Part shown: in pieces, positions 1 through 64,000 of the stretch
Position numbering within the stretch: the stretch's first letter is position 1
How the letters are laid out: every line of letters starts with the position of its first letter
Assembly (NCBI GenBank): GCA_963645945.1
Contig: CAVIUA010000040.1
Coordinates: 34,353-98,352, forward strand
DNA from: a bacterium
Lineage (GTDB): Bacteria > Bacillota_I > Bacilli_A > RF39 > UBA660
Direction: 5' to 3'
Length of the DNA: 64,000 bases
Notes under the pieces: generated by a model
Seen by the model: only the letters and a program-made list of their open reading frames with translations
The model's database searches: none
What the model was told of the DNA's origin: nothing
Translations under genes and position numbers: made by a program

Positions 1-321
1 TATTTTCTTATATTAAATAGAAAAAAGATTTATGCAGAGAAAAATAAATATGATAAATTAGTAAATACTAATGATATTTCTAGTGATATAGATAAATACA
101 TGGAAGAAGAACTTACGATAGATGAATTTTATTCCTATCCTTTTCCTAAAAAGATAGCTTTAGTTAGACAACTTTACACTTCTAATATGAAAAAATTAGG
201 GGATAAATTAATGAAAGAAATTGAAAGCAGTTCTTGTACTGACTTGGAAAAGAAAACTATTTCAAAGGAAAAACAAAATAAAAAATTATATATTATTAAA
301 GGAAAATTTGGACAAAAGTAA
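1..321 (+). CDS. Partial CDS (C-terminal fragment) of a hypothetical protein running off the left edge
   Basis: Frame 1 is open from nt 1 through the stop at 319-321. The ORF track starts at the Met at 100, but there is no upstream stop inside the window. A T-rich stretch follows the stop. Confidence 0.4.
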   Translation, partial: YFLILNRKKIYAEKNKYDKLVNTNDISSDIDKYMEEELTIDEFYSYPFPKKIALVRQLYTSNMKKLGDKLMKEIESSSCTDLEKKTISKEKQNKKLYIIKGKFGQK

Positions 322-381
322 TTTTTGTTCTTTTTTTTTCTTTTTTTTTATGTATAATTATATTATAGGAGGAGTGAAAAA

Positions 382-945
382 ATGAAAAAGGGTACAATTA
401 TAGGTTTGGTTGTTTTAGGGGTATTATTAATATTAGTTTTGGTTGTTATAGGAAATTATAATAGTATTGCTACTAGTAGAGAAAATGTTGATACTAAGAG
501 TAGTGATGTAGATGTTTATTTACAAAGAAGAGCTGATTTAATTCCTAATTTAGTAAGTACAGTTAAGGGATATATGCAACATGAAGAACAAGTTATTTCT
601 GATATTACTACAGCAAGAGAAAATTTATTAAGTGCTAGTAGTATGTCTGAAAAAGCAGCAGCAAATGATGAGTTAACTAATGCTATTAATGCTTTAGCAG
701 TGGTAGTTGAAAATTATCCTGATTTAAAAGCAAATACAAATTTTATTAATTTACAAGATGAACTTACAGGAGCTGAAAATAGAATATCAACTGCTAGACG
801 TGATTATAATGATGCTGTTAAGGAATATAATACTTTAATTATTAAATTTCCTAATAGTATTTTAGCTTCTATATTTAAGTTTGAAAAAGCAGAGTACTTT
901 AAAGCTGATGAAGAAAAAACTGAAGTTCCTAATGTAGAGTTCTAA
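382..945 (+). CDS. lemA: LemA family protein
   Basis: N-terminal transmembrane helix followed by a LemA-type core (RADLIPNLV ... ENYPDLKAN ... RRDYN). AGGAGG ribosome-binding site 8 nt upstream. Paralogous to 26844..27389. Confidence 0.8.
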   Translation: MKKGTIIGLVVLGVLLILVLVVIGNYNSIATSRENVDTKSSDVDVYLQRRADLIPNLVSTVKGYMQHEEQVISDITTARENLLSASSMSEKAAANDELTNAINALAVVVENYPDLKANTNFINLQDELTGAENRISTARRDYNDAVKEYNTLIIKFPNSILASIFKFEKAEYFKADEEKTEVPNVEF

Positions 946-946
946 T

Positions 947-1876
947 ATGAAAAAGAAATTATTTTTGGTACTAGTATTAGTACTTTTTCCTTTTAATTGT
1001 TTTGCATTAGTTAGTCCTACAAATGAATTTTATATAAATGATTATGCTAATATTCTTAGTGATGATGTTGAACAATATATTCTTTCTAGATCAGTTGATT
1101 TAAAAAGTAAAACTGATGCTCAGATTGTTGTTGTTACTGTTGAAAATTTAGAAGGAATGAGTTTGGAAGATTATGCTACTAAATTATTTAGGAAATTTGG
1201 AATAGGAGATTCTGAGAAGAATAATGGTTTGCTGTTACTTTTATCTTTAGAAGAACGTCAATTTAGAGTTGAAGTTGGATATGGTTTAGAAGGAGTATTA
1301 ACCGATGGTCTTACAGGAAGATATCAAGATCAATATATTATTCCATATTTAAAAAATAATGACTGGGATACTGGTGTTAAAACTGGATATACAGCATTTT
1401 ACAAAAAACTTTGTGATTATTATGATATAGAAGCATTAGATGATACCATTGTAATAACTGATTTTGATGAATATTTAGAAGATGACGATAGTGATGATAT
1501 TATTGGTTCTTTAATAGCTCTTATTTGGACGTTTTCAGTTATTGGTTTTATGCAAGGTAGATATTCATCGCTTGTTAGTAAGAAAAAGAAAGGTAAATTG
1601 TGTACATTTTATATTGTTGCTTCAATATTATTATTGGTTTTCCTTTTCGCAATGATTTTTTTAGTTTCGTATTTATTTTGGTTACCAATTTTAGTATTTA
1701 AAGAAATCTTTTTTGTTATTGGTATAGCTAGTACTAAGTCTGGTTCTAGTGGAGGACACTCAAATCGTTGGTCATATTCTTCTAACAGTAGCTGGTCATC
1801 ATCGAGTTATTCTTCTGGAGGTTTTTCTGGTGGAGGAGGATCATCTGGTGGAGGCGGAAGCTCAAGAGGATTTTAA
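947..1876 (+). CDS. TPM-domain membrane protein (YgcG-like), the usual LemA partner
   Basis: Begins 2 nt after the lemA stop. Signal/TM segment, a TPM-like core, transmembrane segments and a Gly/Ser-rich low-complexity C-terminal tail (SGGGGSSGGGGSS). LemA+TPM gene pairs are a known conserved arrangement. Confidence 0.6.
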   Translation: MKKKLFLVLVLVLFPFNCFALVSPTNEFYINDYANILSDDVEQYILSRSVDLKSKTDAQIVVVTVENLEGMSLEDYATKLFRKFGIGDSEKNNGLLLLLSLEERQFRVEVGYGLEGVLTDGLTGRYQDQYIIPYLKNNDWDTGVKTGYTAFYKKLCDYYDIEALDDTIVITDFDEYLEDDDSDDIIGSLIALIWTFSVIGFMQGRYSSLVSKKKKGKLCTFYIVASILLLVFLFAMIFLVSYLFWLPILVFKEIFFVIGIASTKSGSSGGHSNRWSYSSNSSWSSSSYSSGGFSGGGGSSGGGGSSRGF

Positions 1877-1891
1877 TTTATGAGTATTATA

Positions 1892-1920
1892 ATGTCTATC
1901 TCATTGATAGACATTTTTTC
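1892..1920 (+). terminator. Rho-independent terminator (ATGTCTATC/GATAGACAT plus T5)
   Basis: Perfect 9-bp inverted repeat followed by TTTTT, directly after the TPM gene. Confidence 0.6.
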
Positions 1921-1924
1921 TTTT

Positions 1925-1950
1925 GTTTTGTATAATTAAATATATAATGG
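1925..1950 (+). promoter_or_regulatory. Candidate extended -10 promoter (TGTATAAT) for the helicase module
   Basis: TGTATAAT lies about 25 nt upstream of the GGAGTGA ribosome-binding site and the ATG at 1962. In DNA this AT-rich, chance TATAAT matches are common. Confidence 0.3.
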
Positions 1951-1961
1951 AGTGATTTATA

Positions 1962-2762
1962 ATGAGTGATGTATTTAGTATTGAAAAAGCTAATATTTAT
2001 GAAGACCAGGATAATTATTATTTCTTTAGGGCTCTTAATCTAAATGACTGTAGAGATGCCGATGATGGTGTTATTACAAATGATTCTGGATTAGTTAATC
2101 GAGTTAGAACTGATAGAGAAAGGTATACTGGTGAGTCTAGATATGCTTTTTCGTCAGCTGTTTCTTTAGAAGAAGTTACAGATCATATTAAAATACATCA
2201 GTCTAAAACAACTAATTGTATTTCTTTAACTAGTAATGCTAATACCGCTATTACATATGGTAGAGGATATTATAGGGATAGATATATACTTGTTAAAGTT
2301 CCTAAAAAAGAACTTGGTAGTAAAGTATTTCAAGCTGGACCTTATATGTTGGATGAGATAAATAAGGCAATTAATGAGGTACTTGAAAGTAAAGATGGAG
2401 CAGAAAGAGAAAAATATGAAAGACTTTTTTCAAGAGTTGATGAATGCAAGACAAGCAATAGTTTGGAGACTTTAAAGCAACTTTTAGTAGATGATAATTT
2501 AGTTTCTTTAGAGAATAGAAAAAGAGAAGAAGACAGCTTTGTTAATGGCTTGGATTTTAATATGACAAAGTCGGTTAATTATAATGCGTTAGATGAAGAA
2601 GCTAATTTAGAAAAGAATAAGACTATTCTTAAACTTGATATTTTAAGTGAACAAATATTGCCTAGAATATCTAATAAACTTTTAATAGCAACGGTAGGTG
2701 GTGCTTTTTCTTCATCTGAATTAATTCATTATGGAGATATTGAACCTAGTGAATTAAGATAA
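1962..2762 (+). CDS. Hypothetical protein (266 aa), first gene of the helicase module
   Basis: Own ribosome-binding site (GGAGTGA). No motif I can assign confidently. Same reading frame as the downstream helicase, separated by TAA plus 15 nt that contain a GGAAG ribosome-binding site. Confidence 0.5.
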   Translation: MSDVFSIEKANIYEDQDNYYFFRALNLNDCRDADDGVITNDSGLVNRVRTDRERYTGESRYAFSSAVSLEEVTDHIKIHQSKTTNCISLTSNANTAITYGRGYYRDRYILVKVPKKELGSKVFQAGPYMLDEINKAINEVLESKDGAEREKYERLFSRVDECKTSNSLETLKQLLVDDNLVSLENRKREEDSFVNGLDFNMTKSVNYNALDEEANLEKNKTILKLDILSEQILPRISNKLLIATVGGAFSSSELIHYGDIEPSELR

Positions 2763-2777
2763 ATACAGAAGGAAGTA

Positions 2778-5700
2778 ATGGATGTTTTGTCTTTACTTCA
2801 ACAAATGCCTAGCAATTTAGAATTTATTGATGAAATTAAAGATAGAGTGCTTAATTGTGTAAGTACAAGAATATTTTCTGGTGAATTTAATTATAGTGAT
2901 TTTGATTTAGTTGATAGAGATTTATCGATTGATAATATGTATGAAGTTTTTGGTAATGGTAGAGTTTCTTATGGCGAGGCTAGAGAATTATATAGAAAAG
3001 CTTATTATTTAGCTAAGTCAAGACTTAGGGCTATTAAAAGTGTTAGTTTATTGAATACTATTTTAGATAATAATCCTAAATATAGTGAAACACTTGAATA
3101 TATTGCTAAAAATGGATATGGTATTGAACCGGAAATTACGACTAGAGTTTCTAAAGACTTGGTTACAGTATCTGAATCGGTTAGTTTGGATATAAGTAGT
3201 AAAGATATTGAATTAGTTAATTATATTAATAGTTTAAGTGAAGGTCAGTTAAATACGGTGTTAAATCATCCGAATGACGCAATTAGAGTATTTGCAGCTA
3301 GACATTTCTTTGATGATTTTTCTAGACATACTGTAAATAGAGAAGAATATATTGCTGATAGTTTGATTGATTTGTTAGATTTAAGTAAGTTTGGTGTTAA
3401 ATTTAATTTAAGCCCTGAACAAAGAGAAGATATTAAGAATAGAATTTTAGAATTTAATTTAGAAGAGTTATATTCATATTGTAGTTCTAATGGTGTTTTG
3501 GAAAAAGATATGGCTAGAATAGTCTTTACTAATTTGATTAAAGGAACAAAAGATTTTAATACAAAGGATACTTTTACTTTAGAAGAATTAGAATGGTTCA
3601 TTGGTTATAATGCAATTAAAGATACTAATATAAAGTTACTTGCTTATCAAAGACCTATAATTAGAAGAATTAAAGAAAAATATGAGGATAAACAATTTAC
3701 GGCTGCTGTTATGCCTACTGGAACTGGTAAAACTTATATTAGTTTAGCTATGATGAATGAGTTCGAAAAAACGGCTAATGGTTTAAGTGAAAATAATCAT
3801 GCTAAAATATTGTATTTAGCTCCTAATGTTGAAATACTTGATCAATTAAAGAGAACTATTAGAAAGGCATATCATCCAGAAGAACATCTTGGTCAAGATA
3901 TTGATACGGTTATAAAGGAGGTTTTTCCTAATTTAGTTTTATCAACATATCAGAATTTAGCTGATAATAGTAGTATTGGTATAGGGCCTGATGGCAAAAA
4001 AGAAATTAGTTTAAAAGAAGATTTTAGAGATCAATTTGACTTTATAGTTTTAGATGAATTACATAGAACTGGAGCTCCTGAATGGTATAGTTCTATTGGT
4101 ATGCTTTTAGATAGTCAGGATGAAAAGACGAAGATTTTAGGTATAAGTGCAACACCTGAAAGAGATGTTGATTTTAAAGATATGACAGATTTCTGGGCTA
4201 GAAGATATGACTATAGTGAAGATGAAATTTTACTAGGTGAACAAATGGCTTATAATATGGATCTTATAAAAGCTATAGATTTAGGATTAGTTAATTAACC
4301 AGTAATTATCAATTGCTTGTATTCATTGATTGCTGATGGTACTATGGATGATTTGGAATTGTCAATTGATGATTTATTGGATGAAAATATAAAAAGCACA
4401 GAAAAAGCTAAATATGAGAAGTTAAGACGAAATGTTGAAAATTCTGATGGTATAGAAAAAATCATTGGAGATAATATAAAAGAAGGAAGTAAATTTATTG
4501 TATTTTTACCTGTTACTAGAAGAGATGATGGTACTTTTACTTTAGATGATGGAGAAGAAATTGAAGGTAGTAAAGCAAGTTAAATAATAAGAGATTATCA
4601 AACTTTATTTATACAGTATTTATATGCCAATAAATATTTTAATGAACATGCTCAGATATATGACATTTATGATAAATTGGCAGCTGGAGAGGCTCTTGGC
4701 AATGAAGAAATATCTTATTTAGAAAGTGAAAAGGATAATTTGTTACTGTTGTCAAAAGTCAGTATTTCATATAAGCCAATGGCTTTAAATACACAAATTG
4801 AAGAAATATCTTCAACAATTATTTCTTCGTTGGGCTGGAATGAGTTAGACAAGAATGAACTTGTGACAAGACTTAATGAAGTTATGGGTGATGAAGTAGA
4901 AAATTATTCAATGCTTGGAGAATATTCTAATGGTAGAAATAAATCAGAGTTATATAGTTTTAGTAATTCAAGAAGTAAGAAAAGAAAATTAATGTTTGTT
5001 ATAAACAAGTTAAATGAAGGTACACATGTTGAAGATGTAGACGGAATTGTCTGGTTAAGAACATTGAACGATAATTCCAGAATTTTGTTTCAACAACAAC
5101 TAGGTAGATGTATAAGGGCTAATTTGCCAGATAGACCGGCAAAGACACCTATAGTATTAGACTTGGTTAATAATACGGTAACAGTTAAGTTAAAAAAAGG
5201 CGAATTACAGGAGTCTAGAGATTTAAGTAACTTAGATAGTTTGATTGATTGGTTAGATGATAATAATAGAATACCAAATATTAATAGTGAAAATATCACT
5301 GAATATGAATATGCTAAATTTATAAAAGTTTTACAAGATAGATATGTTAAATATTTTGATGAAGATGTTTTACAAGAAAACAAGAATACTTTAAATATTC
5401 AGATTATTAAAAGAATTCTTTCTAAAGGTTCTGAAGCTGGTTTATGGGATGTTGAAATATTAGATAAAAATGATAAATATACCGATGATATTAAGAAAAA
5501 CAGTGTTACTGATTATTCATTTATTGGAAGACTCCAAGTAAGTTCTGAAATACATGACTTTTTAGAATTACAAGGAGAAATTAGTTCATATGAGCCAACT
5601 GATCTTGAGACAAAATTTGAAGAGTATTGTCAAATTTTAACTAATTTGAAGGAACAAGGACTAAATCCTAATTTAAGAATAGGAGATAAAGTACTCGTTA

Positions 5701-6077
5701 ATGAAGAAGGAAGCTTGGAAGTTATAAGTGTGCCATCGGTTCGTAAAGAAGGTAAGCCAAATCTTTCTATAATAAATGGTAGAAAAGAGACAGAAATTGA
5801 ATGGAGAGAAAGGAAGAAAAAATATTCATCTAAAGAGGCTATTCCTGTTGGTAACTGGCTATATAAAAATTATTCTGAATTTACTCATTCTATGAGGGAT
5901 AGATTAATAGATCTCGGCTATACTAAAGGTGAAGAGAGCCTAAAAAGAAGAACTGCACATGCTAAAAAGAAGGCTGATTTTGATGATAACAGTACCTTTG
6001 GTAAGGTTGTTACTGAGGTTTCCAAAGGAGCTTTAGATAATAAAGATACTGATGTGAAAGCTGGTGATAAGAAATGA
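2778..6077 (+). pseudogene. Superfamily-2 DExH-type helicase (~1100 aa composite) interrupted by in-frame TAA codons at 4296..4298 and 4581..4583
   Basis: ORFs 2778..4298, 4317..4583 and 4677..6077 are all in frame 0 with no frameshift between them. Helicase motif I (AAVMPTGTGKTY), motif II (FIVLDELHR) and motif III (GISATPE) are in the first segment. A motif IV-like KFIVFLP is in the second. Motif VI (FQQQLGRCIRA) is in the third. Long non-helicase extensions of about 300 aa at each end. Confidence 0.6.
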
Positions 6078-6334
6078 TGGAAAGTTATTATGAGTTAGTT
6101 GATTCTTTTAAAGACTTGGATGTTTATGATAAGAAAGAAGAAATAATTAATGAATTATTAAGCTTATTAAAACTTCTGTCTGTAGTTAATAAAAATTCGG
6201 ATGTTATGAATGAAGTATTACCTGTTATACAGAGTCATGATGATGAAGAGGAATACTTTGATGAGTTATTTACAATAATCATATCTTTGAAGGAAGAATA
6301 TGCTAAGTTAATAGATAGAGATTATTTAGATTAA
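6074..6334 (+). CDS. Small acidic hypothetical protein (86 aa), translationally coupled to the helicase
   Basis: Its ATG overlaps the helicase stop as ATGA. pI is clearly acidic (DDEEEYFDELF). A terminator follows. Confidence 0.5.
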   Translation: MMESYYELVDSFKDLDVYDKKEEIINELLSLLKLLSVVNKNSDVMNEVLPVIQSHDDEEEYFDELFTIIISLKEEYAKLIDRDYLD

Positions 6335-6360
6335 TAGCAAGAAAAACTTGCTATTTTTCT
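6335..6360 (+). terminator. Rho-independent terminator (TAGCAAG/CTTGCTA plus T5)
   Basis: 7-bp stem with a 5-nt loop and a T-run immediately after the stop at 6334. It closes the 1962..6334 operon. Confidence 0.6.
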
Positions 6361-6393
6361 TTATTTGATAAAGTATTTTTGTTATAATATTTT

Positions 6394-8958
6394 TTGGTGA
6401 AGTATATGAAACGCAGTGAAGTAGATAGAGAAAAATTAAGTCCTATGATGCAACAATATATGGAGATAAAGGATAAATACGAAGATAGTATTATCTTTTT
6501 TAGACTTGGAGATTTTTATGAGATGTTTTTTGAAGATGCAATACTTGCTTCACACGTTTTAGAGTTAACTTTAACTGGCAAACAAGCAGGATTAGATGAA
6601 AGAGTTCCAATGTGTGGTGTTCCTCATCATGCTTATGCTTCATATGTAGATGAATTAATAGATAAAGGCTATAAAGTTGCGATATGTGAACAATTAGAGG
6701 ACCCTAAAGAAACTAAAGGAATGGTTAAAAGAGATGTTGTTCAAATAGTTACTAAGGGTACAAGACTTGATTCTAATATAGACGCTAAAAGTAATAATTA
6801 TATTGCTAATATATATGACTTTTCATATTGTTATGGGGTTAGTTATGCAGATGTTTCTACGGGAGAAGTTTATGTTACTTTAATTGATGGAGAAAAATAT
6901 AAAGTAATTAAAGAAGTAGTCAGAAATGGTTTTAGAGAAGTTATCGTTAATGACTTAATAGATAGAGAAATAGTAGAAGAATTACGAACTAATTATGGAA
7001 TACTTGTTAGTATTACTAAAGAAGAATTAGATGATAAAAATTATGAATATATTTATAAAGATTTAGAAGATGTTAGACTTACACAAACTTTAAAACATTT
7101 ACTGTATTACATAGTTGATACTAAAAAGGGGGATTTACATCATTTACAAAAAGCTATTGTAGTTAAATCAAGTGAATATTTAGAATTTGATATTAATACA
7201 AAAAAGAATTTAGAATTAATTGAAACACTTAGAAATAGAGAAAGACAATATAGTTTATTCTGGTTACTTGATAAGAATAAGACTGCTATGGGATCTAGAT
7301 TTTTAAAACATAATATTGAAAATCCTTTAACATCTAAAGAAGAATTAGAAAGACGATATAATTATGTATCTAAATTATCTACAGAATTTATTTTGAGAGA
7401 TGATTTAATAAAAGCTTTAGACGAAGTTTACGATTTAGAAAGAATTGCTGGTAGAGTTACATATGGTAATTTAAATGCTAAAGATTTATTACAATTAAAA
7501 GGATCTTTAGAAGCTCTTCCAAGGATTAAAGAAATATTAACTACTATTGGCTATGACAAAGAAATAGAAATTTTTGATGACTTATATTCATTACTTGATA
7601 GAGCAATATTACCAGATGCACCTTTTACTTTACATGAGGGACATTTAATTAAACCTGGATATAATGAAGAACTTGATGAATTAAAAGATATTAGTGCTGG
7701 TTCTAAAGACTTTATTTTAGAGATAGAGCAACAAGAAAGAGAAAAGACTGGTATTAAAAATTTAAAAGTTGGATTTAATAAAGTATTTGGATATTATATT
7801 GAAGTGCCTAAGGGACAAAAACATTTAATTAAAGATGAATATGGATATGAAAGAAGACAAACTTTAACTAATTGTGAAAGATTTATTACACCAATATTAA
7901 AAGAAAAAGAAAATATTATACTAGGTGCAGAAGATAAGATTATTAATCTTGAATATAAGTTATTTATGGATATTAGAGAAGTAGTTAAAAGATATGTTTT
8001 TAGATTACAAAGACTTTCTAAAATAATTAGTGAAGTTGATATGTTACAAGCATTTTCTATTGTTTCTGATAATTATAAGTTTGTAAGACCAGAAATTGTT
8101 TCGGATAGAACTGTTAAAATGATAGGATGTCGTCATCCAGTGGTTGAACAAGTTATGAAGGATAAGTATGTTCCTAATGATATTATTATGGATAAGACTA
8201 CTGATATTTTATTAATTACTGGTCCTAATATGGCTGGTAAATCTACTTATATGAGACAATGTGCTATTACTGTTATTATGGCTCAGATTGGATGTTTTGT
8301 ACCATGTAAGAGTTGTGCTATGCCTATTTTTGATAAGATATTTACTCGTATTGGTGCTTCGGATGATTTAGTTTCTGGACAGTCTACTTTTATGGTTGAA
8401 ATGAGAGAAGCTAATTATGCAATTAGTGAAGCTACACCTAATAGTTTGATTTTATTTGATGAACTTGGTCGTGGTACGGCTACATATGATGGTATGAGTT
8501 TGGCACAAGCTATACTTGAATATATTCATGATAAGATTAAGGCTAAGACAATGTTTTCGACTCATTATCATGAACTAACTGTTTTAGAAAAAGATCTTAA
8601 ACATTTAAAAAATGTACATGTTTCAGCAGTTGAAGAAGATGGTAAAATTACATTTTTACATAAAGTAAAACCTGGTTCAGTAGATAAGAGTTATGGTATT
8701 CATGTTGCTTCTTTAGCGAAATTACCTGATAGTTTGATAAAAAGAGCTGATGAAATACTTAGTGTATATGAAAAGAAGAATGTTAAAAAAGAAACATTTA
8801 CGCAAACTTCATTATTTGAACTTAGTGAAAGTGAAGTTGAAGTTAAAACTAATCCAATAGAAGAGAAAGTTAGAGAAATTAATCCTTTGGAAATGACACC
8901 AATGGAAGCTTTATCATTTCTTTATGAATTAAAAAAAGAAATTAAAGATAAAAAGTAA
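6394..8958 (+). CDS. mutS: DNA mismatch repair protein MutS
   Basis: 854 aa. N-terminal mismatch-binding region (GDFYEMF) and an ABC-type ATPase with Walker A GPNMAGKSTYMRQ. Confidence 0.95.
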   Translation: MVKYMKRSEVDREKLSPMMQQYMEIKDKYEDSIIFFRLGDFYEMFFEDAILASHVLELTLTGKQAGLDERVPMCGVPHHAYASYVDELIDKGYKVAICEQLEDPKETKGMVKRDVVQIVTKGTRLDSNIDAKSNNYIANIYDFSYCYGVSYADVSTGEVYVTLIDGEKYKVIKEVVRNGFREVIVNDLIDREIVEELRTNYGILVSITKEELDDKNYEYIYKDLEDVRLTQTLKHLLYYIVDTKKGDLHHLQKAIVVKSSEYLEFDINTKKNLELIETLRNRERQYSLFWLLDKNKTAMGSRFLKHNIENPLTSKEELERRYNYVSKLSTEFILRDDLIKALDEVYDLERIAGRVTYGNLNAKDLLQLKGSLEALPRIKEILTTIGYDKEIEIFDDLYSLLDRAILPDAPFTLHEGHLIKPGYNEELDELKDISAGSKDFILEIEQQEREKTGIKNLKVGFNKVFGYYIEVPKGQKHLIKDEYGYERRQTLTNCERFITPILKEKENIILGAEDKIINLEYKLFMDIREVVKRYVFRLQRLSKIISEVDMLQAFSIVSDNYKFVRPEIVSDRTVKMIGCRHPVVEQVMKDKYVPNDIIMDKTTDILLITGPNMAGKSTYMRQCAITVIMAQIGCFVPCKSCAMPIFDKIFTRIGASDDLVSGQSTFMVEMREANYAISEATPNSLILFDELGRGTATYDGMSLAQAILEYIHDKIKAKTMFSTHYHELTVLEKDLKHLKNVHVSAVEEDGKITFLHKVKPGSVDKSYGIHVASLAKLPDSLIKRADEILSVYEKKNVKKETFTQTSLFELSESEVEVKTNPIEEKVREINPLEMTPMEALSFLYELKKEIKDKK

Positions 8959-8995
8959 TTATTATGATATAATCTATTTAAGATGGTGATGTTAA

Positions 8996-10303
8996 TTGAA
9001 AGAAATAGAAAAGGCTTTTATAGTTAATGCAGGTAATTCATATACACCTGATGATTATGGTGTTATTTTATATCGAGATGGTACGCGTGAATATTTAGAT
9101 ACTGGTACATTTTTAGATAGATTAAATAGTGAATCTAATACTTTAAGAGAAATACCAAGTATAACAAAAATGCAATTTGTTACTGATTATTCTTATTTTA
9201 AAGATGAATTTAATGATTTTGTTCATAGTCAGAATAATGTAAAGGACAGAAAAGCAAAAATTGTAATGGAGAGACTTGGTTTGGACTTTAATACAATGTA
9301 TGATATTTATGAATATGAATCATATAAAAAGGCTTCGGATGAAGAATCGGTTAATCGAATTGATTCATTTGTTGATAGATGCTTTGAAATTGCTTCTAGT
9401 GAGTGTAGAAGATCAGGTATTTCTTATAATAGGAATAAAAAAGAAATTATTGAAAGCGTTTTGAGTAAGACAGTAAAAAATGAAAGTTATCCTTCTGGCA
9501 TAGATATAAGTTTTTGTACTAGTCGTGATGCTGTCTATGATAAATATGATGAAGATGTTAATCAAGCTAGTAATAGTAGAGATTTAGATAAAATTTCTAA
9601 AGATTATAGATATATTAGACAATTTTATCTTATTTCTTATTTATCTTCATTTATGGGAAATGAGAGTGATTTTCTTCTTGCTTTAGTTGATAATGCATAT
9701 CCTAATCGGAATTTAATTTTAGAGAATTGGACTGAGTTTTTCTCTGTATGCAGGGAATATTCTGGTATAATTGACGCTGTTAATGAATGTTCAAATGATT
9801 CAGAAAAGTTAAAAGCTGATTTTGATTTACTTAACCTTGAAAGTAATAAGAAATTTATGAATGATTTGGATTTATTACTTGAACATAATCCAGATGAAGA
9901 AACATATTATTTTCATGCTACTAATTCTAGAACTAGTGCACAAAATATCTTGGATAAAGGTTTATATATGTATGCTGATGATTTAAGTTCTACTACTTAT
10001 CCTGAACTTACTAAGAAAGACGTGCTAAGTTATGAATATGGAAATGGATTAGGTAATAGTGCTACATATGTTGTGGTACTTAAGTGTAGAGAAGGAGATA
10101 ATATAGTTAGAAATACAACTGATTTTGAAAAGAAAGAAAGTGTTGGTGTTTCTAGAAGAATGGCTTTGGTTTCTGAAGAATGTGATTATATAGTTGATCC
10201 TGAAAATATCGTTGGATTTATTGATAGAAAAAAAGGAGAGGTTGTTTTTAACAAAATGGTAAAAAAAGATACTAATTCTAAGGAGGGTAAAAATGAAAAG
10301 TAG
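8996..10303 (+). CDS. Hypothetical protein (435 aa) sitting where mutL would normally be
   Basis: TTG start with a GGTGA ribosome-binding site. No Bergerat-fold (GHKL) ATPase motifs, so it is not MutL. The C-terminal region (YYFHATNSRTS...GLYMYADD) gives no confident assignment. Confidence 0.45.
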   Translation: MKEIEKAFIVNAGNSYTPDDYGVILYRDGTREYLDTGTFLDRLNSESNTLREIPSITKMQFVTDYSYFKDEFNDFVHSQNNVKDRKAKIVMERLGLDFNTMYDIYEYESYKKASDEESVNRIDSFVDRCFEIASSECRRSGISYNRNKKEIIESVLSKTVKNESYPSGIDISFCTSRDAVYDKYDEDVNQASNSRDLDKISKDYRYIRQFYLISYLSSFMGNESDFLLALVDNAYPNRNLILENWTEFFSVCREYSGIIDAVNECSNDSEKLKADFDLLNLESNKKFMNDLDLLLEHNPDEETYYFHATNSRTSAQNILDKGLYMYADDLSSTTYPELTKKDVLSYEYGNGLGNSATYVVVLKCREGDNIVRNTTDFEKKESVGVSRRMALVSEECDYIVDPENIVGFIDRKKGEVVFNKMVKKDTNSKEGKNEK

Positions 10304-10697
10304 AAGTGAGTTAAGAGATATTATTGTTAAAGTTCTTTATCAAGCTAATTTGTTTGATGAGGCTAAAGTTAATTATAATGTTGATGAATTAATTAAGGAA
10401 CAATTTGATGTTCAAAACGAGTTTGTTGATACTTGTGTTAAAGGGATATTAGAAAATAAAAAGGAAATTTATAAACTTGCTGATAGTAAGCTTAATAAAT
10501 GGACTATGGATAGATTAAATAAAGTTGATCAAGCTATTATAGCTCTTGGTATTTTTGAACTTAAATATATTGATACACCTAGTGTAGTAGCAATTAATGA
10601 AGCTATTGAATTATCTAAGACTTATTCTGAACCTGCTGTTACTAAAATGATTAATGGCGTTTTAGATAAGATATATCATGATGTAGAAAAATGTTAG
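10293..10697 (+). CDS. nusB: Transcription antitermination factor NusB
   Basis: 134 aa. Sits immediately upstream of xseA, as in the Bacillus nusB-xseA-xseB arrangement. Composition is NusB-like. Confidence 0.7.
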   Translation: MKSRSELRDIIVKVLYQANLFDEAKVNYNVDELIKEQFDVQNEFVDTCVKGILENKKEIYKLADSKLNKWTMDRLNKVDQAIIALGIFELKYIDTPSVVAINEAIELSKTYSEPAVTKMINGVLDKIYHDVEKC

Positions 10698-11960
10698 GTG
10701 AGAAATATGAATGATAAATATATTACAGTTACACAGTTAACTAGATATATTAAGTATAAAATAGATAATGATGTTAATTTAAATGAAGTTTTTCTTAAGG
10801 GTGAAATATCTAATTTTAAAGCACATACTAGAGGACATTATTATTTTACTTTAAAGGATGATGGCAGTAGAATTAACGCTATTATGTTTGCTTCTAGTAC
10901 GAAAAAACTTAAGTTTATGCCAAATGACGGAATGAAGGTTTTAGTTACTGGTAAAATTAGTGTATTTGAGGCAAATGGTGGTTATCAGATTTATGTTAAT
11001 GATATGTTGGAAGATGGTATTGGTAATTTATATATTGCTTATGAACAGTTAAAGAAAAAACTTGAGGCTGAAGGATTATTTGATCAAGCTATTAAGAAAA
11101 AGATTCCTAGAATTCCTAAACGTATTGGTGTAGTTACGGCTCCGACAGGAGCTGCTATTAAAGATATTATTTCAACTATTAAAAGACGTTGGCCCATTGC
11201 TGAGGTATATTTATTTCCAGCCTTGGTTCAAGGTGAAGACGCTAAAGAAGATATAGTTAAGCAAATTCATAATAGTATTAATTATGATATAGATACTTTA
11301 ATTGTTGGTCGTGGTGGAGGAAGTATTGAGGACTTATGGGCATTTAATGAAGAGATAGTTGCACGAGCAATATATGAGTGCCCGGTTCCAGTTATTAGTG
11401 CTGTTGGTCATGAAATAGACTTTACAATAGCTGACTTTGTGGCAGACTTAAGAGCTCCAACTCCTACTGGTGCAGCTGAAATGGCTGTTCCTGATATTAA
11501 TGATATAAAAGCGTATTTAGAACAAATTAAGATTAGACTTAATAAAGCTATTACTAATGATATTAAAATATATAGAGAAAAATTAAATTATTTAAAGTCT
11601 AGACCAGTACTTGTTAATCCAATTACTATATATCAAAATAAAGAAATGATTTTTGATAATATTATTGAAAGACTTAAGTTTAGTATGAAAGATATTGTTA
11701 ATTTAAAAGAAAAAAGATTAATAACTATTAAGAATTCTTATGCTTTGAAAAGTCCATATCAATTAATAGATAAGAAAGCTAATAAGTATTTGCAGATAGT
11801 TTCTAAGTTGGAAACACTTAGTCCATTACTTACTATTAAGAGAGGTTATTCTATAACGAGAATTGATGGTAAAGTATTATCTAGTGTTAAGAAAATTAAA
11901 AAGAAAGATGTTATTACTGTTGAATTTAGTGATGGTAATATAAAAGCGGAGGTATTGTGA
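10698..11960 (+). CDS. xseA: Exodeoxyribonuclease VII large subunit
   Basis: 420 aa. N-terminal OB fold followed by a catalytic core (GRGGGSIEDLWAFNEE). Confidence 0.9.
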   Translation: MRNMNDKYITVTQLTRYIKYKIDNDVNLNEVFLKGEISNFKAHTRGHYYFTLKDDGSRINAIMFASSTKKLKFMPNDGMKVLVTGKISVFEANGGYQIYVNDMLEDGIGNLYIAYEQLKKKLEAEGLFDQAIKKKIPRIPKRIGVVTAPTGAAIKDIISTIKRRWPIAEVYLFPALVQGEDAKEDIVKQIHNSINYDIDTLIVGRGGGSIEDLWAFNEEIVARAIYECPVPVISAVGHEIDFTIADFVADLRAPTPTGAAEMAVPDINDIKAYLEQIKIRLNKAITNDIKIYREKLNYLKSRPVLVNPITIYQNKEMIFDNIIERLKFSMKDIVNLKEKRLITIKNSYALKSPYQLIDKKANKYLQIVSKLETLSPLLTIKRGYSITRIDGKVLSSVKKIKKKDVITVEFSDGNIKAEVL

Positions 11961-12877
11961 TGAGTAAGAAAAATGATTATTCTTTTGGTATATATTTTTA
12001 TATTTTATTAGGAATGAGTTTAGCTGGTACTATATCTTTAGTTATACTTTATTCTATTATTAGCACGTATTCAGTTTGTGCCGATGATTTAATTTATGAA
12101 TTTGTTAGGAGAATTTTTGTTTTCTTTTCTTTAGAAAATGGTATTTTGTATTTATATTGTTTGATTTCACTTATTTTGGCAGGAAAGAAGAAACTCATTA
12201 ATTTTAAAATGATTCTTTTAATTATATTTGCTATTCTTTCTAGTCCTGTTGTTTGTCATTTTATTCAAAATACTATTTCTAGTCTTAATTCATATTTTCA
12301 TGTTGAAGTGAATGGTAATATTGTCACTGATGATAAACCAATGCTATATGTATATCCAACAGAGGATATGGATTTAACTATAAAATTAAAAAATGATAAT
12401 TTAATTACATATTCATATCCTAAGTATAATAATGAATGGAGCGTTCACGCTACTGTTGATGGCAATTTATATGATTATGAAACAGGTAGAAATTATTATG
12501 CATTATTTTGGGAAGGTATTGATAATAATATTTACGATATGAATGAAGGGTTTGTCGTTACTGGTAAAGATACTGTTAAGTTCTTGGAAGAGAAATTAAG
12601 TATACTTGGATTGAATGATAGAGAAATTAATGAGTTTATAGTATATTGGCTACCTAAGATGGAAGATAATAAATATAATTATATAAGATTTAGAACTGAA
12701 GATGAGATAAATACTTATATGCCTATTGAATTTAGTAGTAATCCTGATACTTTAATAAGAATATATATGGATTTTAAAGGATTAGATAAGAAAGTTAATA
12801 TAAAAGAACAAAAGTTAACTAGTGTTAGTAGAGAAGGATTTACTGTTGTTGAATGGGGCGGCAGAGAACTAAAGTAA
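11957..12877 (+). CDS. Hypothetical membrane protein inserted between xseA and xseB
   Basis: Four or five N-terminal transmembrane helices and a soluble C-terminal domain. Overlaps the xseA stop by 4 nt. Confidence 0.5.
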   Translation: MMSKKNDYSFGIYFYILLGMSLAGTISLVILYSIISTYSVCADDLIYEFVRRIFVFFSLENGILYLYCLISLILAGKKKLINFKMILLIIFAILSSPVVCHFIQNTISSLNSYFHVEVNGNIVTDDKPMLYVYPTEDMDLTIKLKNDNLITYSYPKYNNEWSVHATVDGNLYDYETGRNYYALFWEGIDNNIYDMNEGFVVTGKDTVKFLEEKLSILGLNDREINEFIVYWLPKMEDNKYNYIRFRTEDEINTYMPIEFSSNPDTLIRIYMDFKGLDKKVNIKEQKLTSVSREGFTVVEWGGRELK

Positions 12878-12892
12878 GAAAGGAAAAATATT

Positions 12893-13120
12893 ATGGCAGA
12901 AAAAAAAGTTCTAAGTTTTGAAGAGAACTTAGAAAAGTTAGAAACTATTGTTAAAAAGTTAGAAACTGGTGAAGTTCCTTTGGATGAAGCAATAGATAAT
13001 TTTAATGAAGCTATGAAATTAGCTAAAACTTGTGATGAGAAATTAAAAAATGCAGAAGAAGCTATTACTAAATTAGTAAAAGATAATGGCGACGTTGTTG
13101 ATTTTAAAGTAGAAGAGTAG
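12893..13120 (+). CDS. xseB: Exodeoxyribonuclease VII small subunit
   Basis: 75 aa helical protein (FEENLEKLETIVKKLETGEVPLDEAI), typical of XseB. Confidence 0.85.
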   Translation: MAEKKVLSFEENLEKLETIVKKLETGEVPLDEAIDNFNEAMKLAKTCDEKLKNAEEAITKLVKDNGDVVDFKVEE

Positions 13121-13126
13121 AATAAA

Positions 13127-13158
13127 ACCTATGTAAAATTACATAGGTCTTTTTTTTA
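13127..13158. terminator. Bidirectional rho-independent terminator (ACCTATGT/ACATAGGT)
   Basis: 8-bp perfect stem flanked by A-runs and T-runs, between convergent xseB and the DUF1292-like gene. Confidence 0.65.
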
Positions 13159-13378
13159 TTCTTCAATTAAACTCATAGCTAGTTCAAATTCTTCATCATT
13201 ATCTAATGGGTATATTGTTTCTTGATCTACAGTTGTATATTTTCTTATTAAATTATCATTTTCATCATCAAGATTTGATAAATACATATAAGTAGTATCA
13301 CCTGATGTTTTTTCCATAACTACTTCGTATTTTTTGTTATCAATTAATACGTATTCTACTTCTCTTTCTTCAGTCATA
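13156..13378 (-). CDS. DUF1292 (YrzB-like) small acidic protein, 74 aa
   Basis: The real start is the ATG at 13376-13378, preceded by AGGAGG. The ORF-track entry 13156..13467 extends into the upstream gene. Sequence YVLIDNKKYEVV...DDEND...EEFE matches the DUF1292 pattern of Firmicutes. Confidence 0.55.
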
Positions 13379-14290
13379 TTATTTTCCTCCTTTACTAGCT
13401 TGGTCTGTGTTAGTAGCGGATTTTTCTGCTGATGCTGGGAACATAGAGTCAATTTCATTTTGAGCAATTAATGCATCAGCAACATTTTGTTTCCATAAGT
13501 TTACATCTTGTTGGTTACTAGCATTTACTTGTCCTTGGGCACGCATGAATTCTTCTACACTTCCAAATGGTCTATTAACTGAAGCTGTATCTACACTTTG
13601 TAAAACGCGGTTTGCTTCAGCTTCACCCATGTTACTATATAAACCATATACCTCATAATTATCAACTTCACCATCAGCAGAGATGCTTTTTGCAATTCCT
13701 TCTTCGTCGTATTCTAAACCATCACCGGTTGATGTTGTTGTTACATAAGGACTTATATTATCTTCGTAGAATTGTTCTGCATATTGTTGAACTACAGCTT
13801 CTCTTGTTTCATTAAGTTCTTTATTATCTAGGTAGTCTGTTACTTGTATAGTTCCATAAATTCCAGCTGCTCCACCGGCAATTATTCCTAGCGCTAATCC
13901 AATTGTAGCAGCTTTCTTTCCGATAGCTTTTTTAGCTTTTTTAACGGTGTCTGCTTGTTCTTTCCATTCAGCTTTCTTTGGCTTAGCATCTGTAGTTGTT
14001 TTATGTCTTGTGTTACTTGATTTGTGCATTCCAGCAGTATCTTTACTTGAATTTATGTAGGTACGTTCTGCTTTTCTGGCTCTTTCCTTAAATGTTTCTC
14101 TATATATAGCCATTGGGTCATCAATGATTACATAGTCATCTGCTGTTGCAACTAAACTACTTTCAGCAGCTGGTTCTTCTTGTCTTGGGCTGTTAAGATA
14201 TCTATTGTCTTTTGCCCAGTCGTATGCTTTGTCTGAATCAGAAGCAAATTCAGCCATTATGTCATCTAATTCCATATTATTTCTTTCCAT
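13379..14290 (-). CDS. Hypothetical single-pass membrane protein
   Basis: 303 aa. Charged N-terminal region, one transmembrane helix (GLALGIIAGGAAGIYG) and a C-terminal domain. Its stop overlaps the ribosome-binding site of the downstream gene. Confidence 0.45.
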   Translation of the reverse strand: MERNNMELDDIMAEFASDSDKAYDWAKDNRYLNSPRQEEPAAESSLVATADDYVIIDDPMAIYRETFKERARKAERTYINSSKDTAGMHKSSNTRHKTTTDAKPKKAEWKEQADTVKKAKKAIGKKAATIGLALGIIAGGAAGIYGTIQVTDYLDNKELNETREAVVQQYAEQFYEDNISPYVTTTSTGDGLEYDEEGIAKSISADGEVDNYEVYGLYSNMGEAEANRVLQSVDTASVNRPFGSVEEFMRAQGQVNASNQQDVNLWKQNVADALIAQNEIDSMFPASAEKSATNTDQASKGGK

Positions 14291-14335
14291 ATTATCACCT
14301 TATATTAATTATACTTGGTAGTAATTATTTTGTCA

Positions 14336-14380
14336 AAAAAAACGTCAAATTATTTATCTTATTGACGTTTTTGTTTTTTT
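14336..14380. terminator. Bidirectional terminator (AAACGTCAA/TTGACGTTT)
   Basis: 9-bp stem. T-run on the plus strand and A-run on the other side. Lies between 13379..14290 and the sortase gene. Confidence 0.6.
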
Positions 14381-15237
14381 ATTAACTTTGCTTGAACAAC
14401 GACTCTTTCACCATTATTATTTAAACAAGTTGATAAAGTTAGAAATTTATCAGATGTTGATACATTAGTAGACTTATTAGTTATGTTTCTTTTTACCATT
14501 GTATCTAGCCAGGATTGTTTATCATTTTCATTTTTGAAATCTGTTGTTATATAATATGATTCACTCTTTACAGTATAAATTGAAAAGATTTGAAACATCA
14601 TATTTTCTGTAGGAGTAGATAGCCAAATAATATAGTTGTCTTTATTTTCTTGCCAAGACTTTTTTAAAGCGTTTTTTAATGAGCCGAAGACTGTTTTATC
14701 TAATCTTCCATGGCCATAAATTATAGTGTTATCTGACAAATTGTTTACATTATTACGATAATCCATAAAAACCCAGCCAGCATCATTTTTACTTTTATCA
14801 AAAGCTCTACCTAAATAATATTCATTGTCATTTGTTTGAACAACTGGGTAATTTATATTGGTTTCAGCCATATGAATAAAAGCAACAGTATCTTTGTTTT
14901 TTTCTTTTAAGGCTTTAAAATCAACTTCATAGAATGGTAAATTTATATAATACCAGTAATCTGAATTTTTATCATCAGGTGGATTTATGAGTTCTCCTTC
15001 TTCATTATTTACGACAGGTTTTACTTCTTTACTTAAGTCATCAGTTATTTTTTTAATTTTTTTATTATCTAAGTTCCAAGAATAAACTTTATATATTGAT
15101 ATAGCGAGTATTCCTAGAAAAAAGATAAGAAATACACAAAAGGACCAAGGTTTAAGTCTTATTTTCTTTTTCTTATTAATTTGACGATATTCTTCTCTGG
15201 TAATACGAATTTTTTCTTGATTTTTATTATCGTCCAT
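14359..15237 (-). CDS. Class B-like sortase
   Basis: N-terminal membrane anchor. Catalytic His (IIYGHG) and the TLSTC active-site Cys motif. Confidence 0.7.
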   Translation of the reverse strand: MDDNKNQEKIRITREEYRQINKKKKIRLKPWSFCVFLIFFLGILAISIYKVYSWNLDNKKIKKITDDLSKEVKPVVNNEEGELINPPDDKNSDYWYYINLPFYEVDFKALKEKNKDTVAFIHMAETNINYPVVQTNDNEYYLGRAFDKSKNDAGWVFMDYRNNVNNLSDNTIIYGHGRLDKTVFGSLKNALKKSWQENKDNYIIWLSTPTENMMFQIFSIYTVKSESYYITTDFKNENDKQSWLDTMVKRNITNKSTNVSTSDKFLTLSTCLNNNGERVVVQAKLIKKQKRQ

Positions 15238-15385
15238 ATTTTCACCTCGTATGTTGTAATTGTATCAAAATTATTTATTAATAACAAGTTAATCAATTTA
15301 TGTTTTTAAAAAATAAATGGTAAATTTTTAGTAAAATAATTTTTAATATATTACTAATAATAATAATGTAGATTGGTTTTAAGAG

Positions 15386-16387
15386 GTGAATTTTATGAAA
15401 ATTAAAAACAAGCTACATTTGATATTATCTGCACTTCTTTTTTCTTTATTTATTGTACCTGTAAATACTTTTGCTTATTCTAATTATGTTATTTCAGGTG
15501 GTAATACTATAGGTATTGAAGTTCAGTCTAAAGGTGTATTGGTTGTTGGATTTTATAAAATCGATGATAAATACGTAGCACGAGATGCTGGATTTATGAC
15601 AGGAGATATTATTTTAGAAGTTAATAATAATAAAGTTAATGATATTAACTCAATGATTAGTTTAATTGAAAAGACTAATGATAATAATATTTCTTTTAAG
15701 GTACTTAGAAATAGTAAAGAAAAAACTGTTATGATAGAACTTTTAAAAGATTCTAATGGTGTATTAAAAACAGGATTATATGTTAAGGATAAAATTAATG
15801 GTATTGGTACATTAACTTATATTGATCCTGAAAGTAAAGTTTTTGGTGCTTTAGGACATGAAATAATAGAAAGTTCAACAGTGTCTAAGTTCGAAATAAA
15901 GGACGGGAAGATATATGAAGGAACAGTTTCGGGATTTGTTAAAAGTAGAAATGGTAAAGCAGGAGAGAAGAATGCTACTTACGATAAGAATGATGTGTAT
16001 GGAGTTGTAACAGAAAATGAAATAGCTGGGATATTCGGTAAGTATTCAAAAGATATCTCAATGATGGATACAATAGAAGTAGGTAAGATTAATGATATAA
16101 CAACAGGTGATGCGATAATTAGAACAGTTATAGATGGCAATAATGTAGAAGACTTTGACATTAATATTATTAATATAGATACTAAGAATAAAACTAAAAA
16201 TATTTTGTTTGAAATTACTGATAAAAGGCTATTAGATATTACTGGTGGTATAGTACAGGGAATGTCTGGTTCTCCAATTATACAGAATAATAAAATTATA
16301 GGGGCAGTAAATTATGTAATAGTTAATGATACAACTAAGGGATATGGTATATTTATTACAACGATGTTAGAAGAAGGCGATAAATAA
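15386..16387 (+). CDS. spoIVB: Stage IV sporulation protein B (SpoIVB S55 peptidase)
   Basis: Signal sequence, PDZ-like region, and GTLTYIDPE...GALGHEI and GMSGSPII catalytic-serine motifs. Confidence 0.8.
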   Translation: MNFMKIKNKLHLILSALLFSLFIVPVNTFAYSNYVISGGNTIGIEVQSKGVLVVGFYKIDDKYVARDAGFMTGDIILEVNNNKVNDINSMISLIEKTNDNNISFKVLRNSKEKTVMIELLKDSNGVLKTGLYVKDKINGIGTLTYIDPESKVFGALGHEIIESSTVSKFEIKDGKIYEGTVSGFVKSRNGKAGEKNATYDKNDVYGVVTENEIAGIFGKYSKDISMMDTIEVGKINDITTGDAIIRTVIDGNNVEDFDINIINIDTKNKTKNILFEITDKRLLDITGGIVQGMSGSPIIQNNKIIGAVNYVIVNDTTKGYGIFITTMLEEGDK

Positions 16388-16408
16388 GAGACTTTAAGTC
16401 TCTTTTCT
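16386..16408 (+). terminator. Short hairpin terminator after spoIVB (AGAGAC/GTCTCT)
   Basis: 6-bp stem followed by TTTT. Confidence 0.45.
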
Positions 16409-16512
16409 AATTTTACTTAAAAAAGGTAGATTAAATTAAGATATTTTAGCTTAATTTAGTCTTTTTTTTGATGGGAAATTATGCTACAATTTTATTGTAA
16501 GGTGGTATAAAG

Positions 16513-16827
16513 ATGTATATAGATTTAATAGTTTTAATTATTTTAATTTTAGTTGTAGTTATGTTTTTTAAAAGATTTTCATCTTTTGTTTTCTTTATGG
16601 CTATAATTGATATATTACTTAGAATTTTAACTTTTATAAAAAATAATATTGGTTTACCTGATGTATCAGCTTTAATAGGTAAATATGTTCCAGAAAGTAT
16701 ATTTGATATTATTAATAAATATTCATCTGGTACAATTAATTTGATACTTAAATGGGCATTTGTAATTATTATGATTATTTTCTTATCATATATTATTAAA
16801 ATATTTATGAAAAAGAAAAAGATATAG
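16513..16827 (+). CDS. Small membrane protein (104 aa)
   Basis: Three hydrophobic segments and its own terminator. Confidence 0.4.
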   Translation: MYIDLIVLIILILVVVMFFKRFSSFVFFMAIIDILLRILTFIKNNIGLPDVSALIGKYVPESIFDIINKYSSGTINLILKWAFVIIMIIFLSYIIKIFMKKKKI

Positions 16828-16835
16828 TTAATACT

Positions 16836-16862
16836 AAAAACGACAGATAAGTCGTTTTTTTA
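16836..16862 (+). terminator. Rho-independent terminator (AAAAACGAC/GTCGTTTTT)
   Basis: 9-bp stem followed by T7. Confidence 0.65.
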
Positions 16863-16888
16863 TTTGTATAGTTATATTGGTGATATAA

Positions 16889-17659
16889 ATGAAAGTTTAT
16901 TTAGACTTAGTATTTTTACTAAATTTCTTTTTTGATTTTTTATTATTATATGGAACTAGTAAGGTATTGAAGGAAAGGATTTTTATTAAGAAACTTATTT
17001 TAGGTAGTATAGTTGCTTCTTTATCGATATTTTTATTATTTATTAAACTTAACTCAGTAGAATTATTTTGTATTAAGGTTTTGATAAGTATTTTTATTAT
17101 TCTTGTTACCTTTGGAAAAAGTAATTTTATAAAAAACATTAGTTATTTTTATTTACTTAGTGTTATTTTAGGAGGGTGTTTATATTTACTTAATGTTAGT
17201 TTTACTTATAAGAATCAAGGTATTTTATTTATAAATAATGGATTATCTATTAATTTTGTTTTATTTTTAATAGTTAGTCCAATTATTATATTTTGTTATG
17301 TTAGGGAACATATTTTATATAAGAATACGTATGGTAATATGTATGAAGTGTTGATTTGTATTGGTAAAAGAAAATATAAATTAACGGGAATGATAGATAC
17401 TGGTAATCAATTAAAAGATCCTTATAAAAACAGGAGTGTTATTTTAATAAATAATAATATTGATATTTCTTCTGATAAGGTTTTATATGTACCTTATAAG
17501 GCACTTAATACGACTGGTGTTATTAAGTGTTATAAATTGGATGAAGTTGTTATTGATAAGAAAAAGTTTAAGAATTGTTTATTGGGTATTAGTAAGGATA
17601 GATTTAGTTTAAATAATGTTGACTGTATATTACCAAATATATTTAAGGAGGATTTGTAA
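16889..17659 (+). CDS. spoIIGA: Sporulation sigma-E processing aspartic protease SpoIIGA
   Basis: Multi-pass N-terminal membrane domain, a C-terminal DTGN catalytic motif (GMIDTGNQL), and position immediately upstream of the sigma gene. Confidence 0.85.
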   Translation: MKVYLDLVFLLNFFFDFLLLYGTSKVLKERIFIKKLILGSIVASLSIFLLFIKLNSVELFCIKVLISIFIILVTFGKSNFIKNISYFYLLSVILGGCLYLLNVSFTYKNQGILFINNGLSINFVLFLIVSPIIIFCYVREHILYKNTYGNMYEVLICIGKRKYKLTGMIDTGNQLKDPYKNRSVILINNNIDISSDKVLYVPYKALNTTGVIKCYKLDEVVIDKKKFKNCLLGISKDRFSLNNVDCILPNIFKEDL

Positions 17660-18348
17660 TGTTTGTTATTAATTTATTTAAAAAGATATTTTATAAGGTT
17701 ACTAGTATTTTTTATGTAGGAGCAACTGATATGCTTCCAGAACCTTTATCTAAGGAGATGGAAGATTATTATGTTAATTTAAAGGATGATGGTGATTTAA
17801 AAGCTAAGGATATTTTAATTGAACATAATTTAAGATTAGTTGTTTTTCTAGCTAAAAAGTATGAAAATACTGGTGTTGATTTAGAGGATTTAGTTAGTAT
17901 TGGTACTATTGGATTAATTAAGGGTATTAATACTTTTAGTAAGAATAAGAATATAAAACTGGCTACTTATGCATCAAGATGTATTGATAATGAAATACTT
18001 ATGTATCTTCGTAAGAATAAAAGAATTAAATCTGAAGTTAGTATTGATGCATCACTATCTTTTGATGGTGATGGAAATGAGTTGCATTTAGAAGATGTTT
18101 TAGGAACTGATCCAGATATAGTTACAAAAGGAATAGAGGAGGAGACGGAACGTAATTTAATGATTAATGAAGTTATGAGACTTAGACCAAGGGATAGAGA
18201 TATTATGATATTACGTTATGGATTACTTGGTCATGATGAGTTGACACAAAAAGAAGTTGCTGAAAAGTTAGGTATATCACAGTCTTATATTTCTAGAATT
18301 GAAAAAAAGATTATTAAGAGACTCAAAATGCTTGTTAATTATAATTAG
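17659..18348 (+). CDS. sigE: RNA polymerase sporulation sigma factor sigma-E (pro-sigma-E)
   Basis: Pro-sequence followed by sigma-70 regions 2 to 4. The spoIIGA-sigE adjacency is conserved in spore-formers. Confidence 0.85.
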   Translation: MFVINLFKKIFYKVTSIFYVGATDMLPEPLSKEMEDYYVNLKDDGDLKAKDILIEHNLRLVVFLAKKYENTGVDLEDLVSIGTIGLIKGINTFSKNKNIKLATYASRCIDNEILMYLRKNKRIKSEVSIDASLSFDGDGNELHLEDVLGTDPDIVTKGIEEETERNLMINEVMRLRPRDRDIMILRYGLLGHDELTQKEVAEKLGISQSYISRIEKKIIKRLKMLVNYN

Positions 18349-18369
18349 GTTAGTTATAATGTAATTAGA

Positions 18370-19002
18370 ATGGAAGTGCATTATTTTATGGCTAAATTAT
18401 TTTTTAGATATGGAGCAATGAATTCTGGTAAGACAACAATATTATTGCAGACAGCATATAATTATGAAGAAAGAGGTATGAAAGTATTGATATTTAAACC
18501 TTCTATTGATTCTAAGGGAGAAGAATATATTGTTTCTAGAATTGGATTAAAAAGAAAAGTTGATTATTTAATACAAAAAGATGACAATATATTTAAGTAC
18601 GTTGTTGAACATGATGATAAAGTTAAATGTATCTTGGTAGATGAAGCTCAGTTTTTAGAAAGAAATCAAGTTGATGAATTGATGCAAGTTGTTGTTAGAC
18701 TTAATATACCAGTTATTTGTTATGGACTTAGAACAGATTTTAGGACAAATGGTTTTCCGGGAGCGACTAGATTACTTGAAATTGCTCATACGATAGAGGA
18801 AATGAAAACTATTTGTTCGTGTGGCAGAAAAGCTATGTTTAATGGAAGAAAAATTAATGGTAAGTTTATATTTGATGGTGAACAAGTTGCGATAGATGGT
18901 AAAGATAAAATTACTTATGAATCTTTATGTCCTAATTGTTATTATGATAAACTTATGAAATATAATAAATTAAAGGAACAGTTAAAAGAAAAGGACGTTT
19001 AG
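18370..19002 (+). CDS. tdk: Thymidine kinase
   Basis: GAMNSGKTT P-loop, DEAQF motif and a C-terminal Zn ribbon (CxxCG...CPNC). Confidence 0.9.
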   Translation: MEVHYFMAKLFFRYGAMNSGKTTILLQTAYNYEERGMKVLIFKPSIDSKGEEYIVSRIGLKRKVDYLIQKDDNIFKYVVEHDDKVKCILVDEAQFLERNQVDELMQVVVRLNIPVICYGLRTDFRTNGFPGATRLLEIAHTIEEMKTICSCGRKAMFNGRKINGKFIFDGEQVAIDGKDKITYESLCPNCYYDKLMKYNKLKEQLKEKDV

Positions 19003-19018
19003 TTTAAACGTCTTTTTC
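18994..19018. terminator. Bidirectional hairpin (GACGTTTA/TAAACGTC) overlapping the tdk and yigZ stop codons
   Basis: Perfect 8-bp stem with T-runs available on both strands. Confidence 0.5.
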
Positions 19019-19582
19019 AATGTATGTTTCTTTAACTTTTTCTATGTTATAGATATTTAATTTATCAAGAAAAGTTATTGGTACTTTTATAATATAGGTT
19101 ATTTGTTCCTGATAAGACTTTGATATTATTTCATAGTCTTTTAATAAATAATCTAAGTTTTTTTGCATATCATAATTAATGATAATTTTTACTTCTAGAC
19201 CTTTTTCTAATTCGACTATTTTAGATTTTTTTATTGTTTCTGTTAATGATTTAGTATAAGCTCTAACTAGTCCTCCAGCACCTAGTTTTATACCACCAAA
19301 GTATCTAACTGTGATGGCTATAATATTATTAAGATTATTTTTTAATAAAACATTTAACATGGGAATACCTGCTGTACCGGCTGGTTCGCCGTCATCACTT
19401 GATTTATTAATATTTTCAGTTACATAGGCGTAACAATAATGTGTGGCATCTGGATAAGTAAATTTTACTTTTTGAAGAATATCTTTTATTTCTTCTTCAG
19501 AATTTATTTTTATTAAAAGGGTAATAAACCTGGAATTTTTAATTACTATTTCATTTGTTTTATTTTCTTTTATTGTTTTCAT
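19004..19582 (-). CDS. yigZ: IMPACT/YigZ family protein
   Basis: 192 aa. KNSRFI motif near the N-terminus and a GGxxLxxAY-like core typical of UPF0029/IMPACT. Confidence 0.7.
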   Translation of the reverse strand: MKTIKENKTNEIVIKNSRFITLLIKINSEEEIKDILQKVKFTYPDATHYCYAYVTENINKSSDDGEPAGTAGIPMLNVLLKNNLNNIIAITVRYFGGIKLGAGGLVRAYTKSLTETIKKSKIVELEKGLEVKIIINYDMQKNLDYLLKDYEIISKSYQEQITYIIKVPITFLDKLNIYNIEKVKETYIEKDV

Positions 19583-19664
19583 GAAATCACCTGTAAATAT
19601 TATAATGGATTTTATAGTTTATTGCTAGAAAATATGTTATAATTTAGATAGGAGGAGGACTTTT

Positions 19665-20816
19665 ATGTTTAGAAAGAAAGATGAAAAAATAGATATTTCT
19701 AGTTTAAATGAAATACTTTCTTTTGGAAGAAAGCTTATTAAGATATTATATGTTGCAATGATGGTAGGAGCAATTTTATTAGGAATATATTTATTAAAAG
19801 AATTAAAAATATTGGTATTTCTTAAAGATTTACTTATTGTTATATCACCGGTATTCATTGGCTTACTTATTGCTTGGTTATGTGATCCTGTAGTTAAGTT
19901 TTTACAGAGTAAGAAGATACCGAGATTTGCTGGATGTATTATTGTTTACTTGTTTTTAATAGGTATTATATTTATGTTTCTATATTTATTTTTACCTACA
20001 TTTGTTAGACAAATAGGTGATTTTGCGGTGACTATTCCAGATATTTTAGCTGATTTAAAAATATTTGGAAATAAATTTTTTGGTACATTCGCTACTGATG
20101 GTATTGATGTTAAAGCTATACAAACACAAGTATATACAACGATTGAAAATTTTGCTTTAGGATTAACTACTAATTTACCTAATACTATTATTAATATTAC
20201 TAAGTCAATTATATCTTCGTCAGTTAATTTTGTATTAGGATTAATGATTGGTTTTTATATGTTGTTTGATTTTGATAAGATTAATAGTACAGTTCTTAGT
20301 CATATGCCATTTAAATGGAAAGACAATTATGTTGAATTAACAACTAGGATTAATTCATCTTTAAGAAAATATGTTCAGGGAGTATTCTTAGTAATGTTTT
20401 TAGTGTTTATTACACAAAGCATTGGTTTAACTTTGGCAGGACTTGAAGCACCTTTATTATTTGCTACATTTTGTGCGGTAACTGATATTATTCCTTATTT
20501 TGGTCCATATATTGGTGCAATACCAGCTGTATTAGTTGGATTTACTATTTCTCCTAGTGTTGGAATTTTCTGTATTATTTCAATTGTTGTCGTTCAGGCT
20601 TTAGAAAATAACTTTTATCAGCCTTTGATCATGGGTCATACAATGCAACTACATCCAGTAATTATTATTATTAGTCTATTGATTTTCCAACATTTTTTTG
20701 GTATCATAGGAATGGTAGTAGCAACTCCGGTTGTTTCTTGCCTAAAAGTCATTTTTATGTTTGTTGATGAGAAAATTCATTTTATGAATTCATTTAATAA
20801 AAAAGAAATAGAATAG
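19665..20816 (+). CDS. AI-2E family transporter (PerM/YdiK-like permease)
   Basis: 383 aa, about 8 transmembrane helices, AI-2E-like topology and motifs. Confidence 0.75.
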   Translation: MFRKKDEKIDISSLNEILSFGRKLIKILYVAMMVGAILLGIYLLKELKILVFLKDLLIVISPVFIGLLIAWLCDPVVKFLQSKKIPRFAGCIIVYLFLIGIIFMFLYLFLPTFVRQIGDFAVTIPDILADLKIFGNKFFGTFATDGIDVKAIQTQVYTTIENFALGLTTNLPNTIINITKSIISSSVNFVLGLMIGFYMLFDFDKINSTVLSHMPFKWKDNYVELTTRINSSLRKYVQGVFLVMFLVFITQSIGLTLAGLEAPLLFATFCAVTDIIPYFGPYIGAIPAVLVGFTISPSVGIFCIISIVVVQALENNFYQPLIMGHTMQLHPVIIIISLLIFQHFFGIIGMVVATPVVSCLKVIFMFVDEKIHFMNSFNKKEIE

Positions 20817-20844
20817 GAAACGTTGATTAAAGATAAGTACTTAA

Positions 20845-21016
20845 ATTTACCCTTAGAGAGCTAAAATTATTTATTAACTGGTGAAATTTAGCATTAATTT
20901 AAGGAAGCTACTTTAGGAGTTTTCTCGGGAGAACCGTTATTTAAAATTAAGACCATAGAAGATAGGATGGTACCGGGCTATTGTCCTCCTATTTACTGGT
21001 CTTTTGTTTGTTTTTA
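20845..21016 (+). promoter_or_regulatory. T-box riboswitch leader, Ala specifier (GCU)
   Basis: AGAGA box at 20855. GAAGCUAC specifier context at 20905-20912. T-box consensus AGGATGGTACCGGG at 20962-20977 (UGGU pairs with discriminator A). Overlapping terminator hairpin followed by TTTTGTTTGTTTTT. Confidence 0.7.
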
Positions 21017-21028
21017 GGAGGATAATTT

Positions 21029-21565
21029 ATGAAGATATTTGTCATTGGGGGTAAAGCTAGAACTGGTAAAAATACGCTTGGTAATTATTTAATGGAAGAG
21101 GCTAAGATATATGGATATAAGCCTTGTGTTATGCATCTTACAGAACCATTATATAGTTATGCGAGAAACTATTTTGACTGGAGTGAAAATACAGGAGAAA
21201 AGCCTAGAGAGTTTTTACAAAAAATGGGTATTGAAATTATTAAAGAAAAATTACATAAAAATTACTTTTTAATAGATCGTACTTGTGAAGATATTGAAAT
21301 TCTTTCTAATTTCTTTGATGTTTTTATAATTACGGATGCTAGACTTATAATGGAATTTAGTGAATTAAAAAAGCGTTTTGATGATGTAGTTACTATAAAA
21401 TTAGAAAGAGAAGATTATGATGATTTATTAGATGATGAGGAAAGAAAACATATTACTGAAACAGAAATAGATGATTATAATAACTTTGATTATATTATTA
21501 AAAATACTGGTATTGATGATTTAAAAAAAGAAGCTAGAAATATTATTAAAAATGAGGAGATGTAA
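21029..21565 (+). CDS. P-loop kinase resembling phage T4-type dNMP kinase
   Basis: Deviant Walker A GGKARTGKNT (compare T4 gp1 GVKRSGKDT) and a DVFIITDARL segment resembling IVPDTRQ. Assignment is from memory of the family only. Confidence 0.35.
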   Translation: MKIFVIGGKARTGKNTLGNYLMEEAKIYGYKPCVMHLTEPLYSYARNYFDWSENTGEKPREFLQKMGIEIIKEKLHKNYFLIDRTCEDIEILSNFFDVFIITDARLIMEFSELKKRFDDVVTIKLEREDYDDLLDDEERKHITETEIDDYNNFDYIIKNTGIDDLKKEARNIIKNEEM

Positions 21566-21568
21566 ATT

Positions 21569-22120
21569 ATGAATAAGTTAATTGCAGTCGTTGGAATGGC
21601 TGGCTCTGGTAAGAGTATTGCGACTGATTACTTAGAGAAAAAAGGTTGGACTAAGATTTACTTTGGTGGTGTTATTTATGAAAATATGCGTAAAGAAGGT
21701 ATTGAAATAACACCTGAATCTCAAAAGGAATATAGAGAAAATATTCGTAAAAAATATGGTATGGGTGCGGTTGCTTACCTTTTAAAAGATAAAATTGAAG
21801 AAGCCTATAAAGCTGGAGATACTGTACTTGATGGTTTATATTCTTGGGATGAATATGTAATTTTAAAAGAAAAATTTAAAGATAAATTAAAATTAGTATG
21901 TGTTTGTTGCGATAAAAGTATTAGATATGAACGCATTGGTAAGAGAATTGATAGACCATTTAATTTAGATGAAATTCAAGTTAGAGACTTGTCTGAAATT
22001 GAGAACTTAGCAAAGGGAGGACCTATTGCTTTTGCAGATTATTATATATTTAATAATGGTAATATTGAAGAATATGAAAAAAGACTTTTAGAAATACTTT
22101 CAGATATAGATGAACATTAA
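21569..22120 (+). CDS. P-loop nucleotide/nucleoside kinase (dephospho-CoA-kinase-like fold)
   Basis: Walker A GMAGSGKS. Small CoaE/dNK-like architecture (VLDGLYSWDE). Begins 3 nt after the previous stop. Confidence 0.35.
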   Translation: MNKLIAVVGMAGSGKSIATDYLEKKGWTKIYFGGVIYENMRKEGIEITPESQKEYRENIRKKYGMGAVAYLLKDKIEEAYKAGDTVLDGLYSWDEYVILKEKFKDKLKLVCVCCDKSIRYERIGKRIDRPFNLDEIQVRDLSEIENLAKGGPIAFADYYIFNNGNIEEYEKRLLEILSDIDEH

Positions 22121-22134
22121 GGAGGTAGAAGTTA

Positions 22135-24828
22135 ATGAAGTATATGAGTCATGATGATATAAGAAATACTTGGTATAAATTTTTTGAAGAAAAGGGACAT
22201 AAGGTATTAGAAAGTGCTTCTTTGATACCTATTAATGATAATAGTCTTCTTTGGGTTAATGCCGGTGTAACACCATTAAAAAAATATTTTGATGGTTCTT
22301 TAGTACCTGAATGTAAGAGACTTGTTAGTATTCAAAAATGTATTCGTACTAATGATATAGAAAATGTTGGTGTTACTAAAAGACATCAAACATTCTTTGA
22401 GATGATGGGTAATTTTTCAATAGGAGATTATTTTAAGAATGAAGCAATTGAATATTCATTTGAACTATTAACTAGTCCTAAGTATTTTGATATAGATAAA
22501 AATCTTTTATATGTAACGATTTATACTGAAGATAATGATGCTTATAATCGTTGGATAGAAGTTGGAATGGATCCTAGTCATATTGTAAGACTTGAAGAGA
22601 ATTTCTGGGAAATTGGCGAAGGTCCTTGTGGCCCTGATTCAGAAATATTCTATGATCGTGGTGAAAAGTATGATAAAGATGGTACAGCATTAGAAAAATT
22701 CAAATTAGATGAAGAACAAGAAAGATATGTTGAAATTTGGAATAATGTATTTAGTCAATTTAATTCTAAAGATGGAGTAGCAAGAAAAGATTATAAAGAA
22801 CTTCCACATAAGAATATAGATACTGGTGCTGGGCTTGAAAGATGGTGTTGTATTTTTCAAAATGTAGATTCTACTTTTGATACAGATTTATTTAAACCTA
22901 TTATGCAACATATTGAAGAATTAACTGGTTCTATTTATACTGGTCAAAAGGAATATAAAATTATTGCTGATCATATAAGAGCAATTGTATTTGCTTTAGC
23001 TGATGGAGCTTCTTTTGAAAATACGGGTAGAGGTTATGTTTTAAGAAGACTTCTTCGTCGTAGTGTTAGATATGGAAAAAACTTATTTATTGAATGTCCT
23101 TTTATGTATAAACTTGTTTCAGATGTTGTATTTACTATGGAAAAAGCTTATCCTTATTTAGTTGAAAAAAGAGCTGTTATAGAGACTTTAGTTTTAGAAG
23201 AAGAAAAATTATTTTTAAAGACTTTGGAAGCAGGAGAAAGACGTTTAAAAGAACTTGTTAAAAATTCTAACGATGGATATATTTCTGGAGAAGATGCTTT
23301 TAAATTATATGATACCTATGGTTTTCCTTATGAACTTACTTTAGAGTTCTTAAATGAACTTGGATATTCTTGTTCTAAAGAAGAATTTGATAAATATATG
23401 AATATTCAAAAAGAATTAGCTAGAAAAAATAGTAAAAATAAGACTTCTATGGCTAGTCAAAAGAAAGTTTTATTAGATTTTATTGATAAGAGTCAATTTG
23501 TTTATGGAATTTATCGTTTAAAGACTTCTGTTTTAGCAATTTTTTCTAAAGATGAAATTATTAATGCTGTTGATCATGACTGTTATATAGCTCTTGATAG
23601 GACTTGTTTTTATGCAGAATCTGGTGGACAGGTTGCTGATACAGGAATGTTACTTGGTAAGAACTTTAAAGCGCGTGTACTTGATGTTTTTAAAGGACCT
23701 AATGGACAACATATTCATAAAGTTAAATTACTTGATGGTGTTATTAAAATAGGTGATAATTGTGAAGCTGTTATTGATAAAGACAGACGTAAGAAAATAG
23801 AAGCTAATCATTCTTCTGTTCATATTTTACAATATGCTTTACAACAAGTTGTATCTTCTAGCATTAAGCAAGCTGGTAGTTATGTAGATGATGAGAAATT
23901 TAGATTTGACTTTACTTACTCTGGTAAGATTAGTGATGATAATATTTTAGAAGTTGAAGGTTTTGCGAGAAATGTTATTTCAAAGAACTTAATTGTTTCT
24001 ACGGAGATTATGCCTCTTGATAAAGCAAAACAACTAGGAGCAATGGCTTTATTTAGTGAGAAATATTCTGATATTGTTAGAGTAGTTAAGATTGGAAAAT
24101 CTATTGAGTTATGTGGTGGTACTCATGTTTCTAATACTAAGGATATTGAACATTTTACACTTTATTCATGTGAATCTAAAGGAAGTAATACTTATAGAAT
24201 TGAAGGAGCTACTGGTACACGTAGTGAAATAGCTTTACTTACAGCTATTAAACCTTATAATGATGAAATTGTTAAGTTACTTGTTAAAGCTAGAAATATT
24301 TTAGATAAAGCTAATAATGAAGGTATAAAGTTAAAATTTGATGTTGATATTGATAATAATAAACCTACATCATATAAAGATATTATGTTTAATAAAAATG
24401 AACTTGGATATGTTCAACAAGAAGTTAAGGGTTTAGAAAAGCAATATTTTAATTTAAGAGAACAAAAGGACTTATCTAATTTAGATATTTATAAGGAACA
24501 TATTAAGAATTATAATGGTACTTTAGGTATTATTATGGAAGTTAGTAATAAAGATGTTAATTTACTTAAATCAATAGCTGATAGTTTAATTAGTGTTTTG
24601 GGTACTGGATTTGTATTTTTTGTTAATGTCAAGGATGATGGTAGCGTTAATTATTTAGCCCGTAGTAGTTGTTCTTTAAATGCCGGATTTGTTGTTAAAA
24701 GCGCATCTGTTGCTTCTAATGGTAATGGTGGTGGTAGTCCTACTTTTGCTCAAGGTGGAGGAAAAGAAATTAGTAATCTTAAAAGTATTTTAAAAGATGT
24801 AGGAGCAGCTTTAAATGAGTGTAAATAA
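22135..24828 (+). CDS. alaS: Alanine--tRNA ligase
   Basis: 897 aa. Class II aaRS catalytic core, editing-domain HxxxH/CxxxH motifs (HSSVHILQ, CGGTH) and a C-terminal DHHA1-like region. Confidence 0.95.
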   Translation: MKYMSHDDIRNTWYKFFEEKGHKVLESASLIPINDNSLLWVNAGVTPLKKYFDGSLVPECKRLVSIQKCIRTNDIENVGVTKRHQTFFEMMGNFSIGDYFKNEAIEYSFELLTSPKYFDIDKNLLYVTIYTEDNDAYNRWIEVGMDPSHIVRLEENFWEIGEGPCGPDSEIFYDRGEKYDKDGTALEKFKLDEEQERYVEIWNNVFSQFNSKDGVARKDYKELPHKNIDTGAGLERWCCIFQNVDSTFDTDLFKPIMQHIEELTGSIYTGQKEYKIIADHIRAIVFALADGASFENTGRGYVLRRLLRRSVRYGKNLFIECPFMYKLVSDVVFTMEKAYPYLVEKRAVIETLVLEEEKLFLKTLEAGERRLKELVKNSNDGYISGEDAFKLYDTYGFPYELTLEFLNELGYSCSKEEFDKYMNIQKELARKNSKNKTSMASQKKVLLDFIDKSQFVYGIYRLKTSVLAIFSKDEIINAVDHDCYIALDRTCFYAESGGQVADTGMLLGKNFKARVLDVFKGPNGQHIHKVKLLDGVIKIGDNCEAVIDKDRRKKIEANHSSVHILQYALQQVVSSSIKQAGSYVDDEKFRFDFTYSGKISDDNILEVEGFARNVISKNLIVSTEIMPLDKAKQLGAMALFSEKYSDIVRVVKIGKSIELCGGTHVSNTKDIEHFTLYSCESKGSNTYRIEGATGTRSEIALLTAIKPYNDEIVKLLVKARNILDKANNEGIKLKFDVDIDNNKPTSYKDIMFNKNELGYVQQEVKGLEKQYFNLREQKDLSNLDIYKEHIKNYNGTLGIIMEVSNKDVNLLKSIADSLISVLGTGFVFFVNVKDDGSVNYLARSSCSLNAGFVVKSASVASNGNGGGSPTFAQGGGKEISNLKSILKDVGAALNECK

Positions 24829-25753
24829 TTACTTAATTGAAGGTGAAGACTATGTTTGTATTCAAAGTACTATTAAAGATGTCATTTTAAAAAATAGTTT
24901 TAATGAAGTAGTTTCAGAATGTTATGATTTAGTTGAAAATTCATTAGAAAAGGCTTTAGAAGATTTAGATACTTATGGACTTTTTTCAGATAAGAAAATT
25001 GTTATAGTTAATAATGTTGACTTATTAAGTAAAGAGGAAAATAGTAAGGATTTGGATCATTTATATAGATATTTAGATGATCCTAATCCTAATAATTTAT
25101 TGTTTTTATGTAGTAAGAAGCTTAATTCTACTTTGAAATTGACAAAGGAATTAAAGAAGAAATGTACTTATATTAAAGCTGAACTTGATAAGAGAAATTT
25201 TGCGAAAGAATTACTTACTGACTATAAAATCAATAATAAAGCACTTAATTTGTTATTTGAATATTGTCTTGATGATATTACTAAGTTAGAAAATGAAATT
25301 ATAAAGTTAAAGACTTATAAGTTTAAGGAAAAAGAAATTACTGAGAAAGATATTTTGGATTTATGTGTTGCGAAGTTAGGTGATGCTAGTGAGTTAACAT
25401 TTTCTTTTAGTAGATCTTTAGCAGAAAAAGATAAAAAACGTGCTTTAGAAAAGTATAGGGAATTATTAAATTATAATATTGAACCTTTAAGTATTGTTGG
25501 ATTACTTGCTAGTCAAATAAGAATTATTTATCAAGTTAAATGTTTGAAGGATGAAGGTTTAAATAATAATGAAATCGCAACAAAGTTAGATGTAAAGCCT
25601 TATCGCGTTACTAAGACTTTAGAATTAACTAATTATTATACTTTTAAAGAGTTGCTTAATTTAATGATTAGTTTACAAAAAATAGATTTACAAATAAAAA
25701 CTACTAGTGTGGATGCAAATTCATTAGTTGAACTTTTTATATTAAACATATAG
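24815..25753 (+). CDS. holA: DNA polymerase III delta subunit (probable)
   Basis: 312 aa. N-terminal YLIEGEDY pattern typical of HolA. Overlaps the alaS stop by 14 nt. Confidence 0.5.
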   Translation: MSVNNYLIEGEDYVCIQSTIKDVILKNSFNEVVSECYDLVENSLEKALEDLDTYGLFSDKKIVIVNNVDLLSKEENSKDLDHLYRYLDDPNPNNLLFLCSKKLNSTLKLTKELKKKCTYIKAELDKRNFAKELLTDYKINNKALNLLFEYCLDDITKLENEIIKLKTYKFKEKEITEKDILDLCVAKLGDASELTFSFSRSLAEKDKKRALEKYRELLNYNIEPLSIVGLLASQIRIIYQVKCLKDEGLNNNEIATKLDVKPYRVTKTLELTNYYTFKELLNLMISLQKIDLQIKTTSVDANSLVELFILNI

Positions 25754-25816
25754 ATTTTAATTTATATGTTTTTTTCTTGGTATATTTTTCATTTTATTAT
25801 ATACTTTTTATAGAGG

Positions 25817-26758
25817 TTGGTGAGTTTTATGTCTTTTGATGATGTAGAAAAGGCAAGAATTAAGTATAGGAATAAGTTAATTGTGGCGATTATTGTTTCC
25901 TTGGTTATTATTGTTACAGCTGGAATATTAACTAATGTATTTGTTTATGTTGAATTAGTGCCGTTATTGTTCGTTGGTTCTATTATTTTATTTGTAATAG
26001 ATGCTCTTATTGTATCTGGTGATAAGAAAAGATATACTTTAGCATTTAAGGAGTTCTTTGTAAAGAGTTCTTTAGAAAAAGTTTTTACGGATTTAAAGTA
26101 TATGCCAGGATCAGGGATTAGTCCTAATGTTATTAGAAATACGGGAATGATGTATATGGGTGATAGATATTCATCTGAGGACTTTGTTTCTGGAAAGTAT
26201 AAAGACATTGGATTCTGTCAAGCTGATGTACACATAGAAGAGGAACGCCAGAGTACAGATTCTGAGGGTCATACTAGAACTTACTATGTAACTATTTTTA
26301 AAGGTAGATGGATGATTTTTGATTTTAATAAGACTTTTAAAGCTAATGTTCAAGTATGTCAAAAAGGTTTTAAAAATAATAAAGTTATTAATTCTATATT
26401 TTCTAAGAGTACTAGATATCAAAAAATACAAATGGAGTCAACTGATTTTAATAAGAGATTTTTAGTGTATGCTCAAGATGCACATGATGCTTTTTATATT
26501 ATTACGCCTCATATAATGGAAAAAATAATTAAGTTGTCTGATGATAGTAAGGGTAGAATTTTATTATGTTTTATTAATAATCAGTTACATGTTGGATTAT
26601 ATGATAATAAAGATACATTTGAACCTAGTAGTTGTTTTAGTACAATTGACACGGAAATGGTTACACAAAATGTACTTTCAGATATTAATAAGATTACAAT
26701 GTTTGTTGACGAGTTAGAGTTAGATAATGACTTATTTAAGAGTAAAATTGTCAATTAA
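25817..26758 (+). CDS. Membrane protein, possibly DUF3137-like (a LemA-associated family)
   Basis: Two N-terminal transmembrane helices and a soluble domain. It sits directly upstream of the second lemA. The family assignment is from memory and weak. Confidence 0.35.
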   Translation: MVSFMSFDDVEKARIKYRNKLIVAIIVSLVIIVTAGILTNVFVYVELVPLLFVGSIILFVIDALIVSGDKKRYTLAFKEFFVKSSLEKVFTDLKYMPGSGISPNVIRNTGMMYMGDRYSSEDFVSGKYKDIGFCQADVHIEEERQSTDSEGHTRTYYVTIFKGRWMIFDFNKTFKANVQVCQKGFKNNKVINSIFSKSTRYQKIQMESTDFNKRFLVYAQDAHDAFYIITPHIMEKIIKLSDDSKGRILLCFINNQLHVGLYDNKDTFEPSSCFSTIDTEMVTQNVLSDINKITMFVDELELDNDLFKSKIVN

Positions 26759-26843
26759 TGTATATTATTTGTTTATTTAAGTTTTGATTTTATCTTTTTA
26801 ATGGTAAAATTGAGATAGATATAATAGTTGAAGGGAGGTGTAA

Positions 26844-27389
26844 TTGATGGAAATATTAATAATTGCTGGCGTTATAGTATTACTTATTATCGTAATATGG
26901 TTTATTTCAGTTTCTAATGCTTTTAATAGAGATATTGTTAAAATTGATGAGGCTGATTCTGGTATAGATGTTGCGTTAACTAAAAGATATGATGTTTTAA
27001 CTAAAATGATTGCTGTTTGTAAAGGATATGCTAAACATGAGAAGGAAACTATTACTGATACTATTAAATATAGAAAAGGTATGAGTATGGAAGAAAGAGT
27101 TGAAGCTAATAATAAAATGAATGAAACTCTTGGTAAAATCAATGTTTTAGCTGAAGCTTATCCAGATTTAAAGGCTAGTGAAAACTTTAAAACATTACAG
27201 ACTGCTATTGCTGATGTTGAAGAACATTTACAAGCAGCTAGACGTTTATATAACGCAAATATATCTTCTTATAATCAAAGAGTAGTATCTTTCCCTTCTA
27301 GTATTATTGCTTCTTCAAAAGGACTTAGTAAAAGAGAATTCTTTGAAGCTGATACAGCTAAAAAGGAAGATGTTAAAATAGAGTTTTAA
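26844..27389 (+). CDS. lemA: LemA family protein (second paralog)
   Basis: N-terminal TM helix with the same YPDLKA...RR.YN core as 382..945. Confidence 0.8.
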   Translation: MMEILIIAGVIVLLIIVIWFISVSNAFNRDIVKIDEADSGIDVALTKRYDVLTKMIAVCKGYAKHEKETITDTIKYRKGMSMEERVEANNKMNETLGKINVLAEAYPDLKASENFKTLQTAIADVEEHLQAARRLYNANISSYNQRVVSFPSSIIASSKGLSKREFFEADTAKKEDVKIEF

Positions 27390-27390
27390 A

Positions 27391-27424
27391 AAAGATATTC
27401 TAAATTTTAGAATATCTTTTTTTG
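27391..27424. terminator. Bidirectional terminator (AGATATTCTA/TAGAATATCT)
   Basis: 10-bp perfect palindrome flanked by A-runs and T-runs between convergent genes. Confidence 0.65.
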
Positions 27425-27427
27425 TTC

Positions 27428-29005
27428 TTATTTTTGTTCTTTATTAGAATCTGTTTTAATAAATGTTTTGTTTTTTTCACTTGTGTTATTATCTTGAGTT
27501 GTATTTGTTGTTAGAAGTTCTTTTTCTTCAATGGACATTCTAGCAAGGTATTCTTTGCAATCGTCTATTTCTTGTTTGGCATCAGCAATTTGTTTTGTAA
27601 TGGTTGCAACTTTATTAGTACGGTGACCAGTGTTTTTTCTTAAACAATTCTTTTTATATTCAATTAAAGAACTTGAACTTTTATATTTATCTATAGCATC
27701 TTGATCTATTGACATAGCATTTCTATATAAATCGATATATGTAGCTACTTCAGCTGATTTTTCGGCAAATTTTTTTATGTAATTTATGTAGCCAGTAATT
27801 GCTTTTGATAATCTATCATCTGGCTGATTATCATTATTTTCTTTACTTTCATCCCAGAAATTATTAAATTCTAAAATAGCTTCTTTTAAAGTTAATGGTC
27901 TATTTGAATAATTTTTAAGACTAGGCATGATAATTTCTAATTTTTCACGTCTACTTAAATCATTTACTTTAGTAATGAAATCTGCTCTCATACTATCTTT
28001 AAAGTCATCTGGTGCAACTATTAAATGATCTATTTCTGACTTTTCAGCAGTATTTACTAATTGTGTTAACTTTTGAACTGTTTTTTTAAAATCTTTATAT
28101 CCATTATTGCTAGTAATATATCTTAAATATTTTATGGTATTCTTTTTACTAGCAAATTTTTCATTATAAAATTTAATTAATTGTGATACTTCAGTAGGTA
28201 ATTTCTTTGTTGTTGTTCCTTTTATACCAGCAGTTTTATATGTGTAGGTATATGTTTCTTCATAGTCCTTGTTCATGTTTTCGTTGTATGCGGCTAAAAG
28301 TTGACCATAATTTATAATTTCATCAGCTGGATTTAATTTTGATGTTATTCTTAATACATCTTTTATAGTAATGTTCCCGTCTGCTTTAGTGTTAATGATA
28401 TCTTGAAGATTTCTTCTATTAGCTTGAGCTTGTTTTATAAACTCTGTTGTTTTTTCGTCATCGTCATTTTGTTCTTGAAGTGTTTTTGCTCTTTCTTGAG
28501 ATAAACTTACTATTTTACTTTCTAAATTTTCTATTCTAAACAAAATGTTTTTTCTTTGTGTTTCGGTTATTTTTGATAATTCTTTAATTATTTCGCCTTT
28601 ATCTCCGGCGATTAGGGAAAGACAACTTTCCATTGTAATATTTTTGGTTGCAGGATTAGTGCTCGCTATTTGAGTAAATTGAGTAATAGGGATGTTATTA
28701 TCTTGAATGTTTATGTCATAGAAATACATTGATGATTTTATAGTTTCACATTCTAGCCAAATTTGTTCATTTACTCCTTTGACATCTGATAATGGTTTTG
28801 TTTTTACTTTCCATTTGAATCCAGTTTCTTTAGATAGGGTAGTTGCTACTTTTGCTAATAACTTTTTACCGTTTATAGTGTGTTTTTGTAAGATGTGTTC
28901 TATTGCAGCAATTGTTCTTTCATCATCATTTAAATAACTATTTAGAAATTTATCTTCATCTATGCCTAGGATTCTACAAAGTATTTCTGTTAATTCTTTA
29001 CTCAT
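27428..29005 (-). CDS. Hypothetical protein (525 aa), predicted largely helical/coiled-coil
   Basis: Long ORF with a ribosome-binding site (AAAAGGAG). Heptad-like charged regions (QERAKTLQEQNDDDEK...). No catalytic motif recognised. Confidence 0.45.
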   Translation of the reverse strand: MSKELTEILCRILGIDEDKFLNSYLNDDERTIAAIEHILQKHTINGKKLLAKVATTLSKETGFKWKVKTKPLSDVKGVNEQIWLECETIKSSMYFYDINIQDNNIPITQFTQIASTNPATKNITMESCLSLIAGDKGEIIKELSKITETQRKNILFRIENLESKIVSLSQERAKTLQEQNDDDEKTTEFIKQAQANRRNLQDIINTKADGNITIKDVLRITSKLNPADEIINYGQLLAAYNENMNKDYEETYTYTYKTAGIKGTTTKKLPTEVSQLIKFYNEKFASKKNTIKYLRYITSNNGYKDFKKTVQKLTQLVNTAEKSEIDHLIVAPDDFKDSMRADFITKVNDLSRREKLEIIMPSLKNYSNRPLTLKEAILEFNNFWDESKENNDNQPDDRLSKAITGYINYIKKFAEKSAEVATYIDLYRNAMSIDQDAIDKYKSSSSLIEYKKNCLRKNTGHRTNKVATITKQIADAKQEIDDCKEYLARMSIEEKELLTTNTTQDNNTSEKNKTFIKTDSNKEQK

Positions 29006-29063
29006 TGTTATCGGCTCCTTTTAACACACTATTATATTTTATTGTAAGTTATTTTTCAATGTT

Positions 29064-30278
29064 TTATTTATTTTTTATTTTTTCAAGGCGGTCGTATATT
29101 TCTTTTATTTGTTTTTCATAACCTATGTCTTTTGGCTGATAATATTTTTTATTTTTAATTTTATCTGGCAAGTATTGTTGTTTAACGTAGGCACCTTTAT
29201 AATCATGTGGATATTTATAGTCTGTAGATGATGTTTTAATATGACTTGGGACATTTCCAGTATTGCCATTTTCAATATCTTCTAGAACTTTATCTAGAGC
29301 AATATGGGCTGTGTTACTTTTAGGGGATAGGGCCATTTCAGCAACTATTGTTCCAAGAGGGATTCTAGCTTCTGGTAGACCAACACGTTCTGCGGCATTA
29401 ATAGCAGCATCTACTCTAGGACCGATGGCTGGATTGGCTAGACCGATATCTTCATAGGCAATGACACTCATTCTTCTATATATTGAATCTAAGTCTCCTT
29501 CTATTATTAATCTTCCTAAATAGTGTAGGGCAGCATCTACGTCAGAACCACGAATTGATTTTTGAAAGGCACTTAAGACATCATAATGACCATCACCATT
29601 TTTGTCAGCAAAAAAGACAGGTTTATTATTTATTCTTTTTATCTTCTCTTCAGTAATTGTTTTATCATCGGTTGAGTAATAAGATATTTCTAATAGATTA
29701 TAAGCATATCTTAGGTCTGTTCCAGCTAGTTTTGCGATTAGTTTGATACTTTTATCATCTATCTTAATATCTTTTAAATCAGGGTGTTTTATGGCTCTTT
29801 TAAGGCCGGTTATAATATCTTCAGTAGTTAATTCTTCTAATTCAAATAATTGACATCTACTTCTAATGGCTGGATTTATTGCATGATATGGATTGGAAGT
29901 AGTCATTCCGATTAGTGTTATTAGTCCTGATTCTAATGCTGGTAATAAGACATCTTGTTTATCTTTATTTAGACGATGTATTTCATCCATGATTAATACA
30001 ATACCATCATAGACTTTTGCTTCTTCAATTACGATATCTAAATCTTTTTTTGTATTTATAGTAGCATTTAAAAATCTATATCTAACATCTAAATCTTTTA
30101 CAATAGCATTTGCGATACTGGTTTTACCTATACCTGGTTTTCCATATAATATCATAGAAAATAATTTTTTATTTTTTACTAAGTTTGTTAGTATTTTATC
30201 TTTTCCAATTAAATGAGTTTGTCCAATAACTTCTTCTAGTGTACTTGGTGCTAATTTGAGTGCTAAAGGTTTGTTCAT
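29064..30278 (-). CDS. rarA: Replication-associated recombination protein A (RarA/MgsA AAA+ ATPase)
   Basis: GKPGIGKTS Walker A, LIMDEIHR Walker B, and a C-terminal MgsA-type helical domain. Confidence 0.85.
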   Translation of the reverse strand: MNKPLALKLAPSTLEEVIGQTHLIGKDKILTNLVKNKKLFSMILYGKPGIGKTSIANAIVKDLDVRYRFLNATINTKKDLDIVIEEAKVYDGIVLIMDEIHRLNKDKQDVLLPALESGLITLIGMTTSNPYHAINPAIRSRCQLFELEELTTEDIITGLKRAIKHPDLKDIKIDDKSIKLIAKLAGTDLRYAYNLLEISYYSTDDKTITEEKIKRINNKPVFFADKNGDGHYDVLSAFQKSIRGSDVDAALHYLGRLIIEGDLDSIYRRMSVIAYEDIGLANPAIGPRVDAAINAAERVGLPEARIPLGTIVAEMALSPKSNTAHIALDKVLEDIENGNTGNVPSHIKTSSTDYKYPHDYKGAYVKQQYLPDKIKNKKYYQPKDIGYEKQIKEIYDRLEKIKNK

Positions 30279-30373
30279 AATATCACCTGTTTCTTTATAT
30301 AATTATATTTTAACAAATTGATGCTTAAATATCTAGAAAGATTACTAATTTTTGATATAATATAATTGGTGAT

Positions 30374-31276
30374 ATGATGAATATAAATGACGCTATTGGT
30401 GATTTTATAAATTATTGTATATTTGAAAAGGGTTTATCTAATAAGACGCGGGAATCTTATTTAAATGACTTGGATGTATATAGAAGTTTTTTAAATGAGA
30501 GAGGAATTTTTAATGTTAATGATATTCATGATGATAATATAAAGGATTTTTTAAAGGAAAGAGGTTCTTTGGAAAAGACTACTACTATTGCTCATAATTT
30601 GACAGTTATTAAGAACTTTCATTCCTACTTATTAAGGGAAAACATTTTATCTTATGATCCTTCTTTATATATTGAAAGACCAAAGTTAAGAAAGAGTTTA
30701 CCTAGGACTTTGAGTATGGAAGATGTTAGTCTTTTGCTTGATATTCAATTAGAGAGTGTATTTGACTATCGTAATAAGGCTATGTTAGAATTAATGTATG
30801 GCACCGGCTTAAGAGTTAGTGAAATTGTTAATTTAACTATTAATGATATTGATTTATCTAATTGTTTTGTAAGAGTATTTGGTAAAGGTAGTAAGGAAAG
30901 AGAAGTACCTTTAGGTGAATATTCTATATATTATTTGAAACTTTATTTAGATAGACGTAAAAGTATGTTAAAGGATAAGCCATGTGATAAGTTATTTTTA
31001 AATAATCATGGTTTAGGTATGACAAGACAAGGTTTTTTTAAGAACTTGAAACAGATACTTGTTTCTAAAGGTTTAAATGCTGATATATCACCTCATACGT
31101 TAAGACATAGTTTTGCTACTCATTTATTAAATTCTGGTGCAGATTTACGTAGTATTCAGGAGATGTTAGGTCATTCTGATATTGCGACTACTAAAATATA
31201 TACGCATGTTAGTGATGATAAAGTTATAGAAGACTATAATATGTATCATCCTCGTAGTCATAAAGGAGATGAATAA
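30374..31276 (+). CDS. xerD: Site-specific tyrosine recombinase XerD
   Basis: R..HxxR..Y catalytic signature (HTLRHSFATHLL ... LGHSDIATTKIYTH). The xerD-deoB adjacency is as in B. subtilis ripX-drm. Confidence 0.85.
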   Translation: MMNINDAIGDFINYCIFEKGLSNKTRESYLNDLDVYRSFLNERGIFNVNDIHDDNIKDFLKERGSLEKTTTIAHNLTVIKNFHSYLLRENILSYDPSLYIERPKLRKSLPRTLSMEDVSLLLDIQLESVFDYRNKAMLELMYGTGLRVSEIVNLTINDIDLSNCFVRVFGKGSKEREVPLGEYSIYYLKLYLDRRKSMLKDKPCDKLFLNNHGLGMTRQGFFKNLKQILVSKGLNADISPHTLRHSFATHLLNSGADLRSIQEMLGHSDIATTKIYTHVSDDKVIEDYNMYHPRSHKGDE

Positions 31277-31278
31277 TT

Positions 31279-32448
31279 ATGCGTTTTAAAAGAATTTTTT
31301 TGATTGTTTTAGATTCGTTAGGTGTTGGTGAAACTGCTGATGCGGTTAGTTTTGGTGACAATGGTGCTAATACATTAGGCCATGTTAATGAACAATGTGA
31401 TTTATTTATACCTAATTTAAAGAAAATAGGTTTTTTAGATACAATTAATATGAGTGATAATGATAGTGTAGATGCTTATTATACTATTGCTAAACCTATA
31501 AATGCTGGTAAAGATACTTTGAATGGTCATTATGAAATGTTAGGTATTAAGAATAATATTCCATTTAAAACTTTTAATAATGGTTTTACATATGATATTT
31601 TAGCTGGTATTGAAGAAGTTACTGGTAGACGTGTTATTGGTAATAAATGTTCTAATGATGATTTAGCTATTATTAATGAACTTGGTGAAAGACAATTAAA
31701 TTATGGATCTTTAATTATTTATACTTCTGCTGATTCAGATTTACAAGTTGCGGCACATGAAGATTGTATTCCTATTCCTACTTTGTATCAGTATTGTGAA
31801 AGAATTAGAGCTTTAACTTTAAGAGAGGAATGGAGAGTAGGGAGAGTTATTGCTAGACCTTTTACTGGTAGCGTTGGTAAATTTAAACTTATTAATACTG
31901 CACGACGTGATTATGCTGTAAAGCCAGGTAAAAAGACTGTTATGGATAGTTTAATTGAAAATAGTTATAATGTTATTGCGATTGGAAAGATTAATGATAT
32001 TTTTGATGGTCAAGGTATAAATAAAAATATTAAGGCTAATAATAATTCGGAAGCTGTAAATAAATTGATTGATATTATGGATAAAAATTTTACAGGTTTA
32101 TGTATAAGTAATTTATCTGATTTTGATAGTTTGTATGGTCATACTAGGGATGTTGCTGGTTATGGTAGAGCAATTGAAGAGTTAGATGTTGATATACCTA
32201 TTATTTTAAATAAATTAGAAATTGATGACTTATTAATTATTACAGCTGATCATGGTAATGATCCTACGTTTAAAGGAAATGATCATACGAGAGAAAATGT
32301 TCCAGTAATTATATATAGTCGCAATTTCAAGAAACCTTCTAGATTAAAACCATTTGATACTTTTGCTAATATAGGAGCAACAATAGCTGAAAATTTCGAT
32401 GTAGAAAAACCTGAAATTGGTATCAGTATTTTAGATGAATTAAAGTAG
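31279..32448 (+). CDS. deoB: Phosphopentomutase
   Basis: N-terminal VLDSLGVGE metal-binding motif. 389 aa. Confidence 0.9.
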   Translation: MRFKRIFLIVLDSLGVGETADAVSFGDNGANTLGHVNEQCDLFIPNLKKIGFLDTINMSDNDSVDAYYTIAKPINAGKDTLNGHYEMLGIKNNIPFKTFNNGFTYDILAGIEEVTGRRVIGNKCSNDDLAIINELGERQLNYGSLIIYTSADSDLQVAAHEDCIPIPTLYQYCERIRALTLREEWRVGRVIARPFTGSVGKFKLINTARRDYAVKPGKKTVMDSLIENSYNVIAIGKINDIFDGQGINKNIKANNNSEAVNKLIDIMDKNFTGLCISNLSDFDSLYGHTRDVAGYGRAIEELDVDIPIILNKLEIDDLLIITADHGNDPTFKGNDHTRENVPVIIYSRNFKKPSRLKPFDTFANIGATIAENFDVEKPEIGISILDELK

Positions 32449-32463
32449 TTTTGGAGTTAATAT

Positions 32464-33756
32464 ATGAAAAAAGCAGATATTGAAAATGATGATTATTTGA
32501 TTATTCATCCGAATGGTGACTTTACTAGTTCTTTAAAGATTGATCAGGATGAACTTACTAAAAAGAAAGTGATTTGTTTGATTCCTGAATTTTCTTATTT
32601 GGATGATAAATGTTCTTCACGTACTATTAGTGAGATTAATGCATTTATTAGAAATAATCCATCGGTTAGTAATGTACTTATGATTTATACTAATAGTACT
32701 AACTCTGATTTTAATTTTAATGATGAACTTAATATGGAAGAATTTTTTTGCAAATGGTATAAGAATATTGAACAACCGGAAAAGATTCAGCTACATGTTC
32801 CTAGTATATTTGCTGCTAATCCTGATAATTGTTTATCAGTTGTTTATGAAGACTTTTCTTTGAGTCGTTGCAAGGATATTGATCAAAAAATTGAGATGTT
32901 TATTAAAGATGTTAAAGAAGCTGATTTATCTTCTTTTGAAAAGATTATGGCTACTCATATTTTGTGTTCTCGTTTTATGAATTCAAATACTGATTATGAA
33001 GAAAATGGGAAAAATACTATTCCTATAAATTTTGATGAGAATGTCTTTGGCAGTAGTATGCATATTTTGAGTGATGGTGAAGATGGATATAAAATTAAAT
33101 GTTCTGGCTATGTTGATATGTTTGTCCGTATGTTAGATAAAATGAATATTTATGCATCTCCTGTTACTGTTTTTAATGTTGAAAATGGATTTGTTCATAC
33201 TGTTGCGATGGTTGATGTTCATGATGAAAAGTATAGTATTGATGGTAGATATATTTGTGACTTAAGGTCTGATTCAGATTTTAGAAAAATGCGTGAAGAT
33301 TTAGTTAATGGAGATACAAATTCTTCTTATTTTGGAAGAGATAGTTTAACGTTTTTTTGCTTAAATGTTGAAGATTTTGAAGCTTTAAATGGAATTGATA
33401 AATTTAGTGAGGCTATGAATTATTTTACAAAACCGGGAGTAGAGCAGGTAAAGGATGAAATTTCTACAGATAGGTTAGATATTTCTAGTATTTCTAAAGC
33501 ATTAGGCGTTGTTTCAAATCATAGATTTGATTTACAAAATAATTTAGATTATTATTTATATAGTAATAATGCTATTGAATCAATTCTTCAGGATAATAAA
33601 GATACTATTTCTTTCATTAGAAATTCTAGAGAATTTATAGATAGTTCTAAAAACAGTTCTTTTTCTACTATCTGTAGTTCTGAATTCAAATTAAAAGAGA
33701 TGCTTGATTCTTCCAAAAAGAATGCAATTAATACAACTGAAAAAAATAAAAAATAG
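32464..33756 (+). CDS. Transglutaminase-like (cysteine-protease fold) protein, paralog 1
   Basis: Core KCSGYVDMFVRML...NIYASPV (Cys), FVHTVAMVDV (His) and ICDLRSD (Asp) follow the C/H/D order of the transglutaminase-like core. Shares SSFEKIMA and DVHDEKY.IDGRYICD blocks with the next gene. Confidence 0.45.
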   Translation: MKKADIENDDYLIIHPNGDFTSSLKIDQDELTKKKVICLIPEFSYLDDKCSSRTISEINAFIRNNPSVSNVLMIYTNSTNSDFNFNDELNMEEFFCKWYKNIEQPEKIQLHVPSIFAANPDNCLSVVYEDFSLSRCKDIDQKIEMFIKDVKEADLSSFEKIMATHILCSRFMNSNTDYEENGKNTIPINFDENVFGSSMHILSDGEDGYKIKCSGYVDMFVRMLDKMNIYASPVTVFNVENGFVHTVAMVDVHDEKYSIDGRYICDLRSDSDFRKMREDLVNGDTNSSYFGRDSLTFFCLNVEDFEALNGIDKFSEAMNYFTKPGVEQVKDEISTDRLDISSISKALGVVSNHRFDLQNNLDYYLYSNNAIESILQDNKDTISFIRNSREFIDSSKNSSFSTICSSEFKLKEMLDSSKKNAINTTEKNKK

Positions 33757-33765
33757 GAATAATAG

Positions 33766-34962
33766 GTGATATGGATGAAAAAAATTGATTTAGACGATAG
33801 TTCAGAATATGTATTTTTTAATTGTAATGGTGATATTTCAGATATTCCTATTTTATTTGGTTCAAAACAACCAGTTATATTTGTTGTTGATGATATGTTG
33901 GATGATGAGTCTTTTCAAAAAAGAGTAATTGATGAGATTAATGAATTTTTAAAGAAAAATATTTCTCTTTCTGATGTTATTATTGCTCCTTATCCTGTAG
34001 AATTTGATTTTTCTCGATTTTTGAAGTTTGAAAATTTGTTTTATAAAGAATATGATAGTATTTTAGAGCCTGAACGTATTTCTTTAAGAACTATCGATCA
34101 TTATATATCTAGAGTATTTGATGATGAAACTGTAAAGGCTTGTTGTGAACCTTTTCCTTTAAAACGTTGTAAAGAAGTCAATGACAAGTTAGATTTATTT
34201 ATTAAGGATATTAAGAAAAGCGATTTATCTTCTTTTGAAAAGATTATGGCTAGTTATCTTATTTGTACTCATTTTATTGATTCTGTTCATGATAATAAGA
34301 TAGAGGAAGAATACGATAAAAATATTTATAGTAGTGTTTTTCATATTTTAGGCGATGATGAGGATGGATATCAAATAAAATGTGCTGGTTATACAGATTT
34401 ATTTGCTAGAATGTTAGCTAAACTTGATATAGATGCTGTACCTTTATTAATATCTTGTTCTAATATTAATCTTTATCATAGCATAGCGGCTGTTGATGTT
34501 CATGATGAGAAGTATGGTATTGATGGACGTTACATATGTGATGTACGATTTGATTCTGATAGCAGAGAAGTTATTGATAAAAAGGTTAGGGATAGATTAA
34601 CTGATGAAGAAAAAACACACTATTATACTTATAACAGTTTAAAAGCTTTTTGTCTGACGTTTCATGATTACGATTATTTAATTAATTCTGATATGGAACA
34701 AATAATATATTCTTCAGGACCAGGTGTTGATGATGCTGAATTATCGATTTCTGATGATAGAGTAGAATTGGCTAATTTAAGTAATGCTTTAATGAGGGTT
34801 TCTTTGTTTACATATTTAACTAAAGGAAATAATGAATTGTCTACTGATGATAGTATATTAGAAAATGTTTTTAAAGAAGTTAATAAAACTTCTAATAAAA
34901 TTGCTTCTTTTAGAAAAAAATCTGATCAATTTTATGTTAATTTATTTGGTAATGAAAAATAG
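33766..34962 (+). CDS. Transglutaminase-like (cysteine-protease fold) protein, paralog 2
   Basis: IKCAGYTDLFARML...IDAVP, LYHSIAAVDV and ICDVRFD. Roughly 30% identical to paralog 1 over the whole length by eye. Confidence 0.45.
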   Translation: MIWMKKIDLDDSSEYVFFNCNGDISDIPILFGSKQPVIFVVDDMLDDESFQKRVIDEINEFLKKNISLSDVIIAPYPVEFDFSRFLKFENLFYKEYDSILEPERISLRTIDHYISRVFDDETVKACCEPFPLKRCKEVNDKLDLFIKDIKKSDLSSFEKIMASYLICTHFIDSVHDNKIEEEYDKNIYSSVFHILGDDEDGYQIKCAGYTDLFARMLAKLDIDAVPLLISCSNINLYHSIAAVDVHDEKYGIDGRYICDVRFDSDSREVIDKKVRDRLTDEEKTHYYTYNSLKAFCLTFHDYDYLINSDMEQIIYSSGPGVDDAELSISDDRVELANLSNALMRVSLFTYLTKGNNELSTDDSILENVFKEVNKTSNKIASFRKKSDQFYVNLFGNEK

Positions 34963-35618
34963 GCTGGTTATCGCCCTATTTATCTTTTTATGCAAAAAAA
35001 TCATCATGCATTTTCAAAACTTTGACATATTGTTTCTTCTGTACATTCACATTTATCACTGTTGCAAGTACAGCTAATTTTTATTGATTCTAATTCACAA
35101 CATTCTTTGTCTTTTCTAATTATTATTTTGAAGATTTTTTTCTAAATTATGCAATGTTAAATATTTTAAATTTAGATGAACAATTATACATCTTTTAATA
35201 TTTAAATCGCTTAAAATGCATTTTAGATTTTATACATAATTTTTAATAGGGCGGTAATATTTAAATTAATATAGAATTAATCAGACACATTTAATAATAT
35301 AAAATGATTAATAAGTAATAATAAAATAATACTATGATAAATAAAATAGATTTACAGATAAAAAGTAATTAAAATAATTAAAATGAATTTATATTTAAAA
35401 TTTATATATGGTATTATATAATTAGTTGGAGATAAATGGATAGAAATAGAATGTAGTAATCCTTATTTATATAAATATATAAAGATAGGGTAATATTTAT
35501 TTTGATTTTGAAATATATATAGAAGTTAACATAATATCAATTATAGGAAGTTATAATATTAAAAAAATAGATGAATATATGATTGTTTATGTATATAAAT
35601 TAAGTTATTGAACTTATA

Positions 35619-35634
35619 TTTTTTTTTTTTTTTT
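35619..35634. repeat. Homopolymeric T16 tract in an ORF-free AT-rich region
   Basis: 16 consecutive T at 35619-35634, immediately 5' of GGATATAAT. Confidence 0.9.
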
Positions 35635-35731
35635 GGATATAATTTTTATATATAACTTATATTATACATTAATTATTATCGTGTATTAATTTTTTTTGTT
35701 ATATATTTATATAGATAAAATTTTAAATTAA

Positions 35732-35773
35732 AAACAGTTCTTTTAAATTTTATATAGAACTGTTTATTTTTTT
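35732..35773. terminator. Bidirectional terminator (AAACAGTTCT/AGAACTGTTT plus T7)
   Basis: 10-bp perfect stem with a 14-nt loop. T-run on plus, A-run upstream. It is downstream of the HTH gene on the minus strand. Confidence 0.6.
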
Positions 35774-35829
35774 AATAATTTATATGTATAGTTATAGTAT
35801 ACTTACTACTACTCTTCTCTACTACATCC

Positions 35830-36597
35830 TTATACTTTTCTAGACTGAATCTCAGCTATTTTTTCTAATACTTCTTTAGCATTATCTTCATTTATTTCAG
35901 TGTAACCTAGTTCTTTTAAGGCTTGAACTTTAGCTGTATTTAGTTCTTGAGTACGAGATAATTTTTCTTCATTCTTATGTTCAATATCTTCCTCAAATCG
36001 TTTATGTGTAGCAGCTAATTTTGTTTTAGATGCACCACCGTTGTTATATAAAGTCATTGCACTGAACATAATACTTTCAAATATAAACTGTTTTTCACTA
36101 TTGAAAGCAAAGTCCAATGGAGGTGTAAATCCTAAAGATTTTGAAACATATCCTAATATATATTTTAATTCATTATTTGTTTCCATCGATTGTAGAAAAT
36201 GATATAGATATAAATATGTGTTATAAGTTTCTTTTGTTTTATCAGAAGATAGTTTTTCTTTTAATATATTTATAATATCTGATAACAATTCTTGCTCTTT
36301 TTTATTAAATCCTTTTAGATCAGCTATTATATCTTTGCTGGAAGAATCTTTTACTCCTTCATTTAGCCTATTCTCTACTTCAATTATATATTCACCATTG
36401 ATTTTTAAATCTTTTAATTCATCAATTTTTTCTATATTTAATAAGCTTAATAATTTAGCAGCTTTTTCTTTTGGCCAGTTATTAATATCTTCTATAGCTA
36501 GATAATTATATAACATTTGTCTTGATACCCCTAAATATTTAGCTAAACGTACTTTACTAATTCCTAATTCTGTTAATACTATATTTAATTCTTTCAT
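35830..36597 (-). CDS. XRE-family helix-turn-helix regulator with a C-terminal domain of unknown function
   Basis: N-terminal HTH (LGISKVRLAKYLGVSRQMLYNY). 255 aa. Confidence 0.6.
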   Translation of the reverse strand: MKELNIVLTELGISKVRLAKYLGVSRQMLYNYLAIEDINNWPKEKAAKLLSLLNIEKIDELKDLKINGEYIIEVENRLNEGVKDSSSKDIIADLKGFNKKEQELLSDIINILKEKLSSDKTKETYNTYLYLYHFLQSMETNNELKYILGYVSKSLGFTPPLDFAFNSEKQFIFESIMFSAMTLYNNGGASKTKLAATHKRFEEDIEHKNEEKLSRTQELNTAKVQALKELGYTEINEDNAKEVLEKIAEIQSRKV

Positions 36598-36689
36598 GTT
36601 TTACCCTCCTAATATTATTATAGGCAAATTTATGTAAATAATCAAGTGTAAATTGACACTTTTTAAAATAAAAAAAATACTGTGTTATT

Positions 36690-37724
36690 TTACAGTACTT
36701 TTTCTATTATTCCACCAGCTAAGCAAATATTGTTTTGATCATAAAACACAACTGACTGTCCTTTTGTTATAGCTCTTACTGGTTTTTTAAAGGTTACTAA
36801 TATTTTATCATCTACTTTTTCTAATGTAGCTTCTTGTTTGTCACCTCTAGACCTTATTTTAGCTAGTACATTGCTTGGTAATTCATCTACTAATATATTT
36901 ATATTGTTTGCTAGTAATTTGGTTTTAAATAGGCTTTTATTTGGTCCTACAATTAAAGCATTATTTTTAGTATCTATTTCTAGAACATATAATGGTTCTT
37001 TATAACTTATATTTAGTCCTTTTCTTTGACCTATGGTGTAATATATTAATCCATGGTGTTTGCCTATAATTGTATTATCTTCTAAATATATATTACCTGG
37101 TTTAACTTTTTCTTTCATGTGTTCTTCTAAATATTTTGGATAATCATCATTTGGTATAAAGCATATTTCTTGACTATCTTTTTTATTACTTACACTTAGT
37201 CCTATACTTTTAGCAACTTCTCTTACTTCATCTTTACTTTTATATTTTTCTAAAGGAAATATAACATGTTTTAAGACCTCTTTATCTATACCATATAAGA
37301 AGTATGACTGATCTTTATTTTGCACGTCTGATGATATTAATTTACCATTTTCTACTTTTGCATAATGACCAGTAGCAATATAGTCAGCATTTAATTCTTC
37401 TTTTGCTTTTTTATAGAATAATCCGAATTTGAATTTTTTATTGCATAATACACATGGATTAGGTGTTTGACCAGATTTATACGACTCAATAAAGTTATTT
37501 ATTACTATTTCTTTAAATTCTTTAGTTAAATCAAATACATAGTGTTTTATTCCTAATTTTTGACATACATCTTTAGCGTCATTTATTGCTTTTTCAGTTT
37601 TTTCATCATTTATTAATCGCATTGTTGCTCCTACGACATGGTAACCTTTTTCTTGTAATAAGTAGGCTGTTGTAGAAGAATCTACTCCTCCTGACATCGC
37701 AACAACTACTATTTTTTTATCCAT
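36690..37724 (-). CDS. mnmA: tRNA-specific 2-thiouridylase MnmA
   Basis: PP-loop SGGVDSS and conserved catalytic cysteines. 344 aa. Confidence 0.9.
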   Translation of the reverse strand: MDKKIVVVAMSGGVDSSTTAYLLQEKGYHVVGATMRLINDEKTEKAINDAKDVCQKLGIKHYVFDLTKEFKEIVINNFIESYKSGQTPNPCVLCNKKFKFGLFYKKAKEELNADYIATGHYAKVENGKLISSDVQNKDQSYFLYGIDKEVLKHVIFPLEKYKSKDEVREVAKSIGLSVSNKKDSQEICFIPNDDYPKYLEEHMKEKVKPGNIYLEDNTIIGKHHGLIYYTIGQRKGLNISYKEPLYVLEIDTKNNALIVGPNKSLFKTKLLANNINILVDELPSNVLAKIRSRGDKQEATLEKVDDKILVTFKKPVRAITKGQSVVFYDQNNICLAGGIIEKVL

Positions 37725-37773
37725 ATTACTTCACCTGCTAAAATTATACAATAAAATGATTATTTTTTAAAGA

Positions 37774-38370
37774 CTATGTTAGAGAAAAGAGCTTTGGTAC
37801 TACATATGTTTCAATTAAGGAACTAAATATTAATATAATGATACTAATAACTAATAATTTTAAATATCTATTTACAATAATTCTTTTATTATATTCTTTT
37901 TTTTGAAAAAGATAATTAAATAACATTACTGAAAAACTTATTGAATAATAGCTTATTACAAAAAATATAAATAAATTAATAATATTTGGTACTATATATA
38001 TTAAGGCTTTAATTACTCCATTTAATTTATATGCACTTATAATGCTGGATATGGTAAAACCTAAACTTAAACTTTTGAATCCTAGTAATATAATTACTAT
38101 TGGAATTCCTATTATTGAAATACCTAGTAACCAGATAGTTAAGTCTATTATTATATTACTAGTTAATGTTTTAAATAATAGTTCATTTGTTTTTATTTGA
38201 TTGTTTTTTATTGTATCAAAGAATGTATTTAGACTTGTTTCAATTATTTTTTTATTTTCTTCATTTAGAATACTTGGTAATAATATTCCTATTATGAATG
38301 ATACAATACATATTATAAAGATTAATATTAATTTTTTTTTATCTTTTTGTTTATTTATTATTTTTTTCAT
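37774..38370 (-). CDS. Multi-pass membrane protein (possibly SpoIIM-like)
   Basis: About 5 transmembrane helices in 198 aa. The SpoIIM resemblance rests only on size and topology. Confidence 0.3.
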   Translation of the reverse strand: MKKIINKQKDKKKLILIFIICIVSFIIGILLPSILNEENKKIIETSLNTFFDTIKNNQIKTNELLFKTLTSNIIIDLTIWLLGISIIGIPIVIILLGFKSLSLGFTISSIISAYKLNGVIKALIYIVPNIINLFIFFVISYYSISFSVMLFNYLFQKKEYNKRIIVNRYLKLLVISIIILIFSSLIETYVVPKLFSLT

Positions 38371-38472
38371 ATTATCATCCTCATTTAAATATATTATTTT
38401 TATTTGTTTCTATGTAAAAATATGTTTTACTTTTTATGACAATTATTTTATAATTATATTGAGGTGTATGCT

Positions 38473-38559
38473 ATGAATAAGAATGTAACACGTATTATAT
38501 CAATTATTTTATGTTTAGCAATGGTAATTGGTTTTATTAGTGTTCTATTTTATTTATAA
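38473..38559 (+). CDS. 28-aa hydrophobic peptide (MNKNVTRIISIILCLAMVIGFISVLFYL)
   Basis: -10 TATAAT at 38449-38454 and GAGGTG ribosome-binding site about 20 nt downstream, 6 nt before the ATG. Single transmembrane helix. Followed by its own terminator. Confidence 0.35.
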   Translation: MNKNVTRIISIILCLAMVIGFISVLFYL

Positions 38560-38567
38560 AAAGAAGA

Positions 38568-38592
38568 AGTCATCGCTTGATGGCTTTTTTAT
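38568..38592 (+). terminator. Terminator (AGUCAUC/GAUGGCU with one G-U pair, plus T6)
   Basis: Hairpin followed by TTTTTT directly after the small-peptide ORF. Confidence 0.5.
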
Positions 38593-38851
38593 ATGTAAGG
38601 AAAGTGCTTTTTATTTTTCAAGTTTTTATAATTGGACCGTTGATAAACAAACGTTTGTGTTATAGTATTGTAAGACAAGTAATTAAGGAGTAAGAAACTG
38701 GACATGTTTTAATTCTGGATGTGAAAAATGATAGAGTTATAAAAGTTAAAAAAATATGAATAAAATAATTAGTATGGTAGCGACTTTAGGCCATTATGGC
38801 GAATAGAGTTTACTTTATCTATGAAGTAGGAAGTTTGAGCGGTGATGACCA

Positions 38852-38898
38852 AGTAAAAAAACGACAAATTGAAATTTATAAATTGAGTTTTGTCGTTT
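38852..38898 (-). terminator. Terminator for gene 38900..39202 (AAACGACAAA/TTTGTCGTTT, long loop, T7 on the minus strand)
   Basis: 10-bp perfect inverted repeat beginning directly after the stop. A-run on the plus strand equals a T-run on the minus strand. Confidence 0.5.
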
Positions 38899-38899
38899 A

Positions 38900-39202
38900 T
38901 TACTTGCTTATATATCCTTCAATTTCAGGGTTTATATTTTTTATTGTGTCATTACTAAAATTATATTTATTAGCAATGTCATTTATTCTCTTATAGTCTT
39001 TTGCTAGATAAAGCATTAATATACCAGATATGCGGTCTGCTGTATATTGACTTAATTTAGCATAGTCTGATGATGAAATATTATATTTGGTTTTTATACT
39101 ATTGGCAGGTCCTAGTGCATATAAATAATTTGTTAGAGAACGACTTACTTTATCTATTTCTTTATTTCGATCTTTTAATCTTACTTTTGTCCATACTTTC
39201 AT
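38900..39202 (-). CDS. Hypothetical protein (100 aa)
   Basis: ORF with a terminator. No recognised motif. Confidence 0.4.
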   Translation of the reverse strand: MKVWTKVRLKDRNKEIDKVSRSLTNYLYALGPANSIKTKYNISSSDYAKLSQYTADRISGILMLYLAKDYKRINDIANKYNFSNDTIKNINPEIEGYISK

Positions 39203-39271
39203 ATTAATACCTTCCTTTTCTTTGTCTTAATATACTAGCATATATAAAGAAAAAAAGAAAGCAAAACTTTC

Positions 39272-39796
39272 TTATTTTAAATATGGATTATTTTCTTTTT
39301 CATATTTTAGTGTTGTATCTTCATCATGACCAGGATATAGTTTTATATTTTCATCGTATGTTAGAATTTTCTTGATACTTTCTTTCATTTCGTCGGGATT
39401 AGCTCCAGGTAAATCTGTTCTACCAATTGATTCTTTAAATATAAAGTCTCCAACAAACATTACATTTTCTTCTTCAAAATAGAAAGTTACAGAATCTTTT
39501 GAATGACCTGGAGTATATATACATTTAAATTTAAATGGTCCTACTGCATATTCTTTTTCTTCTAAATTACTTCTTTTAAATATTTTAATAGATTTTTTAG
39601 TTAAGAAATTTCTTAGTGCTCCTATATGGTCAAAATGAGAATGGGTTATTAAAACTCCTAGTATTTTGTTGTCTCCAATGGCTTCTTTTATATTTAAATA
39701 GTCATCTCCCGGATCTATTACTAAAGCTTCTTTATTTTCAATTAAGACATAACAATTTTCGTCTAATGCTCCTGTTACTACTTTTTTAATTTCCAT
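39272..39796 (-). CDS. MBL-fold metallo-hydrolase (short form)
   Basis: HSHFDHIG metal-binding motif with downstream His/Asp ligands. Confidence 0.7.
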   Translation of the reverse strand: MEIKKVVTGALDENCYVLIENKEALVIDPGDDYLNIKEAIGDNKILGVLITHSHFDHIGALRNFLTKKSIKIFKRSNLEEKEYAVGPFKFKCIYTPGHSKDSVTFYFEEENVMFVGDFIFKESIGRTDLPGANPDEMKESIKKILTYDENIKLYPGHDEDTTLKYEKENNPYLK

Positions 39797-39814
39797 TATT
39801 AATTCACCTGCTTT

Positions 39815-40615
39815 TTATATTTTTAATTCTTTACTTTTATATACATAATTATAATTTGTATCTAATTTGAATGTATAGATATATGTTCCGGAAACTAAAT
39901 TTTCTGGCAATTTTTGACCTTCACTTCCGTAATATTTTACATTTTCATATAGAAAAATTGTAGATTCTTGTGATGTTGCTTTTACAAGTTCTTTTTCGGC
40001 TCTGTATGTTGTTGATTGTTCTTCTTCACAATATCCTTCTACATATTCTCCCCTTTTTTCAATATATTGATATCCACCGATGCATTTTCTACCTATTTGT
40101 ATATTATTATTTTGAAAATTAGCATCTTCACCAAAGAGTTTTTTATATTCTACTTTAAGGGTTTCTTCTTTAAATGCTTTTGGTGTGTATGTGTTATTAT
40201 TTATACAAGAATAATATGGCATTACTGTGTCATTGAAATAATTACAGTTAGAATCATATATTTTGTAATTTGGTATTAGTCTATAGGCTAAATATATTTT
40301 TAGGGAATCATTTAATTCTGTTTCTGCAGCATCTTCTTTAATTGTTGTATAGACTTTGTTGTAAAGATCTTGAACTATTGTTGAATCAAGTGAAAGTTCT
40401 TTTACATCACCTGTTGTTGATACTGGTGTACATTTTTCGTTTAAATCATAAATTTCTTTTTGATGTTCAGTATATGTGGAATATGTGAAAAAACAGAATC
40501 CAGCTACTACAAACAGGAAAAATATTAATCCTGTATGTTTTTTCTTTTTCTTTGGTTCTGCCATTGTATTTTGTGTTGCTACTGGCGTTGTGTTTGCATT
40601 ATTGGTATTATCCAT
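39815..40615 (-). CDS. Membrane-anchored, probably extracytoplasmic, hypothetical protein
   Basis: Polar N-terminus, KKKKK stop-transfer, one transmembrane helix, and a Cys-containing extracellular domain. Confidence 0.45.
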   Translation of the reverse strand: MDNTNNANTTPVATQNTMAEPKKKKKHTGLIFFLFVVAGFCFFTYSTYTEHQKEIYDLNEKCTPVSTTGDVKELSLDSTIVQDLYNKVYTTIKEDAAETELNDSLKIYLAYRLIPNYKIYDSNCNYFNDTVMPYYSCINNNTYTPKAFKEETLKVEYKKLFGEDANFQNNNIQIGRKCIGGYQYIEKRGEYVEGYCEEEQSTTYRAEKELVKATSQESTIFLYENVKYYGSEGQKLPENLVSGTYIYTFKLDTNYNYVYKSKELKI

Positions 40616-40692
40616 TTTATAATCAGCCCTTTCCTACTCTATTTATTATTTTAATATAAATGATGAAAAATCTCAAGTTATTTACAATGAAA

Positions 40693-40721
40693 AAATTTCC
40701 TTTTTAGGAAATTTTTTTAAT
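40693..40721. terminator. Bidirectional terminator (AAATTTCCT/AGGAAATTT)
   Basis: 9-bp stem flanked by A-runs and T-runs. Confidence 0.5.
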
Positions 40722-40929
40722 TTTCTTTTTATTTATGGCTTTCTTCAATTTTTATTTTTTTTGCTCGTTTGAAAAAGGGTTCTGTTTTATATAATGTTTA
40801 CCATATCTTTTATTTGTTGCTTTTGAATTGGATTTAAATTACTTATTCCAATTACATGATTAGCATCAAGACTTCTAAAGGTTATTTGATTTTCTCATCT
40901 CTGCAAAACCTTTTTTATTTTAAATAATA

Positions 40930-43302
40930 TCAATCATTTAAAGATTTATCAAATTGTGAATTGTAAAGATTTGCATAAAATCCATTTTTCTTTAATAGTT
41001 CTTCATGATTACCTTGTTCAATGATATCGCCTTCATTCATAACAAGAATTAAATCAGCATTTTTTATAGTTGAAAGTCTATGAGCTATTATAAAACTAGT
41101 TCTTCCTTGCATAAGTTTATCCATGGCTTTTTGAACTAATTCTTCGGTTCTAGTATCAACATTAGATGTTGCTTCATCTAGTATTAAAAATGGAGCATCT
41201 TCTATCATACCTCTTGCGATAGTTAAAAGTTGCTTTTGTCCAGCAGAAATACTTTCATTGTCACTAAGTTCAGTATTATATCCTTCTGGAAGTGTTTTTA
41301 TAAAATGATCTAGACCTATTGTTTTGCATACTTCTTTTATTTTCTCATCTGATATATTTTGGTGATTATATATGATGTTTTCTTTTATTGTACCATTAAA
41401 TAACCAGGTATCTTGTAAGACCATTGTAAATAATGTATGAATGTTTTCTCTAGATAAATCATTAATGGATATTCCATCTATTATTATGTCACCAGAATTT
41501 ATTTCATAGAACTTCATTAATAAGTTTACAAGTGTTGTTTTACCGGCTCCTGTTGGTCCTACAATGGCAATTTTTTGTCCAGGTTTAGCACTAGCAGTAA
41601 AATTTTTAATAGTTGGCTTTTCATTTCCATCATATTTAAAGACAACATTTTTAAATTCTATTTTGCCTGTTATTTTATCTTTTTCTAAAAGTTTAGTTAT
41701 TTCTTTTTGATTACTCATTTCGTTTTCATCTAAGAATTCATAAACTCTTTCGCTTGCTGCTGCTGTAGTTTGTAATCTTGATGCAACTTGTCCTAATTCT
41801 GATAATGGTGATGAAAATAATCTAACATAGGTGATGAATGCTACAATTACACCAAAGGTAATGTTTCCATTCATAGTTAATAAGGCTCCAACGATACAGA
41901 CTGCGACATAACTAAAGTTTCCTATAAATTGCATCATTGAAGGCATAAGTCCTGATAAAAATTGACTTTTTCGATTAGCGTTGTATAGTTTTTTATTTAA
42001 TTCATCAAATTTTTTATTAGCTTCTTCTGTACCATTGTAAACTTTAACGACATTAATACCTGAATATACTTCTTCAATATGACCATTTAAATTTCCAAGT
42101 TCTACTTGGCGTTCAGTAAAGTATTTTTGTGATTTACCTAATACTAAGAACATAAATATAAATCCAAACAAGCTTGATAATATTGCTGTAAGAGCTAAAA
42201 TCCAGTTTGTTACAAACATCATTATTATTGTACCTAGTAATAAGGTTGTTGCACTTACTAAAGTTGATAATGATTCATTCATTGACTGTGCTATAGTATC
42301 AATATCATTGGTAATTCTCGATAAAATGTCACCAGTAGAATGTGCATCAAAATATTTTAATGGTAATTTATTAATTTTTGTTGATATACTAGTACGAAGT
42401 TTTTGAGCAAATCTATTTGCAGTTTCAGTCATAGCGATAGATTCAATATAATTAAATAAAGTACTTATTATATATAATGTTGCTAGTAATATAGTTATAT
42501 TTTTAATTTTTTCTAGGTTCATTTTTGGTTCTACTAATGTTTTAATACTTGTAGGTAATTCATCTATTTTTTTATATAATTTATTTACATCAATATCTTT
42601 TTTATCTTTGACATTAAGTGATTTAAAGATATTTAGAAATTCAATTTGGTCTTTACTTGATATAGTTTTATTTAGTACTTTTAACTCTGGTAGTAATATT
42701 TTTGATAAATTTGTACTTAATTCAGTATCATTATTTGTAAAATATTTTAGTAAAGTAATTTTTTCATTTACACTTATTTTAGTATTTTTATAGCTGGTTT
42801 CTTTTAAAATAATTTTTAATATGTTATCTGGTAAATTACTAAGCTCTGTTATAGCGTCAGTTGGATTTTCTTTTACTTTTAATAAGAAATTATTGAATAG
42901 TAATTTATCATTTTCTGTTATATCTGTAGATGTTAATATTTTGTTAATATTATTTTCATTTAAATCAACACTTAATATTTCTTGAATATTTTTGGCGGTT
43001 TCATCTGATTTTAAATTTTTTGTAATACTTTTTGTTACTGTTTCTAAATTTTTATTATTTACGACTAATCCTTCAGAAATTTTATCTGTTAAATCTGATA
43101 ATATATTTGGTGTAAATATTGCTAAAATTGATGATGAAGCTGCTAAAATTAGTGAAATTATTATCAAAACTTTATATATTTTTAATTCATGAAATAATCT
43201 TTTAATTGCTTCTTTAAAGTTTTTTGGTTTTTCAACAGCATTAGGTCCTCCTGGAGGCCCATGTCTTTTTGGTTCATTTGTATTTTCTCTATCGTTAGAC
43301 AT
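40930..43302 (-). CDS. ABC exporter ATP-binding/permease subunit (heterodimer partner, 790 aa with a long extracytoplasmic insert)
   Basis: Transmembrane domain plus nucleotide-binding domain (GPTGAGKTT Walker A, LSAGQKQLL signature, ILDEATS Walker B). Confidence 0.85.
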   Translation of the reverse strand: MSNDRENTNEPKRHGPPGGPNAVEKPKNFKEAIKRLFHELKIYKVLIIISLILAASSSILAIFTPNILSDLTDKISEGLVVNNKNLETVTKSITKNLKSDETAKNIQEILSVDLNENNINKILTSTDITENDKLLFNNFLLKVKENPTDAITELSNLPDNILKIILKETSYKNTKISVNEKITLLKYFTNNDTELSTNLSKILLPELKVLNKTISSKDQIEFLNIFKSLNVKDKKDIDVNKLYKKIDELPTSIKTLVEPKMNLEKIKNITILLATLYIISTLFNYIESIAMTETANRFAQKLRTSISTKINKLPLKYFDAHSTGDILSRITNDIDTIAQSMNESLSTLVSATTLLLGTIIMMFVTNWILALTAILSSLFGFIFMFLVLGKSQKYFTERQVELGNLNGHIEEVYSGINVVKVYNGTEEANKKFDELNKKLYNANRKSQFLSGLMPSMMQFIGNFSYVAVCIVGALLTMNGNITFGVIVAFITYVRLFSSPLSELGQVASRLQTTAAASERVYEFLDENEMSNQKEITKLLEKDKITGKIEFKNVVFKYDGNEKPTIKNFTASAKPGQKIAIVGPTGAGKTTLVNLLMKFYEINSGDIIIDGISINDLSRENIHTLFTMVLQDTWLFNGTIKENIIYNHQNISDEKIKEVCKTIGLDHFIKTLPEGYNTELSDNESISAGQKQLLTIARGMIEDAPFLILDEATSNVDTRTEELVQKAMDKLMQGRTSFIIAHRLSTIKNADLILVMNEGDIIEQGNHEELLKKNGFYANLYNSQFDKSLND

Positions 43303-45052
43303 TTTCTATTTCCTCCTTTGATAATTGTGATAAGGCTATTTGTTTATATATTTCACATGACTTTAATAATTCTTTATGTGTACCTATACCAACACATTTT
43401 CCATTATCTAAAACCAATATTTTGTCTGCATTCATTATTGTACCAATGCGTTGAGCAACAATTAGGTTTGTAGCATCTTTTGTATGTTTCTTTAATTCTT
43501 TTCGTAAAATAGAATCGGTTTTGTAGTCAAGTGCTGAAAATGAATCATCAAATATATATATTTCTGGATTTCTAGCTATTGCTCTGGCAATTGCTAAACG
43601 CTGTTTCTGACCACCGGAAATATTGGTACCATTTTGAGATAATTTTGTTTGATATTGTTTATCCATTTTTTCAACAAATTCTTTTGCTTGAGCAACTTTT
43701 ATTGCTGTTTTTATATCACTTTCGGTTTTTTTGTTACTGCTTTTTCCGTATGATACATTAAAATCTACAGAGCCATTAAATATAACGGCTTTTTGTGGTA
43801 TGTAACCTAATTTATTATTTAATGTTTCTTCTTTATATTCTTTAACATTTATACCATCTACTAAGACTTCTCCTTCGCTTGCATCATAAAATCTTGGTAC
43901 TAAGTTAATAAGTGTTGATTTACCAGAACCTGTTGAACCTATAAAGGCTACAGTTTCACCTTTATTTGCCTTAAATGAAATATTTTTTAAAACATATTCT
44001 TCAGCATCAGGATATTTAAATGATACATTTTTAAATTCTACGGTACCAGTTTCTTTTGTTTTTTCTTTGAAGTTTCCTTCTGTTATGGAGTTTTTTGTTT
44101 CTAAAACTTCATTAATACGTTCTGCAGATACTTGAGCTCTTGGAAGCATCATAAATATCATTGCTAACATTAAGAATGACATTATTATTTGCATAGCGTA
44201 AGAAGAAAATACTACCATGTCACCAAATAAAGCTATTTTATTTGTCATTAGGGCTCCATCAATTAAAAATGATCCGATGAAATATATTGATAAAGCTAGA
44301 CCATTCATTACTAAAAACATTATTGGTGATAATATAGCAAATTTCTTCTGATTAAATAATTGTTGATTAGTTAATTTTTCATTAACTTCTTCAAATTTAT
44401 CTTCTTGATATTTTTCAGCATTAAAGGCTCTTACAACTCTAATACCAGTTAAATTTTCTCTTGTTACTCCATTTACTTTATCTATTAATTTTTGAACTAT
44501 TTTAAACTTAGGCATAACTATTATTGTTATAATACTTATTACCGATAGTAATATTACAATAGCAACAGCGGTTGCAGCACTCCATTGCCAGCTTTTATTA
44601 AGTATTTTAAAAACTGCCCAAACTGCGGTAATTGGAGCTTTTAATAATAATTGTAGTCCAAAACTAATTAACATTTCTATTTGAGTTATATCATTGGTTG
44701 TTCTTGTTATTAAACTGTTTGTTTTAAATAATTTGATTTCACTCATTGAAAGTTCTTCTACTTTTGTAAAAATACTTTTTCTTAAATTCATTGAGAATGA
44801 AGATGCTACATTAGCAATTATATAACCAGTTATTATGGCTGCTACCAAACTGCCAAAGGCACAGATAATCATCCAAGTACCATTGTAGATAATTTCTGAC
44901 ATCTTACTACCTTCTGTTTGAACTAATTTTGTTATTTGAGACATATAATCTGGCATTTTTAACTCTAACCAAACTTCTACTACTATTAATATTAAAGCTA
45001 TAAATGAAAATAGCCATTCTTTCTTTTTAAATCTTTTAAGCAATTTAATCAT
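43295..45052 (-). CDS. ABC exporter ATP-binding/permease subunit (585 aa)
   Basis: Transmembrane domain plus nucleotide-binding domain (GSTGSGKST, ISGGQKQRLAIARA, IFDDSFSALD). Overlaps the partner gene by 8 nt. Confidence 0.85.
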   Translation of the reverse strand: MIKLLKRFKKKEWLFSFIALILIVVEVWLELKMPDYMSQITKLVQTEGSKMSEIIYNGTWMIICAFGSLVAAIITGYIIANVASSFSMNLRKSIFTKVEELSMSEIKLFKTNSLITRTTNDITQIEMLISFGLQLLLKAPITAVWAVFKILNKSWQWSAATAVAIVILLSVISIITIIVMPKFKIVQKLIDKVNGVTRENLTGIRVVRAFNAEKYQEDKFEEVNEKLTNQQLFNQKKFAILSPIMFLVMNGLALSIYFIGSFLIDGALMTNKIALFGDMVVFSSYAMQIIMSFLMLAMIFMMLPRAQVSAERINEVLETKNSITEGNFKEKTKETGTVEFKNVSFKYPDAEEYVLKNISFKANKGETVAFIGSTGSGKSTLINLVPRFYDASEGEVLVDGINVKEYKEETLNNKLGYIPQKAVIFNGSVDFNVSYGKSSNKKTESDIKTAIKVAQAKEFVEKMDKQYQTKLSQNGTNISGGQKQRLAIARAIARNPEIYIFDDSFSALDYKTDSILRKELKKHTKDATNLIVAQRIGTIMNADKILVLDNGKCVGIGTHKELLKSCEIYKQIALSQLSKEEIENV

Positions 45053-45055
45053 ATT

Positions 45056-45508
45056 TTATATACCCTCTTTCTTTTTGATGTTTTCTTTCATTTGCGATAT
45101 TACTTTTAGAAATATTTCTAAGTCTTTATCTGATATATCTTTTATTATATTATTCTCAATATTTTTAATTTTCTTTATATCTTCATCAAATCTTTTGACA
45201 ATTTTACTATTTAGAATTATTTTTTTAGTTCTTGTATCAGATTTATCTGTTATTCTTTTTATTAGACCATTCTTTTCCATTGTATGCAAAACACCAGACA
45301 CTGTTGCGCGACGCAACTCTAAAATTTTTTCTAAATCTTTTTGATATATATCTTTATTTTTATTATTAAGTATATATTCAATAATCTGACATTGTGTTGG
45401 CGTTGATAATAGATTTTCTTCGTTCTTTGCATCACTAATGTTAATGAGTTCTCTTACCAACATTTTTTCAAGTGATTTTATTTCATACAGAACTTTGTTA
45501 TCATTCAT
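45056..45508 (-). CDS. MarR family transcriptional regulator
   Basis: 150 aa winged-helix protein (RRATVSGVLHTMEKNGLIKR), first gene of the ABC operon. Confidence 0.75.
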   Translation of the reverse strand: MNDNKVLYEIKSLEKMLVRELINISDAKNEENLLSTPTQCQIIEYILNNKNKDIYQKDLEKILELRRATVSGVLHTMEKNGLIKRITDKSDTRTKKIILNSKIVKRFDEDIKKIKNIENNIIKDISDKDLEIFLKVISQMKENIKKKEGI

Positions 45509-45595
45509 AATTTCACCTTCATATTTATACTTTGCTTTTTAATTTTAATACGATGTTTTAATTTTGTCAACAACCTTACAATCTTTAATGACAAA
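45509..45595 (-). promoter_or_regulatory. Sigma-A promoter TTGACA-17-TAAAAT with overlapping palindrome TTTGTCA-N19-TGACAAA (candidate MarR operator)
   Basis: Read on the minus strand: gttgTTGACAaaattaaaacatcgtatTAAAATtaaaaagcaaagtataaatatGAAGGTGaaattATG. The inverted repeat at 45563-45569 and 45589-45595 overlaps the -35 box. Confidence 0.5.
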
Positions 45596-45618
45596 TAAAA
45601 AGTAGTTTTACACTACTT
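45594..45618 (-). terminator. Terminator downstream of the tRNA (AAAGTAGT/ACTACTTT)
   Basis: 8-bp perfect stem followed by a T-rich run on the minus strand. Confidence 0.5.
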
Positions 45619-45629
45619 TAGTTTTAAAA

Positions 45630-45706
45630 TGGTAGCCTGTACGGAATTCGAATCCGTGAATGTTGCCTTGAGAGGGCAATGTGTTAAGCCACTTCACCAA
45701 CAGGCC
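45630..45706 (-). tRNA. tRNA, anticodon CUC (Glu) by hand-folding; CCA encoded
   Basis: Cloverleaf: acceptor GGCCTGT/ACAGGCT (G1-U72), T-arm ACGGA-TTCGAAT-TCCGT, anticodon stem TTGCC/GGCAA with loop CTCTCAA, 5-nt variable loop, discriminator A plus CCA. Confidence 0.75.
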
Positions 45707-45834
45707 ATTTCTTAATGTCTTTTACAAGAACATCTCAATTTTATCATAGTTAATTTAGTTTTTCAATACATCAAATTATTTTTTGATAAATACACATTAA
45801 AATTTATTGCTTATTTGTTATTTTTTTCTTATAC

Positions 45835-46605
45835 TTGAATAAAGGTGGTTATTCTAATATGAGTTTATTTGAAAAAAAATATGATGTTGATAAAGATATG
45901 TTAATGAGACAATTTTCGCCAGATGAAGGATATTATTATGTTAAATTTATTGACGGAGAAAAAGTAAAAATTGATTCTTCTAAATTAAATTCTAAAACAA
46001 ATAGACTTCTAAAAGGAGAAAATCAAAGGCTTGCTTCCAATCGTGAATTATTAGAAAATGAAGTTAAGAGATTTTATTTTGCTAAACGGTTCGATAAACT
46101 CCAAAAGCTTGGTTATCCATGTCATTCTTTTGAATATCTTGGCGAAGCTCAAGGAAGTATATCTCCTTTAATGCAAGATTTTTTAGATGATTTAGTTAGT
46201 GAAAAAGATGTTTTAATAGGAATTCATAGAGTTAAAGAAGGAGTTTCAATGAATGATATTGGCGATATATTAGAAAATGGATTAATAATAAATGGTCATT
46301 TAGCTGGTGCTACTAATACTGAAAAAGATTTAGCAAGTACAGTTAGTTATTATCCAGATAATAGAACTATTATAAAAGAATTGATGTATGCTAATCTATA
46401 TAAAAATGCATCTGGTTCTATTTTACTTAGAATACCTGACGAAGACTTAGAAAAAAATGATGATATTTATATTACTACTGGAAATGAAGTTAGAGTTAAT
46501 CCAAAATATATTCTTGGGTTTGTTCCAGTTGATAAAGATCATTATGTTGATAGGCTCGTTACTAAAACTGATTTAAAGAAGGAAGTTATACAAAATAAAA
46601 AATAG
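45835..46605 (+). CDS. Hypothetical protein (256 aa)
   Basis: Ribosome-binding site AAAGGTGG. No recognised motif. Confidence 0.45.
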   Translation: MNKGGYSNMSLFEKKYDVDKDMLMRQFSPDEGYYYVKFIDGEKVKIDSSKLNSKTNRLLKGENQRLASNRELLENEVKRFYFAKRFDKLQKLGYPCHSFEYLGEAQGSISPLMQDFLDDLVSEKDVLIGIHRVKEGVSMNDIGDILENGLIINGHLAGATNTEKDLASTVSYYPDNRTIIKELMYANLYKNASGSILLRIPDEDLEKNDDIYITTGNEVRVNPKYILGFVPVDKDHYVDRLVTKTDLKKEVIQNKK

Positions 46606-46621
46606 TGCCAATTAGGTACTA
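46604..46621. terminator. Weak bidirectional hairpin (AGUGCC/GGUACU)
   Basis: 6-bp stem with one G-U pair, between convergent genes, flanked by AT-runs. Confidence 0.3.
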
Positions 46622-46623
46622 TT

Positions 46624-46914
46624 TTATTTTCTTGGTCTTAATGTTTTTACTAAGACTTGTTTTTTACCACAAAATAGACACGTTTGCTCTACTTCTTCAG
46701 TTTCAATAGTAAAGTCAATTGATTTAGGACGATTTAATGGTTTTATGGTATAAGTCCTATAATTTTTCTTTGGATTTGATGATGCTACAAAGATATGATC
46801 TTCTTCACTTGTACAAATCCTAATACCAAGTTTTTCTTCTAATGAAATATCATTTTTAGTATATTCTTTGGCTGTTTTTAACGTTCTTATTAGTTGTTCT
46901 TCCAATTTACTCAT
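46624..46914 (-). CDS. Hypothetical small protein (96 aa) with a C-terminal CxxC pair
   Basis: C-terminal CLFCGKK. Lies downstream of murC. Confidence 0.4.
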   Translation of the reverse strand: MSKLEEQLIRTLKTAKEYTKNDISLEEKLGIRICTSEEDHIFVASSNPKKNYRTYTIKPLNRPKSIDFTIETEEVEQTCLFCGKKQVLVKTLRPRK

Positions 46915-46963
46915 TTTATCACTTCCAATTGGCGTATATTATATACTAAAAAAGAAGAATTGT

Positions 46964-48307
46964 CTAGTTATTTAGTAATTCTTCTTTATAGGCGTTGATT
47001 AATCCGTCAACATAAGCACAGCCCATGAAACACACTACAGATTCTTTTTCTTTTAACAATTTGTCAATCGTACTTTCACTTATTATTTCACCAGAGGTAA
47101 GTCCAGATAAAATAATTGATGAAGATATTCCAGGATAATCTTCAGGCTTTTCTCTATTACAGTCAATTTCAGTTAAATATGTTTTATCAGCAATTTTAAA
47201 TGCTTCAATAAACTCATTTTTAAAGTCTCTTGTTCTTGAATATGTATTTGGTACAAAAACAACAACTAATCTTTTATTTGGATATTTTTGCTTAACTGCT
47301 TCTAAAGTAACCTTTATTTCAGTAGGATGATGAGCATAGTCATCTATTATGATGCTTTCACCTACTCTTTGTTCAGCAAATCGTCTTTTTGCATTTTTAA
47401 ATGTCTTTAGAAGTTTTTCTATGATATCTTTTTCTAAACCTATTTCTTTTGTCATGATGATAGCTGCTGTTGCATCCATTACCATATGTTTACCATATAA
47501 TGGAATATTGAAATGGCCATATAATTCGTCATTTATATATAAGTCAAATGATGAACCTGATTCCTCTAAAGAAATATTTTTTATTACAATATCATTATTT
47601 TCATTGAATCCATAGAATAAAACTTTAGTTTTATAATTTATTTTTCTAACTTCTTCATTATCTCCGTTGGCAACTATTAATTTTTTAGTTTGATTAGCAA
47701 ATATTTCGAATGTATTTTTAATATCATCTATATCTTTATAACACTCTAAATGTTCAGCTTCAATATTTGTAATTATTGAATATGTTGGATGATAAGCAGT
47801 GAAATGACGATTGAATTCATCACTTTCGACAACATAATATTTATTTTCTCTAGTTGCATGGCCATCACCTGCGCCGATGAAATAGTTGCAACCTACTGTA
47901 TTTTCTAATAAGTGTCTTATAATAGATGATGTTGTTGTTTTACCATGAGTACCTGATACTCCTACAGTTGAAAATTCATCTATTACATCGCCCATTATTT
48001 CATTATATTTTTTTATAGTTAGACCTAGTTTTTTTACTCTTTGCATCTCTGGATGATCTTCTTTAAAAGCTACACTATAAGTTACAATAGTATCGGGACT
48101 TATTTCATGATTACCATCATAGTATATAGGGATATTTCTAGCCTCTAAGCCATCTTGAGTAAATTTATGACCTTTTGCGTCATCATAGCCAGATACATTG
48201 TTTCCTAAATCACTTAAAATTTGAGCTAGAGTTGACATTCCAGTTCCTTTTATACCAATGCAATAATATTTCATTTTCCTACACTCCTTGTTTTTTTTAG
48301 TATACAA
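46964..48307 (-). CDS. murC: UDP-N-acetylmuramate--L-alanine ligase
   Basis: GIKGTGMSTLA N-terminal motif and Mur ligase central and C-terminal domains (GTHGKTTTS). 447 aa. Confidence 0.9.
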   Translation of the reverse strand: MYTKKNKECRKMKYYCIGIKGTGMSTLAQILSDLGNNVSGYDDAKGHKFTQDGLEARNIPIYYDGNHEISPDTIVTYSVAFKEDHPEMQRVKKLGLTIKKYNEIMGDVIDEFSTVGVSGTHGKTTTSSIIRHLLENTVGCNYFIGAGDGHATRENKYYVVESDEFNRHFTAYHPTYSIITNIEAEHLECYKDIDDIKNTFEIFANQTKKLIVANGDNEEVRKINYKTKVLFYGFNENNDIVIKNISLEESGSSFDLYINDELYGHFNIPLYGKHMVMDATAAIIMTKEIGLEKDIIEKLLKTFKNAKRRFAEQRVGESIIIDDYAHHPTEIKVTLEAVKQKYPNKRLVVVFVPNTYSRTRDFKNEFIEAFKIADKTYLTEIDCNREKPEDYPGISSSIILSGLTSGEIISESTIDKLLKEKESVVCFMGCAYVDGLINAYKEELLNN

Positions 48308-48398
48308 TATTTGTTTTTAGAAGTAAAGTTATCTATATATATTATATGTGATATTAGATATTTTCAGAAAGAAAAAGATTGAACTTTATTCAATCATT

Positions 48399-48578
48399 TT
48401 AGTTTTCTTTATTTTCTTGGCTGTTAGCTCTTGCTGCTTTTCTTTTATTACGACATTCTTTACATCTCTTTGGTTCATTATCTAAACCTTTTTCTTTGTA
48501 GAATGCTTGTTCTCCAGCAGTAAAAACAAATTCATTTCCACAGTCTTGACAAACTAATGTCTTGTCTTCGAACTCCAT
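48399..48578 (-). CDS. 59-aa zinc-ribbon protein (MEFEDKTLVCQDCGNEF...KRCKECRNKRK), missed by the ORF track
   Basis: GGAGGT ribosome-binding site 7 nt upstream of the ATG. Two CxxC pairs 27 residues apart. Falls below the 60-aa cutoff of the supplied track. Confidence 0.55.
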   Translation of the reverse strand: MEFEDKTLVCQDCGNEFVFTAGEQAFYKEKGLDNEPKRCKECRNKRKAARANSQENKEN

Positions 48579-48740
48579 CGTTTACCTCCTTATTAAGAAT
48601 TGGACTTATGAAAAGGATATAGTTTCCAGTCTCAATAAAGAGGAAAAATAATAGCCAATTTTATATCAAAAATCCAGTGAAATCTCACATTTAATAATAT
48701 AACATTTTTGATGAATTTATGCAATGTGTAGATTAAAATT

Positions 48741-49478
48741 TTACATTTTGTATTTACTTTTAACTTTTTGATAAGCTTTTCTGCTGTCTTCTACTGTTAT
48801 TATTTTAGTATCTGCCATGTGTTCTATTTCATATATTGCTAAAGCATAATAGTTGGCATAATTATCGGAAACACCAGTCTTTAGGTCCTCATTTAAACGT
48901 CTCATAGCAAGTGATGGAATTTTACTAGTAACATTAGTTCCAAAACTGTTTGTTATAACAGAATTTAGTATTGAACGCATTGTTCTTCTATATAATAAGT
49001 CTTCTTCGGTTTTTTCATCTATTAAACTTAAGTCTAAGTCAATTAAAGAGATATGATTTGAAAATAAGATATTGTCGCCAGCAATGTCTTCTGTTTTTAT
49101 ATGATGTTGTGATAAAGTACGTACTTCTTTTTTTATTCTATTTAAAGCGTTTTTTAATACATCGATTCTTGTATCTTGAGGTATTTTATCTAGACTTACT
49201 CCTGGCATTATTGATGATGTGTATCCATATAATTCGTTTTCACTTCTAAAAATATTTCTTGGTGTTGCAACGGAAGGTATATCAGGTATTTTCGATAATG
49301 CTTCTAATGTATTTAATACTTCTTTATTTTCTTTTGCGGCTAATGAATAATATTCTTTATTTAATATTTTTAGATATTCATCTTCGTTATAACGATATAT
49401 TGTACTACAACTTCCTTTCGCAACGATATCTTTTTCTTGTAAATTTAAATCGGCTACGGAATTAATAATATTTTGCAT
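48741..49478 (-). CDS. Hypothetical protein with protein-kinase-like (APH/CotS-like) features
   Basis: GSCSTIYRY glycine-loop-like segment, a Lys in YLKIL, DNILF (HxDxxxxN-like) and IDLDLS (DFG-like). 245 aa is short for the fold, so the call is weak. Confidence 0.3.
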   Translation of the reverse strand: MQNIINSVADLNLQEKDIVAKGSCSTIYRYNEDEYLKILNKEYYSLAAKENKEVLNTLEALSKIPDIPSVATPRNIFRSENELYGYTSSIMPGVSLDKIPQDTRIDVLKNALNRIKKEVRTLSQHHIKTEDIAGDNILFSNHISLIDLDLSLIDEKTEEDLLYRRTMRSILNSVITNSFGTNVTSKIPSLAMRRLNEDLKTGVSDNYANYYALAIYEIEHMADTKIITVEDSRKAYQKVKSKYKM

Positions 49479-49535
49479 AGTGTCCTCCCTTTTTATGGCG
49501 CCTATTATACTATAAAATAAAGAAAAAATAAAGCT

Positions 49536-50165
49536 TTAATTGATATTTGCTTTATTTTGTTCCCTTTCTAATTTAGAGTATATGCAACCACAGTAGTCTT
49601 GACGATATAAATTATACTCTTTTGATAATTCAATACTTCTTTTATAACCGTTTTTCTTTTTAAAATCAGAATATAAGTAATTAGCTTGATATTTTTCGGA
49701 TAAATTTTCTCCTATTTCATTTAACCAGGAAGTCATTTTATATGGACTTAGAGTTAGTGTTGTGGCGAAGAAATCAAAGTTTTTTTCTTTAGCAACTTTA
49801 GCTGTTTCTTCTAGTCTTAATTCATAACATTTGTAGCAACGTTTACCGCGCTCTTTTTCTTTTTCTAGACCTTTTGCTATTTGAAAGAATTCTTTTGGCT
49901 CATATCTTGAGTCAATTATATTAATAGGATATTTAAAAGTCAATTTTGATATAAAATTTTTTAATTCATCTAGACGTTTTTGATATTCTTTTTCTTCAGT
50001 AATATTTGGATTATAATAAAGAATTGAAATTGTAAAGTGTGAAGCTAATCTTTTTAATACAGCTGATGAACAAGGTGCACAACAAGCATGTAATAACAAA
50101 CTAGAACCTTCTTTAGAATTTAAAATTTGTTCTTCCATTAATTTTTCATAATTCACTACTATCAC
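49536..50165 (-). CDS. queH: Epoxyqueuosine reductase QueH (DUF208)
   Basis: LLLHACCAPCS N-terminal Cys cluster and a CGC near the C-terminus. About 209 aa. Confidence 0.75.
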   Translation of the reverse strand: MIVVNYEKLMEEQILNSKEGSSLLLHACCAPCSSAVLKRLASHFTISILYYNPNITEEKEYQKRLDELKNFISKLTFKYPINIIDSRYEPKEFFQIAKGLEKEKERGKRCYKCYELRLEETAKVAKEKNFDFFATTLTLSPYKMTSWLNEIGENLSEKYQANYLYSDFKKKNGYKRSIELSKEYNLYRQDYCGCIYSKLEREQNKANIN

Positions 50166-50220
50166 TTCTTTTCGTTTCGTATTATAACATATTTTTTTCT
50201 TCTTTAGTATATAAATTACT

Positions 50221-50967
50221 ATGGAAAGTATTGTTTTTAGTTTTTTAGTGACAACTTTAGCGGGATTTAGTACTTTACTTGGTATTATTCCGTGTTATTT
50301 AAATAAGACTAGGGAAAGTGTTATTAGTAAATCTTTGGCATTTTCAGCTGGGATTATGTTAACGATTTCTTTATCTTCTTTAATACCAGAGTCAGTTTCT
50401 CTCCTCTCTTTTAAATATAGTTATATATTTATTTTTATTATTGTATTTATATATGTTGTTTTAGGTATTTTATTTTCTTCTTTTATTGATCAAAAAATTG
50501 AAGAATGTTTTACTAATAATAAACTTTATAAGCTTGGTCTTATTTCAATAATTGCTCTTTGTTTACATAATATTCCAGAAGGGATTACTACTTTTATTTC
50601 AACTAGTAGTAATGTTAAGCTTGGTATTACTTTATCTATTGCGATAGCGTTACATAATATTCCGGAAGGTATTTCAATAGCTGTTCCAATATATTATGCG
50701 ACTTTAAGTCATAAAAGAAGTTTTTGGTATACATTGCTTTCTGGATTTTCAGAATTACTGGGAGCTATACTTGCCTATTTATTTATTGCGAGATTTGTTA
50801 ATAACTTTGTTCTTTCTTTAATGCTTTGTGTTACGGCTGGAATTATGATACATATAAGTATTTATGAACTCTTACCTAATTCCTTTGTATATAAAAATAG
50901 AAAAGATACTATATTATCTTTTCTATTTGGAGTTTTAGTAATGTTTATTTGTGAAATTTTAATTTGA
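50221..50967 (+). CDS. zupT: ZIP family metal transporter ZupT
   Basis: Two HNxPEG motifs (LHNIPEGITT, LHNIPEGISI) and about 8 transmembrane helices. Confidence 0.85.
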   Translation: MESIVFSFLVTTLAGFSTLLGIIPCYLNKTRESVISKSLAFSAGIMLTISLSSLIPESVSLLSFKYSYIFIFIIVFIYVVLGILFSSFIDQKIEECFTNNKLYKLGLISIIALCLHNIPEGITTFISTSSNVKLGITLSIAIALHNIPEGISIAVPIYYATLSHKRSFWYTLLSGFSELLGAILAYLFIARFVNNFVLSLMLCVTAGIMIHISIYELLPNSFVYKNRKDTILSFLFGVLVMFICEILI

Positions 50968-50973
50968 TTACTT

Positions 50974-52620
50974 TTATTTAGTTGCTGATTTTATTTTATA
51001 AATAAATGTTGAATTACTTGAACTGTTTGAACTATATCCATTATAATTTTTTGATAATTTTACTAAAGTTTTTAATTTATTAGAATAATTATTTACTGTT
51101 TTTCCATATGATGATAATTTATTTATTCCTTCTTTATTTAATTGTTCAAGACCTGAAGCTAGACTATCAGTACCATTAAATATTTCAACTGTACCAGTAG
51201 ATAATTGTTTAGCACCAGCAGATAATTGAGCTACACCAGCTTTTAATTCTGTTAAGCCAGAATTTACTTGTTCTGATCCTGCTTCGGCTTTATATAAAGC
51301 TTCTTCTAATTGATTTAGCATATAATCAACTGTTGCAACTGTACTATTAATTTGTTCTGTTAGTGTTGAAATGGCAGTGTTGTTATTTTCTAATAAAATT
51401 AAGTAAGGTAATGTTTCTATTTGTTTCAATGTAAGACCTTTACTCATTAAACATGTTGCTAAAGTAATCTCGTTTTCTTCAGTTTGAAGATTACATTCTA
51501 CAGCTGCCTTTTTAGCATTGATGATTTGTTTTTCATCATTATTATATTGTAATTTAATTTTTGCAATCATTTTATTGTTTGAAATTTGTAATTCTTGTAA
51601 TTGTTTCATTTGTTCAACTGTTTCTGTACTAGTTTGAGTTTTTTCTAATTGTTCCTTTGCTGAAGTTAAACTTTCTATTATTTGTTTTAATCCTGTTGTT
51701 AATTCTACGGATCCAGATTCTAGTTTTTCTATACCTGCTTGAGCTTCTTCTAATTTAGTACTTAAAGTATTTGCTCCAGTAGAGATTTCTTTAGTACCAG
51801 CTTTTAATTCATTAGCGCCTGCTACAGCTTTATCCATACTAACTTGTAAAGTATTTAAAGAAGAGTTTAAAGTATCCATTTTATTAAATATATTCATATC
51901 AGTTTCTGATAATAGTTTTGGAGAGGAAATTAAATAGATGTTATTTAAACTGAAGCTTGTAGTATCAAATGATATTTCTACACTATCTAAGCCTTTTAAT
52001 TCATTAGCACCTAAACTTTCATATAATCCAGGGGCTGCTAAGGCTACTACCATACTCTTATTTCCTGTACTAGTAACTTTACCATTAGTAATAGTAATAT
52101 TTGAGTTTGTTTTATTACTTAGAGATGTTCCAAGTGTTACTACAAATGGAGTATATAAACCAGTTCTTGTATCATAAGCATTGTTCTTTAAACTTAATTT
52201 AATAGTAACTTTACCTTTTTTACCTACTAATTTTTTAGCTTTCATTTCTTTACCATCTAAATAGTATTTAGCATCTACTGTAATAGGTAATTCTTTATCT
52301 GTTGTACCTTGATAATAAATATCTTTACCTTTAGCATTCCAAGTAATGATACCATTATTTTCAGTATAAGTTTCTTTTCCATTAATATTTAATAATTCTT
52401 TTAGTTCTGTATCATCTTCTACTTTACCTTTATCTAAATTAGATATATGATTATTTACAATTGTTTTTTCAACTGTTCCGTCGTAGTTTAAATTTGTATA
52501 AACTGTTTCTTCTTTAGTTAAAGCTAATGTTGATACTGGTGTAAATAATAAACTTGATATTAAAACACCTGATATAACTTTATTTAAATTTTTCATTTTA
52601 AACTCCCTCTTTCTTGACAT
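50974..52620 (-). CDS. YhgE/Pip-domain protein (secreted or membrane-anchored, coiled-coil repeats)
   Basis: N-terminal signal/TM, then an Ala/Thr/Gly-rich helical repeat region (ANELKAGTKEISTGANTLSTKLEEAQAGIEKLESG) typical of YhgE/Pip and EsaA-like proteins. No C-terminal transmembrane bundle. Confidence 0.5.
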   Translation of the reverse strand: MSRKREFKMKNLNKVISGVLISSLLFTPVSTLALTKEETVYTNLNYDGTVEKTIVNNHISNLDKGKVEDDTELKELLNINGKETYTENNGIITWNAKGKDIYYQGTTDKELPITVDAKYYLDGKEMKAKKLVGKKGKVTIKLSLKNNAYDTRTGLYTPFVVTLGTSLSNKTNSNITITNGKVTSTGNKSMVVALAAPGLYESLGANELKGLDSVEISFDTTSFSLNNIYLISSPKLLSETDMNIFNKMDTLNSSLNTLQVSMDKAVAGANELKAGTKEISTGANTLSTKLEEAQAGIEKLESGSVELTTGLKQIIESLTSAKEQLEKTQTSTETVEQMKQLQELQISNNKMIAKIKLQYNNDEKQIINAKKAAVECNLQTEENEITLATCLMSKGLTLKQIETLPYLILLENNNTAISTLTEQINSTVATVDYMLNQLEEALYKAEAGSEQVNSGLTELKAGVAQLSAGAKQLSTGTVEIFNGTDSLASGLEQLNKEGINKLSSYGKTVNNYSNKLKTLVKLSKNYNGYSSNSSSNSTFIYKIKSATK

Positions 52621-54661
52621 TTTTATTTTTTAATACTATCTTATCAAACATCATTAATAATGTTGGTAAAATGAATATTACAGATGCCATACTGATTAAT
52701 GATCCACGTGCTAATAAATTACAAATTGAACCGATCATATCTATTTTTGTATAGAAACCAACACTTGATGTTGCGGCAAAGAAACATAAAGCAGAAGTTA
52801 TAATTGATGGTATTGTAAATTGTAATGTTTCTTCCATACACTTTTTCTTATCGGCACTCTTTTGTCTTTTTTCAATGTATGTTGTTGACATAAGAATGGC
52901 ATAATCAATTGTTGCTCCTAACTGAATTGTACCAACGACAATTGATGCTATAAATGGTAGAGATGTACCTGTATAATATGCAATTGACATATTTACGAAA
53001 ATGGCAAACTCAATTACTAAACTTAAAATTATTGGTAAACTTAATGATTTTAGTACTAATACCATGATTATAAATATTACAGCTAATGATGTGTAATTTA
53101 CCATTTTAAAGTCATGGTCAGCTATACTTATAAGGTCTTTCATTAAAGCACCTTCACCTGCTACGATAGCTTTTTTATCATATTTATGAACTATTTTATT
53201 TATTGTAGTTATTTGATTATTTAATTTATCTGATGCTATTTCATATTGTGAATTAGTTAAGACTAATTGATATTTATCGTTATTAAATAAATCTTGTAAT
53301 TCATCTGGCAATATTGTTTCTAATCCATTATTGATTATTTCACTTGGTGCTAATACTAAGTCTATTCCTTTTACATTCTTTAATTCATCGGTTAATTCTT
53401 CTACTTCAGTACTTGATACATCTTTATCTAGAATAATTATTTCTGGAGATGTAATGTTAAATTTTTTAGCTAAATTTGAATTAGCTACGTTAAATGCTAA
53501 TTCTTTTGGTAGAGAATCATCTAGTTTATAATATACATCATAATGACTGTTTCCATAGTATGCAGGTATCATTAAGATGATGAATATAATTAGAATTGCT
53601 TTAGATTTTGATGTAATAAATTTTGGTAATTTTTTAAATTCTGGTAATAATATTTTGTGTTTTGTTTTATCAATTTGTTTATCAAAAATAAGTAAGAATG
53701 CTGGGAATATTGTGACAACAGTTAATAGTCCAAATAGAACACCTTTTGCCATAACTATTCCGATATCTTTACCTAATAATAAATCCATTGTACATAGTGC
53801 TAGGAAACCTGCAAATGTAGTTAATGATGAACCTAATATTGATTTAAATGTTTGAACTATGGCATCAGACATAGCTTTTTTCTTATCTTTGATTTTCTTT
53901 TTAGAATCTTCATATTTGTGATATAAGAAAATTGAGAAGTCTGTTGTTACACCAAGTTGTAATACTGCAGAAATTGATTTTGTAATATAACTTATATCTC
54001 CTAGGAAGTAGTTACTTCCCATGTTGTAGATTATAGCGATACCAATGTTACCTAAAAGTAAGAATGGTATAATGTATGAATCTGTTGTTAGTAATAGAAT
54101 TATTAAACAGAATAATACGGCTATAGCTACATAAGCTACGATTTCTTGATTTGATAAATCCATTGTATCAATTACCATTGCGGTCATACTGCTAACTCTT
54201 GTGGCATCATTTACAGTTTCACGTAATTCTCTTACAGCTTTTATGGTTGAATCTTCAGATGTAGAGCCATCAAAGGTAACAAATATTATTGTTTCGTTAT
54301 CAGAATATAGTTTATCTTTTACCTCATCTGGTAACATGTCGTAAGGAATTGTTGTATCAATTATGTCTGCTACACTGTATACGGCATTGACATTTTTAAT
54401 GTCTTTTATTTTATCCTCTAAATTAAGGATATAGTTTGATGATTTGTTATCTACCATGACAAAGGCATATGAACCTAAGCCAAAATCATCAGTTAGTATG
54501 TTTTCACCTTTAATAGTTTCAATACTATCTGGTAAATATACTAAAATGTCATAATTTACTCTGGTGTTTATATAACCGAATACGGAAACTATTAAAAGAA
54601 TAAAACCTACTATAAGGATTAAAATACCATTGTTTGTTATTTTATCCGCTATTCTTTTCAT
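52598..54661 (-). CDS. MMPL/RND-superfamily membrane transporter
   Basis: 687 aa with two six-helix transmembrane bundles, each preceded by a soluble loop. Overlaps the downstream YhgE-like gene by 23 nt. Confidence 0.75.
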   Translation of the reverse strand: MKRIADKITNNGILILIVGFILLIVSVFGYINTRVNYDILVYLPDSIETIKGENILTDDFGLGSYAFVMVDNKSSNYILNLEDKIKDIKNVNAVYSVADIIDTTIPYDMLPDEVKDKLYSDNETIIFVTFDGSTSEDSTIKAVRELRETVNDATRVSSMTAMVIDTMDLSNQEIVAYVAIAVLFCLIILLLTTDSYIIPFLLLGNIGIAIIYNMGSNYFLGDISYITKSISAVLQLGVTTDFSIFLYHKYEDSKKKIKDKKKAMSDAIVQTFKSILGSSLTTFAGFLALCTMDLLLGKDIGIVMAKGVLFGLLTVVTIFPAFLLIFDKQIDKTKHKILLPEFKKLPKFITSKSKAILIIFIILMIPAYYGNSHYDVYYKLDDSLPKELAFNVANSNLAKKFNITSPEIIILDKDVSSTEVEELTDELKNVKGIDLVLAPSEIINNGLETILPDELQDLFNNDKYQLVLTNSQYEIASDKLNNQITTINKIVHKYDKKAIVAGEGALMKDLISIADHDFKMVNYTSLAVIFIIMVLVLKSLSLPIILSLVIEFAIFVNMSIAYYTGTSLPFIASIVVGTIQLGATIDYAILMSTTYIEKRQKSADKKKCMEETLQFTIPSIITSALCFFAATSSVGFYTKIDMIGSICNLLARGSLISMASVIFILPTLLMMFDKIVLKNKNVKKEGV

Positions 54662-54774
54662 TGTTATTCCTCCTTCTTTGCATAATTAATTGTATTCATT
54701 ATTTTAATAATTTCCATTATTTTTTGTATTTTTTTGGTCGATATCCAACACTTGTATGTCAAAAGTAGTGCATT

Positions 54775-54826
54775 TAGACAACTTTGTGTAGTTTATCTTT
54801 ACAAATGGCGTATTAGGTATATAATG
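54775..54826 (+). promoter_or_regulatory. tetR promoter (TTTACA-16-TATAAT) with an adjacent imperfect palindrome TAGACAACTTTGTGTA
   Basis: -35 at 54798-54803 and -10 at 54820-54825. The palindrome at 54775-54790 sits in the divergent region shared with the MMPL operon. Confidence 0.35.
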
Positions 54827-54844
54827 TTAAGTAGGTGATGGAAA

Positions 54845-55411
54845 ATGGATAAAAAGGAAGATTTAAGAGTAATAAAAACTAAAAAGAGTTTATATGATGG
54901 TTTAATTATGATGATGAAGGATAAACCATTTGAAGAGATAAAAGTGTCCGATATCTGTAAGGTAGCTTTAACTAATAGATCTACATTTTATGATCATTTT
55001 AATGATAAGTATGAACTTTTATACGCGTTGATGAAAGATTTGGAAGACTCTTTAATAAGTAAATTAAAAACTAATACAAATATTTCTAACTCAAAAGAGT
55101 TCTATTTAAAAACAATTGAATTACTATTTGAACATGTTAATGAAAACATTTCTATTTACTCTTCTATTCTTAAAAATAATAATAATAGTGTTGCTTATGA
55201 TATGATTAGAGATACCATTATGAAAGATGTAAAGAGTCATATTGAAAGTGAACAGGAATATAATAGTGATATCCCAATAGAAGTTATAACTACATTTTAT
55301 GTTAATGCTGTTATAAATGTATGTTCTATGTGTATTAGAAAACCTAATCAATATACAGCAGAAGATATGATTCGTTATTTAGATAAGTTAATACCAGATA
55401 ATTTATATTAA
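54845..55411 (+). CDS. TetR/AcrR family transcriptional regulator
   Basis: N-terminal HTH (FEEIKVSDICKVALTNRSTFYDHFNDKYEL). Divergent from the MMPL operon. Confidence 0.8.
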   Translation: MDKKEDLRVIKTKKSLYDGLIMMMKDKPFEEIKVSDICKVALTNRSTFYDHFNDKYELLYALMKDLEDSLISKLKTNTNISNSKEFYLKTIELLFEHVNENISIYSSILKNNNNSVAYDMIRDTIMKDVKSHIESEQEYNSDIPIEVITTFYVNAVINVCSMCIRKPNQYTAEDMIRYLDKLIPDNLY

Positions 55412-55464
55412 AATGAAAAGAACATGAATTATTCATGCTCTTTTTGTTTGTTTAAAATTACTTA

Positions 55465-55665
55465 CTAATTAGTGTATATTAAATACCCTATTAAAAAGGC
55501 TATTATTATGAGGAGAATAGTTGCGAAGACTCCTCTTTGCCTACTGGTTAATTTATTGTTAATATGGGAAAATAAATTAGTAACTATGATTGGTAGTAGT
55601 ATTAAAATTGCAACTCCTACTATACCTGCGATAACAAACAATTTTGAAAGATGTTCCAATTCCAT
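55465..55665 (-). CDS. Small two-helix membrane protein (66 aa)
   Basis: Two hydrophobic helices. Weak ribosome-binding site. Confidence 0.3.
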   Translation of the reverse strand: MELEHLSKLFVIAGIVGVAILILLPIIVTNLFSHINNKLTSRQRGVFATILLIIIAFLIGYLIYTN

Positions 55666-55685
55666 ATTAAACTTCCAATTTTAAT

Positions 55686-56555
55686 TTAATCTATATTAAT
55701 AAGTTCATACTCTGTTGTACCTATGCCTAGGTCTTTAGCAGCATCTATTGTATGATGTCCATTTCTTGACTCAATACGTTCTATTAAATGATCTTTACCT
55801 GGATCACTGCTGTTATATACCATGTCTAGACAAGCTTGGTCTATAGCAACAGGGTCAGTTGATAATACAATACCAATGTCTTTCATACAAGGATCTTCAG
55901 CTACACTACAACAGTCACAGTCTACTGACATGTTTGCTAGTACGTTTATGTAGACAATTTTATTATTGAATAATTTTACTACAGATGAAGCTGCATCAGC
56001 CATTGATTCTAGAAAACTATCATGATCTGCTGTCCATATATTTTCTGGTACACCTGCTCCATGAATATATGCCTTTCCATAAGATGAAGCACAGCCAATT
56101 GATAATTGTTTTAAAGCTCCACCGTAGCCGCCCATGGGATGACCTTTAAAATGAGATAAAACTAACATTGAATCATAATTCTTAATATTTTTACCTACAT
56201 GATTTTCTTTAATTTTCTTACCATTAGGAATAGGTAATACTAAATCTGGTCCTTCGGCATCTAATAAGTCAACATTAAAATATTTAGTCCAACCATGGTC
56301 TTCTAGTAATTTTTCATGTTTTTCTGTTGTATTTCTAGCTCCATCATAAGCAGTATTACACTCTACTACAGTTCCTTTTACATAGTCGATCATATCTTTA
56401 AAATATTCTGGATGAAGAAAGTTTTGATTACCTTCTTCACCTGAATGTACTTTTACAGCTACTTTTCCTTCTAAATGACAATTAGCTTTTTCATATAATT
56501 TTATTAAACTTTCACTAGTTAAATTTTTTGTAAAATATACTTTTGCTTTTTCCAT
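55686..56555 (-). CDS. Hypothetical Cys-rich protein (possibly DUF362-like, metal or Fe-S binding)
   Basis: CDCCSVAEDPC motif near the C-terminus. 289 aa. The family assignment is uncertain. Confidence 0.3.
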   Translation of the reverse strand: MEKAKVYFTKNLTSESLIKLYEKANCHLEGKVAVKVHSGEEGNQNFLHPEYFKDMIDYVKGTVVECNTAYDGARNTTEKHEKLLEDHGWTKYFNVDLLDAEGPDLVLPIPNGKKIKENHVGKNIKNYDSMLVLSHFKGHPMGGYGGALKQLSIGCASSYGKAYIHGAGVPENIWTADHDSFLESMADAASSVVKLFNNKIVYINVLANMSVDCDCCSVAEDPCMKDIGIVLSTDPVAIDQACLDMVYNSSDPGKDHLIERIESRNGHHTIDAAKDLGIGTTEYELINID

Positions 56556-56598
56556 GTTTAAGCCTCCTCATTTTTATTATAACAAAGAACGAATAATT

Positions 56599-57096
56599 TT
56601 ACTTATTTTTTTCTAAATAATTGCATACTTTAATGAAACAAGATATTTGATCTTCATTTAATTCTTTTGTTTCTACCATGTGTTTTAATTCATCCATAGA
56701 AAACCATTTAACTTCTGTTAATTCTTCCTCTTGAATTTTTATATCATTTAAATCAAGATCTTTATTTACAAAATACATTTTATAGCAATCTTTTCCATCA
56801 CAACCGGAATCGTATTCTGTGAATGTTTCATTTGAAAAATCAAGTCCTAATTCTTCTTTTACTTCACTGATAATTCCTTCTATTGGAGTTTCACCAGATT
56901 TTGGATGGCCACCAGTTACACCCCAGTCGCCACCTTTTTTCTCTACTCTTTTTTGCATAAGAAACTCACCTTTAGAATTTCTTATAACAACCATTACAAC
57001 CATTGGATAATATCCTTCTGGAACTTTTTCTCCTTTGTGATATGTTTTATTTGTTTTATTACTATTAATGTCATATAAATCTCTTAGTTCTGCCAT
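56599..57096 (-). CDS. NUDIX hydrolase
   Basis: Nudix box GGHPKSGETPIEGIISEVKEELGL (Gx5Ex7[RS]EUxEExGU). Confidence 0.8.
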   Translation of the reverse strand: MAELRDLYDINSNKTNKTYHKGEKVPEGYYPMVVMVVIRNSKGEFLMQKRVEKKGGDWGVTGGHPKSGETPIEGIISEVKEELGLDFSNETFTEYDSGCDGKDCYKMYFVNKDLDLNDIKIQEEELTEVKWFSMDELKHMVETKELNEDQISCFIKVCNYLEKNK

Positions 57097-57109
57097 ATTA
57101 TCACTCCTC

Positions 57110-59554
57110 TTAATCTAAGTCTGTTCTTGCAAGGATTTCGGCAGGTCTTTTTCTTAATAGTGCGTACACCGGTATTAATCCTACTAATAAGTTGAATCCA
57201 TAACAAATAATTATAGCTTCAAGATATGTTTTTAAATTAATCATTATAATTGTCTGCATTCCTGGTATAGATGTTAATACTTTCATAATGTAAGCACATA
57301 AAGAAACACCTAATAAGCTTGTTAGAGTTGTTATTGCGATGATTTCTCCTGAGAACATTATGTAAATATCTTTTTTCTTAACGCCTATTGCTCTATAAAT
57401 TCCTACTTCTTTTACTCTTGATAGGAATGAAGATCTACTCATTAAGAAAATTTCTATTAGTGAGATACATAATATTATACCAGCACCAGCATATAAAACA
57501 GTTTTGCCTTTTGATTTCCCGGCAAGATACTCTTTTTTATCTTTTTGATAATTATCATAGATATTTAATTCAAAATTACTTCTGAATTCATTTAATACTT
57601 GCTCTTTGTTTTCGGGATAAACAGTTATTTTTTTAGCTGTTGTGATAAGTTTTGTCTTAATCATGTTATTATTTACAAAATATATATTAATGTCATCTGG
57701 TGAAGTATAGTAACCAACGACTACTAATTTTTTGCCAGCTATTTTTACATCAGATTCTTTATTTAATTTTAAAGTCTCTTCGTTTGAGGTGTTTACAATT
57801 GTTTCATAGTCATTTTCTGGAAGACGTCCTTTAACTAAAGTAATTTTATCCAAATATATATTATAGTCTTGTATACCGCCAGTTCTTATAGTGTTAACAT
57901 TATATGGAAACTCTTCTGACTTTTCTTTGCTGTTATATAAAATATTAATCATATTACTATTATAAGTATAAATAGATGGACTGGTTAAATCTGATATACC
58001 AACTATTGTATATGGTTTAAGGGACTGAATATATACATCTCTATTTAAAACGTCTTTTGCTTTTTTAAGTCCTAACATTTGGCTTGAGCCGGATGATGAA
58101 TTATACATTTTTTCAATAGTAAATTTATCAACAACGATTTCATTTTCGTTTTCTGGCATTCTACCATAAATTAAATCTTTTTTAGTAATCATATCAATTG
58201 ATGAAAGTGAGCCAGTTAATTCTAGTGTATTGTTTGACGTTTGATAGAAATCATTTATTGGCATGACGAATGATACTTTAGAACTTTCTGGCAAGACGTA
58301 TTTTACTCCGGAAATATTTTCATATTTTTGATATGCTTCAATACTAGGTTTATTTGTTTCTATTGTTAAATAGTTTTTATTGGTGGAAACAAATTCTTTT
58401 TCGTCTACTCTTTTCGCAACGCCTAAAGTACTTGTTGATATCATAATAAATATTCCGGATAAAAAGAAACCAATTAATAATATCTTTTTTATTAAAGAGT
58501 AATTAAACACCTTGATAAAACCATTGGTAATAAACGTTATAGGATTAAATATTGATGAATAACGTAATTTTTTATTTTTATCGACTATGTTATCAAAATC
58601 AAATTCATATTTTTCAAGTTCTTTTTTATCCATTTTATGATATTTATCATTAATGAACTCAATACTTGAATCATCATCTACTACTTCTATGGAATTGTTA
58701 TTTTTGCTCTTTATGTAGATATTATTGTTTTTAATGACAATTTCTACTTTTAATTTTTCATTATCATCATGATATATTGTTATATTATTGTTTTTATCAT
58801 TGTATGTATCACATTTTTTGAAGTCTTTTAAATAGAAACGATTATCAATAGCGTAGTCTAATTCATTGGTGTGAGTATTTTGATAGTCTTTAACGACTTT
58901 ACCATCGGATATTTCTATTATTCTATCAGCATAAAAGTTAGCTAAATTTGTTTCATGGGTTACTAATATTACTAATCTATCTTTGGAAATAGCTTTAATG
59001 ATATTCATAATTTCAACGGAATTTTTACTATCAAGGTTTCCAGTTGGCTCATCAGCTATGATGATATTAGGATTTTTTACGATAGCTCTTGCGATACCTA
59101 CTCTTTGTCTTTCACCACCGGATAACATATTAGCGGGTCTTTTACGGTAACGATACATTCCTACTTTTTCTAAGACATAAGTTACTCTTTTGTCTATTTC
59201 TTTTTTGTCTTTAATGCCAATTATTTTTAAGCTTAAAGCAACGTTATCATAAACTGATAAGTTTTCGACTAATTTATAGTCTTGAAAAATATAACCAATG
59301 TTTAGGTTTCTAATTTTATCTACGTTATAGCTAAATTTACTAGTTATTTTTTGATTATTTATGTAAATTTTACCTTTTCCTACTTTATCAAGTCCGCCAA
59401 TGACATTTAAAAGGGTTGTTTTACCAGAACCTGATGGTCCAAGTAAAGCGGTTAAGCCTGTATCTTCTAGAGTTAGAGATGTATTATCAATTACATGTAT
59501 TTGATTTTTACGATGACGATTAAAGTATTTATTTACTTTTTCTATTTTAATCAT
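57110..59554 (-). CDS. Fused ABC ATPase plus FtsX-type permease (MacB-like), 814 aa
   Basis: N-terminal nucleotide-binding domain (GPSGSGKTTLLN, LSGGERQRVGIARA, IIADEPTGNLD), then a transmembrane helix, a large extracytoplasmic domain and C-terminal FtsX helices. Confidence 0.8.
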   Translation of the reverse strand: MIKIEKVNKYFNRHRKNQIHVIDNTSLTLEDTGLTALLGPSGSGKTTLLNVIGGLDKVGKGKIYINNQKITSKFSYNVDKIRNLNIGYIFQDYKLVENLSVYDNVALSLKIIGIKDKKEIDKRVTYVLEKVGMYRYRKRPANMLSGGERQRVGIARAIVKNPNIIIADEPTGNLDSKNSVEIMNIIKAISKDRLVILVTHETNLANFYADRIIEISDGKVVKDYQNTHTNELDYAIDNRFYLKDFKKCDTYNDKNNNITIYHDDNEKLKVEIVIKNNNIYIKSKNNNSIEVVDDDSSIEFINDKYHKMDKKELEKYEFDFDNIVDKNKKLRYSSIFNPITFITNGFIKVFNYSLIKKILLIGFFLSGIFIMISTSTLGVAKRVDEKEFVSTNKNYLTIETNKPSIEAYQKYENISGVKYVLPESSKVSFVMPINDFYQTSNNTLELTGSLSSIDMITKKDLIYGRMPENENEIVVDKFTIEKMYNSSSGSSQMLGLKKAKDVLNRDVYIQSLKPYTIVGISDLTSPSIYTYNSNMINILYNSKEKSEEFPYNVNTIRTGGIQDYNIYLDKITLVKGRLPENDYETIVNTSNEETLKLNKESDVKIAGKKLVVVGYYTSPDDINIYFVNNNMIKTKLITTAKKITVYPENKEQVLNEFRSNFELNIYDNYQKDKKEYLAGKSKGKTVLYAGAGIILCISLIEIFLMSRSSFLSRVKEVGIYRAIGVKKKDIYIMFSGEIIAITTLTSLLGVSLCAYIMKVLTSIPGMQTIIMINLKTYLEAIIICYGFNLLVGLIPVYALLRKRPAEILARTDLD

Positions 59555-59556
59555 TA

Positions 59557-61791
59557 TTACACCTCTTCCCTATATGAATTCATAACACTATTTTTAAATA
59601 TTTTAGCAGCATACTTTTCACTTGTAAGGAATGATAAAATAATTAGTATTATATATAGTAATAAGTAATCTTTAAATATTAAGTAGTCATTTATTGTATT
59701 GAAAAGATTATATGAAATTATATTTATTTTATTTAGATATAAGCATCCTATAAATGAGAAATATACAAGATTTGATATTACAAATAATTCTATTACTAAT
59801 AGTTGTCTAGCTACTTTTTTAGATGAGCCTAACATTCTAATTATTGTATAGTAGATATTTCTAGATTTTAATATTAGTTTGATGACAAAGTATGTTATAA
59901 AGAATAACGTTACTACTAGGATTATTGTTACTATTATTTTTAATATTCTTACTATGACAACGGCTTCTTGTTGAACTAAGGCGTCTTTAATTGCTAGAGT
60001 ATTATAATCCTTGTTTAACGTATTAAGTGTTTCGTCGATTATTCTGGCATCTTTTACATAAACACTAACTTGGTAAGTTGCTTTATTATATAGGCTATTA
60101 TAGTCATCTTTATTAATGAAGATAATACCATTATAATTTTCATAATCTTCTTTCTTATAATTTGGTATGTTTAAAACATTAGCAATATTTTTTATATTGT
60201 AATATTTTTCTACTGATAAATTTAACGATTCTTGATAATATAAATTGCTTACATTTATAGTTAATGGCTGGTTAATACAATTTTCTTTTGGACAAGAATA
60301 CTTATTGTCTTCTGATATATAAGTTTTTCCTCTAGAAACCCAGTCATTTGGAACTATTTTGTAACTTGTATCCCAGAAGCTTGACTGATGATTTTTTCCT
60401 AGGAAGTTTACTACAGTAGTACTGTAAGTTTGATTTGCTTGAAATTGTAATTCATTAAGTAGTTGCTCACTAAAATATAAGTAATATTTATAGTCTTCTG
60501 TTGCTTTTGCATATTTGATACCAACTATTTTCAAATTTTTAACGATGTTGTTTTCACCTGATGAATATTCATTTTCTATACTGTAAGTTTTTTTCATTAA
60601 ACCGTCTTTAACTTGTGATAAATTGTAGTCGTCTTTTGGGCCTTCTACAACAATTTCGTTATCATTTTCAGGAAGTCTTCCGTAGGCAAGTTTTCCTTTT
60701 AATTGTTTTATACCTTTTGGTGTTCCAGATAAAACGTAGGACTGGTCTTCGGAATTTAGTGTAAAATATCTGTCTGTAACGACATCATTTCTCATGACGT
60801 TTGAGATGTTATCTAGTTTTGAAATTTTATCTAATTCTTCATCAGTAAAAGGGCTTTTGTCTTTCTTATTTATAATGATTCTTTCTTCACTTAAATCTTT
60901 AAAGATATAGTTATAGCCTGTTTTAGAATTTTCATATTCACTTTTCTTGAATGATGAGTATTCTGCCATTAGTGAAACGACTATAAATAGATAGACAATT
61001 AGTAATAAAATGAATTTTGGTAAAACGTTGAAGGTATTTCTGATACCTAATCTTATTTTGTTAAAGAAAGTGATATTTTGATAGTTATTTTCAATACTTG
61101 GACCTTCTTTTACGTCTTTTATTTTCTTGTCTTCTAAAATTTTACCATCATGCATAGTTATTTTTCTAGTGGCATACTCGCTTATTTGTTCATAGTTATG
61201 AGTAACAATTATAACTAGTTTATCTTTAGATAGTTCTTTTAAAAGTCTGATGATTGACTCTGCTGATCTTTTATCTAAGTTACCAGTTGGTTCATCAGCT
61301 ATAATTACTGGAACGTCTTGGGCTAGAGCTCTTGCGATTGCAACACGTTGTTTTTGACCAACGGATAATTTTGATACTTTTGTTTTGGTAAATTTTTCAA
61401 GATTTACTTTCTTAATTAATTCTAACACCTTTGGTCTAGCTTCTTTTTTAGTTAAGCCATTTAAAATTAAGACTAATTCAATATTTTGATACACGGTATA
61501 GCTATTAATTAAATTAAAGTTTTGATAGATGTTGCCAATGTATTTACGACGATAATCTTCCCAGTCTTTTTCCATGTAATGACTTGTTTCTTTACCATCA
61601 ACATACATTTCGCCTTCTTCATAAGTATCAAGTCCTGAAATTACATTTAATAAAGTTGATTTACCTGAACCTGATTCTCCAGTAATCGCAACAAATTCTC
61701 CTATATTAAACTCGACGTTTACTTTAGAAAAGCCAGAGGCAATGACTCCTTTACTGTAATAAAATTTTGAAACATTTTTTAACTTTATCAT
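59557..61791 (-). CDS. Fused ABC ATPase plus FtsX-type permease (MacB-like), 744 aa, tandem paralog
   Basis: GESGSGKSTLLN, LSVGQKQRVAIARA and IIADEPTGNLD, then an FtsX-like permease domain. Lies 2 nt upstream of its paralog. Confidence 0.8.
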   Translation of the reverse strand: MIKLKNVSKFYYSKGVIASGFSKVNVEFNIGEFVAITGESGSGKSTLLNVISGLDTYEEGEMYVDGKETSHYMEKDWEDYRRKYIGNIYQNFNLINSYTVYQNIELVLILNGLTKKEARPKVLELIKKVNLEKFTKTKVSKLSVGQKQRVAIARALAQDVPVIIADEPTGNLDKRSAESIIRLLKELSKDKLVIIVTHNYEQISEYATRKITMHDGKILEDKKIKDVKEGPSIENNYQNITFFNKIRLGIRNTFNVLPKFILLLIVYLFIVVSLMAEYSSFKKSEYENSKTGYNYIFKDLSEERIIINKKDKSPFTDEELDKISKLDNISNVMRNDVVTDRYFTLNSEDQSYVLSGTPKGIKQLKGKLAYGRLPENDNEIVVEGPKDDYNLSQVKDGLMKKTYSIENEYSSGENNIVKNLKIVGIKYAKATEDYKYYLYFSEQLLNELQFQANQTYSTTVVNFLGKNHQSSFWDTSYKIVPNDWVSRGKTYISEDNKYSCPKENCINQPLTINVSNLYYQESLNLSVEKYYNIKNIANVLNIPNYKKEDYENYNGIIFINKDDYNSLYNKATYQVSVYVKDARIIDETLNTLNKDYNTLAIKDALVQQEAVVIVRILKIIVTIILVVTLFFITYFVIKLILKSRNIYYTIIRMLGSSKKVARQLLVIELFVISNLVYFSFIGCLYLNKINIISYNLFNTINDYLIFKDYLLLYIILIILSFLTSEKYAAKIFKNSVMNSYREEV

Positions 61792-61881
61792 ATATTGTCT
61801 CCTTTTTTTTAACTAAAATAATTATAAGTATTTACTTGGTTGCATACAAGCGAATTTGCTTGGAATTTTGGTAAGTTTACT

Positions 61882-62508
61882 TTACATTTTAAGATGATCC
61901 AACATTATTTGTAGTATTTCATTTTCATCTTTATTATATATATTAATAACAATAGCGCCTTTTGGCTTAACAAAGTTACTTGTTTTGATATCATATTCAT
62001 CGCGACTAAGTAGTTCTTTTTTGACTTCTTCTAAAGAGATGTCTGGTCTTTTTTTAGATAGAATTTTAACGCGTGTATTAATATCGGCATAGAAATAAAA
62101 TTTGAAATCAGCATCTGGCATTATTCTTTCAGCAATGTCTCGGCCTTCCATAATAATATTTTCATTTTCTTCTATAAAGGCCTTTTGATATTTTCTAATA
62201 AACTCTTTTACTACTTCAACGGCTGAATATTTTGTTACTGTTAAGGCTACTAAGTCTTGTTCAAGGGCTTCGGTTACATCAAGATTATTTACATAATATC
62301 TATCATTTTTTATAGATAACTTCGTTGTTTTTAATGTTCTTTCTATTGACTTAATGTCTTCTGGGTCAACATCATTACTGATTAATTGTAGACCTACCAT
62401 ACGATATAAATTACCGGTATTAAAAACTTTGTAATTTATTTTTTTAGCTAGCAGCTTTGAGCAGGCTGTTTTTCCGGTTGCGGAAAGACCATCTATTGCG
62501 ATTTTCAT
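61882..62508 (-). CDS. cmk: Cytidylate kinase
   Basis: IAIDGLSATGKT P-loop, NTGNLYRMV motif, 208 aa. Confidence 0.65.
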   Translation of the reverse strand: MKIAIDGLSATGKTACSKLLAKKINYKVFNTGNLYRMVGLQLISNDVDPEDIKSIERTLKTTKLSIKNDRYYVNNLDVTEALEQDLVALTVTKYSAVEVVKEFIRKYQKAFIEENENIIMEGRDIAERIMPDADFKFYFYADINTRVKILSKKRPDISLEEVKKELLSRDEYDIKTSNFVKPKGAIVINIYNKDENEILQIMLDHLKM

Positions 62509-62516
62509 ATTTCCTC

Positions 62517-63185
62517 CTAGACACTTACTTTTTCTTTTATTTCATTTTTTATAATCCATTTTATATCTTCTATTGATTTATCGATATTAAAACGACCATT
62601 TCCAATTGGATAATATACTGAATAAGCTTTGTAGATTTTATTGTTTATCTTTAAAGGATACATTTCTTTTCTAGATGTTGATACTGATATTTTTTGATTT
62701 AGGACAATACTACTTACTTGGTTGCCAAACAGGATAATTATTTTTGGATTTATTATTTCTATTTCTTTTAGTAATAAATCTAAGTATTCTTTATAAACTT
62801 TATCTGGTAATGGCCTAGCATCTATTTGAGTACATTTACCAAGATTTGTAATAAAAAGCTTGTGCTTTTTAACATTATCATATACTTCTTCGGCAAATTC
62901 TTCAGTCCATGATGATGCTGGCATTTTCTTGATAGTTTTATATAACTCTTCATCTATTAAATTAACGGCTTCAAATAAGTCCCAAATATTTTTAGTGCCA
63001 ATCCAGGGTGACTTTAATCCATGCCAAGATTTAGAAGAAGCAATATTTCTACCGGTTGGATTCATAAATACAAAACAAATGTCTGGATTAGTTTCACAGC
63101 CACCATTATAAATAGAATCTAAATTTTTTGTCCCGTACTTTTGTTGTAATTTGTCATATTCTTTATTTAAGTCTTTAAGTTTCAT
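62517..63185 (-). CDS. Uracil-DNA glycosylase superfamily protein (family not resolved)
   Basis: Motif-1-like FVFMNPTG (compare GMNPG and GINPG) and a C-terminal YPIGNGRF motif-2-like segment. Confidence 0.45.
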   Translation of the reverse strand: MKLKDLNKEYDKLQQKYGTKNLDSIYNGGCETNPDICFVFMNPTGRNIASSKSWHGLKSPWIGTKNIWDLFEAVNLIDEELYKTIKKMPASSWTEEFAEEVYDNVKKHKLFITNLGKCTQIDARPLPDKVYKEYLDLLLKEIEIINPKIIILFGNQVSSIVLNQKISVSTSRKEMYPLKINNKIYKAYSVYYPIGNGRFNIDKSIEDIKWIIKNEIKEKVSV

Positions 63186-63209
63186 AACTACTCCTATATG
63201 TTTATTTAA

Positions 63210-63896
63210 TTATAAATCATTCTTTTTCTTTTGTTCTACAAAAAATTCTATTTTTGATTTTACGTTTTTATATTCTGCATCAACTCGTATATAATATAGT
63301 CCTTTTTCTTGAAGGTATGGCGTTATATCATTTATGAATTTGCCATCATACTTAACCTTTTCTGGCCTTCCATTTCTTCTTATGTATATTTTTTTGTAAG
63401 TAGTATCATTTGTTTTTACTTCGTGAAAATTGTCATCATTTTGACAGCCAACTTGTCTTTCTTTGTTTTTAGAATAACAGGCATATGACTCGATTTTTAA
63501 AATATATTTCCCTTTGCTTGACTCTGGATAATTGTCTATACTACCACCTTTTATGCCATAGTATGTATCTCTATGGTATGTGTTAAGATTAATGAAAAAA
63601 GGTACAATTGGTATTTTGTGTTTATCTAAAACTCCATAAGTAATTGGTGAATCATTTATTTTTATCTTATACAATCTATTTTTAGAATAACTAACTGGTG
63701 CAGTTATTTCAATTGTTCCTACAAGAACTTTGAAAAGAAAAATGCAGATTATTGTTATGACTGATACTTGTACTATATTATGCTTTTTAGTTTTTTTATA
63801 AGTTTCGTTGTAAGTCTTTAAATCTTTTAAAGCTTCTTTCTGTTCTTTCTTTACGTCACCTAACATATCTTCTTTGTTGTAATAAAATTTTTTCAT
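63210..63896 (-). CDS. Hypothetical membrane-anchored protein (228 aa)
   Basis: One transmembrane helix after a charged N-terminus. C-terminal domain of unknown function. Confidence 0.4.
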   Translation of the reverse strand: MKKFYYNKEDMLGDVKKEQKEALKDLKTYNETYKKTKKHNIVQVSVITIICIFLFKVLVGTIEITAPVSYSKNRLYKIKINDSPITYGVLDKHKIPIVPFFINLNTYHRDTYYGIKGGSIDNYPESSKGKYILKIESYACYSKNKERQVGCQNDDNFHEVKTNDTTYKKIYIRRNGRPEKVKYDGKFINDITPYLQEKGLYYIRVDAEYKNVKSKIEFFVEQKKKNDL

Positions 63897-64000
63897 ATTA
63901 TCACCAGTTCTCCAGTAATTATTAACTATATATCTTGTTTTAATTATATCATGTATTATATTAAATAGAAAAAAATTAAAATAAAAAAGGACTTGATGTC

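Follow-up and report, generated by a model that had tools for sequence, protein, structure and literature searches.

The gene at positions 1962 to 6077 of the window, i.e., of the whole 64-kb stretch of DNA analyzed here, is with high probability a young, strain-specific pseudogene made by three nonsense substitutions. Its reading frame holds 1,371 sense codons and is interrupted by three in-frame stops, all of them TAA, ahead of a terminal TGA at 6075–6077 (Table 1). As pseudogenes go, it is young and ordinary, set apart only by three stops in the absence of other damage. We hence describe a well-documented case of very recent, strain-specific gene inactivation in an uncultured human-gut bacterium.

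One frame, three TAA codons

Translation of 1962–6079 gave one continuous frame, and neither this single-frame translation nor the ortholog alignment revealed a frameshift within the gene. In frame, 4299–4316 reads PVIINC and 4584–4676 reads IIRDYQTLFIQYLYANKYFNEHAQIYDIYDK, as had been noted before. The helicase motifs I, II and III (MPTGTGKT, DELH and SAT) are located within 2778–4298, and motif VI (QQQLGRCIR) within 4677–6077. The gene is colinear with single intact proteins of 1,495–1,741 amino acids, with an amino-acid identity of 87–93%, and indels relative to these orthologs comprise whole C-terminal repeat units only, of which the window has one copy and the orthologs two or four. Because the alignment is colinear over the whole stretch, the continuity of the frame is not a matter of chance.

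The initial annotation had proposed that the helicase pieces form one gene whose frame is split by TAA codons and never by frameshifts. Translation and the alignment of intact single-ORF orthologs across all pieces confirm this, with a larger extent than originally noted. The ORF 1962–2762 had been taken for an upstream gene in the same frame; the frame was correct, but rather than being a separate gene the ORF encodes the first 266 residues of the helicase protein itself. From this it follows that there are three nonsense codons, not two: those at 4296 and 4581 are TAA as described, and the one at 2760 has to be added. Separate conserved genes with shared stops were not found in any ortholog locus examined. 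For annotation, the four ORF calls should thus be merged into one pseudogene, the 'upstream gene' included.

Table 1. Coordinates of the disrupted gene, its fragments and nearby signals within the window
Feature	Position	Strand	Remarks
Whole disrupted gene	1962..6077	+	1,371 codons; ortholog of intact P0001-P0007, P0123
Fragment 1, N-terminal domain, 266 aa	1962..2762	+	without Pfam match; ends at first TAA
Fragment 2, 506 aa	2778..4298	+	middle region and first helicase lobe (ResIII/DEAD, motifs I-III)
Fragment 3, 94 codons	4299..4583	+	start of second helicase lobe
Fragment 4, 497 codons	4584..6077	+	rest of second lobe (motif VI), C-terminal region, normal TGA
C-terminal repeat unit (~122 aa)	5604..5948	+	single copy
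Nonsense codon 1	2760..2762	+	TAA vs ortholog GAA (Glu), G>T
Nonsense codon 2	4296..4298	+	TAA vs ortholog TCA (Ser), C>A
Nonsense codon 3	4581..4583	+	TAA vs ortholog CAA (Gln), C>T
Terminator-like hairpin	1891..1915		closes upstream TPM gene; overlaps promoter-like site
Promoter-like site TAGACA-17-TATAAT	1908..1936	+	11/12, best upstream of gene; consensus scan only
86-aa acidic ORF	6074..6334	+	overlaps helicase stop (ATGA); present after all syntenic orthologs
Terminator-like hairpin	6333..6355		after 86-aa ORF

Five ortholog loci cover all three sites (L001, L002, L003, L004 and L010), and in each of them the gene is one uninterrupted ORF (1,492–1,741 aa) with sense codons at sites 1–3; a sixth (L014) covers sites 2 and 3 and carries TCA and CAA there. 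Since all related loci thus have GAA, TCA and CAA where the window has TAA, each stop is a single-base nonsense substitution, and all three substitutions are GC>AT changes. The nearest intact relative differs from the window by 6% of its nucleotides. The TAA allele was seen in the window's metagenome-assembled genome (MAG) and two sequencing runs only, in line with a strain-specific inactivation, which the initial annotation had listed among its options. Among the six proteins returned by a protein search with the segment that contains stops 2 and 3, none was a near-identical intact allele. Likewise, JGI metagenome pattern scans detected neither closer intact relatives nor further carriers of the TAA allele, a look-up of the 506-aa fragment gave no exact match, and a literature search on the run accessions SRR13434665 and SRR13434647 found nothing.

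In this strain, a conserved chromosomal gene for a protein of roughly 1,400–1,750 amino acids has acquired three independent substitutions, GAA>TAA at 2760, TCA>TAA at 4296 and CAA>TAA at 4581. When begun at the native start, translation ends after the 266-aa N-terminal domain, and re-initiation at ATG 2778 would yield at most a 506-aa piece with the first helicase lobe only. Stop 1 detaches everything past residue 266, and stops 2 and 3 part motifs I–III from motif VI. As the two helicase lobes are no longer one chain, the helicase is presumably dead, and we infer a loss of function from the sequence.

The encoded protein and its locus

The N-terminal domain of the intact protein is novel; a middle region, a ResIII/XPB-like helicase of the SF2 group and C-terminal repeats that vary in number make up the rest. 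In the first helicase lobe, Pfam ResIII (3.1e-24) and DEAD (1.4e-14) were matched. Searched against the PDB, the family profile matched 7clg_A ('putative helicase'), 3h1t_A (a type I R subunit), XPBII and RadD with E values from 2e-12 to 4e-9. Together with this profile match, Walker A (motif I), DExH (motif II), SAT (motif III) and the motif VI arginine place the protein among the SF2 ResIII/XPB-like helicases.

For the N-terminal domain, sequence and profile searches found no match in Pfam, NCBIfam or the PDB, and no ADP-ribosyltransferase (ART) family appeared in its Pfam and PDB sequence profiles. Its AF2 model had a pLDDT of 86. With this model, ARTs dominated the top Foldseek matches in two libraries, none of them significant (E at least 0.39, TM 0.2–0.4). 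Invariant residues of the domain are an aromatic-Arg motif (FFR23), an S-x-S-like strand (C86-I-S88-L-T-S) and S251-x-E253. The model thus weakly hints at an ADP-ribosyltransferase-like domain, which we regard as a lead only. The family is small: 1.84 billion proteins yielded 209 clusters of it at 50% identity. Its members are giant helicases whose uncharacterised N-terminal domain is possibly ADP-ribosyltransferase-like. The family appears to be repeatedly broken in nature, with broken members elsewhere in L012, L013 and L015. No compensating paralog was found within the window.

The gene order LemA-TPM-gene-86 aa ORF-MutS-NusB was the same in the window and in every ortholog locus examined, and even in lineages with as little as 59% identity the locus keeps its position. 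Hypermutation through a polar effect on mutS is unlikely: mutS is intact, and between it and the cassette lie a terminator-like hairpin and a promoter-like site. PADLOC returned generic partial helicase-lobe matches only (PbeA 3e-12, REase_I 1e-11, Cas3 1e-7 to 1e-8), and no nuclease, methylase or specificity partner was found near the gene. We therefore rejected a known PADLOC anti-phage system, for which a full-length match and partner genes were missing. The label 'defence helicase' in the initial annotation is accordingly not established, given these generic helicase-domain matches and the conserved location next to mutS.

Age and origin of the stops

Apart from the stops, the gene looks fully constrained. 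Between window and L001, NG86 dN/dS was 0.19 (dS 0.19), compared with 0.21–0.32 in intact pairs, and the four segments ahead of the repeats gave 0.12–0.27. Within the first 1,230 codons, changes private to the window comprised 22 synonymous, 14 missense and 3 nonsense substitutions, and the private N/S ratio of 0.64 falls among those of five intact orthologs (0.56–0.92). At 177 family-conserved columns the window showed no private deviation. Signs of relaxed selection, i.e., dN/dS moving toward 1, frameshifts or loss of conserved residues, were looked for in the window gene and not seen. The earlier description as a decaying pseudogene is hence correct in that the gene is disrupted, but decay beyond the stops did not show up, with dN/dS at 0.19, conserved residues kept and no frameshift. 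Only a very young pseudogene is compatible with this state; since everything outside the stops looks fully constrained, all three should be recent relative to the 6% nucleotide divergence from the nearest intact relative.

Purely neutral decay, in which one chance nonsense mutation hit a dispensable gene and two more drifted in unselected, might explain the stops, and we consider this a real if somewhat doubtful possibility. Three stops in one gene and none in the ~17,700 other codons of the window are what is expected once constraint has been lifted, and the breakage of other family members fits as well. Furthermore, all three substitutions agree with an AT-biased composition, and among nonsense paths GAA>TAA and CAA>TAA are the most common. 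That all stops are TAA is unremarkable, as about half of all possible nonsense mutations here give TAA. However, under neutral mutation we computed that 5–7% of the changes at non-synonymous sites in this gene are nonsense, and two extra stops should bring ~30–40 neutral substitutions. No missense excess was found (14 observed versus ~12–20 expected under constraint), nor any change at the 177 conserved columns, nor a frameshift. In the best case, the joint probability of gaining at least two more stops alongside so small a number of missense changes is ~0.002–0.016, a model-dependent value that is also post hoc since the gene was picked for having several stops, an ascertainment bias that speaks for neutral decay.

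Stops are thus over-represented relative to every other type of damage, which is a hint of selection for silencing rather than drift. Because nonsense is over-represented relative to missense, selection probably favoured some or all of the stops, e.g., to end a costly or harmful truncated product. We may further speculate that the stops reflect no passive decay but silencing in steps under positive selection, directed at a conflict protein that is costly or harmful to its own cell, an undescribed fusion of an ART-like effector domain with a restriction-type helicase that is repeatedly knocked out in gut Bacilli. This more elaborate scenario leans on the independent broken copies in the other lineages, and we hold it to be rather unlikely. 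If true, a commensal would offer here a natural case of adaptive gene loss, and the locus would point to a new helicase-effector family.

A split into working parts, with the N-terminal domain on its own and a helicase restarting at ATG 2778, functional alone or as a complex, is improbable. Stop 1 coincides exactly with the domain boundary, and ATG 2778 follows 16 nt on, with the ribosome-binding-like sequence AAGGAAG upstream of it; AAGGAAG is likewise found in the intact orthologs. A stand-alone homolog of the N-terminal module (371 aa) occurs in L007, and the database contains many short N-domain-only proteins, which may be contig-end fragments. Against such a split, stops 2 and 3 fall within the helicase core, past motif III and ahead of motif VI, neither stop is followed by a credible start or ribosome-binding site (for fragment 3, neither a good start codon nor a ribosome-binding site was found), and a restart would lose conserved residues such as PVIINC. 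In addition, the split was seen in no ortholog, and L015, the sole short homolog open to inspection, is broken by frameshifts and not by a clean split.

Full-length expression by TAA readthrough, be it through an ochre suppressor tRNA, programmed readthrough or a variant code, is very improbable. It would account for a gene that still looks under purifying selection, also downstream of the stops, and for damage by stops only, never by frameshifts. However, TAA terminates 34 of the 51 other ORFs in the window, none of which has an in-frame TAA. No other same-frame ORF pair in the 64 kb resembles a split gene, and comparable flanking genes have the same lengths as their orthologs. The orthologs carry three different amino acids at the sites (E, S and Q) and no stops. 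Genome-wide recoding or suppression of TAA was rejected on this stop usage and the lack of other interrupted genes, both within the 64 kb, and on the three different ortholog residues. The only tRNA found in the window is tRNA-Glu(CTC), Rfam at gathering thresholds gave nothing there, and the 84 nt from each stop folded no better than shuffled sequences (z = +0.35, −0.82 and +0.36). Programmed readthrough could thus be rejected, given sense codons in the orthologs and no RNA structure that would promote it. At ordinary bacterial leak rates, three consecutive TAA codons leave essentially no product. The readthrough or suppression that the initial annotation had considered is hence not borne out: the TAA codons are ordinary stops and no sign of a variant genetic code.

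An artefact of sequencing or assembly, or a consensus merged chimerically from several strains, is scarcely credible as the source of the TAA codons. The genome is a MAG, and the breaks of the Logan assembly of SRR13434665 at 3412 and 5901, both within the gene, hint at a complex graph there. However, this separate assembly, made with a different assembler, is 100% identical to the window over 89–3412 (L008, including stop 1) and 5901–13334 (L009), a contig from the other run, SRR13434647 (L011), spans 3812–6110 with four differences and carries stops 2 and 3 together, and substitution errors that each create a stop in one gene yet spare the 60 kb of genes around it correspond to no known error mode. 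The two independent contigs, L008 and L011, rule out an assembly artefact, and the stops are true alleles; linkage of stop 1 to stops 2 and 3 on one haplotype is given by the MAG consensus only.

Comparison with known systems

With ResIII proteins, XPB/Rad25 and the motors of type I and type IV restriction systems, the encoded protein shares the ResIII and DEAD matches and motifs I, II, III and VI. In contrast to these motors, its similarity is limited to ~170 residues of the first motor lobe, and they lack a counterpart to its 266-aa N-terminal domain, its 280-aa middle region and its C-terminal repeats.

The N-terminal domain model resembles ART toxins in that nearly all its top PDB Foldseek matches belong to them (cholera toxin A1, typhoid- and pertussis-like toxins, CARDS, Rhs TreX/TreTu), and phage T4 ModA is its top match in the viral library, though not a significant one. 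Invariant R23, S88 and E253 would correspond to the R-S-E residues of cholera- and pertussis-type ARTs, whereas the domain has S-x-E in place of the canonical [QE]-x-E.

Stop-codon reassignment is exemplified by genetic codes 4 and 25 and by TAG- or TGA-recoded phages. As in these, in-frame stops occur here inside a conserved coding gene. Unlike in these, TAA stays the main terminator, the in-frame stops are confined to one gene, the replaced residues are E, S and Q, and no suppressor tRNA was seen within the 64-kb window.

Host-adapted lineages of Salmonella, Shigella and Yersinia carry recent or polymorphic pseudogenes that arose by nonsense mutation. The gene described here shares with them single-base changes from sense to stop, confinement to a strain with intact sister strains, and the preserved remainder of a young pseudogene. 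Genome degradation in S. Typhimurium ST313 is the topic of PMC8018540. The present host differs in being an uncultured gut commensal and not a host-restricted pathogen in genome-wide decay, and the other ORFs of the window have no comparable interruption. Furthermore, unlike in those pathogens, three nonsense substitutions have accumulated in a single 4.1-kb gene that is free of frameshifts and missense decay, and the number of stops per accompanying substitution is above what neutral decay predicts.

A helicase gene with three in-frame stops

The interrupted helicase is a single 4.1-kb gene that was hit by three nonsense substitutions in one strain. Within the stretch read (window 1800..6300), single-frame translation of 1962..6079 yielded 1,371 sense codons, interrupted only by TAA at 2760-2762, 4296-4298 and 4581-4583 (sites 1 to 3) and terminated by TGA at 6075-6077. 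The ORF coordinates and common frame of the initial annotation were reproduced exactly, and retranslation gave the same gap peptides, PVIINC and IIRDYQTLFIQYLYANKYFNEHAQIYDIYDK. Its view that the helicase motifs are split also held: a ResIII/DEAD helicase lobe lies in 2778..4298 (Pfam, E 3e-24 and 1e-14) and motif VI (QQQLGRCIR) within 4677..6077, and hence the stops cut the helicase core. The joined translation retrieved 277 homologs, of which the best, P0001-P0007, are single proteins of 1,495-1,741 aa with 87-93% identity; one carries the NCBI name DEAD/DEAH helicase, from a "Bacilli bacterium" MAG. These proteins start with MSDVF...YYFFRALN, matching window 1962..2762. What had been taken for a separate upstream gene is thus the N-terminal part of the helicase, and the TAA at 2760 is a third in-frame stop in addition to the two nonsense codons, at 4296 and 4581, that had been recognized.

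Orthologous DNA was compared from five loci (L001, L002, L003, L010 and L004, the last from the GTDB species representative), which share the neighbors LemA, TPM protein, the gene, an 86-aa ORF, MutS, NusB and XseA. Each contains one unbroken ORF. Also intact are L005, a syntenic ortholog at greater distance (59% identity), and its paralog L006; these two full-length helicase genes lie about 30 kb apart on contig CAKPMY010000006.1 of one related MAG, and only one of them adjoins mutS. Aligned by codon, all of the orthologs read GAA (Glu) at site 1, TCA (Ser) at site 2 and CAA (Gln) at site 3, with nearly identical surrounding codons. Each TAA therefore arose by one base substitution: G>T at site 1, C>A at site 2 and C>T at site 3. 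We found no frameshift in the alignment of the window with the orthologs, and the sequences differ in length solely by complete C-terminal repeat units, each about 122 aa long. Strain-specific inactivation, one of the options raised initially, agrees with all of these loci.

Age of the inactivation

The three stops aside, the gene is perfectly preserved, which points to a very recent inactivation. Nei-Gojobori dN/dS of the window against its nearest intact relative, L001, was 0.19 (dS 0.19), compared with 0.21-0.32 for pairs of intact genes, and the four segments preceding the repeats gave 0.12-0.27, including those downstream of stops. Private changes, counted over the first 1,230 codons where the other five sequences agree, comprised 22 synonymous, 14 missense and 3 nonsense; the resulting N/S of 0.64 lies within the 0.56-0.92 of the five intact orthologs. 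The missense changes, which include four D>N together with E>D, I>L, M>I and Y>F, are conservative. Of 177 alignment columns that at least 90% of 102 distant homologs conserve, the window deviates at exactly the same 12 as do its intact relatives and at no others. The earlier idea of a decaying pseudogene was hence right about disruption, but these dN/dS, N/S and conserved-column values speak against decay. We infer that this gut Bacilli genome, from an uncultured organism, carries a pseudogene that is young and specific to the strain.

Whether three stops are surprising was assessed by reverting the gene to its sense form and enumerating all single-base changes. Nonsense changes account for 5-7% of mutations at non-synonymous sites and about half of these produce TAA, most commonly by GAA>TAA. 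All three stops being TAA has a probability of about 0.12-0.14, so that the TAA-only pattern, which the initial annotation had pointed out, carries no meaning. If a first hit had been followed by drift, two more stops would normally be accompanied by some 30-40 other neutral substitutions. The best-case joint probability of at least two extra stops, no missense excess and no conserved-column changes is about 0.002-0.016, a model-dependent figure that is also post hoc, because the gene was picked for having several stops. This is a hint, not proof, that some of the stops were favored by selection, in which case the gain might lie in not having to make a long truncated protein that is useless or harmful, or in shedding a costly gene.

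Other family members are broken too. L012, a homolog of 44% identity that lies in another context (gene region L012:4069..7884), has GAA>TAA at L012:5812 and a probable frameshift in its C-terminal repeats; L013, from an L002-like strain, has GAG>TAG (region L013:343..1086); L015 has two 1-nt frameshifts (region L015:2736..6543). These disruptions are independent of those in the window. A further locus, L007, codes for a 371-aa N-terminal module alone. The helicase family thus seems dispensable and often lost, which would fit an accessory or conflict role without proving it.

Genetic code and authenticity of the stops

A variant code or TAA readthrough, the latter also considered initially, is very unlikely: in the window TAA is the main terminator and no other gene is split, and the three sites hold three different amino acids in the orthologs. 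Among 51 other window ORFs of at least 100 aa, the terminator is TAA in 34, TAG in 14 and TGA in 3. An efficient ochre suppressor would do great harm in a genome where TAA ends two thirds of the genes. We screened the window for every pair of open stretches, each 80 codons or longer, parted by one stop; the other cases were plainly different adjacent genes, each downstream one with its own start (e.g., sigma factor and thymidine kinase, MarR and ABC transporter, NusB and XseA). Flanking gene lengths equal those at the orthologous loci. RNA folding of the 84 nt from each stop was no better than that of shuffled sequence. The sole tRNA in the window is tRNA-Glu(CTC), with 59.9 bits in a local search, far above the 29-bit threshold; a whole-window Rfam search at gathering thresholds had no match and missed this tRNA too, a tool or filter quirk that makes the empty result not a strong one. 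Although TGA seldom ends genes in this genome of 27% GC, it still serves as a stop, and Trp is encoded by TGG; the genetic code is code 11 and not that of the Mycoplasma type (code 4).

Assembly or sequencing errors are ruled out by contigs from two runs: the Logan contigs L008 and L009 (SRR13434665) match window 89..3412 and 5901..13334 at 100% identity, stop 1 included, and L011 (SRR13434647), spanning 3812..6110, contains stops 2 and 3 and differs at four positions, all inside 5466..5558. An NCBI contig, presumably of the source MAG, also has database entries for the exact fragment proteins. Stop 1 is linked to stops 2 and 3 on the MAG consensus only.

Gene context and domain architecture

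Features of the window
Feature	Position	Strand	Remark
Terminator-like hairpin	1891..1915		upstream of the gene
Best promoter-like site	1908..1936		upstream of the gene
C-terminal repeat unit, ~122 aa	5604..5948		one copy in the window
86-aa ORF, acidic, conserved	6074..6334		overlaps the helicase stop via ATGA
Second terminator-like hairpin	6333..6355		ahead of mutS
dif-like site, ACTTCCTATAATTGATATTATGTTAACT	35524..35551	-	inside gene-free, very AT-rich gap 34963..35829
tRNA-Glu(CTC)	45630..45706	-	

The replication terminus appears to lie within the window: the gap holding the dif-like site, which matches the B. subtilis dif site at 24 of 28 positions, coincides exactly with the peak of cumulative GC skew and with the switch in gene orientation from + to -.

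The gene cassette looks self-contained. Its 86-aa ORF follows every syntenic ortholog (54-98% identity) and is absent behind the paralog L006 and the distant homolog L012. The gene end (6075..6077) differs from L002 and L003 by a 1-nt indel, which alters the overlap with this ORF; the protein ends in ...AGDKK* in the window and L001, and in ...AGDKNDGKLL* in P0001 and P0007. That lineages with as little as 59% identity keep the gene beside mutS suggests that it has been inherited vertically and is not part of a mobile island.

The label "defence helicase" used initially is unproven, since a PADLOC search returned partial helicase matches only and NCBIfam matches (XPB, Hef, RadD) were all sub-threshold. 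Solved structures match the family profile in the first motor lobe only, namely 7clg_A ("putative helicase", 2e-12), a type I restriction R subunit, XPBII and RadD. The C-terminal repeat, which in distant homologs bears a weak resemblance to the Pfam 'helicase associated' HA domain, is present once in the window and L011, twice in L001 and L002 and four times in L003 and L010.

The N-terminal 266-aa domain (1962..2759) is conserved across the whole family, with F21, F22, R23, H75, C86, S88, N92, Y99, G100, S251 and E253 among its invariant residues. It matched no Pfam or PDB sequence, and its family is small (209 clusters at 50% identity among 1.84 billion representatives). An AlphaFold (AF2) model from a 40-sequence alignment (A1) was confident (pLDDT 86). 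The invariant residues R23, S88 and E253 are candidates for an R-S-E-like triad, and we regard an ADP-ribosyltransferase-like fold as a lead, not a finding: the best Foldseek matches of the model, all non-significant (E of at least 0.39), were almost all ADP-ribosyltransferase toxins in the PDB, such as cholera, pertussis-like and Rhs toxins, and, in the viral library, the ADP-ribosyltransferase ModA of phage T4.

Follow-up and report, generated by a model that had tools for sequence, protein, structure and literature searches.

The locus and its surroundings

The stretch of DNA analysed here, called the window in what follows, is 64,000 nt long and carries a co-directional run of four genes, xerD-deoB-A-B, on the + strand. 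The run is headed by a gene for a xerD-type tyrosine recombinase (30374..31276), whose orthologs contain Phage_int_SAM_1 and Phage_integrase domains and whose amino acid identity is 94-95% across near-conspecific loci. Next comes deoB (31279..32448), encoding a phosphopentomutase of the Metalloenzyme family, which is 98% identical in amino acid sequence to its counterparts at the related loci L005 and L008-L010 and forms the conserved left border of a variable slot. The identities of xerD and deoB rest on the Pfam families recorded for their orthologs.

The slot holds two genes, A and B. A (32464..33756, + strand; 430 aa, subtype Aa) has a GGAG ribosome-binding site and begins 15 nt after the deoB stop codon. 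For B (33775..34962, + strand; subtype B) the start is most likely ATG 33775, preceded by an AGGTGA ribosome-binding site, rather than GTG 33766; its length of 395 aa depends on that choice. With intergenic gaps of 2, 15 and 18 nt and with ribosome-binding sites, the spacing of the run is operon-like and suggests that A and B are co-transcribed.

An earlier note on this DNA had described the two open reading frames as tandem diverged paralogs. Both frames exist at the coordinates and on the strand given above. BLASTP aligns their products over 359 residues with 39% identity (E 2e-73), and all of the blocks noted as shared (SSFEKIMA, EDGY.IKC.GY, VDVHDEKY.IDGRYICD and FCL) fall within that alignment. 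The N-terminal extensions had been thought unlike each other; this was mistaken, as the N-terminal ~130 residues of A and B are homologous and align from residue 1. Between subtypes these residues are 21-30% identical, compared with 48-58% in the core. At the DNA level the cores of A and B are 71-74% identical (repeats D1 and D2). No third paralog was found elsewhere in the window, and an Rfam search of the window returned no match.

Downstream of B is a start-less remnant of a small Cys-rich DUF1540 gene (35007..35141, - strand; DUF1540 match E 7.9e-6). This gene is the right border of the slot in relatives and is intact (75-84 aa) in L001, L005, L009, L011 and L014. A dif-like Xer recombination site, ACTTCCTATAATTGATATTATGTTAACT, lies outside the enzyme genes at 35524..35551 on the - strand, with 24 of its 28 bases equal to the B. 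subtilis dif string printed in PMC3025954. It shows 0-1 mismatch across about 35 related loci, and the variable slot, from deoB to the DUF1540 gene, is 560 bp away. Relatives carry an inovirus-like prophage at this site, where L009 has the insertion breakpoint. GC skew changes sign, with a cumulative peak at 34-38 kb; the magnitudes on the two sides are asymmetric (+0.3 vs -0.05), and GC skew alone is only suggestive as a terminus marker.

Tandem multigene families are found beside Xer-type recombinases in Mycoplasma, for example at the vpma locus of M. agalactiae. A and B resemble those families in that diverged copies stand in tandem close to a xerD-type gene and paralogs recombine with each other. 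They differ in being encoded on a single strand, in having non-lipoprotein products and in lying beside a xerD that is a conserved chromosomal gene. Inverted repeats and pseudo-dif sites are also absent around A and B, and on this ground Xer-driven inversion and a dif-flanked module were rejected.

Architecture and superfamily assignment

In its AlphaFold model (pLDDT 76, pTM 0.80), A is predicted to comprise an N-terminal alpha/beta domain (aa 1-132), a transglutaminase-like core (aa 133-275) and a helical C-terminal region, with a disordered C-terminal tail rich in Lys, Asn and Ser. B (pLDDT 83.7, pTM 0.87) has the same three-part architecture. Model confidence is low in the segment that leads up to the catalytic Cys (residues 174-208 of A; 173-180 and 196-201 of B). 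We rejected a TOPRIM or CARF-like identity for the N-terminal domain, as Foldseek matches were weak (probability 0.1-0.4) and a conserved acidic motif is absent. The signal-peptide check proposed earlier was negative for both proteins, and no membrane or other hydrophobic segment or lipobox was found in either. Because a hydrophobic segment is absent, A and B are probably cytoplasmic.

The predicted nucleophile of A is Cys213 (KCSGY; codon 33100..33102, + strand), just before helix 216-226 of the model. The predicted His245 (FVHTVAMVD; 33196..33198, + strand) is on strand 243-254, and the predicted Asp266 (ICDLR; 33259..33261, + strand) is at the end of strand 259-265. Their equivalents in B are Cys203 (34381-34383), His235 (34477-34479) and Asp256 (34540-34542), also on the + strand. 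According to DSSP of the models, both proteins would have the pattern of the superfamily: Cys, His and Asp in order, the Cys preceding a helix and the other two residues on, or at the end of, successive strands. The three residues are invariant in sets of 19 and 28 family members and are kept in every further copy examined. Across more than 40 intact copies, from subtypes that are 33-40% identical, the triad and about 30 other residues are invariant. The motif after the catalytic Asp is D[LVI]R in the family instead of the canonical DPT.

Searches with A and B against Pfam and NCBIfam gave only noise, with PF01841 and NF045980 unmatched even at E up to 10; the same was true of PHROGs and PADLOC models (0 families of PADLOC-DB v2 at E up to 1). 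DUF553 appeared below threshold in two of 19 family members (E 0.0055). When the PDB was searched with the sequence profile of the family, just one spurious GGDEF match was returned (E 1.9), and Streptococcus pyogenes TglA (PDB 9CRN) went undetected. The same profile reaches 236 distant relatives, chiefly through its positions 125-270. Among the 89 of these that were scanned, 25 match NF045980 (the MAG6410 family), 20 match PF01841 (best E 1.2e-6) and two match DUF553; in the three PF01841-matching relatives checked, the PF01841 and family-profile regions overlap. A profile of the distant relatives in turn finds A and B (E 4e-38 to 4e-41), placing C213, H245 and D266 of A in catalytic columns. 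It also matches 9crn_A ('Transglutaminase-like domain-containing protein'; E 1.1e-10), with the catalytic Cys, His and Asp in register. By column, C213 corresponds to the Cys of VCNGY in TglA, H245 to the His of HAWN, and D266 to the fDpT column, which is GDP in TglA. Cys and His were also aligned by hhalign of the family with a TglA fragment.

Foldseek gave 9CRN as the top PDB match of both models, at probability 1.00 (E 4.4e-4 for A, 6.9e-5 for B), and as the only significant one. These alignments span 357-367 columns with TM 0.26-0.34 and rmsd 13-16 A, the low TM-scores indicating that the models superpose poorly on TglA as a whole. Both models also retrieve other transglutaminase-like putative proteases; B additionally retrieves 3ISR (probability 0.91-0.93), 3KD4 and an arylamine N-acetyltransferase.

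The earlier note had proposed a transglutaminase- or papain-like core, to be abandoned if no significant HMM hit could be found. Direct matches of A and B to curated HMMs are indeed absent, which formally counts against the proposal; transitive profile homology, the catalytic columns of TglA and the two AlphaFold models favour it. As there is no curated-model match, the assignment rests on profile and structure evidence, which indirectly supports membership of the A/B family in the transglutaminase-like (papain-fold) superfamily.

Three groups of proteins provide points of comparison. TglA (379 aa) is similar in size to A and B, its core likewise lies about 125 residues from the N-terminus, and the Cys of C.GY, the His and the Asp share profile columns. 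However, sequence identity is 13-16%, and the canonical HAW and DP of TglA are replaced in A and B by H.V and D[LV]R. The downstream genomic context of TglA (tadA, an MBL-fold gene and bioY) is unrelated to that of A and B. We found no relevant publication on S. pyogenes TglA or 9CRN, and a search of a protein database with the TglA fragment gave only a truncated 'S-layer protein' entry of uninformative context. The predicted bacterial cysteine proteases of PF01841 and DUF553 have the catalytic order of A and B, with the Cys at a helix start followed by a His and an Asp that lie on strands, and the 'S.FEK...Y' helix before the Cys of A and B resembles the usual start of the PF01841 domain. A and B differ from them in falling below Pfam thresholds and in having extra N- and C-terminal domains without family assignment. 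The transglutaminase-related lipoproteins of Mycoplasma (NF045980, MAG6410) have in common with A and B the core and a very AT-rich, Mollicutes-like host range; A and B lack both the HMM match and the lipoprotein signal. Relatives of the MAG6410 type exceed A and B in length, and in most of them the match to the A/B family profile is confined to its core. In the literature we found MAG6410 only as a mention in a transposon-mutant table.

Distribution, turnover and selection

The family is rare: searches of 5.8 billion proteins gave 19 and 29 clusters, and a search of 1.8 billion gave 14 representatives at E<1e-30. Phage and plasmid collections yielded no homologs (tblastn), nor did BFVD (Foldseek). 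None of the sources searched names a member, and Pfam and NCBIfam have no model for the family. Several contigs and the MAGs carrying the family come from human gut samples, and the family seems restricted to uncultured, low-GC Bacilli. The earlier note had asked how homologs are distributed and whether they form arrays; they are rare and sporadic, with up to three in an array. Ubiquitous single-copy housekeeping homologs would have told against its view, and this is not what we see, the family being sporadic and in places multi-copy.

Loci of one clade were collected through deoB alone and so were not selected for the family. Genomes whose flanking genes are 88-98% identical have 0, 1, 2 or 3 copies, and the family is therefore accessory. 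At least four deeply diverged subtypes occur at the slot, in the combinations Aa+B, Ab+B, Aa only, B only and Ac only. The gene in the A position of L005 is only 39% identical to A, with flanks 95-98% identical; orthologs of B are 75-83% identical to B of the window and up to 89% among themselves, with flanks at 98%. One family gene is a mosaic of paralogs, and L026 has a frameshifted fragment (a pseudogene). Family genes are missing at most loci whose deoB is at or below 81% identity. In other clades a different orphan gene lies in the slot between deoB and DUF1540.

The presence/absence pattern bears on the idea that A and B are housekeeping partners of deoB, standing where a nucleoside phosphorylase would be and acting in nucleoside salvage or in modification of DeoB or XerD. 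Where present in this lineage, family genes (the divergent member P0021 included) do follow xerD-deoB directly with operon-like spacing, and the distant homolog P0030 is two genes from a pyrimidine-nucleoside phosphorylase. However, the close relatives L025 (deoB 94%), L031 and L034 keep xerD-deoB with no family gene, and the synteny reflects vertical inheritance in one lineage and is hence not independent evidence. Other distant homologs adjoin YebC with TraC-like genes, HSP20, or unknown genes, and the phosphorylase fold differs from the Cys-His-Asp papain fold. The link to nucleoside salvage was rejected on these unrelated contexts and on the absence from close relatives; the presence/absence pattern largely refutes the partnership as a whole, and we rate it highly unlikely.

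In the family dN is about tenfold the flank value, and dN/dS is 0.2-0.35, compared with 0.01-0.1 in the flanks (0.20-0.31 for B orthologs and 0.01-0.04 for deoB, for example). Nei-Gojobori dN/dS never exceeds 1, either pairwise or in sliding windows, and on these values positive selection was rejected; the highest value, 0.91, comes from one 40-codon block in a single pair, and the pooled maximum is 0.52. By its dN/dS of 0.2-0.35 the family is under purifying but relaxed selection. The neighbouring orphan orf525 has a dN/dS similar to that of the family genes.

A and B could on this evidence be decaying duplicates devoid of function, orphans drifting in a recombination-prone terminus whose Cys-His-Asp similarity has lost its meaning. 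Frequent loss, the L026 pseudogene, constraint relaxed relative to the flanks and the comparable dN/dS of nearby orf525 would all suit such decay. The invariance of the triad and some 30 further residues, the purifying selection and the confident AlphaFold models do not, and we consider decay very unlikely.

The tandem arrangement had also suggested an effector and immunity locus, that is, a polymorphic toxin with its cognate immunity protein, one paralog being exported or delivered and the other neutralizing it. Tandem diverged paralogs in variable copy number would agree with this, as would the occurrence of Mycoplasma surface lipoproteins (MAG6410 family) among the distant relatives. Yet with a full triad and equal architecture in both paralogs neither resembles an immunity protein, and some genomes have only A, only B, or three copies. 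We found no signal peptide or other export signal, lipobox, toxin or secretion-system domain (LXG/Rhs/T7SS-type included), small partner gene, neighbouring secretion gene or match in PADLOC or PHROGs. Together with the dN/dS below 1 this leaves the suggestion without support, and we regard it as extremely unlikely.

A broader role in conflict, as anti-phage or anti-mobile-element effectors, sensors or counter-defence, with variable domains recognizing foreign proteins and the core cleaving or modifying the target, is rather unlikely in our judgement and deserves more weight. It would account for 0-3 copies in close relatives, the exchange of at least four subtypes in one slot, the mosaic and the pseudogene, a dN about tenfold that of the flanks, and variation concentrated outside the catalytic core. 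The slot adjoins dif, which an inovirus-like element exploits in relatives, and, hotspot-like, is filled by a different orphan gene in other clades. On the other hand, a position near the terminus could be enough to account for the high turnover, every window tested has a dN/dS below 1, PADLOC and PHROG matches are absent, and there are no NTPase, nuclease or sensor partner genes nearby. Nor does the family exclude the prophage, as the dif element is present alongside A+B in L005 and L013, alongside B alone in L009, and in L034, which has no copies.

Proposed activity and significance

The reading that we prefer, and hold to be probable, is that A and B are co-transcribed, probably cytoplasmic transglutaminase-like thiol enzymes, encoded by accessory genes in a fast-turnover slot near dif. 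From the evidence above we infer their catalytic activity, a protein substrate and any biological role. The His-activated Cys would attack an amide bond in a substrate protein or peptide to give a thioester intermediate, which would be resolved by water (making the enzyme a protease, isopeptidase or deamidase) or by an amine (cross-linking). The choice of substrate would lie with the N- and C-terminal domains, which are poorly conserved and are also exchanged between paralogs. At the slot the family turns over by duplication, loss, replacement by deeply diverged subtypes and recombination between paralogs.

A more specific and more doubtful idea, which we think unlikely, is that the array is an unrecognised single-gene immune or conflict module in which swappable N- and C-terminal recognition domains are joined to a transglutaminase-fold protease, diversified by cassette replacement and by recombination among paralogs beside a phage-used dif. 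If true, such a module would belong to small-genome gut Bacilli, and the neighbouring dif would be the integration site of Xer-exploiting filamentous phages. Apart from this idea, the conserved dif with its integrated inovirus-like element marks the replication terminus in these uncultured genomes, and may be the more immediately useful by-product of this work.

Our verdict is that the A/B family represents a new variant within the transglutaminase-like superfamily, one with fast turnover. It would present a papain-fold enzyme as an accessory cassette whose active site stays invariant through gain, loss, exchange and recombination of copies. Should the variable domains pick foreign targets, the family would represent a novel kind of defence or counter-defence module; otherwise it would add another orphan branch to a large superfamily.

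Gene layout and paralogy

Gene A is a 430-aa ORF at 32464-33756 (+ strand), followed by its paralog B, which ends at 34962 (+). The ORF listing begins B at a GTG (33766, 398 aa); since an AGGTGA ribosome-binding site precedes the ATG at 33775 and the protein is 395 aa long in the database, the most likely B gene is 33775-34962 (395 aa). Upstream lie xerD (30374-31276, +) and, between xerD and A, deoB (31279-32448, +). The intergenic gaps along xerD-deoB-A-B are 2, 15 and 18 nt, with recognizable ribosome-binding sites, an operon-like layout that suggests co-transcription. The G+C content is ~27%.

By BLASTP, A and B share 39% identity over 359 residues (E 2e-73), which bears out their earlier description as tandem diverged paralogs; no third copy was found within the window. 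The alignment starts at residue 1, so the N-terminal extensions, previously said to differ between the two proteins, belong to the paralogous region and are merely less conserved (between family subtypes, 21-30% identity vs 48-58% for the core).

Further upstream, between a LemA-family gene and rarA, is a 525-aa orphan ORF (27428-29005, -) with no Pfam match. It is fast-evolving (82-86% identity vs 98% for its neighbours; dN/dS 0.19-0.27), and at one related locus (L001) two RNA-modification genes are found in its place.

Superfamily assignment

Neither A nor B matched any Pfam, NCBIfam, PHROG or PADLOC model. Their family comprises 19 clusters among 5.8 billion proteins, or 29 using a profile query, and no named member was found in these clusters from any source. 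An exhaustive profile search of 1.8 billion proteins yielded 14 representatives at E<1e-30. Residues C213, H245 and D266 (A numbering) are invariant in the family alignment, as are ~30 further positions.

The exhaustive family-profile search also gave 236 distant relatives, matching mainly at profile positions 125-270, i.e. the core. Among the 89 that were scanned, 20 matched Pfam Transglut_core (best E 1.2e-6), two matched DUF553 and 25 matched NCBIfam NF045980 ('MAG6410 family transglutaminase-related lipoprotein'). Three of the PF01841 matches were inspected one by one, and in each the Pfam and family-profile regions overlap. A profile of the distant relatives found PDB 9crn_A ('Transglutaminase-like domain-containing protein', the Streptococcus pyogenes TglA structure) at E 1.1e-10, pairing motifs IVCxGY with VCNGY, His with His, and fDpT with GDP; the same profile columns pair with KCSGY (C213), FVHTV (H245) and ICDLR (D266) of A. 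Using hhalign, the narrow family and a TglA fragment were aligned at the same Cys and His.

AlphaFold models were searched against PDB using Foldseek. For the A model (pLDDT 76, pTM 0.80), 9CRN was the sole match below E 1e-3 (E 4.4e-4, probability 1.00), and it was likewise the only significant match for the B model (pLDDT 83.7, pTM 0.87; E 6.9e-5, probability 1.00). Further hits of the B model were two putative proteases of the transglutaminase-like type, 3ISR (probability 0.91-0.93) and 3KD4, and an arylamine N-acetyltransferase. In both models a helix starts directly after the Cys, the His is on one strand and the Asp ends the next; the loop preceding the Cys is poorly modelled, and TM-scores to TglA are low (0.26-0.34). 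These predicted structures lend independent support to a transglutaminase-like fold for A and B. TglA is the closest solved structure, matching A and B in core position and residues at a sequence identity of just 13-16%.

The Cys-His-Asp core proposed in the earlier note is thus supported through distant-relative profiles, triad conservation and predicted structures, and not by direct match to a curated model: A and B gave no direct HMM hit to any of the three closest curated families, Transglut_core, DUF553 and the MAG6410 lipoprotein family.

Hydrophobicity is too low throughout the family for a signal peptide or membrane helix (highest 19-residue Kyte-Doolittle mean, 1.39), so the proteins are predicted to be cytoplasmic, unlike their Mycoplasma lipoprotein relatives. 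The suggestion of an effector/immunity locus is not upheld, and a toxin-immunity pair is unlikely: each paralog is a complete putative enzyme, and neither carries an export signal.

The dif site and its surroundings

A 28-bp dif-like Xer site, ACTTCCTATAATTGATATTATGTTAACT (35524-35551, -), lies in the AT-rich gap downstream of B, with xerD encoded 4 kb away. It shares 24 of 28 bases with B. subtilis dif (sequence printed in PMC3025954), and is kept with 0-1 mismatch in ~35 related loci whose proteins are just 66-98% identical. Since gene orientations converge and cumulative GC skew peaks at this site, the replication terminus is probably inside the window.

At two related loci (L009 7890-12547; L034 4002-8785) an insertion of ~4.6 kb is bounded by dif and a second, half-degenerate dif copy. 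In L009 its genes code for Rep_OBD/RepB_C, a weakly Zot-like P-loop ATPase and several small membrane proteins, which gives it the look of an inovirus-like element that entered dif through Xer recombination; comparable genes are found in an insertion in L005 and in L013. The window has no such element.

Two features flank the site. One is a start-less, 45-codon remnant of a small Cys-rich DUF1540 gene (35007-35141, -); most related genomes have an intact version (75-84 aa) at the same position. The other, directly past dif in nearly all related loci, is a conserved gene for a 255-aa protein whose N-terminus weakly matches HTH_3 (35830-36597, - in the window; 76-100% identity).

Family turnover and proposed activity

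The comparison of synteny drew on MAGs of uncultured 'Bacilli bacterium' and on metagenome contigs; several of these come from human gut samples. The conserved order is rarA(-), xerD, deoB, family gene(s), small DUF1540 gene(-), dif and the 255-aa HTH gene(-). Where rarA, xerD and deoB match those of the window at 94-98% identity, the content of the deoB-DUF1540 slot varies: A (71% identical) plus B in L013; an A-slot gene of another subtype (39%) plus B (83%) in L005; and B only (75-78%) in L008, L009 and L010. Elsewhere, L014 has a single gene of the window A subtype (Aa), and the slot is empty in L025, related to L014 by its flanking genes. A neighbour-joining tree and per-domain identities resolve the family into at least four subtypes, about equally distant from one another (Aa, Ab, Ac and B), and a further clade (P0022-P0025).

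To remove ascertainment bias, 61 loci were gathered through deoB alone. A single clade with deoB ~88% identical holds zero (L031, L034), one (L027, L037), two (L028, L033) or three copies (L032, L035, L036), and L026 has frameshifted fragments beside an intact copy. No family genes occur in this sample at loci with deoB ≤81% identical. In some of those loci, from other clades, the slot is occupied by another orphan, ~330 aa long and lacking any Pfam hit (MDICKVYIVDS...HIPFVHHEYTDYWERGIP...; L043 4646-5638, L048 7168-8169, L050 7168-8175, L049 4426-5397, L077 815-1825). A housekeeping link to nucleoside salvage, as adjacency to deoB might suggest, is unlikely: the gene is missing from close relatives, and distant homologs sit in unrelated genomic contexts.

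The third copy in L032 (9915-11090) is clearly mosaic by sequence: its first ~45 residues are identical to copy 3 of L035 (9915-11078), and everything after them is 95-100% identical to copy 3 of L026 (3660-4874), whose own N-terminus differs. This indicates recombination between array members. Nei-Gojobori dN/dS is 0.34 for A and 0.20-0.31 for B, compared with 0.01-0.04 for rarA and deoB and ~0.1 for xerD. Positive selection was not detected, no sliding window exceeding 1; the C.GY, H and CD[LIV]R motifs are kept in every copy examined. The family is thus under purifying selection that preserves its active site, and it owes its diversity to gene turnover, to recombination and to paralogous subtypes of long standing.

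Such rapid turnover of an accessory gene family makes it tempting to propose a role in genetic conflict, but the following findings speak against one: no known defence model (PADLOC) was matched, there are no partner genes nearby, dN/dS is below 1, and a dif-integrated prophage is found alongside every checked slot state (A+B, B only and empty).

We propose that A and B are active cytoplasmic thiol enzymes of the papain/transglutaminase fold, in which a His-activated Cys would attack an amide bond of a protein or peptide substrate. The reaction might be proteolysis, isopeptide cleavage, deamidation or transamidation, and specificity would come from the variable, exchangeable N- and C-terminal domains. 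With profile-level homology to the transglutaminase-like superfamily and the Cys-His-Asp triad, A and B are best classified as a new branch of that superfamily, one that no model yet covers and that lies outside every named family; its behaviour across related genomes is unusual.
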